DNA of 64,000 nt from Octopus sinensis (Eukaryota): positions 109,554,001-109,618,000 of the forward strand of contig NC_042999.1 in the NCBI RefSeq assembly GCF_006345805.1, given 5' to 3'. Made by a program: the position numbers and the translations under genes. Below, one piece after another: positions 1-64,000 of this stretch (positions are counted from its first letter, which is position 1; the number at the start of each line of letters is the position of its first letter). The notes under the pieces are model-generated. The model was not told the origin of the DNA and did no database searches. It saw nothing but the letters and a program-made list of their open reading frames with translations.

Positions 1-84
1 CATATAACTAAGCACATTGAATGACAAATAAAGTTCTTTGTCTCCAACGCAGGAGCAACATTTTCTTACACATATTTATCTATT

Positions 85-298
85 ATATTACACAGGTTCC
101 TCTACATGATTGCTTGAACTGTTAAAAAATGCAGCTAAATCTTCCTGAAATTATACTCTACCTTCTTTAAAATGCAAGGACTCATGGTATTATATAATCC
201 TAGATTACACAATACCCAAGAGAAGAACAAGGCTGGAATACTTTTGATCCACATTGGTTCACTCAATGAGGAGTGACCTAGGGCTAAAAAATAACAAT
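85..298 (-). mobile_element. Old interspersed repeat (SINE-like), related to 1425-1620, 36125-36340 and 45335-45450
   Basis: Shared degenerate motifs among the copies (gatcaaagg..tccagc, ggactaca..atctaatg, gatttagctgc..ttt.ag) seen by eye; boundaries approximate. Confidence 0.45.
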
Positions 299-349
299 GC
301 CAGCTTCCCTGATTGCTCAAATTATATCATTTTTACAATACAGCCATAT

Positions 350-790
350 GGAAGAACACACTACAAATGCACTGAAATAGACCAGTCTTGTTGATTTTGA
401 AATACTAAACTGGTTGATGATTTAAAGCTTATTACAGGCATTCCAGAAGGCCTTCTTCACAGCAACATAGAATCCAATGTACTCAAAGTTTCTAAATTCC
501 ATTTGTTGTGTGACATTCTTGAAACAATTTGGAATGTGACTTTCATCTTCATTGAAAGTCATGTACCTAGTCTTCTTTGCACTAAGAATCAGATCAATTT
601 TAGCTGCAGTATTCTCAAGGTACAAGCATCAGGTTTCTCATGAAGGTTCAAAATATTTCATGATATGAGCACAAGACCAAAGAGGAGATTTTATGGACCA
701 CATTCTACTCATCTCAACTGCTTAACAAAGCGTGGGCTTTCTGGCAATTGTTGTCATGCTGAGCACCAGGTCATATCAGATGGGAAACTT
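350..790 (-). pseudogene. Degenerate non-LTR RT C-terminal fragment
   Basis: ORF 422-625 reads ..IDLILSAKKTRYM..FEYIG..AFWNACNKL, resembling RT domains 6/7 and the thumb (GLxIxxxKT, FxYLG, AW..K). Confidence 0.55.
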
Positions 791-3368
791 ACAATCTTTT
801 TTAATATTCACTTATTTCTTTATGTGTGATGACGCCATTATGTCACATCAAAAATTTTGATAATTATTATATGAACATTTTTATTGAAATGTTTTAATTA
901 CATTTTTAATTTAAAATATAAAATTTTAAAAATGCCTTATAAGATATATTTTTCCTTTTTTAAAAGACTATTTAGAAGACAATTTTTATTGTAACATTTT
1001 CATTATATTTTCTTCCAAGTATTTATTTATCTATGTAAATATAATTTCATCATTATGTTACTTGTTTATTGTGTTACTCTAGTGACAGCAGAAGTAGTGA
1101 CATGGTCATGAATGAATGTACACTTGCAATAGAAGTCAGGTAGGAAAATGTTTAAAAAAAATTTACACAATTTCAACTGTTACTTCTTCCAATTATCTCC
1201 CTTCCCTTGGACAATAGCTTGCTTTACTTGTGAGATATTTCTATCCATACAATCACTTCAAAGTCATTTTATCCTTGATATAGTCAAAAATTTCAAAATA
1301 ACATCCAGATATATTCTGAGTCAGTCTTTCCTATAGAATGTTGATTTTCATAATGTTCTTCAGTAACAAGTTTTTGCTAATGTTTTATGATCAAGCAGAA
1401 AAACAAATGTTTTACATGTTACTATATTATTGTCACGGTCTTACACCAGACCTGACCAAGTAAATCCAGGATCAAAGGTATCCCAACTGGGACCATCCTG
1501 TTTTTAATTTGTAGGGTCTCTAGGACTACAATATCTAATGTGTCCAACCCTTTTTAAGATGTTATGCTGTAATTTGAGATACATTAAGTTGCTATTTTTA
1601 GCAGGCTAGTGACAACACAATGTGTTCGTTGTTGGCTCAATAGAAATAGACGATCATTTGTGTTGTTGTTAAACTTGAGGTGCAATATTAAATCAAGGGT
1701 ATTCACAGCTGTTGTGAAGGAAAGACAGTTAAGGCCGTATAAACTGAATAGATGATATCTGCTGTGTGGAGAAAGTTTCATGGGTTGGTAATGGAGAATA
1801 TTTGTAGTAAAGATAATACAATGAAGACTGAGATAACAGAGCCTCACAAATTCTTGATAATTCTATGATTGAGATGAACAGAGAAACACTGAATTGCACA
1901 CCTGTCCAACCCGCGTCACTATAAAAAGACCTGATGAGATTGTTATAGCATTGCATTCTGCTTTTGAATAAAACAAATTGTTGTACCTCTTTAGTTCATT
2001 TGAACCAATGTGCAGTTTATTTTAAACTGGGTACTTTAATTCATAGTTGAAATTTATTCAGTGCTAAAATATTTCTTTAAAAAAGGCAAACACATATTCA
2101 TATTTTTATAAATAATACAAAAATAGGCAAATATGAAAAAGTAGATGCAAAAATGTATACAATTGCTTGAATTCAACTGGTATAAATTTGTTTGCTTTGC
2201 ATTAAGGGCGACTCTTAGATGGTCCAACCAGAACATTGGAAGTGATAGCCTTATTCATAATTACAAAACACTGAGTCAGCAAATATGTGGATATGGATGT
2301 GTATATTATCAGTCATAGTAACAGAAAGTAGTTTATCACCCAGCTGATTAAAGAAAACAACTACCTTTTCAAATCAACATCACAAAATACTTCGTGGTTT
2401 TGGGGTTGAAATCCATAATAAATTACTCAAGAAACATCCAAAATGATTTTAGTATAACATACCCATTCAGTTTAAATGCTATACTTCCATGTAGGATCAA
2501 TTCTGTCACCTTGAAAGACCTGAATTCGATAAAGTCTGGTTCTTCCAAAAGTCCTGCCGGCATACAGCAATACTATCTCAAAATTTAGTCAATGATGCAC
2601 ATAATAAACAAGGTACAATACTTGTAAAATCATACAAAATTATCATTGATCTCGAAGAGTACTGGACTGGACCTTAGTGATGGCAAGCAGGATGACCTCT
2701 TTTCCATATATGTCAAGTCACTCAGTGCTGTTGCTGACATTTTGGAAGCTGTGATCCATCCATCAAGTGCTGTGACAAGGGTTAGGGAAAGAAAGCAAGT
2801 GGCTAAAACATGTATCACTGCAAGCATATCTATCTTGGAATTGGTGATAGTAGAAACAATTAGAGTTGCTGTAAATCAACAAAGGTTTTTATCAACATCA
2901 TCAGATTGTTGGAGATATCTGAAGTGACAGGCAAAGTGGGCTCTACTTCATAACTATGGCAGTGAATTGGTTTGGCAATCATCCATGGTAATGTTCTATG
3001 TGGCGGTGTGTTGCTGGATAGTCAGAAACAATTAAGACAAATTTCAAATCTGACCCTGTTAAATCCAATCACATATAGCTTACAATGAACGTTTTTAGAG
3101 GTATTGATTTTCTTTTAAATATTATGAATGATATTAAAACTACCAATATTTATTAATCATTGTTTGAGGTATTTTGTTAATAATTCATTAGATTTTATTC
3201 CCTTCTGAAAATGGGTTTTTCATTTTAACTTTTTTTTTCGTTTTAGGTATTAGGGACTATATATATAAAATGCATTATTTTTTAGAAGAGCTATGATCAC
3301 CATTTAGAATACATGTGTAGCATTGTATTTGCTTATGTCTTATTTCTTGGTAGTACTGTACTGTATGC

Positions 3369-3946
3369 TAGTGCTCCACAACCTTTTTTTGCATACGGTA
3401 CACTTATCTTCTTTTCGAAATTCAGCAGCACAGCTAGACTAGAAATATAACTAAAAATGTTCTTTTATTCTTTTACTTGTTTCAGTCATTTGACTGTGGC
3501 CACGCTGGAGCACCGCCTATAATCGAACCAATCAACCTCAGGACTTATTCTTTGTAAGCCTAGTACTTATTCTGTCAGTGTCTTTTGCTGAACTGCTAAG
3601 TTACAGGGAGGTAAACACACCAACATCGGTTGTCAAGTGATGGTGGGGGAACAAACACAGACACAAATACATACATACATAGATACATACATATATATAT
3701 ATGACGGGCTTCTTTCAGTTTCTGTCCACCAAATCCACTCACAAGGCTTTAGTTGGCCTTAGGATATATTTGAAGATACTTGCCCAAGGTGTCATGCAGT
3801 GGGACTGAACCCAGAACCATGTGGTTGAGAAGCAAGCTTCTTACCACACAGTCACTCCTGCACAAGGAAAAAGATTATATTCCGGTTACATTAGCACTGT
3901 CTTATGGCACACCAATGTGCCACAGCATACCAGTTGTGGAGCACTG
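3369..3946. mobile_element. hAT-type MITE with 8-bp TSD, interrupted by a SINE
   Basis: TIRs TAGTGCTCCACAAC / GTTGTGGAGCACTG; perfect 8-bp flanking direct repeat CTGTATGC at 3361-3368 and 3947-3954. Confidence 0.85.
3464..3862 (-). mobile_element. tRNA-derived SINE family A (CORE-like)
   Basis: Reverse complement of the 9182-9612 copy: A/B-box head, ccttgggcaagt core, tail gactgaaacaagtaaaaga. Confidence 0.9.
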
Positions 3947-4354
3947 CTGTATGCTATAAAGCAGTAGTCAGTAGTCTATGGCCCTTGGATTGAGTCTGGT
4001 CTGTTGTATCCAGACAAAGTGAAGTGCTGGTCGATTTGAATGAGATATTTTGTTCATTACTGCAATAATTAAAACATTACACCATTACCTAAATACACTT
4101 GCTTTTATTTTTCTCTGTATGCTTTTTTTATACTGTAATATTTACCTGATTTACAGCTAAGTTTAATCAATATTTCAATATTCCATACTGTACAAGATCA
4201 ATCCAGAATATTTTAGATTCACAGTGCTAACTTATTTAAGGAAAACCATTTAGAGTCAATGACTTTCACTGTCAGGAACCTATCAATTGAAATGTGTTGT
4301 CTAATAGCTCTGAACAAATGACATATATATATTCTAGTTATCATCCTTATCATC

Positions 4355-4610
4355 ACCACCACTACCACCACCATCATCATCGTCATCATCATCATCACCA
4401 TTTATAGTCCACTTTTTCATGCTTGCATAGGTCAAACAAAATTTGTCGAGACAGATTTTTTTGTAGTCATATGTCCTTCTTTTTGCCAGCCTTCACCTGT
4501 TTTCAAACAAAGTAATATTCCTCGTGGCCAGATATGTTTTCCATTGATGACTGTAAAAGAACATCTCTTGTATGATGTTGATACTCATTTACAATTATTA
4601 CATGGTTTCA
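4355..4610 (-). mobile_element. Degenerate RTE-tail-related fragment ending in (GAT)n
   Basis: (CAT)n followed by ttt..gtccactttttcatgc, the reverse complement of the RTE 3' end motif at 28880-28923. Confidence 0.5.
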
Positions 4611-4752
4611 AGCAAAGTTACACACACACACACATACAGATATACGTACATGCATACTTCTCTCTCTCTCCCTGAGTATATAATGTTGATTCGCTAGCTT
4701 CTGCACGCATTTTTTTCTCTCCTTGTTTCTTTCCGTGTTTCTTTTCTGTGTA

Positions 4753-4790
4753 TCTTTCTGTTGAAGAGTGTAGGCTCAAAACGTAAAAGA
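4753..4790 (+). ncRNA. Degenerate minimal hammerhead-like motif in a (TA)n-adjacent element (~4672-4886)
   Basis: tcttt-CTGTTGA(A)-gagt gtag gctc-AAAA-cgTA-aaaga: stems I and II pair, palindromic ACGT stem III, two core mismatches. Confidence 0.5.
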
Positions 4791-4885
4791 CTTGTTTTAT
4801 TTATATTCCTGAGCGCCATACTAATACAATTGTTTGTTTGTATTCCACCTGCCTTCGTCTTTTGTTTATTTTCATAAAGCTTCCC

Positions 4886-4886
<1 letters not shown>

Positions 4887-4977
<91 letters not shown>

Positions 4978-5010
4978 CATATATATATATATACATACAT
5001 ACACATATAT
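4887..5010. repeat. (TA)n microsatellite
   Basis: Seen directly. Confidence 0.95.
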
Positions 5011-5163
5011 GATGGGCTTCTTTTAGTTTCCATCTCTGCTATTTACAAGGCTTTGGTTAGCCTGGGGTTATAGTAGAAGACACTTGCCTGAAGTGCCACA
5101 TAGTGGAACTGAACTTAAAACCACACAGTTGGGAAGCAAGCTTCTTATCTACACAGCCATACC
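5011..5163 (-). mobile_element. SINE family A, 5' half
   Basis: Matches the head and core of family A. Confidence 0.85.
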
Positions 5164-5534
5164 AGCTTTGAAGGTTATGTTTTTTAATAACATTAAACTT
5201 TTAAATAGTTTTATCAGCTGGAAGAAATAGCAGCATTCTCTAAGAGAATAAGAACATGAATCTTATAGAATTTCATGTTTGTAAATGGCTTTCAGGCCAG
5301 GCAATTATTGTGGATTAACAACTAATTTAAAGAATTTGAATTTGCATCTTCAAGGAAAATTCAGCTGATACATATACTGGTGATGTGTATTTGCCTTTGA
5401 AACAAACCTATGACTGTGAGAATGCCAGCTGGGGAAATCAAATGAGACTTGTTCCTTTACACTTGGAGAGACCAAATCTACAAACAGCAACATATTTGTG
5501 ATGTGATATTTAACTTTAAAATATTTTTTTTTTT

Positions 5535-5957
5535 ACTCCTTTACTCTTTTACTCTTTTACTTGTTTCAGTCATTTGACTGCAGTCATGCTGGAGAACCAC
5601 CTTTTAGTCGAGCAAATCAACCCCAGGACTTATTTTTTGTAAGCATAATACTTATTCTATCGGTCTCTTTTGCCGAACCGCTAAGTTATGGGGATGTAAA
5701 CACACCAGCATCGATTGTCAAACAATGTTGGGGGAACAAACACAGACACACAAACATATACACACACATAAATATATATATATATATACATATATACAAT
5801 GGGATTCTTTCAGTTTCCATCTACCAAATCCACTCACAAGGCTTTGGTCGACCCAAGGCTATAGTAGAAGACACTTGCTCAAGGTGCCATGCAGTGGGAC
5901 TGAACCCGGAACCATGTGGTTGGCAAGCAAGCTGCTTACCACACAGCCACTCCCCAG
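5535..5957 (-). mobile_element. SINE family A, full length
   Basis: Head, core, internal (TA/CA)n and (CTTTTACT)n tail all present. Confidence 0.9.
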
Positions 5958-6362
5958 TTTTGCTGCCATTCACTCATACACAATCCAAATAATGATCAAA
6001 TGGAATTTGTTGAGATATAATGTGTTTATCTATTAAGATGAAAATTTATGTACAGTTGTACAGAAAATAATATCTTAAACCTGTACATTATTCCTGACAG
6101 ATCATGCAAAAATATAACATTAATATTTTGGCAGCACTCATACATGTGAGGAACAATTTTCAAAAATGAAATACATGAAAAGCAAATTAACAATACTCAT
6201 TGGGAAACGTCGTAGTTCTGACTTCAGTCAGAGTTGAAAAACTTTTGAGTGCCAAACATCGTGAATAGTCATGCTAATCATGTCCTTTACAACATTAATG
6301 TCAAGTCGAATAAAATAAACTTAAACCATATTTCTTTTGTCTTTATTATTATTATCGTCATT

Positions 6363-6585
6363 AAAGGCAGTGAATTGGTAGAATTGTAAGCATGCTGGAC
6401 CAAATCCTTAGGGGTATTTCGTCTGTCCTTATGTTCTGAGTTCAAATTCCACTGATGTTGACTGCCTTTCATCCTTTCAGGGGTTGATAAATTAAGTACC
6501 AGTCAAGCACTGGGGTCGATATAATCAGCTTCCCCTTTTCTTTAAAAACTACTGGCTCTGTGTCAAAATTTGAAACCATTATTAT
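6363..6585 (+). mobile_element. tRNA-derived SINE family B
   Basis: aaggcagtgaattggtagaa A-box, gagttcaaattcc B-box, gcctttcatcctttc..aagtaccag core, (ATT)n tail. Confidence 0.85.
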
Positions 6586-7779
6586 TATCTTCATTTATTA
6601 GTTATTAAGTATAATAGCTCAATAGATAAATATGGCTGCCCATCAACCCACATAATTTACTCCTGACCTGTGAGCAGGAAAGGCAGCCGACTCCTGGTAT
6701 TATGTGTCAAAATGATTTGTCTTACATCTATGACCTGATCACTAACAATACCACTGCATCTGTAATATTGGAGTACTTTTAAACATTGGTTTCCTTTAAT
6801 TTATTCCCTTTCATTTTGAATATGCAGGCAAAGTGGCTACGCTGTTAATTATGTAAATGTTAAAAGTTATTCAAAAAAAACATTTGTGAAACAAAAACAT
6901 CAGACATTTTAACAGTTCCCCCAAGATCTTTACTTTATCAACTATTAGAAAATATGATCTCTATTATACAGAAAATTATCACTAGCCAAACACTTTGTAT
7001 GAGACCATTAGTTTGAAATTAGTACAAAAATAAAAAATTACTTTCTCTCTCTTCAGAAAAATTTAAAGTGGCAAATAAGCTTCTTTAAATAATAAAACAA
7101 CAGCTTTTATCATAGTTTACCATAATACTTAACTGGATTTAAAAAAAATTCTTGAATGAATTCAAATGATGTTATTTTGACACAGATTTGTGTTATCAGC
7201 AAGCAACACAAGAAATAGTTTAGATTTAATGGTGTCCATAGAAATACCATTAGTAATGGCTAGATCTCTCTCACTTAAGTGTATGCCAGTATAGGCTTGT
7301 TGATTTGTTACTCAAAGATGAAATCTATGAAATATAATCGATTTTCATTGAAAAACATTCATCAAAATTTTAGATATGTTTAACCTGAGTTTTTGTCATT
7401 TATGTTGTTGTTATAGTTTTAATGTTTTTCAATGTTATGCTCAGATTATTATTATTATTATAGTTTTTTTGTCATCCTTCAAGTCTTGACATAGATAGTT
7501 TATAGAAGACCTTTTTTTGAAACTAATGTTTTTATTTTTAATTTTGAAGAATTCATCAAAAAGTTTGGTAATCTAAGAGAAGTTTATTCAATTAATGGTC
7601 AGTCTAGTGGAGAAATAAATGCCTGATGGCAATCTGTGTTTATTTAGGAAATATTTTATATATTTCTATACATGAGTGTGTGCATGACTTAGTGTTTAGT
7701 GAAGGTAAGATAGTCTATAATATCTCATATCACTTTGTTAACTTTAATTTCAGCATAAAAATTAATCTTGCTATAATAC

Positions 7780-7995
7780 TGGTTTCAAATTTTAGTACAA
7801 GACCAGAAATTCTGGGATAGGAGGTAAGTCAACTACATTGACTCTAGGACTCAACTGGTACTTATTTAATCAACCCCGAAAGGATGAGAAGCAAAGACGA
7901 CCTCGGTGGAATTTGAACTCAGAGCGTAATGGCAGATGAAATGCTGCTAAGCATTTTGCTTGGCATGCTAATGATTCTGCCAGCTTGCTGCCTTG
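7780..7995 (-). mobile_element. SINE family B
   Basis: Reverse complement of the family B consensus. Confidence 0.85.
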
Positions 7996-8631
7996 TTTTG
8001 AAAGCTAAGTTGATCTCAGTGAGATTCGATCTTAGAATGTACAGAGCTGCTGGAGAAAATATCACAAGGCATTTTGTGAAATGCTCTATTCATTCTGCCA
8101 AACCAACAGCCTATTGATCTTGCATTAACATTGATTTCTAACATAGGCACAAGGTATCAGATATGTTTGCCTACTGTCAATTATATTAACCAAGTAACTG
8201 ACTGATAGTTTCTTTTATTGATATCCAGGAGTATGAAAGACAAAGTTAACCTCATCAGTATTTAATACAAAATGCAAAAAGAAATAATTAAATACTATAA
8301 TGCATTTTGTCCAATGCTCTATCATTTCTACTGATTTACAACAATTTTGGTCATCATCATCATCATCACTGCTACCGTGGCCACTGTCTTCAAAATCACA
8401 CCTGCCAGACAGAACTTAAAGAGTTTTGATGCTTGCACACCTACATACATATGCATACACACACGCACACATACATACAGTGGAAGTATATGTACAATCG
8501 AAAGTCCAGGGAAAGAGAACATTTATGGCGAATTAATGTAGAACTTATAGCTCTTGTACCCTGACTATGTTTTCTCATTTGTACTGACTAATCATACGTG
8601 TATTAGGTTATGCACCAACAAATTTGCACAG

Positions 8632-8790
8632 AACCCCAGTTCTTAACTGGTACCTATTTTATTGACCCCAAAAGAATGAAAGGCAAAGATGATCTCGGCA
8701 GAATTTGAACTCAGAATGTAAGGACGAACAAGATGCCGTTAAACAACATTTTGCCTGGCATGCTAATGATTCTGCCAGCTCACTGCCTTC
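8632..8790 (-). mobile_element. SINE family B (partial)
   Basis: Core and head motifs present. Confidence 0.8.
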
Positions 8791-8814
8791 ACTCCTTCAA
8801 TAATATTTAGCATC

Positions 8815-9122
8815 GTTTATCTTTTGTATCTTTTACTTGTTTTAGTCATTTGAATGCGGCCATGCTGGGGCACCAACCTTGAATGGTTTTAATTAAACAA
8901 ACTGATCCTAGGACTTATTTTTTCAAGCCTAGTACTTATTTAATTGGTCTCTTTTGTTGAACTGCTAAGTTATGAGGGATATAAACACACCAACACCGGT
9001 TGTCAAATGGTGGTTGGGGACAATCACAGACACAAAGACACACACATAAATATATACATATAGATATGCGATGGGCTTCTTTTAGTTTCCGTCTACATAT
9101 CCACTAACAAGGCTTTGGTTGA
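8815..9122 (-). mobile_element. SINE family A lacking its head
   Basis: 3' two-thirds match the 9182-9612 copy in inverted orientation. Confidence 0.85.
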
Positions 9123-9181
9123 TACAGAAGATTTCTAATTGTTATGTTCATCAAACATTGTTCCATTAATTTATTGGACAT

Positions 9182-9612
9182 AGGCACAGGGGTGGCTGTG
9201 TGGTAAGTAGCTTGCTTACCAACCACATGGTTCTGGGTTCAGTCCCACTGCATGGCACCTTGGGCAAGTGTCTTCTACTATAGCCTCAGGCCGACCATAG
9301 CCTTGTGAGTGGATTTGGTAGACAGATACTGAAAGAAGCCCGTCATATATATGTGTGTATATATATATATGTATGTATGTATGTATGTGTATATGTTTGT
9401 GTGTCTGTGTTTGTCCCCCAACATCACTTAACACCCGGTGCTGGTGTGTTTACGTCCCCATAACGTAGCGCTTCGGCAAAAGAGACTGATAGAATAAGTA
9501 CTAGGCTTACAATGAATAAGTACTGGGTCGATTTCTTCGATTAAAGGCGGTGCTCCAGCATGGCCACAGTCAAATGACTGAAACAAGTAAAAGAGTAAAA
9601 GAGTAAAGAGTA
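9182..9612 (+). mobile_element. SINE family A, full length
   Basis: A-box tggctgtgtggt, B-box ggttcagtccc, core ccttgggcaagt, tail (AGTAAAAG)n. Confidence 0.92.
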
Positions 9613-9746
9613 AACAGTTGTTAATATAAATGATGATTATTAATAAGATATTTGAAATTAATTAAACATTTGTGTGGTCATTGACTTCACACACAACCTA
9701 TCTAACATTGTGAACCACCAATGAAGAATATATGACTAACTTTATG

Positions 9747-10152
9747 GGTGCAGGTATGGCTGTGTGGTGAGAAATTTGCTTTCCAACCACATGAGGCTAA
9801 GTTCAGTCCCACTGCATGGCACCTTGTCTTCTTCTATAGCCCTGGGCCGACCAAAGCCTTGTGAATGGATTTCATGGATGGAAACTGAAAGAAGCTCATC
9901 ATATATACTCATATATATCTATGTGTGTGTGAGTCTTAGCTTCTGTGCTTGTATGTCCCCACTACCACTGCTTGACAACTGGTTTTGGTGTGCTTATGTC
10001 CTGATACTTAGCAGTTCAATTAAAGGGGCTGATTGAATAAGTATCAAACTTAAAAGAAAGCATTGGGTTCAATTTCTTTGACTAGATTTCTTTAAGGCAG
10101 TGCCCCAGCAAGGCCACAGTTTAATGACTGAAACAAGTAAAAGATAAAAGAT
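9747..10152 (+). mobile_element. SINE family A
   Basis: Diverged full-length copy. Confidence 0.85.
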
Positions 10153-10192
10153 AACCATAACACTGAATAATAAAAACAAAACATTTCAATGA

Positions 10193-10577
10193 ACAGGCAT
10201 GGCTGCATAGTAAGAAGTTTGCTTTGCAACCACTTGGATCTGGGTTCAGTCCTACTGTGTGGCATCTTGATCAAGTATCTTCTGCCAGAGCCTTGGGCCA
10301 ACCAATTCCTTGTGAGTGGATTTGATAGACGGAAACTGAAAGAAGCCCCCCATGTATGTGTGTCTGTGCATGTGTGTGTGTGTGTGTGTGTGTGTGTCTT
10401 TGTGTCTGTGTTTGTCCCCTGTCACCATAGCAGTTTAGCAAAAGAGATTGAGAAAATAAGTACCTAGGTTAAAAAAAAATAAGTACTGGGTCAATTTGTT
10501 TGACTAAAATTCTTCAAAGCAGTGCCCCAGCATGGCCACGGTCTAATGACTGAAACAAGTAAAAGATAAATGATAAA
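10193..10577 (+). mobile_element. SINE family A
   Basis: Diverged copy with internal (TG)n. Confidence 0.85.
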
Positions 10578-11984
10578 ATATAACCAATATTTAAAAACAA
10601 TAACATTGTGAGTTATTACACTAGAAGCACTGTATATTCAGCTGAAATAGTCTTCTCTATATATCTTTATTATCAGCTTTATTTTCAACTTGACTAACGA
10701 TGCTTGGTAGTCTTTTATTTTCATTTTTGCTTTTTTTTTTATTCATTTGCTTTAATTTGTTGATTAGTTATTAAAAATCATTATCAAGTTTTTGAAAATT
10801 TGTATAAATGATTTAATATAATGAACTATAATTAGGAATATAATAATTTATGTTTGTCATTTGCCAAAATAAATGAGTAGTTTGTAATTTAAAACCATTT
10901 AATACAATTACTGAGTGATAATAAACCCCTCAACTTTACCCTGTTATTCAGGCACGATAAGTCACTAGCATATTAACCTTATAAATTCTAACCAAAATAA
11001 TTAAAAAATTCATGAAAGTAGTTAAAATGGTTTTGTTTAATTTCTCTATTAGTTGATAAACTAAAGTAATTTTAATAGGCTATATCAACTACAAAAAACA
11101 TACATATAATGTAAGGCTTCATTTTCACTATCAACAGAGATAAAACGTAAACAAGATGCACATTGCTGATATAAAGATTAATGTATATTGGTGTATATCT
11201 ACATTACTGTGCTTGTAGAGTGAAAAAGTATAGAATTGTAAGGATCTCACTTGGCCTTGCCTGTGATTTGAAACTGCATCCACTCACTTGTTGCTTATCA
11301 AGCAATTCTCAAATTTCTTTGTCTTTGCATCTCCACACTGGATAATGTATAATAAACACATGATCTACGGCCTTTTTCCTGTCACCAAGAGGTCAGTCCT
11401 TTGTTTCCGATGTGATCTACTTCCTGGCTGTCTGCTATATAATGGAGAATCCTGTTTCTCTGCTCTTTTTGACTTTCCGAAGAGCACCTTTTAACAGAAC
11501 CTTTACCCTCTCTGTCAGTGAGGTGCATTTCTTACTCTTTCTCTCTCTACTAAGATGTAAATAAAGATGTAAATAATATTCCTTCCTTTTTCATGCTATT
11601 CTTCGATGTTCTTCACTGGTATCTCCATCATGAGAACCTCACATCAACAAGCGTTATATACAAGTGTTACATCTACACACTACATCTGGTAGACAGCTAC
11701 ATAGATAACTCTGATGTATGCATATGTTAACCTGCTACAGAATACTTATATAAAAGTTTCAGCCACATTTTACCAATGGTACATAGTTTAGTACTTTTGG
11801 TTACAAAAAGTTTGGGTATTTGAACTCTACTGTTTGGAGGTATGATCATTGAGCTGGTCACTGTTCTGCATAGTGGGCTGTTGGTAAAGACTATCTAAAC
11901 TGATGATCTCATAGCTAGTCTTCTGTCCATTGCTACTATGTCTTGATATTTCATAGTCTGTTGTTCATTGATGCTATGAATAAT

Positions 11985-12197
11985 CTTTTCTACTCTAGAC
12001 ACACGACCCGAAATTTTGTGGGAGGGAGCCAGTCAATTAAATCAACCCCAGTATGCAACTGATATCTAATTTATCAACCCTGAAAGAATGAAAGGCAAAG
12101 TTGACCTTGATGGAATTTGAACTCAGAATGTAAAGACAGATGAAATATTGATAAGCATTTTGCCTGGTGTGCTAAAGTTTCTGCCAGCTCACTGCCT
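11985..12197 (-). mobile_element. SINE family B with 17-bp TSD
   Basis: TTGATGCTATGAATAAT at 11968-11984 and 12198-12214. Confidence 0.9.
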
Positions 12198-13231
12198 TTG
12201 ATGCTATGAATAATATTTCAAGACTGGTCATCTGTCTACCACTGCTGTGTTTGCTATAACTACCACTACTATGACGACAGTGAAAAACACTGGTGTAGAA
12301 TGCAGTAGATAACTTTCTAGTTTTCCTAACTTGGATCCCCACTTCATATGATTTCCAAATTAATGCTATAGTTTATGACTGAGCCGAATCACTAGAGTGT
12401 TGGTTAAAATGCATTGTAGTATTGGGTTATATCCCTTTATTTTGAAGTAGAATTCAGCCAAAATTAACTTTGCCTTTTAGTCTTTCTGAATGAGTAAAAT
12501 AAGTCATTCAAATCCTCAAAGTTATCATGTGTATTCCAGTTTTAGAACAGATACACTTGAAATCTAAACAGGTTGAGTGGTGAGCAAGAGCAACTCTGCT
12601 GTTGAAATTCTGGACTTCAATAAAGATCAACTGAACAGTCATTTCTGAAGGACGTTTAGCCCTAAGATTCTGGACAGTTTCAAGAAAATAGCGCCAAGGT
12701 TTTCTTCAAACAGGAAGCATTACTTGATTGTGATAAACTTTGTAAGTAAGGTAGCTCTGTTACCTTGGCTTCTCTGAAATATTGTTGAGCACTAAAAGCA
12801 TTCTGATTGCACTTGTTAAGTGTTTGATTGAACTTATAGAGTTATGTCTAACAGCTATTTGTGCATGAATGACAGATCTGGGAAAGACAAGGAGGTTTCT
12901 GACTGCTACCTATGACATAAGAAATTGTATGATTAAAAGGGAAATGATAAATACTTTAATCTTCAAGTTCTTCCTTTAAGTTCTTCCTTCTAGTGTATTT
13001 GCTGAGAGGTAACTATTAGTGGCAAGAATGGTTTGTGTAAACAGGCCACCTCTCAGCATACACCTGTCAGCTGGAGGTCTCAGCTTGGAGAGGGCACTTG
13101 CTTGACAGTCAGAGTAATACTAGATTTTTAGGGTTTTTTCATAGGCCCTAGATAACTGTCCTTCTTTAGGAACATCTCATTTAATTCCTTTTCTATGTTG
13201 TTGTTTTCCATGCCTGTTTTTCATGCTATGT

Positions 13232-13404
13232 TAAAAGCACCCAGAACACTCTATAAAGTGGTTGGTATTAGAAGGGCATCCAACTGTAGAAATCTTGCCA
13301 AAACAGATAATGGAGCCTGGTGTGACCCCTGGTCCTACCAGCTCAGGTCAAACTGCCCAACCCATGCCAGCATGAAAAACAGACATTAAATGATGATGAT
13401 GATG
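13232..13404 (+). mobile_element. RTE 3' terminal fragment
   Basis: Homologous to 28743-28923 (aaaagcaccc..aagggcatcca.ctgtagaaa..cccatgc.agcatg..(GAT)n). Confidence 0.85.
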
Positions 13405-13439
13405 AGTTCTGTTTAAAAACCCATCATTTTTGTAATTTC

Positions 13440-13720
13440 TCTCCTTGTAATGTACTCTCATCAATTGTCTTTGGGACAAGTAAAGCAATTATAATTATTC
13501 TTTTTCAAAAGTCTTACTTTCTATTGCATTCTCTCATTGCACAACTAAGCATGGTTCTGTGTGCCTTAGCTACATGCATAAGTGCACAGTGTCTGGTAAT
13601 ACTATGTTCTGCAAGTTGTATATATGTGTAAATCCTGTGGTTTTGGCTAAATATTTGTCATCGGCTTTTTAATAACTCCCAAAGCAGCCACTTTTATTCT
13701 AGTGATTGCTTCTGTTGTAT
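13440..13720 (-). pseudogene. R4/Dong-like element 3' end fragment
   Basis: Minus strand reads VAALGVIKK..DKYLAKTTGFTHIYNLQNIVLPDTVH, like the R4-clade C-terminus (VGALG..QKIALLGTAH). Confidence 0.6.
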
Positions 13721-15099
13721 TAATATTATTATTGTCGTTTTTGTTATTTTTATCAAAAAGCACTACTGTAGGTCATTTCCTCTTATGAAGTAGCTTGCAT
13801 GTAAGCTTATTTTCTATTTACATTTGTTACAGTGGCTATACTGTCATAATACAAACAAAAACATAAGCATATTCATTGACATCTAGCTAAACAATTGAAA
13901 TTAAAGTACATAGGTTAGTATATTCTAAGAAAAATAACAACATCAGAAATTGTGATCACTGTTCACAGATTCAATGTTATAAAATATATAAAATATATAA
14001 AATAGAATAGAGTTTAACTAAACTCAATTTAAAAAGCCATGTCTGTTCTTCAAATGAAAGAATTATGTTTTTCTACTTCAAAGAAACTTAGAATTACAGA
14101 AAAGGAAGAATGCTTTTTAAAACAGCAATAATGGTTGAGTCACTGTCATTCAGAAAAATTATAGTGTACTTAAAAATGCATCAACTGTGTACCTTAAAAA
14201 TGGTAAAACCTGGATAATAGAGGAAAAAAACATTTACTTTTATCAAATGAAACCAAAATGGAAAATTGTATTCTATTGTTGCCTATATTTTAAAAAGGAT
14301 TTTTATATTACATCTATTATTCATTCAAATCTAAACCAGCTGTAACCATCAGTTTTCAATAAAAACATTAATTAAATTTTAAAAAAATCATGTAATCTTT
14401 ATGCATTATACACACATATGCCGGCATGTGCATATGCACATTCGTAAATATCAATATACCTGTATATATTTTCCATTTATGGGTGGAGTTCCTTACAATT
14501 TTTGATAAAGACAACATTAATACACTTGCAGAAATAAAAGACATAAATAAAAAATAAGTCAGAAAAAAATAAACCAAGTTTATTTATAAAGAGTATATCA
14601 ATCCATTATCAAACACTATTTACTTAGCATCAAATGGACTAAGTAGGCAAGTACAATGAAGTCTGAAAGATTGCAAAAGACTAAATCTATCTTTCTATTG
14701 CTCTCTCTCTCTCTCTTGCTCTCTCCTATGTCTCTACATATACCCTCCTCCCTTCTCTCTTTCGCATATGATATAAATGTACATACATACATTTATATAT
14801 ATATATATGCACACACACACACATACTCGTGTATATGTATGTATACAGTGTAATTGTGTACATATATGCATAGAAGCATACACACATATGAACCAAAATA
14901 TCAACTCCATATTCTCTGTTATATGTAATTTTATGCTTTGGATTTTGCAATTTTTCTATGGAAGTACAACAAATGCTTGTGTTCAAATGCATGTTCATAA
15001 TTTTTGCGTGCATCATATTATCTGTGTCAGTTATGCTGGAATGACGGGCTCTTTTTAAAATTTTATTTTACCAAAGAATTCTAGATTATCGTGACAAAA

Positions 15100-15423
15100 T
15101 ATAATAATAATAATAATGGTAATAATAATAGTAATAATAATAATATAATAATAATAATAATATAATAATAATAATGGTTTCAAATTTTGCCACAAGGGCA
15201 GCAATTTTAGTGGGAGGGGATGAGTCAATAACATCGACATGAGTATTTAACTGGTACTTAATTTATTGACCCTGAAAGGATGAAAGGTAAAGTTGACCTC
15301 AGTGGATTTTGAACTCAGAATGTACCAACAGGCGAAATATCGCTAAGCATTTCATCCAGTGCATTAACAGTTCTGTCAGCTCACCACCTGAATAATAATA
15401 ATAATAACAATAATAACAACAAC

Positions 15424-15488
<65 letters not shown>

Positions 15489-15999
15489 TTATAATAACCC
15501 TATTTTACTATATGCACAAGGCCTGATATTTTGAAGGGAAGAATAAGTCAATAGCATTAACCCCAGTGCTCAACTGGTACTTATTTTATCAATCTTGAAA
15601 GGATCAAAGGCAGAGTTGACCACAGTGGAATTTTAACTCAGAATGTAAGGATAGAGGAAATGGCAATAAGCATTTTGCCTGGTGTGCTAATGATTTAGCC
15701 ACCTTGCTGCCTTAATGATAATACACTCCTTTCTACTATTGGTACAAGACCTGAAATTTTGGGTGAGGAGTCTAGCTGATTTATATCGACCCCAGTGCTT
15801 GATAAGTACCTAATTCATTTACTCTAAAAGGATGAAAGGCAAAGCCAGTCCTAATAGGATTTGAACTCAGAATGTAAAGACAGACAAAATACTGCAAAGC
15901 AGTTTGTCCAGTGTGCTAATGATTCTGTGAACTCACTGCTTTAACATCAACAACAACAAAAATAACAACAACAACAATAAGAAGAACAATAATAAGAAC

Positions 16000-16049
<50 letters not shown>

Positions 16050-16453
16050 CAACAATAGTTTCTACTAAAGGCATAAGGCCTGAAATTTGGTGGGACAGGA
16101 CTAGCTGATTACATTTACCCCAGTGTTTCACTGGTACTTAATTTATAAACCCTGAAAAGATGAAAGGCAAAGTCGACCATGGCAGATTTTGAACTCAGAA
16201 CATAGCACCAGGTGAAATATTGCTAAGCATTTTGCCTAGAGTGCTAATAAAATAATAATAATTCTTTCTACTGGAAGCACAAGGCCTCAAATTTGGAGGA
16301 AGGGAATAAGTTGAGTACATTAACCCCAGTGTGTAACTGGTACTAGCTTAACTGACTCCGAAAGGATGAAAGGCAAAGTTGACCTTGGCAGAAATTGAAC
16401 TCAGAACATAGCATCCGACAAAATGTTGCTTAGTATTTTGCCCAGTGTGCTAA

Positions 16454-16524
<71 letters not shown>

Positions 16525-16550
16525 CAACAACAACAATAATAGCAGTAACA
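15100..16550 (-). mobile_element. Five tandem SINE family B copies, mostly separated by (AAT)n/(AAC)n tracts
   Basis: Copies at about 15175-15390, 15498-15714, 15728-15943, 16058-16250 and 16262-16455, all on the minus strand. Confidence 0.88.
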
Positions 16551-16924
16551 ACAACAAATGATAATAATGTTGATGCTAATGCTGATGATGCTGATGATGC
16601 TGATGAGGAGATGACAACCTCCATGACCACCACCACTACTATCGCCACTACCGCTGCCACCACCACCGCTACCACCACCACCACCCCACCACCATCATCA
16701 ACATCATCATCAATCTTTCTTTTTTCAGATTTGTTCCCATTTCTTACTGAGTGACTTCCCAACACCCAGGCAAAGAAACTCACTGTCTGTATTGATAGGC
16801 CATTAAAATAAACATACCAGATTGCTCATTTACAAAATCAATAAAATTTTAAAATAATTACATGAGTGAGAATCATTCTTACAGCGACAATGCTCTTTTC
16901 AATGTGTGTGTAACATAACAGTTA

Positions 16925-17390
16925 AAACAATCTTATGTACTTCTTGCCTGGATGGTAAGCCAGGAATCATTCTCAAATAATTTTCACTTCCTGTTTTGAT
17001 AATTCTAAGTGCTCCTACAATCACTAGTATTGTAAGCCACCATGCTCAGTTTCAATGAGCAAATCTTTATATTTTCTGAGTTTATTTTCTTTTGCTGAGA
17101 TATTATGATCACAAAGTATGCTCATATTGACCAATAAACAGACTTTATTATTTTAATATTTTACAACAATATCTGGTTTATTAGCTTCGGTGGTTCTATC
17201 TGTATGTACTGGAGAGTTCCAGAGAATCATTACATTTCTTCCATCGGTTACAACCTCAGGATGGTGCTTATACCACTTGTCAATTTTGATTTTATAATAC
17301 CGACATATTAACCAGTGTACAGTAGATATTGGCCAACTCTGTCATGTCTTGATTAATACTCCACTGGTGCTAAAACTTTGCATTCAGAGG
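16925..17390 (-). pseudogene. R4/Dong-like RLE retrotransposon C-terminal fragment
   Basis: Hand translation: CKVLAPVEY*SRHDRVGQYL/HWLIC..KWYKHHPEVVT..ILWNSPVHTDRTTEANKPDIVV..KLRKYKDL..IVGAL, i.e. RHD plus PD-(D/E)xK endonuclease motifs, with a stop and frameshifts. Confidence 0.8.
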
Positions 17391-18379
17391 TTGGGGGTGG
17401 GCCACTGTTTCAGTCTCACCATTGCTTAGTCAGAGTCAGGGAAGGGCGCTACTCATAACATTTTACAGTGTGCCCAAAGTGAGCATGAAGAAAAGAGAAA
17501 AAGTAGTGTCCACAATCTTTTCCAAAGCCTCCACAATTGCTAGGAGGTAAAGAGAAGAGTATCTTCAAGCCAGACACCTGACCATTCTACTTAAAATAGC
17601 TGGTGATGATTTAAAATTTGATTGTGGACAAAATTTTGCCTACAGCTCAGGTTTCCTTCTCCCTTGTTAAACATTGTACTATAACAAATGTTTATTTGTT
17701 ATGCAAGAGAGTAAAAGGATCTTTTATAATACAAAGGGCAGCTAGATATATCTAAGGAGCAATCTAGTGTGTACCACTAAACTGGGTTTGTAACTGAAGT
17801 ACTGAAATAAATCATAATGACATTTCAGGAAAATAACAAGGTAAAAGAAAAGATATGGAAGTGTCACAGTAAAAGGTCAAGTAGTATGAATGGAGTAAAG
17901 AAGAATCAACTCCCTAGGGAGCAAATGGGGATTGCAGTAGAGATTAGCTGTAAGATGATGATTAAATTAAGTACAGATATAAAGACAAGGGAGAGCTGAA
18001 GATCTTTGAAAGATATTTCTAAGATGTTGTAAGCACCAGGGTAGTTGGCTATTTCACTAGTTACATTCTTAGATAATAATATTGTACTAAACAGCATGAT
18101 TGTTGATGAGGGATAGATCAGCAATAACTTCAACATCTTTCAAGGTATAGAATAGGGAACTGAGAAAGGAAATAACTAAGTAGTCGAATTAATGAAGCTA
18201 AGTACAAATAAAATACAATGTCATAACAAGATAGGCTGGATATGATAGAGTTTGAACCACAGCTGTTATGATTCTGTGGGTAAGTGGGTGCCAGCTTATT
18301 TAATGTATGGAGTGCTTAAAAGTTAAAGTAAGACAAAAAAAAATTATTACTGTTAAGTTCTCGATACCAACATATTTTT

Positions 18380-18808
18380 TTATTCTTTTATTCTTTTACT
18401 TGTTTCAGTCATTTGACTATGGCCATGCTGGATCACTGCCTTTAGTCAAACAAATTGACTCCAGGACTTATTCTTTGTAAACCTAGTACTTAATCTATCA
18501 GCCTCTTTTGCTGAACTGCTAAGTACAGGGACATAAACACACCAACATTAGTTGTCAAGTGATGGTGGGGTGATGAGCACAGACACACAAATACATACAT
18601 ATGTATATATACAACAGGCTTCTTACAGTTTTCACCTACCAAATCCACTCACAAGGCTTTTGTTGGCCTGCGGCTATAGTAGAAGACACTTGCCCAAGGT
18701 GCCACACAGTAGGACTGAACCCAGAACCGTCTGGTCGGGAAGCAAGCTTCTTACCACACAGCCACTCCTGTGCCTGTATATCTTACCATACAGCCACTCC
18801 TGCACCTA
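18380..18808 (-). mobile_element. SINE family A with duplicated 5' end
   Basis: ttaccacacagccactcctg occurs twice (18751 and 18783). Confidence 0.88.
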
Positions 18809-18931
18809 TGTATACTTCTTTGTATTTACTTCATTTGCTAACATTTTAAAGGCAAGTTATGCAGAGGCTACATTGTCAGTAGAAACATGTTCGGAGTTGC
18901 TTCCTGACTTGACAGAATTCTATAAAAATTT

Positions 18932-19102
18932 TGGCTTCAAATTTTAGCACAAGGCCAGCAGTTTTGGAGGAGGGGCCAAGTTGATTACATCGACCCCAGT
19001 GCTCAATTGGCTCTTATTTTATTGATCCCAAAAGGATGAAAGACAAAGTTACCATGGCAGAATTTGGACTCAGAAGATAAAGATGGATGAAAGGCTGCTA
19101 AC
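18932..19102 (-). mobile_element. SINE family B (partial)
   Basis: Core motifs present. Confidence 0.8.
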
Positions 19103-19444
19103 TTAAAAAAAAAATTTGCAACTGATTAATATTTTTTCACCATGAATTTTCTCTTTTTAATACCATATGATTTAAATGAATTGATATCAAATTATACAGT
19201 TATATTTCTAGTTAGTTAAGAACAAACAATTATGTCTTGCAAGAGATTACCTTTGACAGGGTCTCCATATTCCCATACCAAATATATTCATGAGAAACAA
19301 CTACAAATGCAGAACATAAGCATGTGATGTAAGATAATAAATCCCCTGAGTCCTGTACTAATTACTGGTTGTGATTTAAGGCATATTTGGAAGTAATTAA
19401 TATTTAATCCTTTTTACTAAAAGTAAAGTTACCTTTTTGAGTCA

Positions 19445-19625
19445 TACTGGTGGTTTCCTGGTGGTTTCATGACATATACATTCCCCACCTGGATGAGATA
19501 CTGGGACTGGAGCAACGTGAAATGAAATGTTTTGCTCAAGAACAAAGCATTGCCCATTCCAGGAATCAAAGCCACAATCTTATGATCATGAGTCCAACAC
19601 CTTGAGCACTAAGCTATGCACGTCC
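19445..19625 (-). mobile_element. tRNA-derived SINE family C, degenerate
   Basis: Shares tgttttgctcaa.aa and a tRNA-like head with 60340-60557. Confidence 0.6.
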
Positions 19626-22207
19626 GCATCCTTTTACTGGCTCTCTAACTGGCCATATTTAATACTTATCATTGGGGGATATATTGGAAGTTGTATAAAG
19701 GGTCTGCAGTATTGATGTGCCCAAGAAGTAAAGAAGCAAAGAAGAGTTGCAGCTAACTTTTTAACTTGTACTCAACTAAGCACAAAATTTCTCTTTCTCT
19801 ATTTCCAGTTCAGACACTACTTAGAAGCCCCTATTACATAGTTTGAATTACTTGACATTGATCTCATTGATTTTCAGCTTGAATTTTTTTCAGCCTGATG
19901 CCTATGGTGACAGTGTGGAATGGATGAGATGTCTAGACATGGAAAAGAAGGATTGGGGTGGGTGTTCAATATGTGGTTTGAGATATGAAGTGGAGAATTA
20001 GGAGAGAGGATCAGGTAATAATGATTCATCTGTTAGTTCAGAGCAGTCAGAACCATTGTTGCTACAGGGGTGTGTCAGAAAAGGAGGAACAAAATGTCAT
20101 CGATGATTGTACAGTAGTGATTGTACAGTGTCAGTAAGTGATGGTTTACTAATAAGTTGGATAACCTCTTTTGCAGAAGTGTACTATGGAATGTTCGTAT
20201 GTAATAGTAATTGCTCCATCCCTGACATGTGGTTCACGCTGGTGCTTTGCAGATGACAGTAACTGTTCAGAGATGAAAAATTTTCTATCTCTGAAAAGGA
20301 GCCTTAGACTTTCAGAAGCTGTTTGTTGTGCTTCTGATATATGGTTATCATGAGAGGGCATTAAAAACTGTAAATTATAAATGTTGCCTTTATATTGATT
20401 TCTTCCTACAAATTAGTGGGAACAATTTTCATGAGTGTGATGTAATTAATTGCATCAACACTAGTATATTACTGGCATAGATTTTAATATTTATCAATCT
20501 CAGTGGGATAGGGATCAGTATGGACATCGGTGTGGTCTGAACTAGAATGCATAAGAACAAACTTAAAAACTATAAGATATTCCATCACTTCTGTGAACTC
20601 ATTGCACTACATTTCATAATGCTAAAGAAATAATATTTGTTTACTAAAATGACCAGCTAAATAATACCATTATCATTATTTCTATTGTTGATTTCTTATA
20701 CATTTATCCATTCAGAGATAGGTCTACATCCAATTAACCTTACCTCGCATCGACTCTATAGCTGCATCTAACATTTAAATTCACATAACATGTACTATTC
20801 AAATATATTACTTGAAATTTCATTCAGCTTCTCCATTACAAAATTTATGTCTATTATTTAGAAAATAAAAGAAATTTAGAGAATATTTATCATTGCTTTG
20901 TATTTTTTCTTATATATGTGTGCGCATGTGTTAGTTTTCTTTATTGCACCTTTAATTTTATATACAATATTCAAAAATATTTGCAAATCAAATATCTTAG
21001 CATGAAACTCTATGTTATGAACATTTTTTTGTTTATTTATATTTTTACCATCATTAAAATCCAATATGTACTTTGAAATTGTAATTTAAAATACGGCATT
21101 GAATATGCACTGAATAAATACATAAAAATTGATCTTGACAAATGTTTTCAAATAGTGAGTGGTATGAAATATAAAAAAGTAAATGAATAAAATATATAAA
21201 ATAATGCCAAATTATTTGTGTTAATAAATAAATTAATAAATTCTAGTTTCGTTATTTTTTCTGTACCTTGTAAAACAATTAATGACAGCTTTTAATACTT
21301 TATGACATGACTTTTGAAATCAGGGATTATTAGTGTCTTGATAATTCCTGTAAGTTGAGTATTTGCATAACTACATTTTCTTCCAGAATTACGTCAACAC
21401 AGAAGAAGTAGTAAGATAGAATTTAATGAAAATATCTCTTCAACCCTAACTCCATGTGTAGAAAGTTTGTCTGAAAATGTCACTTTTATCTTCTCTTGGA
21501 GTGCTGCTTGACAAGTGCTGTTAACAGAACATTCCCAAAGGTTAGTAACTCAAAATTGCTAGAAACATCTTGATATCATCTGCACGTCATCATAACAGGA
21601 AAAATTAGTCTGTTCTCTGTCAAGTAGCATATTCCTTGAAATGGATAATATGCTGATATTTGAAGATCACAGACATCAAATTTTTGGTTACAGTATCAAC
21701 TATTAAGAAATCCTAAGCTATTAAGTGAACCAAATCAGGTGTTTCAAAGAATTCATTAAATATAGGAAACTAAATCTATACCATGAAGACTGGTTTTAAG
21801 CTAGATGTACTGAAATATTATGAAAGATTACACATCAGCTCAAAAATCATAAATTATTGATACCTGAAAGTAGGTTTAATCGTTCTTAAAGGATTACTGC
21901 CACTTAATCTATAAGTGATTAATGTTCCAACCATATCTGTTTGGGTTCTTGTTCATTCACTTTTCAAACAGTCTAAACTTCCACCAGCATTGGTTTTTCT
22001 GACACTTCCTGGCTTGCATCAACCTCTAACACTGGCAGCAATAATACACTGTTTCTAGCTATTCGGTTTTGCCTGAAATTTGACTGAATGACCTAATGAC
22101 TGGATACCCTTTTATAATCAGTTGTATATTTGTTGTGGAACGAGACTTCCATATTAAGTTTACTTCATATTGACTCCAGCTTCTATCAGAAAGAAAGAGT
22201 TGTTTTG

Positions 22208-22740
22208 TACATACATACATACATACATACATACATACATACATACATACATTGTCTGGTTTTTACATTTCATGTCATCTACATCTCCTATCCTGGATAA
22301 ACACTCCCTCTGGCAGGTTCCGCAGATGTAGCGAAGACTTTGCCTGGTTGGTTGTTCTATCTGCCACTTTTTACAACAGCATTGAAGTGTCCTCTCCAGT
22401 TCCCTCTCCAGTTTTGCACTGGCCTGGGCTAGATGTAAGAAAATCCTGGGTAGCCCAATCATTAGGATTCCTCTCTCAACCTTGCTGATGTAGTCCAAAG
22501 GAGTGCAGATCGTTACGTTTGGCACCAGCTAGATTGCAGGAGCTGCCAGAAGAGTATCGAGTCGAACACTAAACTGCCTACGGGGCTCCACTCCAGATTT
22601 CTTTGAAGGTTGTCTCCTTTCCATAACCCTGGATAAGGCCCACATCAGATGCTGTCAGCCAGAGCCAACTGAGCCTGGAACTCATGTCAAGCAGGGTCAT
22701 CACTCCTTGAAGTAGTGAAGAAAATCGCTCCCCACTACCC
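22208..22740 (-). mobile_element. Internally deleted RTE/BovB-like element with (ATGT)n tail
   Basis: Minus ORF ends YICGTCQRECLSRIG (RTE C-terminal Zn-finger-like motif) next to (CATA)n; the upstream ~350 bp is GC-richer and UTR-like. Confidence 0.5.
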
Positions 22741-22908
22741 ATATATATATATATGTGTGTGTGGGGGGTGTATTTAATTTAATTTATATATATATATATC
22801 GTTAATCAAATATATTCAATGAGAATACAATATACTGAATTTCTAACAAGTGCTCTTGGTAGGGAAATGTCTAAAACATTAAAGGTATTTAGACATTTAA
22901 TAATATGA

Positions 22909-22909
22909 C

Positions 22910-22969
<60 letters not shown>

Positions 22970-22970
22970 A

Positions 22971-23021
<51 letters not shown>

Positions 23022-23046
23022 ATCTATATCTATCTATCTATCTATC

Positions 23047-23072
<26 letters not shown>
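22909..23072. repeat. (CTAT)n(TA)n microsatellite
   Basis: Seen directly. Confidence 0.95.
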
Positions 23073-23079
<7 letters not shown>

Positions 23080-23350
23080 TTAATAAGGGTGAGAGAATTA
23101 GATACTAATTTAATAGTATATCTATTCTACACCAAGTGGCCTAGTGCTCCGAGAAACCTGGATTATTATAATATTTTATAACATATTATAATATTCTTAC
23201 AAAATAAATATAAGAGAGTGGTCACTATATGGCTCACTCTAGCACCAGTTAATCCAAAAGGTTTCAACCACAAAAATACATGTTTCCCATGAAAGTCAGA
23301 ACGATTGTTAGCTCACACACACGGACAGGCAAATAAAAATAACAAAAATA

Positions 23351-23446
23351 CAGATTATTTTGGGACAATTGTTTCGCTATTAATGAATTAAATGTAATAT
23401 TACTTACAAAAAAATCCACTTGTAGCTCCTCAGCCAAAACTATCTG
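23351..23446 (-). ncRNA. Type I hammerhead ribozyme, copy 1
   Basis: Reverse complement: cagatagttttgg CTGAGGA gcta..tagc GAAA caattg TC ccaaaataatctg; predicted cut between 23364 and 23363. Confidence 0.88.
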
Positions 23447-23884
23447 GATGAAATCCACTCAATCACACGCCAGATTTTACCATAACGATAAATACGCGTG
23501 TGGTTCAATTGATTACATCCGACGTTATAATTCAAATGCCCCAACTAACAGCGCGCCAAATTTTCACGGAAAACAAATACAGCATTTAGAAATAAATGCA
23601 GCATAATTATAATTAATTAATAAGGGTGAGAGAATTAGATACTAATTTAATAGTATATCTATTCTACACCAAGTGGCCTAGTGCTCCGAGAAACCTGGAT
23701 TATTATAATATTTTATAACATATTATAATATTCTTACAAAATAAATATAAGAGAGTGGTCACTATATGGCTCACTCTAGCACCAGTTAATCCAAAAGGTT
23801 TCAACCACAAAAATACATGTTTCCCATGAAAGTCAGAACGATTGTTAGCTCACACGGATAGGGCAAATAAAAATAACAAAAATA

Positions 23885-23980
23885 CAGATTATTTTGGGAC
23901 AATTGTTTCGCTATTAATGAATTAAATGTAATATTACTTACAAAAAAATCCACTTGTAGCTCCTCAGCCAAAACTATCTG
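23885..23980 (-). ncRNA. Type I hammerhead ribozyme, copy 2
   Basis: Same as copy 1; predicted cut between 23898 and 23897. Confidence 0.88.
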
Positions 23981-24867
23981 GATGAAATCCACTCAATCAC
24001 ACGCCAGATTTTACCATAACGATAAATACGCGTGTGGTTCAATTGATTACATCCGACGTTATAATTCAAATGCCCCAACTAACAGCGCGCCAAATTTTCA
24101 CGGAAAACAAATACAGCATTTAGAAATAAATGCAGCATAATTATAATTAATTAATAAGGGTGAGAGAATTAGATACTAATTTAATAGTATATCTATTCTA
24201 CACCAAGTGGCCTAGTGCTCCGAGAAACCTGGATTATTATAATATTTTATAACATATTATAATATTCTTACAAAATAAATATAAGAGAGTGGTCACTATA
24301 TGGCTCACTCTAGCACCAGTTAATCCAAAAGGTTTCAACCACAAAAATAGGTAGCTACAAGTGGATTTTTTTGTAAGTAATATTACATTTAATTCATTAA
24401 TAGCGAAACAATTGTCCCAAAATAATCTGTATTTTTGTTATTTCTATTTGCCCTGTCCGTGTGAGCTAACAATCGTTCTGACTTTCATGGGAAACATGTA
24501 TTTTTGTGGTTGAAACCTTTTGGATTAACTGGTGCTAGAGTGAGCCATATAGTGACCACTCTCTTATATTTATTTTGTAAGAATATTATAATATGTTATA
24601 AAATATTATAATAATCCAGGTTTCTCGGAGCACTAGGCCACTTGGTGTAGAATAGATATACTATTAAATTAGTATCTAATTCTCTCACCCTTATTAATTA
24701 ATTATAATTATGCTGCATTTATTTCTAAATGCTGTATTTGTTTTCCGTGAAAATTTGGCGCGCTGTTAGTTGGGGCATTTGAATTATAACGTCGGATGTA
24801 ATCAATTGAACCACACGCGTATTTATCGTTATGGTAAAATCTGGCGTGTGATTGAGTGGATTTCATC

Positions 24868-24963
24868 CAGATAGTTTTGGCTGAGGAGCTACAAGTGGAT
24901 TGTTTTGTAAGTAATATTACATTTAATTCATTAATAGCGAAACAATTGTCCCAAAATAATCTG
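24868..24963 (+). ncRNA. Type I hammerhead ribozyme, inverted copy
   Basis: Stem I 24868-24880/24951-24963, CTGAGGA 24881-24887, stem II gcta/tagc, GAAA 24939-24942, palindrome ACAATTGT, GTC cut after 24950. Confidence 0.9.
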
Positions 24964-25103
24964 TATTTTTGTTATTTTTATTTGCCCTATCCGTGTGAGC
25001 TAACAATCGTTCTGACTTTCATGGGAAACATGTATTTTTGTGGTTGAAACCTTTTGGATTAACTGGTGCTAGAGTGAGCCATATAGTGACCACTCTCTTA
25101 TAT

Positions 25104-25135
<32 letters not shown>

Positions 25136-25136
<1 letters not shown>

Positions 25137-28102
25137 TGTTGATGTATGTTGATGTATGTTGTATGCAAGAAATAAGGTGGAGAGGAGGATCTGCTAGGGT
25201 CCTCACAGGCAAGGGACACAGGTACAAGATTTTCTGGGCAGGGAACACTGACGGGGTTGGTGGCGTGGGTATAATTATCGCTGAGAAATGGATAGATAGA
25301 GTAATTGAGGTAATCAGAGTAAGTGACAGAATACTTAAGATTAGAATAGTGCTTCATAATAGATTAGCAACCATTATATCGGCCTATGCCCCTCAGCCAG
25401 GGCTACCCGATGGACAGAAAGACAGTTTCTATGACACCCTACTGCAGACCACCTCATCGACGAACGACAGGGACCTTCTCTTTGTGGCTGGTGATTTCAA
25501 TGGGCATGTTGGACGACATGCTGGGGGCTTCCATGGCGTACATGGAGGCTACGGTTATGGTTCCCGCAACGAGGAGGGAACCAGGCTGCTGGAGTTCTGC
25601 GATGCGAATAGTCTTATGGTCTGCAACACTAACTTCAGGAAACCAACAAGCCACCTGGTCACCTACCGATCGGGCCGGCATACTAGCCAAATCGACTACA
25701 TCCTTGCCAGAAAAAGGGAAAGATGGCTGCTTAAAAATGCCAAAACCTTCCCAGGTGAAGAATGCACCCCACAACATAGACTGGTAGTTAGTGACTTTAG
25801 GATCAGGACTAAGAGGGCGACTAGAAGACGACCAACATGGAGAAGAAGGGTCTGGAAGCTTAAAGCCCCTGCGAATGGACAGAGATTTAGAGATATGTTA
25901 CTTGAAGCCTTTGACGAAGTGGAAGGGGGTATAGCTACACATGGGGTAGAAGACAACTGGACGTTTCTGAGGGACAACCTGCTGAAAGCCGCTGACCAGA
26001 TCTGTGGCTGGTGCAAAGTCCCCTTAAGACCCAAAATAACGTGGTGGTGGAACAATATTGTTGACAGGGCTATTAGACAAAAGAAACAGGCTTGGAAGGC
26101 CTGGAAGAACGGTGGTAGCAGGGAAGGGTATCAGACTGCCAGAAGGGAAGCTAGGAGACAGGTCTATCTAGCCAGAGGGGAAGCAGATAAGAGAAAATTT
26201 GCCAATGTCCTGCGCCGTGAGGATGAAAGACTTGAGGTATTTCGTGTTGCAAGACAGTGTGTGAGAGAGAATCGTGATGTGGTAGGAGAGAAATGTGTTC
26301 GCATGGAGGATGGTTCACTTGCGCTAAATGAGGATGCAAAGAGAGAAGCTTGGAGACGCCACTATGAAAGGTTACTGAATGAGGAAAATGAATGGGATAA
26401 AGAGAGTCTGCCGAATGTTGACCCTACAGAGGGACCAGCTATCCGAGTTGATAGTTCCGTGGTAGCTAAGGCAATTAGAAGCATGAAGACAGGGAAAGCC
26501 CCAGGCCCATCAGGAATTACTGCAGAGATGCTCAAAATATCTGGCAGTGTCGGCTATAACCTAGTCACCCGTATAGTCAACCAGGTGATACACGAAGGAG
26601 TCATACCCAATGACTGGTGCAGCAGCATACTAGTCAACTGCTACAAAGGTAAAGGTGATGCCCTAGATACAAATAATTACAGAGGTATCAAGCTGTTGGA
26701 TCAAGTAATGAAGGTTACGGAGAGGGTCATAGCCCAACTAATTAGAGAGAGAGTTAGTTTAGATGAGATGCAGTTTGGGTTCGTGCCAGGAAAAAGTACC
26801 ACTGATGCTATATTCCTGGTAAGGCAGCTGCAGGAGAAATACCTAGCCAAAGATAAGCCCCTGTACCTGGCTTTCGTTGACATGGAGAAAGCTTTTGATA
26901 GGGTCCCCCGATCCCTTATCTGGTGGTCAATGAGGAAACTAGGGATAGATGAATGGCTGGTGAGGACTGTGCAAGCCATGTACAGAGATGCCGTAAGTAA
27001 GGTTAGGGTTGGCAACATGTACACAGAAGAATTCAAAGTAGAGGTTGGGGTCCACCAGGGTTCAGTACTCAGCCCCCTCCTATTTATCATAGTACTCCAG
27101 GCAATTACGGAGGAATTCAAGACAGGCTGTCCCTGGGAGCTCCTCTACGCTGACGACCTTGCTCTTATTGCTGAGTCACTATCAGAACTGGAGGAGAAGT
27201 TCCAGGTGTGGAAGGAGGGTTTAGAATCAAGGGGCCTTAGAGTCAACCTAGCTAAAACCAAAGTACTAATAAGTAGAAAGGTAGACAATCCACAAATATC
27301 TTCAGGAAGATGGCCCTGCTCGATCTGTAGAAAAGGTGTAGGTAGAAACTCTATAAGATGTACCCAGTGTAAGCTATGGACACATAAGAGGTGCAGCAAT
27401 GTCAAAGGTAGGCTAACTGGGAAGATAGTTTTTGTATGTGGCAGATGCTCGGGAGCATTAACCTCCGAAAATCTGCAGAAAACAACTTCCGTCACTTTCC
27501 AGGGGGAAAAACTAGAAGTAGTTGATAGCTTCCGTTATCTAGGTGACCAAGTCAGTAGTGGGGGTGGGTGCGCTGAAAGTGTAACTGCTAGAATAAGAAT
27601 AGCCTGGGCAAAGTTTAGGGAGCTCTTACCTCTGCTGGTGACTAAAGGCCTCTCGCTCAGAGTAAAAGGCAGACTGTATGATGCGTGTGTACGAACAGCC
27701 ATGCTACATGGCAGCGAAACATGGGCTGTGACTGCTGAGGACATGCGTAAGCTCGTGAGGAATGAAGCCAGTATGCTCCGATGGATGTGTAATGTCAGTG
27801 TACATACTCGACAGAGCGTTAGCACCTTGAGAGAAATGTTGTACCTAAGAAGCATCAGTTGTGGTGTGCAAGAGAGACGATTGCGCTGGTATGGTCATGT
27901 GGCGAGAATGGATGAAGATAGGTGTGTGAGAAAGTGCCAATCCCTAGCAGTTGAGGGAACCCGTGGAAGAGGTAGACCCAGGAAAACCTGGGACGAGGTG
28001 GTGAAGCACGACCTTCGAACTTTAGGCCTCACTGAGGAAATGACCAGAGACCGAGACCTTTGGAAATATTCTGTACGTGAGAAGACCAGGCAGGACAAGT
28101 GA
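25136..28102 (+). CDS. RTE-clade non-LTR retrotransposon ORF (APE endonuclease + RT + inserted PHD-like finger), 5'-truncated
   Basis: APE motifs QE, GVG, YAP, GDFNGHVG, QIDYIL, HRLV; RT motifs KAPGPSG, NYRGIKLL, QFGF, AFVDMEKAFD, GVHQGSVLSPLLF, YADD, FRYLG; RTE C-terminal RLRWYGHV..RGRGRPRKTW. The first APE motif is absent and the start abuts (TA)n. Confidence 0.96.
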
Positions 28103-28187
28103 GCCCAGCCCACTTATGAATGCCTTTCCTCCCTTGGACACAAAGACCGGTTGAGGCAAGCGAAGTCGATATAGAACCTCATCCGAC

Positions 28188-28637
28188 GACAGACACCCAT
28201 CCCAACCCCCCATGCCTGCGAAGACATGTTGGGGCAAGCGAAATCGAAACCGAATTGAACCAGCCAGGATCCCTGGCCTGGTGGTACGTAAAAAGCACTA
28301 TCCGACTCGGGGCCGTGGCACGTAAAATACTCCAATGCGACCGTACGACAGGCACCCATGCCAACCCCCTTTGCTTGTGAAGACATGTTGGGGCAAGCGA
28401 AATCGAAATCGAATTGAACCAGCCAGGATCCCTGGTCTGGTGGTACGTAAAGCACTATCCGACTCGTGGCCGTGGCACGTAAAATACTCCAATGCGACCG
28501 TACGACAGGCACCCTTGCCAACCCCCTTTGCTTGTGAAGACATGTTGGGGCAAGCGAAATCGAAATCGAAATCGAATTGAACCAGCCAGGATCCCTGGTC
28601 TGGTGGTACGTAAAAAGCACTATCCGACTCGTGGCCG
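28188..28637 (+). repeat. ~158-bp tandem repeat (~2.8 units) in the RTE 3' UTR
   Basis: aagacatgttggggcaagcg at 28221, 28380 and 28537. Confidence 0.9.
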
Positions 28638-29216
28638 ATGCCAGCACCGCCTCGACTGGCTTCCGTGCCGGTGGCACATAAAATACACCAATCTGACCGT
28701 GGCCGTTGCCAGCCCCGCCTGGCACCTGTGCAGGTGGCACGTAAAAAGCACCCACTACACTCACGGAGTGGTTGGCGTTAGGAAGGGCATCCAGCTGTAG
28801 AAACATTGCCAAATTAGACTGGAGCCTGGTGCAGCCTTCTGGCTTCCCAGAACCCCGGTCGAACCGTCCAACCCATGCTAGCATGGAGAACGGACGTTAA
28901 ACGACGATGATGATGATGATGATAGAGAGAGAGAGAGAGAGAGAGATAGAGAGTCACAATGAGATTATTCAAACCTCTTATAGGGATATCTATCTAAGAT
29001 GCACTGGTTTAATACATTATATCTTGAAGAGATATTTCTTTAATGAATATATTATATAAAATGTCTTAAAATAGCAAACATTATCATCGAATTAGAAAGC
29101 AGAGAGATCTAATGGATACAAATCAATTTTTTAATTAATCAACATACACACATAATAAATATGTCTATATATTCTGAGTATTCTAAACATATCCTAATGT
29201 AATCATTATTGTCCTT

Positions 29217-29328
29217 CATATACCCTGATAATTTTCCATAAAGGTATTTAAAATGCAATATTATATATTTATATATGTTTTCTGATTTTAATTTCGTTTA
29301 TGAAACGAAACAAGTCTAGGTGAATATG
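29217..29328 (+). ncRNA. Degenerate hammerhead-like motif (duplicate at 33758-33869)
   Basis: catatacc CTGATAA ttttccataaa..tttatgaaac GAAA caag TC taggtgaatatg; one core mismatch and an imperfect stem III. Confidence 0.4.
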
Positions 29329-29385
29329 TTGATTAATTAATAAATTAATTTGTATCCATTAAACCTCTGTTTTCTAACTTGATAG

Positions 29386-29630
29386 TCATCATCATCATTG
29401 TTTAACGTCTGCTTTCCATGCTGACATGGGTTGGATGGTTTGACTGAGGACTGGTGAGCCAGAGGCTGCACCAGTCTCAATCTGATCTGGCAATGCCCTT
29501 GCTCAAAAGGTGTTTTTTACATGCTACCTGCAGGGAGCCAGTCTGGCAGCAGCACTGGCAACGACCATACTTGAATATTGTTTTTCATGTGCCACCAGTA
29601 TATGTGCTGGTAAGGCAACACTGGCAGGAT
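29386..29630 (-). mobile_element. RTE 3' terminal fragment (duplicate at 33927-34171)
   Basis: (CAT)n-gtttaacgtctgctttccatgc.., the reverse complement of the RTE tail. Confidence 0.85.
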
Positions 29631-29678
29631 ATATGTATGTGTGTATATATATATATATTATATATATATATAATATAT

Positions 29679-32600
29679 AGATGTTGATGTATGTTTGATG
29701 TTGTTGTATGCAAGAAATAAGGTGGAGAGGAGGATCTGCTAGGGTCCTCACAGGCAAGGGACACAGGTACAAGATTTTCTGGGCAGGGAACACTGACGGG
29801 GTTGGTGGCGTGGGTATAATTATCGCTGAGAAATGGATAGATAGAGTAATTGAGGTAATCAGAGTAAGTGACAGAATACTTAAGATTAGAATAGTGCTTC
29901 ATAATAGATTAGCAACCATTATATCGGCCTATGCCCCTCAGCCAGGGCTACCCGATGGACAGAAAGACAGTTTCTATGACACCCTACTGCAGACCACCTC
30001 ATCGACGAACGACAGGGACCTTCTCTTTGTGGCTGGTGATTTCAATGGGCATGTTGGACGACATGCTGGGGGCTTCCATGGCGTACATGGAGGCTACGGT
30101 TATGGTTCCCGCAACGAGGAGGGACCAGGCTGCTGGAGTTCTGCGATGCGAATAGTCTTATGGTCTGCAACACTAACTTCAGGAAACCAACAAGCCACCT
30201 GGTCACCTACCGATCGGGCCGGCATACTAGCCAAATCGACTACATCCTTGCCAGAAAAAGGGAAAGATGGCTGCTTAAAAATGCCAAAACCTTCCCAGGT
30301 GAAGAATGCACCCCACAACATAGACTGGTAGTTAGTGACTTTAGGATCAGGACTAAGAGGGCGACTAGAAGACGACCAACATGGAGAAGAAGGGTCTGGA
30401 AGCTTAAAGCCCCTGCGAATGGACAGAGATTTAGAGATATGTTACTTGAAGCCTTTGACGAAGTGGAAGGGGGTATAGCTACACATGGGGTAGAAGACAA
30501 CTGGACGTTTCTGAGGGACAACCTGCTGAAAGCCGCTGACCAGATCTGTGGCTGGTGCAAAGTCCCCTTAAGACCCAAAATAACGTGGTGGTGGAACAAT
30601 ATTGTTGACAGGGCTATTAGACAAAAGAAACAGGCTTGGAAGGCCTGGAAGAACGGTGGTAGCAGGGAAGGGTATCAGACTGCCAGAAGGGAAGCTAGGA
30701 GACAGGTCTATCTAGCCAGAGGGGAAGCAGATAAGAGAAAATTTGCCAATGTCCTGCGCCGTGAGGATGAAAGACTTGAGGTATTTCGTGTTGCAAGACA
30801 GTGTGTGAGAGAGAATCGTGATGTGGTAGGAGAGAAATGTGTTCGCATGGAGGATGGTTCACTTGCGCTAAATGAGGATGCAAAGAGAGAAGCTTGGAGA
30901 CGCCACTATGAAAGGTTACTGAATGAGGAAAATGAATGGGATAAAGAGAGTCTGCCGAATGTTGACCCTACAGAGGGACCAGCTATCCGAGTTGATAGTT
31001 CCGTGGTAGCTAAGGCAATTAGAAGCATGAAGACAGGGAAAGCCCCAGGCCCATCAGGAATTACTGCAGAGATGCTCAAAATATCTGGCAGTGTCGGCTA
31101 TAACCTAGTCACCCGTATAGTCAACCAGGTGATACACGAAGGAGTCATACCCAATGACTGGTGCAGCAGCATACTAGTCAACTGCTACAAAGGTAAAGGT
31201 GATGCCCTAGATACAAATAATTACAGAGGTATCAAGCTGTTGGATCAAGTAATGAAGGTTACGGAGAGGGTCATAGCCCAACTAATTAGAGAGAGAGTTA
31301 GTTTAGATGAGATGCAGTTTGGGTTCGTGCCAGGAAAAAGTACCACTGATGCTATATTCCTGGTAAGGCAGCTGCAGGAGAAATACCTAGCCAAAGATAA
31401 GCCCCTGTACCTGGCTTTCGTTGACATGGAGAAAGCTTTTGATAGGGTCCCCCGATCCCTTATCTGGTGGTCAATGAGGAAACTAGGGATAGATGAATGG
31501 CTGGTGAGGACTGTGCAAGCCATGTACAGAGATGCCGTAAGTAAGGTTAGGGTTGGCAACATGTACACAGAAGAATTCAAAGTAGAGGTTGGGGTCCACC
31601 AGGGTTCAGTACTCAGCCCCCTCCTATTTATCATAGTACTCCAGGCAATTACGGAGGAATTCAAGACAGGCTGTCCCTGGGAGCTCCTCTACGCTGACGA
31701 CCTTGCTCTTATTGCTGAGTCACTATCAGAACTGGAGGAGAAGTTCCAGGTGTGGAAGGAGGGTTTAGAATCAAGGGGCCTTAGAGTCAACCTAGCTAAA
31801 ACCAAAGTACTAATAAGTAGAAAGGTAGACAATCCACAAATATCTTCAGGAAGATGGCCCTGCTCGATCTGTAGAAAAGGTGTAGGTAGAAACTCTATAA
31901 GATGTACCCAGTGTAAGCTATGGACACATAAGAGGTGCAGCAATGTCAAAGGTAGGCTAACTGGGAAGATAGTTTTTGTATGTGGCAGATGCTCGGGAGC
32001 ATTAACCTCCGAAAATCTGCAGAAAACAACTTCCGTCACTTTCCAGGGGGAAAAACTAGAAGTAGTTGATAGCTTCCGTTATCTAGGTGACCAAGTCAGT
32101 AGTGGGGGTGGGTGCGCTGAAAGTGTAACTGCTAGAATAAGAATAGCCTGGGCAAAGTTTAGGGAGCTCTTACCTCTGCTGGTGACTAAAGGCCTCTCGC
32201 TCAGAGTAAAAGGCAGACTGTATGATGCGTGTGTACGAACAGCCATGCTACATGGCAGCGAAACATGGGCTGTGACTGCTGAGGACATGCGTAAGCTCGT
32301 GAGGAATGAAGCCAGTATGCTCCGATGGATGTGTAATGTCAGTGTACATACTCGACAGAGCGTTAGCACCTTGAGAGAAATGTTGTACCTAAGAAGCATC
32401 AGTTGTGGTGTGCAAGAGAGACGATTGCGCTGGTATGGTCATGTGGCGAGAATGGATGAAGATAGGTGTGTGAGAAAGTGCCAATCCCTAGCAGTTGAGG
32501 GAACCCGTGGAAGAGGTAGACCCAGGAAAACCTGGGACGAGGTGGTGAAGCACGACCTTCGAACTTTAGGCCTCACTGAGGAAATGACCAGAGACCGAGA

Positions 32601-33467
32601 CCTTTGGAAATATTCTGTACGTGAGAAGACCAGGCAGGACAAGTGAGCCCAGCCCACTTATGAATGCCTTTCCTCCCTTGGACACAAAGACCGGTTGAGG
32701 CAAGCGAAGTCGATATAGAACCTCATCCGACGACAGACACCCATCCCAACCCCCCATGCCTGCGAAGACATGTTGGGGCAAGTGAAATCGAAACCGAATT
32801 GAACCAGCCAGGATCCCTGGCCTGGTGGTACGTAAAAAGCACTATCCGACTCGGGGCCGTGGCACGTAAAATACTCCAATGCGACCGTACGACAGGCACC
32901 CATGCCAACCCCCTTTGCTTGTGAAGACATGTTGGGGCAAGCGAAATCGAAATCGAATTGAACCAGCCAGGATCCCTGGTCTGGTGGTACGTAAAGCACT
33001 ATCCGACTCGTGGCCGTGGCACGTAAAATACTCCAATGCGACCGTACGACAGGCACCCTTGCCAACCCCCTTTGCTTGTGAAGACATGTTGGGGCAAGCG
33101 AAATCGAAATCGAAATCGAATTGAACCAGCCAGGATCCCTGGTCTGGTGGTACGTAAAAAGCACTATCCGACTCGTGGCCGATGCCAGCACCGCCTCGAC
33201 TGGCTTCCGTGCCGGTGGCACATAAAATACACCAATCTGACCGTGGCCGTTGCCAGCCCCGCCTGGCACCTGTGCAGGTGGCACGTAAAAAGCACCCACT
33301 ACACTCACGGAGTGGTTGGCGTTAGGAAGGGCATCCAGCTGTAGAAACATTGCCAAATTAGACTGGAGCCTGGTGCAGCCTTCTGGCTTCCCAGAACCCC
33401 GGTCGAACCGTCCAACCCATGCTAGCATGGAGAACGGACGTTAAACGACGATGATGATGATGATGAT
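29679..33467 (+). mobile_element. RTE LINE copy 2
   Basis: Near-identical to copy 1 at an offset of 4544-4545 bp. Confidence 0.93.
29708..32646 (+). pseudogene. RTE ORF copy 2, frameshifted by a 1-bp deletion at ~30124
   Basis: gggaacc in copy 1 versus gggacc here splits the ORF into 29708-30331 and 30160-32646; the protein is otherwise the same. Confidence 0.9.
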
Positions 33468-34175
33468 AGAGAGAGAGAGAGAGAGAGATAGAGAGTCACA
33501 ATGAGATTATTCAAACCTCTTATAGGGATATCTATCTAAGATGCACTGGTTTAATACATATATCTTGAAGAGATATTTCTTTAATGAATATATTATATAA
33601 AATGTCTTAAAATAGCAAACATTATCATCGAATTAGAAAGCAGAGAGATCTAATGGATACAAATCAATTTTTTAATTAATCAACATACACACATAATAAA
33701 TATGTCTATATATTCTGAGTATTCTAAACATATCCTAATGTAATCATTATTGTCCTTCATATACCCTGATAATTTTCCATAAAGGTATTTAAAATGCAAT
33801 ATTATATATTTATATATGTTTTCTGATTTTAATTTCGTTTATGAAACGAAACAAGTCTAGGTGAATATGTTGATTAATTAATAAATTAATTTGTATCCAT
33901 TAAACCTCTGTTTTCTAACTTGATAGTCATCATCATCATTGTTTAACGTCTGCTTTCCATGCTGACATGGGTTGGATGGTTTGACTGAGGACTGGTGAGC
34001 CAGAGGCTGCACCAGTCTCAATCTGATCTGGCAATGCCCTTGCTCAAAAGGTGTTTTTTACATGCTACCTGCAGGGAGCCAGTCTGGCAGCAGCACTGGC
34101 AACGACCATACTTGAATATTGTTTTTCATGTGCCACCAGTATATGTGCTGGTAAGGCAACACTGGCAGGATATAT

Positions 34176-34216
<41 letters not shown>

Positions 34217-34345
34217 TAAAAGGAATTCCAACCTTGTCTGATTTTCACGTTTTATTTACAATCTTATAATGATATAATATAGGATAATATAATATAATAA
34301 AATAAAATAAAATAAAATAATAGAATGTTAAATGTTCATTCTGAT

Positions 34346-34390
34346 TGAACTAGTACTTTCATGCATTAAATTATGCAATCTTCAGGTTCA
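34346..34390 (-). ncRNA. Minimal type I hammerhead ribozyme
   Basis: Reverse complement: tgaac CTGAAGA ttgcat aattta atgcat GAAA gtac TA gttca; intact core, palindromic AGTACT stem III, first stem II pair mismatched. Confidence 0.72.
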
Positions 34391-36892
34391 TGTAGTAGTG
34401 GTGACAGTCATGCTCCACAATTTTTGACTGTAGCGAGATGGTTAAATCTGTGCCTTAAATACACCTGTGTAGGCTCCAGATTGCTAGGTTTTGCAAACTG
34501 TATTCTGACCAATCAGTGTGTAGCATCACTCAATTACTTAAGCTGATTGGTTTAGGCTTGATAAAATGGGGTTGATAAAATAAGTATCAGTCATCCTAAT
34601 GTTGACTTTATCAACTTCTCCCTCCAACAAAAACTACTGGTTCTGTACCAAGATTTGAAACCATAGTTAGATTTGAATTTACATTAGGTTTTCTAATACA
34701 ACTTGTACATAAATATATATTAATTATTTAATTCTACCCTAATAAATGCATGATACCAATTTGCATGATACTAATACATTGATGTCATTTTTCTTGTATC
34801 TTGATTCAGAAAGGGGTTCAGGTATGTTATCTAACCTTAAATTTATTAAAGATTAAACCTGTATACATCTTAGTAGAATTTGGTGCTTTTATCTCACATT
34901 TACATACTATGTTGTAGGTCATATGATTATTTTTCAAAGAATATTTGCTGGTTTTATACAGTCAGAAATGGTTTCATTTCCAACTACTGTATTTTGTTTC
35001 TTTGAATTTACTATGTTGGAGACATAATGTTCTCCATTAAGTGTATGGAGCAAGATAGATTTACACTTATTTTTATATGAGTATACCAGTTTCTCAAGTA
35101 CCAGGATCAACAACCAAAAGGACTGCCTGAATGTTGGTAAAAAAAAAGAAAAAGACAGGCACATGCAATTTGCTCCCATTGAATTTAAATCACAGCTGTA
35201 AAGCACCAAGTGTCTGCTGCATTTCCTTTTAAATGAATCTTTTAAACAATTTTGTCAGTTTTAAGAACAACAATAAGATTAGTTTCAGTTCTAACAGAAA
35301 ATATTTCTCTAATTGAGTCAATTTGCAAGTGAAAAAATATAGACATTATAATAGAAATTATATATAAAGCTTCCATTCTCTCATTGATTATCTACAAATA
35401 AAAAAGTAAGTTGTATCATTATTTACTTTGTCCCTTTTATTTTATCATAAAGTTTATGTTCACATATAATCAAATATTTAGTTAATCAAAAATTACAGAG
35501 TAATGGACATATCTCACAAGTTTTCCTTCTTTTTCTTTTCTTTTATTTTTCTTCATGTAAAACTGGCTGAAATTAAAGACTGAGTATTCTTAAGATAGTT
35601 CTTGTAAGAAACAAGGCTTAGTTAAGCTAGACAAATAATTGGTTATCAACAACTTAAATAATAATGATATTTCCCTTTGCAGCTCTTCCTTTGTACTACA
35701 GTTAAATTTCTTCATCATATGTAAAATTACTACCTGTTAAATTGGTATATTTGAGTACAAACAGCTTTATTTCTTGCCAATTAATTTGTTTAACTGTGTT
35801 CAACAAAACTAATTTCATTATTTGTTTCAGTTCCTGTTAAGAAATTACTATTTTTCTTTTTCATTCATCATTTTGGTTTATCAGGCACATTGCAAAATCA
35901 TGAACTCCAAGTGTTGGGTGTTATGCGTTGCATTATCATGCTTAATAAAACTGTTTGATTTTATCTACATTTTAAATAAACCAAATTCTTCATGGAGATA
36001 GGGAAAATACTACACTTCAGTCTTTCAAGTGCATGTCTCTAAAGATTGCTGTTTTAGCAAACACTAATTCCAGAGAAGATATCAGAGTATAAGATACTGG
36101 ATTATAAAAATCAATGCTATACATGTTACTGCTTAGGTACTGATCATCCTGGATCCAGCAGACTTATGAACAAAGGTACCCCAGCCTAGATTATCCCATC
36201 TTTTATTCATATACCATGTCACAAGAACTACAATAGCTAATGTAACCTTGTAAAAAAGACTGTAAGAGGTGATTTGGGCAGGATTTAGCTAGTACTTCAA
36301 GCTTGTCAAGTTATCTTGTAGAGGTTTCCTCACTGGCTCAGCGAAAGAATCAAAAGCCTGCTTAGTTTCTTCTCTCTGTAATCAAATTAATTGCTTGGTG
36401 AGCAAGCAGAATCAGATAAAATGTTAAGCAGCATTTTTTGCAGCTCTTTATGCTGCAAGTTCAGATCCTGCTGAGGTCAGCTTTATCATTCACTCCTTTG
36501 AAGACGAAAAAATTTATGTAAATACTAATTAAAATGCCAATAAAAAGTAAATGCCAATTTACCAGACTTATACTTTCACATAAAATTGGAATAAATTTTT
36601 TATTATCAAACTCTACCACCAGAAACATTCTACAAATAAGAAAAATAAGTTTGATGTATTAATGTCCAATATTGCTTACAGAAGGAAAAAAGGAATGTTA
36701 AAAAACCAATCCTAAGAAGGTGGTGCATTTTTTTGAAGGATGAAAACTAGAAGAAAGGTTCAAAAACTTTAGTCAGTTAAATTCTCATAGGATTAGATTT
36801 ATATTTTACAAAATACTGGATTATAGGTATTTTTGTTTCCAGTTTAAAAATGAAACTAGTTTATATAAATAAGTGGGGGATAAATATTACCT

Positions 36893-36987
36893 TATGGTAT
36901 CAATATTGCTTCTGTCACTATTATTTTTTTTAAAGCCTGTATGGTATCAATATTGCTTCTGTCACTATTATTTTTTTAAAAGCCTGT
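36893..36987 (+). repeat. ~47-bp tandem duplication
   Basis: tatggtatcaatattgcttctgtcactattattttttt..aaagcctg occurs twice. Confidence 0.9.
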
Positions 36988-39573
36988 TGGCTATTTGTGA
37001 CACCAGTCCCTGGATAGACACAGAGATTCTATATACCAGTGATGGGGAAATTGGCTGCTATGTCTAGCTGGACGTCTGTCATTGACAAGTCCGAGGAAGG
37101 GTCAAATCACATGATATGGCAGTTCTGGCAGTCATAACAAGGTTATTGCCTGACAGTGTTATAAACAGGGGTCCCTTTATGCACCACAAGTCATTATAAG
37201 AGGTTGTCTCCTGGTAAATAATGCAGTATTCTGTGTTCTAACACAACAACCACTTTAAGTGGGTGATTTCGTATTAATATGGCTTCTGTTACTATTAATT
37301 ATTTTATAAATAAAAAATTTTTACATCTGGAGTAACACATGAAATTAAAAACACTTTCTGAGATAATCTCATCTCAGACAGATTTTCTACATCCTCAGTA
37401 ATTGTTCTAATTCAGTTCTGTGTATCAAGCTAACATTCAAACATTCATTGGCTGGTAATCATTTTGAAAATTTAAGATGAACTTCAAAAACACGCTGAAT
37501 AAATAACAGGAACCAAGGACTCTTGCTGTGAATATTCTTACAGCAAGGAATGCTAGCCACATTTCATTTAAATTACACCTTATTTTTTTCTTAAAGGAAT
37601 TGCACATTGAATAATATAGTCCTAAATACACTATGTCTATGAAAGAGTTAGCATTGTCAAAGCTGTAACCTCTTTGAATGTAGGTTTGTACATTCAGGGT
37701 TAGACTAAATAACAAGCAGGCTTTTATACCATCTTAGTGTCATCATTGGTCTTAAGATTTTTGGTCCCAGTATCTTGTTCATACACATTGCATCTATAAT
37801 TTAATAATTACATTTCATGTCAACTTCCTTCATTATTATTCCTTGTCTCTTTCCTACAACCAAGAATATGCTACTCACTTTTTGTATTTTATAGCCTGCT
37901 GTAATTTCAATAAACAACACATTTTCCTTACTTATTCTCTCTAGGGGCACATTTTCTGTACACCATCTGTTCTTTCATGACTTGAAATGAAAACAAATAT
38001 ATAATTTGGTGACAAGCTATTTTGGTTAGATACAAAGTAAGCAATACAAACAGGTCAAAGTAAAAACATAATGTAGTATATGGTAAAATATTTAAAAGCC
38101 ATTTTTTTTCACATTTTGTACGAAACATTTGGAAATATTTTGTTTTGAAGTAGATGATAATGTATGATATATTTGTCTAATTACTTTAAATTTATATGCA
38201 AACAGGGATGTTTTCTAGAACTTTTCTTTGGAATAGTTGATGTATTTTATAAGTTGCAAAACTTTGCCAACTTGATAATAACTAAAGTAATCTTTCCAAA
38301 TTGAAAAGAAAATTCCAACTTGTATGGTTTCCAGATAGTACTTTGCTTCTGTTTCCACAGACAAGGTTTATACAAATGTTCTTATCATTTATCTAAGCAT
38401 AGGTTCATTAATCAGTAGTAGTTAATATTTTTACTTAATTTGATTAATTAGCTACCATTTAAAATATTACATACATTAGTGGGTTTTTTTTTTTACTTTT
38501 TTAACTAATTAAAAGTCTCATTGTTATTAGTGTTTTGTAAAATTTCTATTAGTGTTTTGTTGTTTTAAAACTGGAAATAATTAAGCAATAAGGATAATGA
38601 ATAAATATTTGTTTATTTTCTGCATATAAGTCAGTGACAAAATGTAGAAACAGACATACAAAATAAAACTGCTATAATTGAAATCTCAAGAGTTAGTATA
38701 AACTACTGATTTTCATTACCACAAAAATATTTGCCAAGAAAAGGAAGCAAGCATTTATCAAAACAATATTCTACAACAGATATTTTTTTTACACTCCATC
38801 TCATCAAAGACCTTTACAAACTACTACTACATAAAAGTCAACTGTAATCCTCATCCCAACCCTAATAATTTATCAACAAAGTAATTTTACATCCTAAAAT
38901 TGAAAACTTACCTTCAAAGTCATTTTCTAGTGTGGAACTGTTGAAATATTTGGGTGTGTTCAAATTAATTTCAATTCAATGAAGTATTTAGATTATCAAT
39001 ATGGCTTCAGAAACACTTTTCATATTAAATCACAAAAATTTATCTCTGTTTGATATCAACAACTTAATAGAAAATGTTAAATTAATAACTGTTTTTACTG
39101 GATTATTGATACTTTCTTTAGAGCCATCATAAAATTTAATTATTCTGCTAAAGTATTAATCTTGAAAATTACGAATATTTTTTTCCCCAAATGCCATTGG
39201 ATTTGAATATTCTAAAAATTTTGATAACTTAGAATTTACCAGTGAACTCTTAGTGTTTTCTTTTATTTTTATAAACTAAAGATTTCTATATTTTTCCCAC
39301 TAATTTGTGAAAAGTTTTATTCTGTGTTGATCCTGTATCTAGGTCATTTGCTTTGGCCAATGATTAATAAAGTATTGAAATATCTATCAGAAGGAAAGAA
39401 GCCATTTAACAAAAATATATTTCACTTTTCATTGCATTAGTATACAATGACTATAAAAGGAATTCAATTGATACAAATTATTTATGGTGTTGTTTGAGAT
39501 ATATATACCATCTCTCTCTTTTTCCCACTTATGTAGCACATGGTTGGTTGCTTTATTGTGTGTGTGTGCACAT

Positions 39574-39612
<39 letters not shown>

Positions 39613-41199
39613 TGGTGAAAGTTATCTTTATTTATTCTTCATCTGTTCAACTTCACAACTAGTGTATAGTTGACTATGCTTTACAAATTTATCTCACTAC
39701 CACAATGTTCTGGGTTCAATTCCATTATGTGGTACCTTGTATTATAGCCTAGGGTTGACCAACCCTTATGAATAGAATTTTATAGTCAGAAACTGTATAT
39801 CCATCCACTTTCTGGCTTCATAGTTCAGCACAGGTATCTTTTATACATAGAGTATTTATAATATATTAATAACAATACCTCATGGATGAAAATTTTATTT
39901 TGTTATTTATGCATTGCTATATATGTTTTGGCATGACATGTATTTTTACGGGCCTATTCACCACATCAATATGATATTATTAAATGTTATAATATCCATG
40001 GACCCTATAGGAGTCCATTAATTCGACATGAATACTCCTTCAGGCAATTTTTGCATATTGTATGTATGTGTGCATCTTTCATTGATGTCTATTGATAAAA
40101 AATGTAAACATCAGTGAAAATTTAGTGTAACAAGGTCCACTGCAATGAATTATAGAATCTCTGCAATTACTCTTGTCCACAAAAATGCAGAATTAAAGAC
40201 TGGTTCATTGGACACATATTACCATTAATGTTATTTTTCAGTATTTTGTGATATAAGATAACATGTTAAAACATTAACTTGTATGCTACTATATGTAAAA
40301 CGGTTTACTGCTCTAAACATATAAAAACTAAAAGGATTTGCTTCAAATAGAATATTTAAACTTTAAGCAATATTAAATATTTGATTTTCATCTAGATTTT
40401 CCTTTTGTGCACATAGAAAATCCTCTAAACTTTTATCAGAATGCATAAACTGGTATATATAAATTTTAGGAAAACATAATTCAATTACAAAATATTTTTC
40501 TAAGTAATTAATTTTTTAATTCCTCTTCATTAAAGAAAGATTACAATGTAATTACATTTACTGTTAACCAGTTCAAAAACAGGTATCTGCTAAGCAATTC
40601 TTTCAGATTAAGAAAATTTGAAGAAAATACCTAAATCTTCCAATCTATTAAATTTTCTCTGTGTATATACCTGGACAATTCATTAAGATGGTTATGTTTG
40701 GCTCTGTGACACTTGGTTATCATGTTGTAGGTATAATATGAATTATCTGATTTGCTGGCCTATGATGTAAAATAACAACCTTATATTTACTAATATAAGC
40801 AAGGTTGTTTCTTGCAAGGACATATCTATAACAAACTTAATAATACTCTTCTCTTAACAAATATATATATATGATTGACTACAAAGAGAAATTCATATAC
40901 ATACATATTTGCTATATTATACATATATACACATATATAAGCTGGACTTTTATTACCTCCCTTGTGTCTCCAAGCAATCTACAAGCTCTGAGCACATGGT
41001 CTATTCTGTTTAAAAATCAGGATGCTGATACATGAGAAATCACGAGAAAAAACAAGAAGGCTGATGAAAAAAGTGGATGGGGGAATATAAATAGAAACGA
41101 ACATAAAACAAAGAAAATTAGATTTACGTCCCCTTTGACGATAAAAGCCATAATTAAGCTAGTCCTTGTAGAATAATTCAGCAGAGAGGGGTCCAAAGT

Positions 41200-41418
41200 T
41201 TGTTAAGTGATCGTAGAGGTGGGGGACAAACACAGACACACACATACACATATACAATGGGTTTCTTTCTGTTCCCGTCCACCAAATTCACTCACAAGGC
41301 TTTGGTTGGCCTGAAGTTATAGTAGAAGACACTTGCCCAAGGTGCCACACAGTGGGACTGAACCCAGAACCATGTGGTTGGGATGCAAGCTTCCTACCAC
41401 ACAATCATGCCTGCACCT
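41200..41418 (-). mobile_element. SINE family A (partial)
   Basis: Head and core motifs present. Confidence 0.85.
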
Positions 41419-41456
41419 ATATATATATATGTGTGTATGTGTATGTGTGTGTGTGT

Positions 41457-41501
<45 letters not shown>

Positions 41502-42974
41502 ATATTTATTTATTTATTTATATAGCATAAAGTACACATGTATAACATGTTATGTATAATATTTAATACATATACATAAATAGACAGATAGATTGATGAT
41601 GATGTGTGTATGTATGTATGTATGTATGTATATTTATGTATATCAAATTAAAAGAGGAAAATTTTTTATTACTAAGGAAATTGAATAAAAGATTAGATCT
41701 GAAATTGGAGTCTTTCCATTTGCATTCTTTCACTTTAACATATTTGAATAACTAGCATTATTTATTTATTTAATTGCTTCAACCTAACCAATAGGGCATA
41801 ACATCACAATTTAACTAATATAATTTTTGATATATAAGATCACATTTTTATTTTCTTTTGGAAAATGGTTTAGTTTTTCCTATATTTCAAAACTATTCAT
41901 TTAAGGAACTAGGAATGAAAGCTACATGAATAACAAATTAAAAACTAATTTACTATTATTGAGTACCCACATGGAAAAATTCAGAAGTATATATCAAAGA
42001 AATCGTGAAATTACATAATCAATAGAATAATTTTTAAAAAATTAATTTGGTTATCTTTAATAATTTTCAAAATATTTTTTTTTTACCAGTCTCTGCTTGC
42101 TAACCTCTTATAAATAGTATTCTAATTTATTTTAAAATATACTGATACATTTTCTGATTTGTTTCTATATTTTTAATCACTAATTTATTACTAAATAGAT
42201 TATAAGAAAGAAAGAGAGAAAGAATGAAAGAAAAAAAGAAAGAATGAGTAATTATTTTCTACTAATTCAATTCATTAAAGTTCATATCAAAATTCATCGT
42301 TTAAATAAGATAGAAATAATCAGTAAGAGACTAAAATGATGTTTTATCTTCTTCTTTTTTCACAGTTAAGTAAAGAACTACTACTATATCTACTTCAGTG
42401 TTCCATTTATTCCCTGTATACAAGATTAGGTCATCATAAAGACCAACTTGACATGACTGTATGATCTACTGCTGTTGAGGCATTTCAGATCATAGTTACT
42501 TTAGTATTTCATTGTCGTTTAGTTATGTACTGAACACCGTTTTTGATTTGGTCACCGACATTCTTTATGTACTGCAAGTACCTAAATTAGGTTGAGTCCC
42601 CATCATCCTGACAGGTTCTTGGTCAAACCTGTGGCAGTGGAGACTCCTAGCATTCTTGGTCCCTGGACCATATCTTTGCTCACCACTATCTAGGCAGAGA
42701 TGGCTGTCTGCAAGAGTGAGCCTTGTGAGTCAGAGTGGCTGTTCCAGTGCATCTCACTTGCCTTCCTCCAGGGCAACACCTTTCCAATTTTGTGTGCTGG
42801 GGCCATGAGGTAGTCTGACTTACATGAAATTATACATTTCACTCTTCAATGTTAAGTCAAGTGAGGTTAGGGAGATAAATAGCAGCAATGTACATATGTA
42901 GGGGTATATGCTCATGTGGGGAGTGTGATAGTATTGTAGAAGACAGAAAGAATCAGATGAAGGCACAATAAAAG

Positions 42975-43047
<73 letters not shown>

Positions 43048-43049
<2 letters not shown>

Positions 43050-43149
43050 TCATCATCATCGTTTAACGTCCGCTTTCCATGCTAGCTTGGGTTGGACGAT
43101 TTTGACTGAAGGCTGGCGAACCAGATGGTTGCACCAGGCTCCAATCTTG
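43048..43149 (-). mobile_element. RTE 3' terminal fragment abutting (TA)n
   Basis: catcatcgtttaacgtccgctttccatgctagc, the reverse complement of the RTE tail. Confidence 0.85.
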
Positions 43150-43303
43150 TTATCTATATATAAAATTGTGATGAACCATAACCTTAGATCCTGTCATAAG
43201 AATACTTGGAGGTCTTCACTAATCTAAACAATATTCTTAGTCTGGTGTACCAACAGAGAGCTTATGAAGTGCTTTGCCTGGATTGATAATCCCTTACTAT
43301 TAG

Positions 43304-43375
<72 letters not shown>

Positions 43376-43454
43376 TATATATATATATATATTTAAATAT
43401 ATATATAGCTATATTGTATATATATATATATTATATATATATATAACTATATAT

Positions 43455-43507
<53 letters not shown>

Positions 43508-43508
43508 T

Positions 43509-43546
<38 letters not shown>

Positions 43547-43876
43547 AAACTAGGAAAGAGAATAAATTTCAAAGGTCAGTTTTCATATTCACTCAATATA
43601 TTTTAAAATATGCAGATGGTGAATGTATAGCGGTAATCCAAATAGATGAGAAAGTTGGTATAAAACATATAAACTTTACCTTACTATGATTTCCTGAATA
43701 TTCATGATTTCAGTTATTTCACTCGAAAAGACAATTAGACAGATCTCCATCCACAATTATACCACACCAAAAAAAAAGAAAGAAAGAAAGAAAAATTCAC
43801 CAGAAAGAAATTATTAATTAAAGCACTGAGGGGTTGTTTTGAACTGCATGAGAAAATCAAAAATTACCAGTTGTAG

Positions 43877-43953
<77 letters not shown>

Positions 43954-43956
<3 letters not shown>

Positions 43957-44540
43957 TTAAAATGAGGGTGAGAAATTGGATATTAATTTAATTAACATCA
44001 ATTTCTCACCAGTGGCCTGGCATATAAAAATCTGAAGGTTCAGTAAATTGTATTATATACATATGAGAGGGATGGCCTCTATGTGAACAACCCTTATGCT
44101 AGAAGTAGATCCACTATGGTCTTATCACTAAGAAATGTTCTCAAGAAAAATTTAACAAACACCAGAATGTAAGCAAGCAAGAGAAATGAAAAGCAACAAA
44201 AATATAGATTATTCACATACATGTTTCACTATTAACAGATTACATAATTTTACTTACGCAATTTGTCCATAGATCTTCGGTGTGACTGTCCATACAAATA
44301 TAATTTGCAGAACTATATACTAGGACACCCACACAAAATCTGGCTTATATATAGTTCTACCTATTACACTCATGGTTACAATCTATATTTTTGTTACTTT
44401 TCATTTGTCTTGCTTGCTTACATTTTGGTGTTTGCTGAATTTTTCTTGAGAACATTCTTAGTGGTAAGACCATAGCAGATCTACTTCTAACATAAGGGTT
44501 GTCCACATAGTGGTCATCTCTCACATATGTATACAATACA
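43954..44540. mobile_element. Diverged member of the hammerhead fold-back family
   Basis: Starts agggtgaga.aatt.gata.taatttaat..cacc.agtggcct like the 534-bp unit; inverted arms 44048-44210 / 44380-44540; (TA)n on both flanks. Confidence 0.8.
44207..44290 (-). ncRNA. Degenerate hammerhead ribozyme
   Basis: Reverse complement: gacagtcaca CCGAAGA tcta..tagt GAAA catg TA tgtgaataatc. Confidence 0.7.
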
Positions 44541-44542
44541 TA

Positions 44543-44574
<32 letters not shown>

Positions 44575-46785
44575 AAACCCCTCAGTTCTTTAATTAATAA
44601 TTTCTTCCAGGTGTTTTTTTCCTTTCTTTGCTTTTTCTTTTGTTTTTTGTTTTTTGGTGGTATAGTTGTGAGTGGAGATCTGTCTAATTGTCATTTTGAG
44701 TAAAATAGCTGAAATCACGAATATTCAGTAAACCAAAGTAAGGTAAAGTTTATACAATATTCCAAATTCACTTTCCTGGCAAACAGATTATGATCAAAGT
44801 CAAGCAAACTGTATATATAAGCTTTAGATTTACATTCTCTGTGTCATAAAACTCTATCAACACAGTTATAACAAATATATCTGACATTTAAATACATATC
44901 AGTCCTGCCATATCAACTATATGAACAGAAAAACATAAATTTCAAAATAAATAATTTAAATTCAATAAAAACAATGGTTTAAAGAATTTGTGAGTATAAG
45001 CAGGTTATTTATTTAGTTTTATCATTTTTCATGTAAGGGAGGATTGAGGATGTAAGAATTATTCATCGAAAATTTTTTTTATTTTATTCAAACTTACTGT
45101 TTTATGTGACTTACAATGTCATATTGTTTATACATTTAATACATTGCAGGAACTGTGAACATTTTGCATTTTATAAATATTTTAACTTTCATTTTGATGT
45201 ATAAATTTATATATCTTTATAAGAGTTTCTCATGATATTAAAGATTGACACGATACTCTGAAATTTGTTGTTTTACATTCTGAGGGGCTATGATTTTCTA
45301 TACATTAGGTATTTCAACATTTGGTGCCTTGTTTGTTATTGTTGTTGTTGCCTAGTGCGAAGGCAACCATGATCAAATTTTTTGAACAATAAATATGCCA
45401 GCTCTTTTCTAGGACTAATCTATCCAGAATGTCCTAACATTTTAAAGACTATGCCTGAAAAAAAGTCAGGAGAGTCATAGCTGGAATGCTTAATCAGAGC
45501 TGACTTAGAAATACACAACAATATCAAAGAAGGCACCTAATATTTAGATATCCAGTAATAACTGACAAGGGCATGTGTAAAAGTGGTGAAATCTGATCTC
45601 AGGTTACTAAGTCATGAGTGACGGCTACAAGGGGTGTTACATTGCATAGGAGAAAATCTGCCTCATCTTTGCATGCAGAGAAAAAGCAGAGCTAAAGTAA
45701 TGATGATGATGATGATGATGATGATGCAATGCTGATGCAATGATGTAGAGTGTGGTTGAGGGATTTATATTAGAAGTGTCTTCTTCGACTTGCCATCTTG
45801 TATGCATTGATGAAGGATAAGAGTGAGAAGAAATTAATTCGTTTTTGAAACAAATTCTTAATCCATAAGTTACTTAAAACATTTAGAGATACATTTCTAT
45901 AATTTTAGTAAAAATTAGATCTGAAAAACACTATTTTTTAAACAGTACAATACTTCTATAAGCATTTCTGGCTAAAATGTCAAATATATTGAAAAACTCA
46001 ACTGTTTCTGAGCACAACTATAATATTTAGTAACTTTGCATCTATTCAACATTTTCTTAGAATGTATAACAGATAGCTTTGATATCATTCTAAATAAAGA
46101 ACTCGTGTCTTCTTCAGCAGAAACTGTGAGTGAATGCATGTTATTTTTCATTCATATTATTCAGAAGAAATAGCTAGAGTATGATGGCATTTTCCTTTTA
46201 ATTTAATGAAAAATAAAAGTGTCACGGTTCTTGAGCACCAGAGAATTTATTAGTTATTAGTCTTTGGAGAGCCTTGCCTTTAATGATAAATCCATCTCAT
46301 TGGAATATTTTTACCAAACGTGGATAAAATATAGTTGATATACAACTTTTAACTAATAGGTTGCAACATTTTTGCCATTTATATCTGCCAAGAGAAAGGA
46401 TAATTGGCCCTTTAAAAATCGATATTTTTAAAATGATGTATTTCCTATGGTTATATATTTCAAATATCTCTCTCTATATATTTATTATTACCAAAGTGCA
46501 AAATGCCTGTGGTGTTGTTCTGCTTCTCAAATAAACTAAAAACAGTTTCTGTTTTTTTTAATTAGGAAATATTACTGCTTATTGTCAATAGGAGGAAACA
46601 TGAAAATCGGTAAAATTGCTGTTGCTGGCAAATTCTAAAATTACTTGAATTTTTTAATTACTTTCCTGATCTCTCTGAAGAATGTGTTTACATTTTCTGA
46701 TTCCAAAACGCTAAAATGATAAGTGAGTGATGTTTCATTATGTAGATCTCTGTACTATATTCCTTGGATCTGTTTTTCTTAGATT

Positions 46786-46967
46786 CATCATCATCATCAT
46801 CGTTTAACGTCTGCTTTCTATGCTAGCATGGATTGGACGATTTGACTGAGGTCTGGCAAACCAGATGGCTGCACTAGATTTCAATCTGATCTGGCAGAGT
46901 TTCTACAGCTGGATACCCTTCCTAATGCCAACCACTCCGAGAGTGTAGTGGGTGCTTTTACGTGCCA
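46786..46967 (-). mobile_element. RTE 3' terminal fragment
   Basis: Reverse complement of 28735-28915. Confidence 0.88.
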
Positions 46968-47304
46968 ATTATTAGTATTAATTCCATGTACCTACAGATG
47001 CAGAAGGAATTTTTCATACTTCCTCTGTAAAAAAAATTAAATTAAATTAAATGAATCTAATGATGCTCTTTTTGTATCATACTTGAAGGGGAATGAAACT
47101 TCATTAGTTTTAGAGTAAAGTAAATACTTGAAAGTGATTTAACTTCAATCAACTGATATGAAAGAAATGTGTAGGCTACCTGATGCAAAGAAATAATTAA
47201 ACAAAGGAAATCTTAGAATATTTGGTGATAGGTATAGACTTTTTGAATATATATCAGTATATAAATATCTGGGTATATTGTCAATAAAGACCAATAACTT
47301 AAAT

Positions 47305-47522
47305 AATCCTTCCTACTATAGGCACAAGGCCTGAAATTTGTGGGGAGGGGTTAAGTCGATTACATCGACTCCAGTACTCAACTGGTATTTAATTTATCAG
47401 CTCCAAAAGGATTAAAAACAAAGTCAACCTCAGCAGAATTTGAACTCAAAATGTAGCTGTACACAAAATACCACTAAACAATTCACCCTGCATGCTAACG
47501 ATTCTGCCACCTCGCCACCTTC
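47305..47522 (-). mobile_element. SINE family B
   Basis: Full family B motifs. Confidence 0.88.
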
Positions 47523-47555
47523 AAACTCATAAATAATGTTTCAAAGCCATTAATG

Positions 47556-47853
47556 CAGAAGTTCTCAACTATTTTTTTTATCAATGGACCCATTTGATTA
47601 CTATTATATTCTGGTGGACCTTCATAGGCAGTCAATGTTTAAAAACTACTGTTTTTGTTTTTGCACATTAACTTGGGTAGGTTGAACTTTGTGAAGTGTT
47701 AGAAATAGAAATCTAGCTGTTTCTTGCAATACATACAACTGTAGCAAAATTTTTTCAGGGGCCCTTGAAGCATTATTGTGGATCCCCAATTTACTATTTT
47801 GTTGCATAAACCCCCCAAAAATTGTATTTGGGCCCTCAGGTTGAGAATTACTG
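47556..47853. mobile_element. hAT-type MITE
   Basis: TIRs CAGAAGTTCTCAAC / GTTGAGAATTACTG; 8-bp TSD CATTAATG/CACTAATG; the right end is locally duplicated (30-bp period) to ~47895. Confidence 0.75.
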
Positions 47854-47992
47854 CACTAATGTTACCCTGGTTGAGAATTACTGTACTAATGTTACTGAAT
47901 TAATAAACTAAGAACTGAAGCAACTTATCAGTTGACCTGTAAATCTTAGTCATACTAGTTGCCATTTTAACATATTCTTTTTATGCTTTATT

Positions 47993-48220
47993 AAGGCAGT
48001 GAGCTGGTAGAAACCAGCCGGGCAAAATGTATAATGGTATTTCGTCTGTCTTTATGTTCTGAGTTCAAATTCCGCCAAGGTCGACTTTGCCTTTCATCCT
48101 TTCGGGGTCAATTAAATGAGTACCAGTTACGCACTGGGGTCGATGTAATCGACTTAATCTCTTTGTCTGTCCTTGTTTGTTCCCTCTATGTTTAACCTCT
48201 TGTGAGCAATAAAGAGATTA
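47993..48220 (+). mobile_element. SINE family B (variant tail) with TSD
   Basis: ATATTCTTTTTATGCT at 47972-47987 and 48221-48236. Confidence 0.88.
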
Positions 48221-49174
48221 ATATTCTTTTTATGCTGGCATAAGTTGAACAAGGTTTGTTATACATTTTTTCCAAGACTCTGGGATTTTCTCTCTCTGTT
48301 AAAAACCAGGAGCCTTCATCCTCGTAATTTCATATATCATTGTCAAAGTCTGCAAGCATTCCCGTGTAGACATCCTGATGTTTTCTGATATCATCATTGG
48401 AATCTACAGCTCCAATAAGTTTGTTCCAAATTTTCTGGAATAAATAGAAATCATAGAATCTTTTGCATGGAATATCCAGACATCTACTTACTATTCTGCT
48501 GAGTATACACCCACACATGTATCTTAATTGTCAACTCCTCACCAAAGAACTTGGATTTACACTCTATACCTATGTGTTTGGCTGGAGCCTATTTCTATCT
48601 TGTATGCAGCACACATTCACTGTCTTCTGATATCAAACATCTCAATGAATTCATCACATCTTTCACTCTGCCAGCGTTAAATGCCAAGTTTAAAATTAAA
48701 GACCAAAAGTAACAACAACTACTACTAATAATAATCCTTTCTACTAAAGGCACAAGGATGTGAGGATTTGCCTTCAATATAATTTATGGTACCATTTTTT
48801 TGGTGTATTTGGGTTACAATTTAGAATGACCATGAGTTTCCTTAATTTGTCCAGTTCCCTAGACAAATTGCTTTAAAGAAGTTAATAAAGTTAGAGCCAA
48901 AATTAAGTGACCAGCTAGGTGGACAGGTCATATAATAAAGTAAAATCAAGATTGTATTTCAGGTTTGTTATTTGTTAGTTTAAATAAATTCTGACATGCT
49001 TTCAAAGAAGATAAAAACATGTTATTAGAACTATGGCAAAATTAAAATTAAAACTAGAATTAAGGATAATTTTCCTGATAATAAATTGTTTTGCTTCAAT
49101 AAAAAATTTGGCATTTTGTGAGACAGTAAAGAATTTATATAATGCTTAAATAAAATGGAAGAAAAATATATAAG

Positions 49175-50379
49175 TAGTATAGAAATATATATTCCAGGTT
49201 TCAAACCCAGCTGCTAATCATTTGCATGAGATATATTTCATCTAGAATTAATTATACATCTATTGTTGTTTGCATTAAGGTTTCATGGATCAGCTGGCAT
49301 AATCTTTACTTTTATTGTAAGTAATTTAGACAAAAACAAATTACTATTTTTTACTTCAATATTTGGAAATACAAGAAATCATTACAACAGCTTTTATTTT
49401 TTTCATTTTTTGATATTGAAGTACGGATTGTGGGATATAGATTTTAAAGTTTTATACACCTAATATTGACTAAAATATTAATGAATTGTTAGACTTATTG
49501 AAAACTTGAGAAACTTGATGAAAGCAATATGTGCCACTTTATTGAATTCTGATAACCTAAAGGTGACTTGTTAGACGATAATATTTTTTACCTATATTTA
49601 CTTATTTATTTGTAATTCCAAATGCCAGAAAATTCAATTCACACCCAATTTTTAATATACCATGAATGAAAATATTTATTCTTTAATTTGATGTAGAAAG
49701 TAACAAATGCTCAATTTTTAAGATCTTTGGTCAAAAACAAAAAGAGAAAAAAATCAAAAATGCAAAATACTTCAGTCAAATCTTTTTTAGTAACTAAATA
49801 ACTAAATAAGTTGTCTGTTGAGTGCATGCATCAATATTTATACAACATAAGGAATTTTGAGAACAGGAGCTACTTGGCAGAATCGCTAGCATCCCTGACA
49901 ACATGTTAAGCAGCATTTCGTCTGTCTGAGTTCAAATGTTGCTGAGGTCAACTTCACCTTCCATCCTTTTTGGGGTCAATAAAATAAGTACCAGTTAAAC
50001 ACTGGAGTTGATGTAATTGACTTTCCCTCTTTTCTCAAATTTCAGGTCTCATGCTTATAGTAGAAAAGATTATTACTGTTATTTTGCATCAGTATTAAAA
50101 ACCTTTCCTCTTTTTATATTATCATTCTTTGTTACTTCTTAAATCAACAAGGAAAATCTAATTATGGTAAAACCAGCAGATGATTCATGGTTTCAACAGC
50201 TCAATCCTTACAGAAATGATTTCACATCTTAACTATGTTTTATATTGGTTTCTCTGGTTAGCTTGAATCTAACATGGAATCTAATATGGAATAGATGTAT
50301 AATTACTACCAGACCAAATATATCCCATGTAAATGATTAGCAACCGGGTTTGAAACCTGGAATATATATTTCTATACTA
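49175..50379. mobile_element. Non-autonomous long-TIR DNA element containing a SINE B (49865-50072)
   Basis: TAGTATAGAAATATATATTCCAGGTTTCAAACCC..atatattt (49175-49238) is the reverse complement of 50316-50379. Confidence 0.7.
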
Positions 50380-50976
50380 TTTGTCAGGAACTCTTAGTTC
50401 CATCTTTATCTCTAATATTGGTGGAAATTAGACCAAGCTCTCCTTCTGCAATTGAATGTGGGTTGGTTGACTCTTTGGAAATATCTGGAACATTGGATAT
50501 TATGAAACTTTTTGTCAGTGATGTTTTGACTTGAATATTTAAAGGAAAAAGGATGAAAGAAAGAACTCATGTAGAAGGAAAGAACTTTGTTACATACAAG
50601 ATAAGGAGTAATGAAAGATAAGCTAGTGAGTATCTTAGTCTGCAAAGATATATTAATAACAGAGATTTCTGAACTAAAGAATGATGAGTAGTGGTATTTG
50701 GTAAAATTGGAACAGATCATTGCTTAATCACAAGAAGTCCTTTGTCATCATTATCATTTAAGGTCCATTTTCCATACTTGTTTGGTCCTTATGGATACTA
50801 TTAACTATGTAAACTCCAATGAAGGTTTATCACCATGAAAATCCATCTTACTAGTAATCATACTCAATAGGTTAATGACATTGGTTGAGATTGTATTAAG
50901 GAAATCAGAAGCAAATTAAAGCTTGTATGATAGTTTTATAACTATTGCAATGTCAGGACAAGGAAACAAAAATACA

Positions 50977-51154
50977 CATACATGCATACATACATACATA
51001 CATACATACATACATACATACATACATACATACATGCATGCATGCATGCATACATGCATACATACATACATACATACATACATACATACATACATACATA
51101 CATACATACATACATACATACATACATACATACATGCATGCATACATACATACA
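50977..51154. repeat. (CATA)n/(CATG)n microsatellite within a degenerate SINE A-like copy (~50945-51276, minus)
   Basis: Repeat seen directly; flanks resemble family A. Confidence 0.85.
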
Positions 51155-52290
51155 TGAGCTTCCACATTTAACTCATGAGATATTGGCCAATCCAATGACA
51201 CAGTGAAAGATGCTGCCAAGGATTGAACTCAGAACCACATGGTTTTGAAGCAAATTTCTGAATCACATGGCCATGCTTTGTTGGATAGATTTAAGTTAAT
51301 TTAACTATCTGGTTCAATAATGATTATCTATATTGGCATGAAGCAATACATTTGTAGAGATTAAATATAAAGTTCATAGAAATGTTCTTTGTACATCACT
51401 GGTATTTAATTTATTGATTCTAGGAAGAGATAGAAGTGAATACTGGAAGGATTTGAAATTAAAATCTAAACAACAGTAACTAAATATACAACTTATATGC
51501 ATGTATTCCAGTTGTCTAATCACAATAATATACATGTTTGATCTTATTTTATATCAAAATATTTTCAGCAAGTTCTACTTGTCTCTCTTTTTGAGTATCT
51601 ACCTTAACTTGAGGGCAACATGAGTTAATATATATCCTAATCCCACAAAGAGCCACCTCTCTGGCCTTGCTAGCCACTGATCTGTTGTTCTTATTTTGTT
51701 TATGGTAGCATTATTATGGTATTAAATTAACAGTCTTTATCCTGATGGACAGAATGTACTGTGACATTTGTTCAAGCTCTCTGTACACTGAGTTCAAATC
51801 CTGCCATTGGTTCACTTTGCTTTTCATCTCTTCAAGATTGATAAATAAATAAAGTACCAATTACTGGAGTCACTTAAATGATGGGATAAATAAAGGAGTG
51901 TTTAGGCTGGGCCTTACCCTTTCACTTCTACTCTATGGATGAACATGACATCACAAGCAAGCATTATATTCACTTCCAAAACTCAATGGTGATGGTGACA
52001 TAAACATTAATCATCTCCATTTCCTTCATCTTCATATCAATAACAATTAGTAAAAACTAAACCCACTGGTGGCATTTTCATCATTACACATGAGCTGTCT
52101 TTTCTTAAGGAATTTACAACAAAGCATTCATCCATATCTAACAATGTTGACCATCAATGGATTTTACCTATCTTCAGCTTTCAGATTGAAACTTACCTGC
52201 CAGACTGTTCTTCACCAGAATTGAAATTGTGTTTCTGGTCACCTTTTTAAACCAATACTGACACATTGGTATATAGATCGTCAAGCTTAA

Positions 52291-52511
52291 CTCTTTTCTT
52301 ACAATATTTGTGTTGCGAAGCTCTTTGTTTCTTTCAATTACTTTAAATATAACAAAGAATTTAGTAAAATAACTTAGTAATCATTAAGCTAGTGTTAGGA
52401 ACATAAATTGTGACTAAAGTTTGGTAGAAGATTTTAATTCAAAACTTTTGAAAACAAGACGTTTGTACTACAAATCCAGAGACAGTTTCAGCCAGGTTGG
52501 TAACGAAAGAG
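52291..52511. mobile_element. TTAA-flanked (piggyBac-like) MITE
   Basis: TTAA|CTCTTTTCTTACA ... GGTAACGAAAGAG|TTAA. Confidence 0.7.
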
Positions 52512-54273
52512 TTAAACATCAACTGCATGAATTTTCACAATTTGAAAGGACTAATTATGAACTAAACTATAATCTAAAACAAATATTAACATTCAGCCAT
52601 TCAGCCTTGCCAATAAGTTTACATCACATAAAAATATACATTTCCATTGATAACATAAAGAAAGCACAATCAAAATTCATCTTAACTGTGAAAGTTCTGG
52701 TCTTTCTTCATAAATTTTTACTATTAGATCAATTTTATACATTTGGAATTATGGATTACAAGACCAATTGGATGCTATGATATCAAAATTACTAAGAGTG
52801 GTTCATTTATCTAAAGTACAGTTATATATAAAATATGTTTAGATGTTAGCAATTGCAAATGCGTTGGTTTCTGTAATAGTTATAATCAGATCTTTGTAAG
52901 TTTTTGTTATATTGATGATACCCAAACTATTTATAGATTCTAACAAAAGAGCAAATTGCTTTGAGAAACTTTGAAGCAATTGTATTCAAAGTCTGTTAAA
53001 AAATAAACTAACCCATTAAAACAGCTCACCAGCCACCAAACACAGTATGAGTGCACCTATGATACTGTGTAGGGATAAAATTAACCTTCATTCCAATAAT
53101 GGTAATGTCACAGTTGTTGAGGGAGTGTTGTATATGTAATATAGAAATAAAATAAGTAAAACCTGAAAAGTATTTTGTTCTTTTCTTAATGTTTCTTTAA
53201 TTTCATTATTGTTTTGCCTTCTTTTACTTATTTATTTCTTGGATATATACCTATGTTACAATAAAGTAACATATTACTTATACCAGGCATAAAATATTTA
53301 CAAGTCTATCTAAGATGATGTAAACAATAATAGTCTCCTCTTACAGCTCTTTAAATTGCTTTCCCCTTCAATAATCTCCAATTCCATGAGCCAGAAGCAC
53401 TGAAGATCCATGTCATACCAGTATTATGATAATGATAAATGTTATATCAGAAAATATATTTATTTGTTAATTCTGTAAACTGTACATCACATACTGTATG
53501 GTATCTTCCATTTTGTAACATGTCCTCAAAGATCCAGCAATTTGAAGAATATAAATCTTCAAGGAAAATATTTTCTCAGTGAAATATAAAGTATTAATAA
53601 ATGACTAATATATATTATGCATTGATTAAAATAGATTCCAGGCATATGCTTCACAAGTTTGTAACATTTTAATAAGTATATTAAATCTAAATGCAGAAAA
53701 TATAAAAACATGTTTTAAGAAATATGACATTTACGGTATGAGGAAATCTTTTCATCTATTATAAAAATAAAAACATCATTAAAAGCAAATTTTATCCTAG
53801 CTTACATTTTTTGCAGATTTTTTTTCTCTTTTAATATTCTTTGTATAACTTCAAACAGACTGCATAAAGGGATACCCTATTACTGTAGGATAACAAAGAT
53901 ATAAATTTAAGCCTTTTCACCCTCAGTTCAAATGACTCTGGGTCTTTGGAAAAAGAAGTATTGAAGCAGAAAATAGATTCAAGAAAGAAAAGATTGAAGG
54001 GATAACGAAAAAAAAAAAAAGAAGATATTTGAAAACATGGAGAAATGTCAGGTTGGCTGATTGATTAGCAATTTATCGCCAGTTTCAGAGGGAGCTGATT
54101 TCTTCTCTATTGGCAGTTAAGCTTTGATTTTCCTGACTTAGCTGCTGCCAATTTGTGTTTTAGAATTGAAGTGCTATAAAATCACTCAGTTGATTCAGTG
54201 ACTTAAGCCTTACATCATTGACTTTATGTCGGCTTGTTAAGAAACAGCATGACAGAAGAGGAATCTGCTAGAA

Positions 54274-54333
<60 letters not shown>

Positions 54334-54962
54334 TGATTCATTAATATAATATACACAGTATCTGAATGAGTGAAAATAATATATTGAAGAAATTCTTTAA
54401 ATATTTCAAATGATACCATTATGGCTTAAAATCTAAATTGATAGCTGGTGTGTGTGTATGTGTGTGGAGGAAGCTATTTAGGTTTAGAATGAAAGGATCT
54501 TAAATGATGTATGTCTACATATTTTATTTCTGTTTTATTCCAGACAACAAGTACGTTTGATAAAATATGTTTTCCTTTTAGAATTGAGATATAGAATTAA
54601 TTTTTTTTCTTTTCTTAATCAGAAAGGTAAGAATCAGTGTTGTGAAATCGTTAGATATACTAGAAATTCTCTGATAAATTAATTATATTAATGCTATTTG
54701 ATAATGGTACATATTTTAAAATCTAGAAATTCTGAACCCAAAAGGGAAGTTATTATATAAATTCAATGTACAATATTGAGGTTTTTACTTTAAAATTTAA
54801 TAACCATGTCATTACTACATTCAGAAATAACTTCAATAAACTGCTATATTAGTTTGTTAAAAATTACAATACTGAAGCATCATGTGAAGGAGTTTACTGA
54901 CAGCAACACAAGTTGTTAAAAACAATCTCTTAAAGTTAGTTTAGCCAAGTGACATTTCATCA

Positions 54963-55163
54963 TAAACCTCTTGATCTGTTCTTTACATTAATCTATTTAT
55001 AAAATATCTGTTCTGTTTGTTAGTTGTACTGTCATCATCATCATCATCACTATCATCATTTAATGTCTGCTTTAAACGGTGATGATGATGATGAAAGCAC
55101 AACTAACAAACAGAATAGATATGTTATAAATAGATTAATGTAAAGAACAGATCAAGAGGTTTA
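54963..55163. repeat. Near-perfect ~200-bp fold-back
   Basis: Arms 54963-55048 / 55080-55163 with few mismatches. Confidence 0.92.
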
Positions 55164-55909
55164 GCTATTATAAATGAATCCAGTTGCTCTAGGTTTTGAG
55201 AGTGTTATACTGTAAGGCATCACAGGAAACCATTTTCCTCCATTTATTATTAAAGCTTGTTAGGAAGATGGTACAGTCAGGCTAACTAACATACTTAATG
55301 AAGTGAGCTACAAGAAAAAATTAATTAATTGAAATTATATCCATATTGATGAAGCAAATATCCCATTAACTTAACGATTAACTCTGGTCAAGAAAGATAG
55401 CAAAGAAACTTCAGTTATAATTAAAAATAGAATGCTGTGGGAAGTGAGTCTGATCTTAGCTGTTGAGTGGGACATCTTTTTTCTTTTATTAAACCTTTTC
55501 ATTGAAGCATGGAGCATAGAACATTCTGCTGAATCTTTTGATTAAGTTTTTGTTAGTGTTTTTAAAGGTTTCCATACATTCCAATTAGAAATTTGTTTCA
55601 ATTATTATATTTAGCCTTACTTTGTCCCCATTAATATTATTACTATCATCTTCATTCTCAATGTTCTGTAGTAATGTCTATTTTCCCATGCTATCATGGG
55701 TTGGATATGTCTTCAAATCAGAATCCCTCTTTATTATCTAACATTTGAAACACAGCAGTTTCAAGGCTTACCTGATTTGCTTTACCTGAATCTTCATTGA
55801 TCTTCTAACTGAAATATCCCCTGTTATAGACTCAGAGTTCTTTGTCCTCCACTCCCTCAACATATCCAGTCAATGTCACATGGTAAACATTTTTATTAAT
55901 GAATGCTGT

Positions 55910-56140
55910 TAAGGCAGCAGGCTGGAAGAATCATTAGCAGATCAGATGAAATACTTGCAGCATTTCTTTTGGACCTTTACATTTTGAGTTCAAATACTGC
56001 TGAGGCCAATTTCACCTTTAGAGCCAATAAAATAAAATACCAGTCATGAACTGGTGACAATGTAATTGATTACCCTCTCCCCAATTGTTTGACTCCCCTC
56101 TTCTCAATTGAGGATCTTGTGCCAAAATTCCAAACAATTA
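55910..56140 (+). mobile_element. SINE family B, degenerate
   Basis: aaggcagcaggctggaagaatc..gagttcaaat head. Confidence 0.75.
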
Positions 56141-58429
56141 ATGTGTAATTTCTTCAATTCACTTCCACTTTTCTTGTATTCAGATGTACTTCCATGGCGT
56201 CTGCAATGATGATTTGATGATAGATCCAGTTGTCAACTCATGTCCTAGCTGACCACATGCCTATGAGCCTAGCAGAATTCTTTAAGTTGATCTGAAAGGC
56301 AAAACGGGATTGCTTGTAATCATCCAAGTTCTTTTCTTGCAACTGTTCCATAAAAACTACTGTTGTACCATTGTTTGCAAAATCTGTTGAGTAGTTCTAG
56401 TCAGTTCTATTTAACCATAACAGACTGTATTCTTGGTATGCCTGGGGAATTTCATGTATTTCACTACAATGAATTAATGATATAACAGGAATGGGTAAAC
56501 CCCTGTTAGAACTAGGTCAAACTAAAAATAAATCAGCAATTTAGAATAAAGATTTGTTATGAGTGTAGAATAAATTTGTTTACTTAGAATTATTTTAAAG
56601 ATTTTTTATTTTTTACCATTAAGTGGTATATAAGTCAACATATATAGTTGAGTTTTATGTTTTGATGTATAATTAAAATGCTTGTAGGTCAATGTATAAT
56701 AGTTCTGGGTCTGTTGGTGGTCACAGTAAGAAATGTGTAAACATGTAGTATTTAAGCTAGATCTAACACAGTAGTTCTTTATGCATGAACAAAATAAAGG
56801 TAAATAATAACAGGTTGATGTATAATATGCACATTAAGAAATGTTATTTTTTGCAATATTAGGATGTACAAAAGGACCTTATTATTTTAAAAATAGGCCT
56901 GTTGCTGTGTTCAGTCTGTTTATGCTGTAAGCATTTATGACTTATTACAAAATGAGTGGTTAATTATAAAGAGTTAAAATTGTACAACATTAACGCTTTG
57001 AGAATTGTCACAGCAAAGCTTAATATTCTAATTAAAGCAATTGAATTGTGCAGCTATTTTCCTCCTGGTCAGCTTGATGGGCTCTGCAGCATGTAAATTT
57101 TGTGTCATAGATATATACAAACATACTTTCAAATAATTTAAGACTGAGGTATTTAATCATTTAAACAATTTTTATTAACATTAGGAACATTTACGTAACA
57201 ATGCCAGTTACCAGTCAGTGTTTCCTCATCATGGTCAGTGGCTTGTAATGAAAAATTGGATTCCTCCAATTAATATGGTGCGATATGTTGGAGATCATTG
57301 TTAGTATCATCAAAAGCTGACTCTTCAAAAGACAAATGAAAGCCAATATCCACTCAAGAAATGGACAACATGCTCTTGTCGCCTGTGTTGGCCATTTTGA
57401 AACTGATATGTTGTGATGTCATGCACCAATTTTGCTATTTACAATTAAACCAGAAATTGTGTTGATTGTTTTTGGATAGATGCTGAAATCGTTAACTTTA
57501 ACAATGAATATCTCACTTATTAATGCGCATTTGTTTAGAATTTTTTTTATTAACCAATTTTATTCATTTCAAAGTACAAAATAACACCAACATATATTAT
57601 GGATTCCTGGACACTGTAAGACATTATTTATACTTAACATATTGCAGCTTCCTTTATTTTCCTGACTGTTTTACTTAATATCTCAATACAGCTTCTTTAT
57701 TAGTTCTTCCAAACATTGCTAATGAGGTGACCCCAGTAGAACAGTCAGTTAATAAAACAATTTGAAACACTGGGAGTAAAAAATCTCTTTTTATCAATCC
57801 ATGTTATCCGTTATAATGGCTATAGAGGCTTCGTATATTGATTTGAAACAAATTGTGTTGAAACAATTTGAAAAAAATAGTGTTGAAATCCATAAGGAAA
57901 AAACCCTTAGTGTGTAATGAAATAAAGATAGTTTGATGGTGTCTATGACAGATCTGACTCCTATATGGAGAGATGCTGAATAGAAAAACAAACTTAAGCA
58001 AAAAAACACCTAGAAAATTGAGTACCATTATCTCTATTACAATATTGGAAGTGATAAGCTAGTTGCAAAAAATATCAGAGAAGTTGCTTTTCTTTGGGAA
58101 GGGAATGTTATTTGTTTTTGTGTATTAGGTTGGATAACAGCATGGAGAGAAAGCATGAAAAAATAGATGTTGATAGAAACCAACTCAGGATACAACGTTG
58201 GATAGCAGGTCAGGTGTGGGGACATGTACTGTTGCAGTGCAAAATGGCATTCACTATTTTTTGGTATATAGCTGGGTTCTCTCAGACAACCTGTTGAAAA
58301 GAGTCCCAGTCAGTTCCCATCTCTCCTCATCTGCCATGACTATGTGGCATGTGGTCAACCAACACGAGCTGTCAACCAGATCTTCAATGAAGAGAACATA
58401 GTAAGTAGGGTTTAATTTGGAAAATCGAG

Positions 58430-58740
58430 CATCATGGCTAAACAGTCTGAGATGGTGCTCCTGAATCATACAGCAACAGGTTGCATCCTGGTTTCTGAGT
58501 AGAGTTGTTGGTGGATGTGAAATGTAATCAATAGTAACCCATAATTATGCAAAGTATCCTGATACTAAAAGAGTTCAAGTAGCTCCTAATAGCTTTGGAT
58601 AGTGTCCAAGTCTCACAACTATAGAGTGGGACTGGAAGGACCAGGGACTTAATGACCTGAAATTTTGTTCTCTTGCTCAGATATTGGCAGTGCCAAATAG
58701 CCTCGCTCAGTGAGTCCACAACTGCAGCACCAGCTTACCC
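58430..58740 (-). pseudogene. Degenerate RTE-like RT C-terminal fragment
   Basis: IWHCQYLSKRTKFQVIKSLVLPVPLYSCETWTL..ILCIIMGY matches the LS..TK..Y..V.P.LLYGCETW motif. Confidence 0.75.
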
Positions 58741-58928
58741 AAGTCTTTTTTAGGACTTCAGACTTGCAACTAATAATGCTATGAATCTCACTGCTGAATT
58801 AAATGAGGCAGTCAACAACTTCAACAGGATACAAGAACTCAGGTATTTCATAGAGCTGGAATAACTACAAAAGTTTCCATACTTTGTAAACACATACACA
58901 AAGTGGTGAGGCAACAAGTTGGGATTAG

Positions 58929-58961
<33 letters not shown>

Positions 58962-60061
58962 CGGAAGAGAAGAGTGGATTAGAAAGAAAATTAGGCTGTG
59001 AGTCTTTTATATTTGGATGATATTTTTATCTCTTATTCCAACACTTCACATTCAGTTGTATCAGATTTTACAAGATTTTGTAGAGAGGATTAATATTTAA
59101 GAAATATCTATTTAAACCGACTGTCCAATTACATTGTTGGTTTTTAAGTATTTAAATAAAGAATAATTTTTCAGTGATGTGCTTAGTACGATTTTAAGAT
59201 ATCCTTTTCAGTTGCAGTAGTTTTGCAAGTTTGCTTTTATCTACTTCAACAAACAAATTAAAATTTTTTTTGTTTCTATTTTTTTTCTTTCTTTCATTGT
59301 AATTCTTTCAAAATATATAATATCTTAACATTCAGTTTCTCTGCCAAATCAATTAGCTTCAGAAGAATAAATAAAATTTTCAAAAATTTTACTAAATAAA
59401 AAATAACTTCAGAAGAAATTGTTGTGGTGTTTTCTTAACATATAACAAATAAATTGTTGTATTTTGTATTTTTATGACACTTGTTTGCAATTAAAAACAT
59501 CGGTTTCAATTGCTAAGAAAGGAATAAAAGTTGATAAAAATTATGTTTCTATTGTCTCCATTTCTTAGAAAATAGTGAGATATATTTTAAGCTGTATTAT
59601 TGTGAAAAAATAATATTTTTATATTATAACTGAATAAATTCATGATTAATAATCAGTAGATAAATTATTGAAGTTTTAATGCTTTTTCTTTCATATCAAA
59701 CTTAGTTTTAACCTTGAGAAATAAAATGTTTAAGAAAATGCAACAATTTTAATTTTCAATCATTATTTAAAGTAGAAAATGCGTAGAATGTTTGAATGTT
59801 TTTAGACAATGCAATGTGAATTGAAAAGCACCCATTTTGTGTATGTATCTAAGTGAATGTTTGTTTCCCCTTGTGTTGACGTTGTGTAAGGTTGGTAAAT
59901 GAGGTCTCCTTCATGTCTGCTATTCCAAGAAAATGTGTCTGGCTATGAAGAAAGATTTCCTTGCATGGAAACAGGTGAAGCCTGGTGACAAGAAGGACAT
60001 AGAAAATCTGCATCAAGTAAGCATGGAAAAATGGACATTAAAATAGTGGAGGTGGTGGTGA

Positions 60062-60093
<32 letters not shown>

Positions 60094-60119
60094 TCTTCTT
60101 TTTCTTCTTCCAATCAGAA

Positions 60120-60557
60120 CTCACGCCATTATCCACAAAGAATAATTTCTAATTCAAGCCTACTCTAAGCTACTAAGAATGCGTGTGGCAACTTGAAGAT
60201 CCACCCACCACACACGATAGACTGGCAGTTGCACGGGCACGAAAGCTATGTTGTTATCCTCATTCTGTAAATGGTGGCTTTTAACGGGTACAGAGGATTC
60301 GCAATCTAGACTAGGGTCTGAAAGTTTACCACACCATAGTGGGTTACACCATGGTTCCTCTGCTTTATGGCAGAAGTAGGAAGAAAGAGTGAGAGAAAGT
60401 TGTGGTGAAAGAGTATAGCGGACCCCTCCCCGCCCCGGAGCCTCGTGGAGCTTAGGTGTTTTGCTCAATAAACACCCACAATGCCCGGACCCGGAACTGA
60501 AACTGCGTTCTTACGACCGTGTGTCTGCTGCCCTAACCACCGGGCCATTGTGCCTCC
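60120..60557 (-). mobile_element. tRNA-derived SINE family C
   Basis: Reverse-complement head gaggcacaaTGGCCCGGTGGttagggc..GTTTCAGTTCC (A/B boxes); 3' boundary approximate. Confidence 0.7.
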
Positions 60558-60724
60558 ACTTGTTGCTGTTGGTGTTACTGCCACTTCTGCTGCTGCTGCT
60601 GCTGCTGATGATGATAATAATGATCTGTTTTCTTTGTGGATACTTCAGAAATTCAATTTCTAGAAATTTAAGTGAAGTGATTTTGAAAATTACTAATTTT
60701 TCAAATGCGGTATTGATCTCTAAT

Positions 60725-60916
60725 TGTAAAGGGAACATGTGGCAAGGGTAGACCCAGGAAAACATGGAACGAAGTGGTGAAAAAGGATCTACAGACGTTG
60801 GGACTCACAGAGGGGATGACAGAGGACCAAGTCTCTTCAGGTGGTCAGCTCCTGTCAAACCATGTAACCGATGCCAGCATGGAAAATGGACGATAAATGA
60901 CGATGATGATAATGAT
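60725..60916 (+). mobile_element. RTE C-terminus fused to 3' tail (internally deleted)
   Basis: GTCGKGRPRKTWNEVVKKDLQTLGLTEGMT followed directly by the catgg..(GAT)n tail. Confidence 0.85.
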
Positions 60917-61545
60917 GTTTTTATAGCTATTGACTGAAACATGCAAGTCTGATATGTGCAATATCATCACAGTTTTACTCAAGTTAATGAAGAATGTATT
61001 TTAGGGATGTTTTTTACATTTTACAGTTCAAATTAAGAGAAAGATTTTTACATCCTCAATAGCAATATTTCAGATTAAAATTTTTGTGGATAAAATTTTA
61101 GAGTAGAAAAATCAAAAAAATAAATACATTGTTAATAAAATTATTTGCTTATAATTTTTATCAAACTTATTGTAGAAGGGAAATTTCATCCTCTATATTC
61201 AGAGATAGCTCAGTACAAATGTTTCCATCAACAAATCCACATTTGAAAGATGGCCATTAAAAAAAAAATTGTTTATTTTTTAATGAATTTGGATATTTGA
61301 TACTGAGTTATTCGGATCTATATTCTGAATATATATATTTGCAAATCTGTATGAGTTAATAGCAATTAATCTGTTATAATAAAACTAATGTTTGCTTAGT
61401 GCATGAAGAACTTCAAACATTGTTTATTCACAATTTTAATTCAAGTAATTCCTCTCAAGAAAAACACTCTGGTCAGAAAATTAGATGGAATTTGTCAAGA
61501 TAACCATACTACTATGTTTAAATATGCAATTAAAGTTTTTGGCAT

Positions 61546-61602
<57 letters not shown>

Positions 61603-61608
61603 TTATAT

Positions 61609-61640
<32 letters not shown>

Positions 61641-61665
61641 CATGCATATATATATATGTACATAT

Positions 61666-61705
<40 letters not shown>

Positions 61706-62262
61706 AGCATAATAACTTTGTACATTGTTATTTGAATTTAATTCTGTTAATTATAAACAGATTTTTCATGCTGAAATTTCCAGTGATTTGAACTTCATCA
61801 CTATTGTAGGCTCCCTCTGCCACTGGGACAGGAGAGTTGCCAGATAACTGAATTTTCCAGATATCTGATCATCACTTTTTAAATTTACACAGCACCTAGC
61901 AAAACTCATTAAAATTTTCTATATACATCAGGATTATCATTAATATTTTGAATGTAGTAAAAATGCGAGACATAGAAAGAAATAAAAGAAATATTTAAGT
62001 AAAAAACGAGTTTTATTAACCTAACAAAATACAGGTGCTTTCAATGCAGTGAAATAAAATACTGTTCTGCACTTTAGGAAGAAATGGCCTACTCAGATAC
62101 AATAGAAACTTTGTTTTAATGACAATTAACTGATGCGAATTAACAGAAAGTCTTTTGACTTTAAAAAACACACATTTTCTGGGTGCTGATTGCTTGGGAG
62201 TTATGGTTATTTGAGTACTGTATCTATATCTTTTCAAATGTTTAAATTTTATTTTCATCAGT

Positions 62263-62312
<50 letters not shown>

Positions 62313-63493
62313 TCTAAGGATACTATTTTGCATGCACCATGTGTATAAGGTAGATGTATGTTGACGATTATGTTAATACCAAAGTCAAAACAATTCTCAG
62401 GGCTTTAAAATTGAGTAAATTATAGTATTTACTGTAAAATATGTTTTCATAATAGTTCTTATCAGATGAGACATGAGCTAGTTGCATATTTACTTTAGAT
62501 CAGAAATTTCAAAAGGCATTACACCAGATCTGTTGTTGCCTGCCAGTAAATATTTTTTTATTGCTTCATTTTTCAATAAATATTGTTTCACTGTGGCACT
62601 TGAATACATTCCTGCAACCTTGGCCCTTCCTTTAATCTAAAACAAAAGCATCCCAAATTATAAAAAAAAAATTAACTTTCTTATAATTTTCCTACCAAGA
62701 AAGCTAGTATTTTTATCCTTATAATTTAATTAAATTCAGTATTTGCCTTAAATCATTATCTTAATGTTTGATTATGAATTTAAAAAACGAAATAAAATAA
62801 AATAACAAAAACGAAAAGATATTTTAATTTGATTTGGATTTTTATCTTCCCAGCCCTATATTTTGAATTTGTACAGCTATAAGCAGAATTGTAACTACTT
62901 TCTAAAATATTTTTGCTCAATATGGTTTCATTGTTTACCCACAGAGTTCTTGCAAGCAATAATTCACTTAATGTTAATTATTTAATTGGTTTTATTTTGT
63001 AATTAAATAGAAAAAAATTAACCATTAATTGCATATTTAGCAATGTTTAAAACGGTTTTCACATTTATTTATATTTCTTAAACAAATTACTTATAGAGAA
63101 ATTAATTGGTTCATAAGCAGATCTGTGGGTAAATATTTATAAATTGCTATTTAGAGACTTTCACAACTTTTTTAAAAGATTGTTGTACATTTGTTAATAT
63201 ATTACTATTAGTGATATCCAAAGGCAAATGAATGTGCGATATTAGAAATAGATAATCTGTTCAGGAACAGACTAGATTTTATTCATTAAGGGAAGTTTTC
63301 TAAATTACTTTTGGATTTAGAAGTTATTCAAAGAAAATTAGTATCAAGCATAAACAATTATTGGTACAATAATTGTTTTCTTGATTTGCTATTAACAAAT
63401 CAAGAAAACTTAGTTAATATTTTGATGTAATTAATGCCACTGATGTTGAAAAAGAAAAAAATGTGAATGGTCAACAAGGCTTTTAAAATTGTC

Positions 63494-63536
<43 letters not shown>

Positions 63537-64000
63537 CCATTTAATTTTCGTGTTCCATGGGTGGGATTTCAGACAACTTTGTGTCTCCAATATAATTTGT
63601 AAGTTTTAAATGTCGCTTATTGTACTTTGGTTTAAAAAATAAAATATTCTCTATAATGTATCCTAACATGACAGTGTGATTATAGAGGAGATAACTAAAG
63701 TTTAAAATGAATAACCTGGCATATAATGTTTATTATAATTAATCAGCTTTCTGAAGCAGTAGTTGTCAATGTGAATAGTACTAAGGTAGAGGCTGATTTT
63801 TAGTTGGGCATTTCTTGTTATTTGTTATTTTAAAGACCACAGTCTCAGTTCAGAATAAAGGAGATTAAATAACTTACCAGTAGGCTGGTTGTGATACCAG
63901 TAATGCATAGAACCAAAGAAAGTACTCAAGTATGATAAATGTCTTGCAGGCTGGGTATAGTATCTGTGTATCATCACTTCTGTGGTGCAGTGGACAACAT

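What the first reader, a model, noticed from the sequence alone, without database searches (positions are those of the whole stretch)
43954..44540. Diverged relative shows covariation in the hammerhead stems and the same fold-back layout
Seen: same terminal sequence and HHR position as the 534-bp unit. Stem I is tcaca/tgtga instead of ttttgg/ccaaaa, and stem III is ACATGT instead of ACAATTGT (still palindromic). The core has decayed to CCGAAGA. The inverted arm starts at 44380, about 7 nt past the predicted cut site. Inference: compensatory changes support a selected ribozyme fold, and an arm starting near the cut suggests the template was a self-cleaved RNA. This independent locus also argues that the 23-25 kb palindrome is biological.
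Basis: partly seen in the sequence, partly recalled or inferred. Interest (0 to 1): 0.75.

Follow-up and report, generated by a model that had tools for sequence, protein, structure and literature searches.

The report
Slow-core hammerhead Penelope fold-back insertion
This 590-base hairpin is an old copy of an abundant protein-less jumping element that carries a hammerhead self-cutting RNA motif. The motif's stems co-vary across at least five related subfamilies, its unusual core is inherited and not decayed, and the hairpin was likely made by a Penelope-type enzyme copying the RNA from two fixed start points, mostly straight through the predicted cut site.

Summary
43954-44540 is one copy of a ~534-bp repeat family (B; 3,709 first-look candidates), related to the young 23-25 kb family (A). 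Its minimal type I hammerhead is on the minus strand.

Covariation is real: across 8 representatives, 6 of 7 helix I pairs change on both sides and 10 of 10 core columns are invariant.

Two inferences need correcting. First, CCGAAGA is not private decay: it marks this copy's subfamily (12 of 16 rows) and is the consensus of sister family C (19 of 20 loci), together with a U.U at the base of helix II. Second, a self-cleaved linear template is not the rule: this locus's long arm reads through the ribozyme, as do 23 of 40 B arms, and 0 of 47 A arms end at the cut. B does show a modest pile-up of ends around it (17 vs 6.8 expected).

Fold-backs are the family norm, almost always one tailed plus one tail-less arm (64 of 67) in (TA)n. 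This is the Penelope insertion pattern with an unusually long tail. Verdict: a non-autonomous Penelope-like element/retrozyme; helper not identified, cleavage untested. The scan noted similar fold-backs in other genomes.

The parts
43877..43953 (.). (TA)n target, left side
   Evidence: 124 of 140 family B and 67 of 69 family A outer ends abut a TA/CA-type microsatellite
43954..44379 (-). Long arm: unit positions ~425 to 1 in RNA sense; starts at fixed site S1 (43954) and crosses the whole ribozyme; 92% identical to the family majority
43954..44052 (-). ~100-bp tail between start sites S1 and S2, present in one arm only
   Evidence: start positions cluster at unit -1 (23 segments) and 100-103 (48 segments) among 158 segments
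43967..44010 (.). Hairpin next to start site S1 (role inferred, untested)
   Evidence: self-match on the minus strand, 89%
44213..44285 (-). Minimal type I hammerhead: helix I UCACA/UGUGA, core CCGAAGA (U4C), U.U at 10.1/11.1, long helix II, GAAA, palindromic helix III ACAUGU, predicted cut after GUA (44218/44217)
44379..44380 (.). Head-to-head junction of the two 5'-truncated arms
44380..44540 (+). Short arm: unit positions ~256 to ~96-100 in RNA sense; outer end at fixed site S2; stops 7 nt short of the cut site; 94% identical to the family majority
44525..44574 (.). (TA)n target, right side (overlaps the AT-rich arm end)
23066..25129 (.). Young family A insertion of the same kind: 2.4 tandem units from S1 joined head-to-head to ~1.4 units from S2; three hammerheads with canonical core and G-C at 10.1/11.1

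Best explanation
This is an old, 5'-truncated fold-back copy of a protein-less ~534-bp hammerhead element, likely a non-autonomous Penelope-like element (non-LTR retrozyme) that was inserted into a (TA)n run by the enzyme of an autonomous Penelope element. Shown: family structure, fixed outer ends at two sites ~100 nt apart, variable inner ends, tailed-plus-tailless pairing, both arms from one source haplotype, stem covariation, inherited U4C + U.U core. Inferred: the endonuclease cuts both strands of (TA)n; each 3' end primes reverse transcription inside the RNA, one at S1 and one at S2; the two cDNAs stop at variable points and are joined head-to-head, often through a few bases of microhomology. 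Inferred: the template was mostly uncut at the ribozyme (a read-through multimer or a re-ligated circle; not separable here), and the ribozyme is a selected but slow motif that would cut as a dimer through its palindromic helix III. Cleavage itself is untested.
For: Family size and layout. Two start sites, and tailed + tail-less pairing in 37 of 40 (B) and 27 of 27 (A) fold-backs whose arms both start at S1 or S2, binomial p about 2e-8 each. Opposite arms differ at 9 of 680 polymorphic-site comparisons against 27% between loci (family A). In 13 of 37 B pairs neither arm is contained in the other, which excludes copy-back from the first cDNA for those. Junction overlap in 16 of 37 B and 14 of 27 A pairs. 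Covariation: 9 of 22 pairs change on both sides, 94.3% of cells paired, 0 of 500 shuffles as high, slid controls 29-39%; core 10 of 10 invariant against 28 of 78 other columns, p 1e-4. Read-through: 23 of 40 B arms pass unit position 276 and 0 of 47 A arms end in 275-294. The genome holds intact RT + C-terminal GIY-YIG ORFs of 775-781 aa that end at (TA)n and carry minimal hammerheads on the sense strand, one with the same CCGAAGA-U...U-GAAA core. Literature: one-sided tail and inverted 5'-truncated copy (PMC8557442, PMC3846280; passages); both strands cleaved and extended, two internal RT start sites, ribozyme cleavage not needed for insertion (PMC11167929; parts 1-2).
Against: No autonomous element sharing sequence with families A, B or C was recognised in 45 GIY-YIG loci (the output was cut), so the helper is inferred. 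No target-site duplication can be read in (TA)n. In family B the highest rate of 5' ends lies at unit 250-274, around the cut at 263 (17 observed, 6.8 expected, P 0.0007; 4 ends at 262-264), so a minority of templates may have been cleaved. The two arms of this locus are nested, so this one insertion cannot distinguish two primers from copy-back. The 8 representatives are related and were hand-picked, the structure was drawn from them, and R-scape was not available, so the shuffle counts are not probabilities.
Confidence: 0.8

Rival explanations
1. One reading: the short arm ends near the cut because its template was a self-cleaved linear RNA whose 5' end is the cut site.
For: The arm stops 7 nt short of the cut. 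Family B has its highest rate of ends at unit 250-274, 4 ends at 262-264, and a lower rate beyond (16 observed vs 29.5 expected).
Against: Ten B ends fall at 264-276 (seven at 267-274), past the cut; windows at 180-219 are almost as high (0.017 vs 0.021 per nt); at least one junction folds on the ACATGT palindrome (L188); family A, with the canonical core, has 2 ends within 12 nt of the cut vs 3.4 expected; the long arm of this insertion crosses the cut; this subfamily has the weakest predicted core.
Confidence: 0.2
2. The fold-back comes from one primer: the first cDNA folds on itself or self-primes at a palindrome and is copied back, and the endonuclease trims one end to leave the one-sided tail (self-priming model of PMC3846280).
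For: Short overlaps at many junctions; the two inner ends lie within 12 nt of each other in 12 of 37 B pairs (null mean 6.2, p 0.01) and 4 of 27 A pairs (p 0.06); both arms share one haplotype.
Against: In 13 of 37 B pairs each arm holds sequence the other lacks, which copy-back cannot produce.
Confidence: 0.15
3. The hammerhead is a relic in families B and C: U4C and U.U abolish cleavage, and the stems are kept only as a protein-binding or folding element.
For: U4C considerably lowers activity in vitro (PMC3088659, passage); both changes occur together; arms read through the site.
Against: The ten other core positions are invariant in all 8 representatives; the cleavage triplet stays GUA, GUC or GUU; an axolotl hammerhead with U.U at the base of helix II self-cleaves (PMC7229834, section 15); U4C still supports viroid infectivity (PMC3088659, passage).
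Confidence: 0.25
4. The palindromes are assembly artefacts or a MITE-like DNA transposon with terminal inverted repeats.
For: Long near-perfect inverted repeats in TA sites; the exact 44379/44380 junction was not seen bridged in the listed contig pieces.
Against: The arms of this locus differ by 10-14%; arms have unequal fixed outer ends and variable inner ends; tandem units occur; arm-to-arm joints of other copies appear in short-read contigs of runs from three studies.
Confidence: 0.03

Closest known systems
Minimal hammerheads (min-HHR) of metazoan Penelope-like elements (Cervera and de la Pena 2014, PMC4209133; parts 1-2 of 4 read)
   Same: Type I topology, 5-7 bp helix I, enlarged helix II, palindromic helix III implying dimer cleavage, many subfamilies with compensatory changes.
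   Different: No extra nucleotide between 9 and 10.1; G10.1-C11.1, called highly conserved there, is U.U in families B and C; U4C is a subfamily consensus; helix II domain is 45-50 nt.
Metazoan non-LTR retrozymes (PMC7229834, passages and section 15; bioRxiv 10.64898/2026.07.22.740005, part 1 of 5 and passages)
   Same: Non-coding tandem units with one type I hammerhead each, low GC, dispersed monomers to multimers; axolotl HHR_Amex2 also has U.U at the base of helix II.
   Different: Unit is ~534 bp (150-450 reported); ribozyme is of the minimal PLE type; most insertions are head-to-head fold-backs; circular RNA not shown here.
Complex insertions of endonuclease-positive PLEs: tandem plus inverted 5'-truncated pLTR with a one-sided 30-40 bp tail (PMC8557442, PMC3846280; passages) and PAc internal initiation (PMC11167929; parts 1-2 of 4)
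   Same: Head-to-head inverted 5'-truncated copy, tail on one arm, AT-rich or microsatellite targets, two internal start sites, uncut RNA as the main template.
   Different: Tail is ~100 bp (B) or ~130 bp (A); no ORF; tailed/tail-less pairing is nearly strict (64 of 67), whereas PAc in vitro showed no strand difference in start site.

Membership tests
Minimal type I hammerhead | Core CUGAnGA...GAAA...UH | tested here: inconclusive
   Family B majority CUGAAGA (39 of 53); this copy and its subfamily carry U4C; the other 10 core positions are invariant in 8 representatives
Minimal type I hammerhead | Helices I and II with compensatory changes | tested here: met
   6 of 7 helix I and 2 of 4 helix II pairs change on both sides
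Minimal type I hammerhead | G10.1-C11.1 pair | tested here: not met
   U.U in 46 of 53 B copies and in family C; G-C in A, D and E. A self-cleaving precedent exists (PMC7229834 section 15)
Minimal type I hammerhead | Palindromic helix III for dimer cleavage | tested here: met
   ACAUGU or ACAAUUGU; self-duplex -4.6 and -6.4 kcal/mol
Minimal type I hammerhead | Self-cleavage | not testable with these tools
   needs a transcription assay
Non-LTR retrozyme | Non-coding tandem units, one hammerhead per unit | tested here: met
   Tandem arrays in A, partial tandems in B and C; only short ORFs of 50-70 aa at the locus. This locus holds less than one unit.
Non-LTR retrozyme | Expressed as monomeric linear and circular RNA | not testable with these tools
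   only contigs of runs guessed to be RNA were available
Non-autonomous Penelope-like element | Fixed 3' ends, 5' truncation, tandem plus inverted arrangement with one-sided tail, microsatellite targets | tested here: met
Non-autonomous Penelope-like element | Shared ends with an autonomous RT + GIY-YIG partner | tested here: inconclusive
   Intact PLE ORFs exist but no shared terminal sequence was recognised in 45 loci out of 5,029 first-look candidates
Non-autonomous Penelope-like element | Target-site duplication | tested here: inconclusive
   flanks are (TA)n; cannot be read
MITE / TIR DNA transposon | Equal, fixed terminal inverted repeats and constant length | tested here: not met
   unequal outer ends and variable inner junctions

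The most novel reading that the evidence does not exclude
This superfamily repeatedly evolves deliberately slow hammerheads (U4C together with U10.1.U11.1, fixed in at least two separately amplified lineages and seen in an autonomous Penelope element), because integration needs RNA that is still uncut or re-closed; and each insertion is made by a two-active-site Penelope complex that primes one target strand at S1 and the other at S2, giving an obligatory tailed plus tail-less pair.
Probability: 0.3. Interest if true: 0.68.

Novelty: new variant of a known kind. Interest (0 to 1): 0.45.

Why it matters
What hammerheads do in Penelope elements, and how their inverted, one-tailed insertions form, are both open questions in the papers read. 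This genome supplies thousands of copies in at least five subfamilies with natural strong and weak cores on one scaffold, plus a simple rule for the insertion product (S1 arm + S2 arm from one source). Both can be tested directly by cleavage assays and by the published in vitro PAc system. The locus itself is an ordinary old copy.

Tried and rejected
Rfam scans of the window and of 44150-44350 found no hammerhead, even for intact family A copies: uninformative.

Helper search: PLE protein matches near family loci (L318, L311, L121) are separate insertions divided from the element by (TA)n; family A arrays beside PLE ORFs (L351, L352, L362) likewise lie downstream of the PLE end.

Monomer circle versus tandem multimer as template: units in one insertion mostly share a haplotype (4.2% vs 27% differences at polymorphic sites), which fits both, so this is undecided.

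CpG decay of an ancestral CCG as the source of family B's CUG majority: rejected, because position 5 almost never shows the mirror G-to-A change and U4C is nested among CUG lineages when family C is the outgroup (bootstrap not fully settled). CUG copies inside the U4C clade, and the one CUG copy in family C, are probably CpG reversions (inference).

Inverted duplication of flanking DNA as a family feature: rejected (5 of 131 loci show any inverted flank match).

A second hammerhead at GAAACATGTA inside unit A was considered from the sequence and dropped: no intact core precedes it (scan).

Expression: no RNA holder listed; contigs cannot show ends or strand. The exact junction was not among the 32 pieces listed of about 2,760.

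Literature: searches gave no description of this family or of a U4C + U.U core. PMC13282606 (octopus repeat annotation, passages) has 0 occurrences of 'ribozyme'. Subscription papers, Repbase/Dfam and supplements (for example the supplementary alignments of PMC4209133 and Figure S6 of PMC3088659) were not seen and may hold it.

Full report
Context. The window lies in a 2.72-Gb animal genome, AT-rich and full of microsatellites. That it is octopus-like is my unverified guess. Unit positions below count from the terminus at 43954 along the plus strand; the RNA sense is the minus strand, so low positions are RNA 3' ends.

Observation. Two things were missed: the base of helix II is U.U, and the long arm continues about 160 nt beyond the cut. 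Rfam sees no hammerhead anywhere in the window.

Family. The long arm gave 3,709 first-look candidates in the own genome, the best 40 at 83-93% apart from itself. A majority of 48 loci gives a 534-bp unit, to which this locus is 92% and 94% identical. Family A is young (mostly 97-99%; 1,508 exact 30-mer hits). A degenerate pattern turned up further subfamilies: C (1,255 candidates; 74-80% identical to B, period about 532), D (3 loci) and E (2 loci).

Covariation. In 8 hand-picked genomic representatives, helix I reads UCACA/UGUGA, UUUGG/CCAAA, UCAUA/UAUGR, CUCCA/UGGGG, UCAUG/CAUGA and UUCUA/UAGAA. Nine of 22 named pairs change on both sides, six of them in helix I; 94.3% of cells pair; 0 of 500 shuffles reach this and slid controls give 29-39%. 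Ten of 10 core columns are invariant against 28 of 78 others (p 1e-4). Within B, the second helix I pair is C-G in 37 and U-A in 8 of 53 copies. The sequences are related and the structure was drawn from them, so these counts are not R-scape statistics; the size of the effect still makes a selected fold the best reading.

The core is inherited, not decayed. Among 53 B copies position 4 is U in 39 and C in 13. On a tree built without the ribozyme columns, 12 of the 13 fall in one clade of 16 rows (support 97/93) that includes this locus and has many linked diagnostic sites. Genome-wide, 20 of the first 100 of 168 exact pattern hits carry CCG (my count of the listed rows). In family C, 19 of 20 loci carry CCG although the query carried CUG. 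With C as outgroup, the B-U4C clade is nested among CUG lineages (bootstrap not fully settled), which suggests two origins. U.U at 10.1/11.1 is in 46 of 53 B copies and in C. One intact 775-aa Penelope element has the same CCGAAGA-U...U-GAAA core; two relatives have CUG. Each change has a precedent: U4C lowers activity in vitro yet supports viroid infectivity (PMC3088659, passage), and an axolotl hammerhead with U.U self-cleaves, better as a dimer (PMC7229834, section 15). I found no report of the combination.

Fold-back architecture. I sampled without regard to length: the first 100 of 144 exact hits of a B motif (87 loci, 1 duplicate dropped) and the first 100 of 1,508 hits of an A motif (46 loci, 2 duplicates dropped). 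Outer ends cluster at two sites, unit ~1 and ~100 in B, ~3 and ~133 in A, and abut microsatellites in 124 of 140 and 67 of 69 cases. Head-to-head fold-backs occur at 55 of 86 B and 30 of 44 A loci. Where both arms start at S1 or S2, the pair is S1+S2 in 37 of 40 and 27 of 27; a further 16 B and 3 A junctions involve an arm with another start. Opposite arms share a haplotype (9 of 680 differences against 27% between loci; 61 A loci, 18 of them from other searches). In 13 of 37 B pairs neither arm is contained in the other. Arm-to-arm joints of other B copies appear in short-read contigs, one of them in three runs from three studies; one of these runs may be the assembly's own source. This matches the published Penelope pattern of an inverted 5'-truncated copy with a tail on one end (PMC8557442, PMC3846280; passages), with a tail of 100-130 bp instead of 30-40.

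Was the template self-cleaved? For: in B the rate of inner ends is highest at unit 250-274, with 17 ends within 12 nt of the cut against 6.8 expected (P 0.0007), 4 of them at 262-264, and it falls afterwards. Against: after allele-aware extension 7 ends lie at 251-263 and 10 at 264-276; 23 of 40 arms at risk pass 276; windows at 180-219 are nearly as high; one junction folds on the helix III palindrome; in A, which has the canonical core, 0 of 47 arms end in 275-294 and 2 end within 12 nt of the cut at 292 against 3.4 expected. The long arm of this locus crosses the cut. A minority of cleaved templates is possible, but the near-cut end of this one arm is weak evidence. In vitro, the PAc element also uses mainly uncut RNA (PMC11167929, part 2).

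Mechanism. Inferred: an autonomous Penelope RT-endonuclease cuts both strands of (TA)n and primes two cDNAs inside the element's RNA, at S1 and at S2; they stop early and join head to head. The PAc protein cleaves and extends both strands from two internal sites and is predicted to be a dimer (PMC11167929, parts 1-2). The genome has suitable enzymes: 147 GIY-YIG matches among 150 scored candidates, several in 775-781 aa ORFs with an RT domain, ending at (TA)n. None was seen to share sequence with A, B or C, so the helper is unidentified. Circle versus multimer template is undecided.

Verdict. A real, selected hammerhead in an old copy of a non-autonomous Penelope-like element/non-LTR retrozyme. 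The kind is known, and this scan's earlier AI notes report similar fold-backs in other genomes (unchecked; seen only after my analysis). The variant features are the amplified U4C + U.U core, the long tail and the near-strict arm pairing. Interest 0.45.

Noticed in passing
window 43668-43835 and 44576-44754: An inverted pair (84% identical, about the same divergence as the element's two arms) flanks the insertion outside the (TA)n runs; the own-genome search matched this part only at this locus. Origin unexplained: older hairpin target or inverted duplication at insertion.
   Followed up: partly
window 43547-43665: Internally deleted fragment of another repeat family (140 candidates) that also forms inverted pairs; one member (L370) has a hammerhead-like motif with a CGGCCG palindrome.
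   Followed up: partly
window 34214-34530 (minus strand): 3' end of an autonomous Penelope family (relative of L356/L361) abutting (TA)n, with a minimal hammerhead core at 34385 (CUGAAGA, U.U, GUAC palindrome) and apparently one base missing in helix I.
   Followed up: partly
L349-L353 (ORF 2449-4791): Young intact Penelope family: 781-aa RT + GIY-YIG frame, near-identical in several copies, preceded in two copies by a 479-aa open frame with no convincing Pfam match; its hammerhead (seen in L354, L355) uses the U3-A8 core variant.
   Followed up: partly
window 23606-24136, runs X9, X11, X13, X19: Contigs of four runs guessed to be RNA cover all 30 bins of the family A unit, one X9 contig bridges the cut site, and several contigs or loose ends show clustered A>G or T>C changes that look like A-to-I hyper-editing of fold-back RNA; alleles are not excluded.
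   Followed up: no
L281, L284, L294 (family D); L276, L290: Family D has G10.1-C11.1 and a GUC site yet nests inside the U.U lineages on the tree, and two loci show U.C, suggesting that the canonical pair was regained.
   Followed up: partly
L083, L150, L318, L062: Several single-arm insertions are close to a whole number of units long; this could reflect a circular template or just microhomology of AT-rich unit segments with (TA)n.
   Followed up: no
window 25150-29600 and about 30000-33900: A GC-richer LINE-like stretch (endonuclease-like coding look, read by eye) starts right after the family A palindrome and includes a 4,541-bp-spaced duplication with 157-bp tandem repeats.
   Followed up: no
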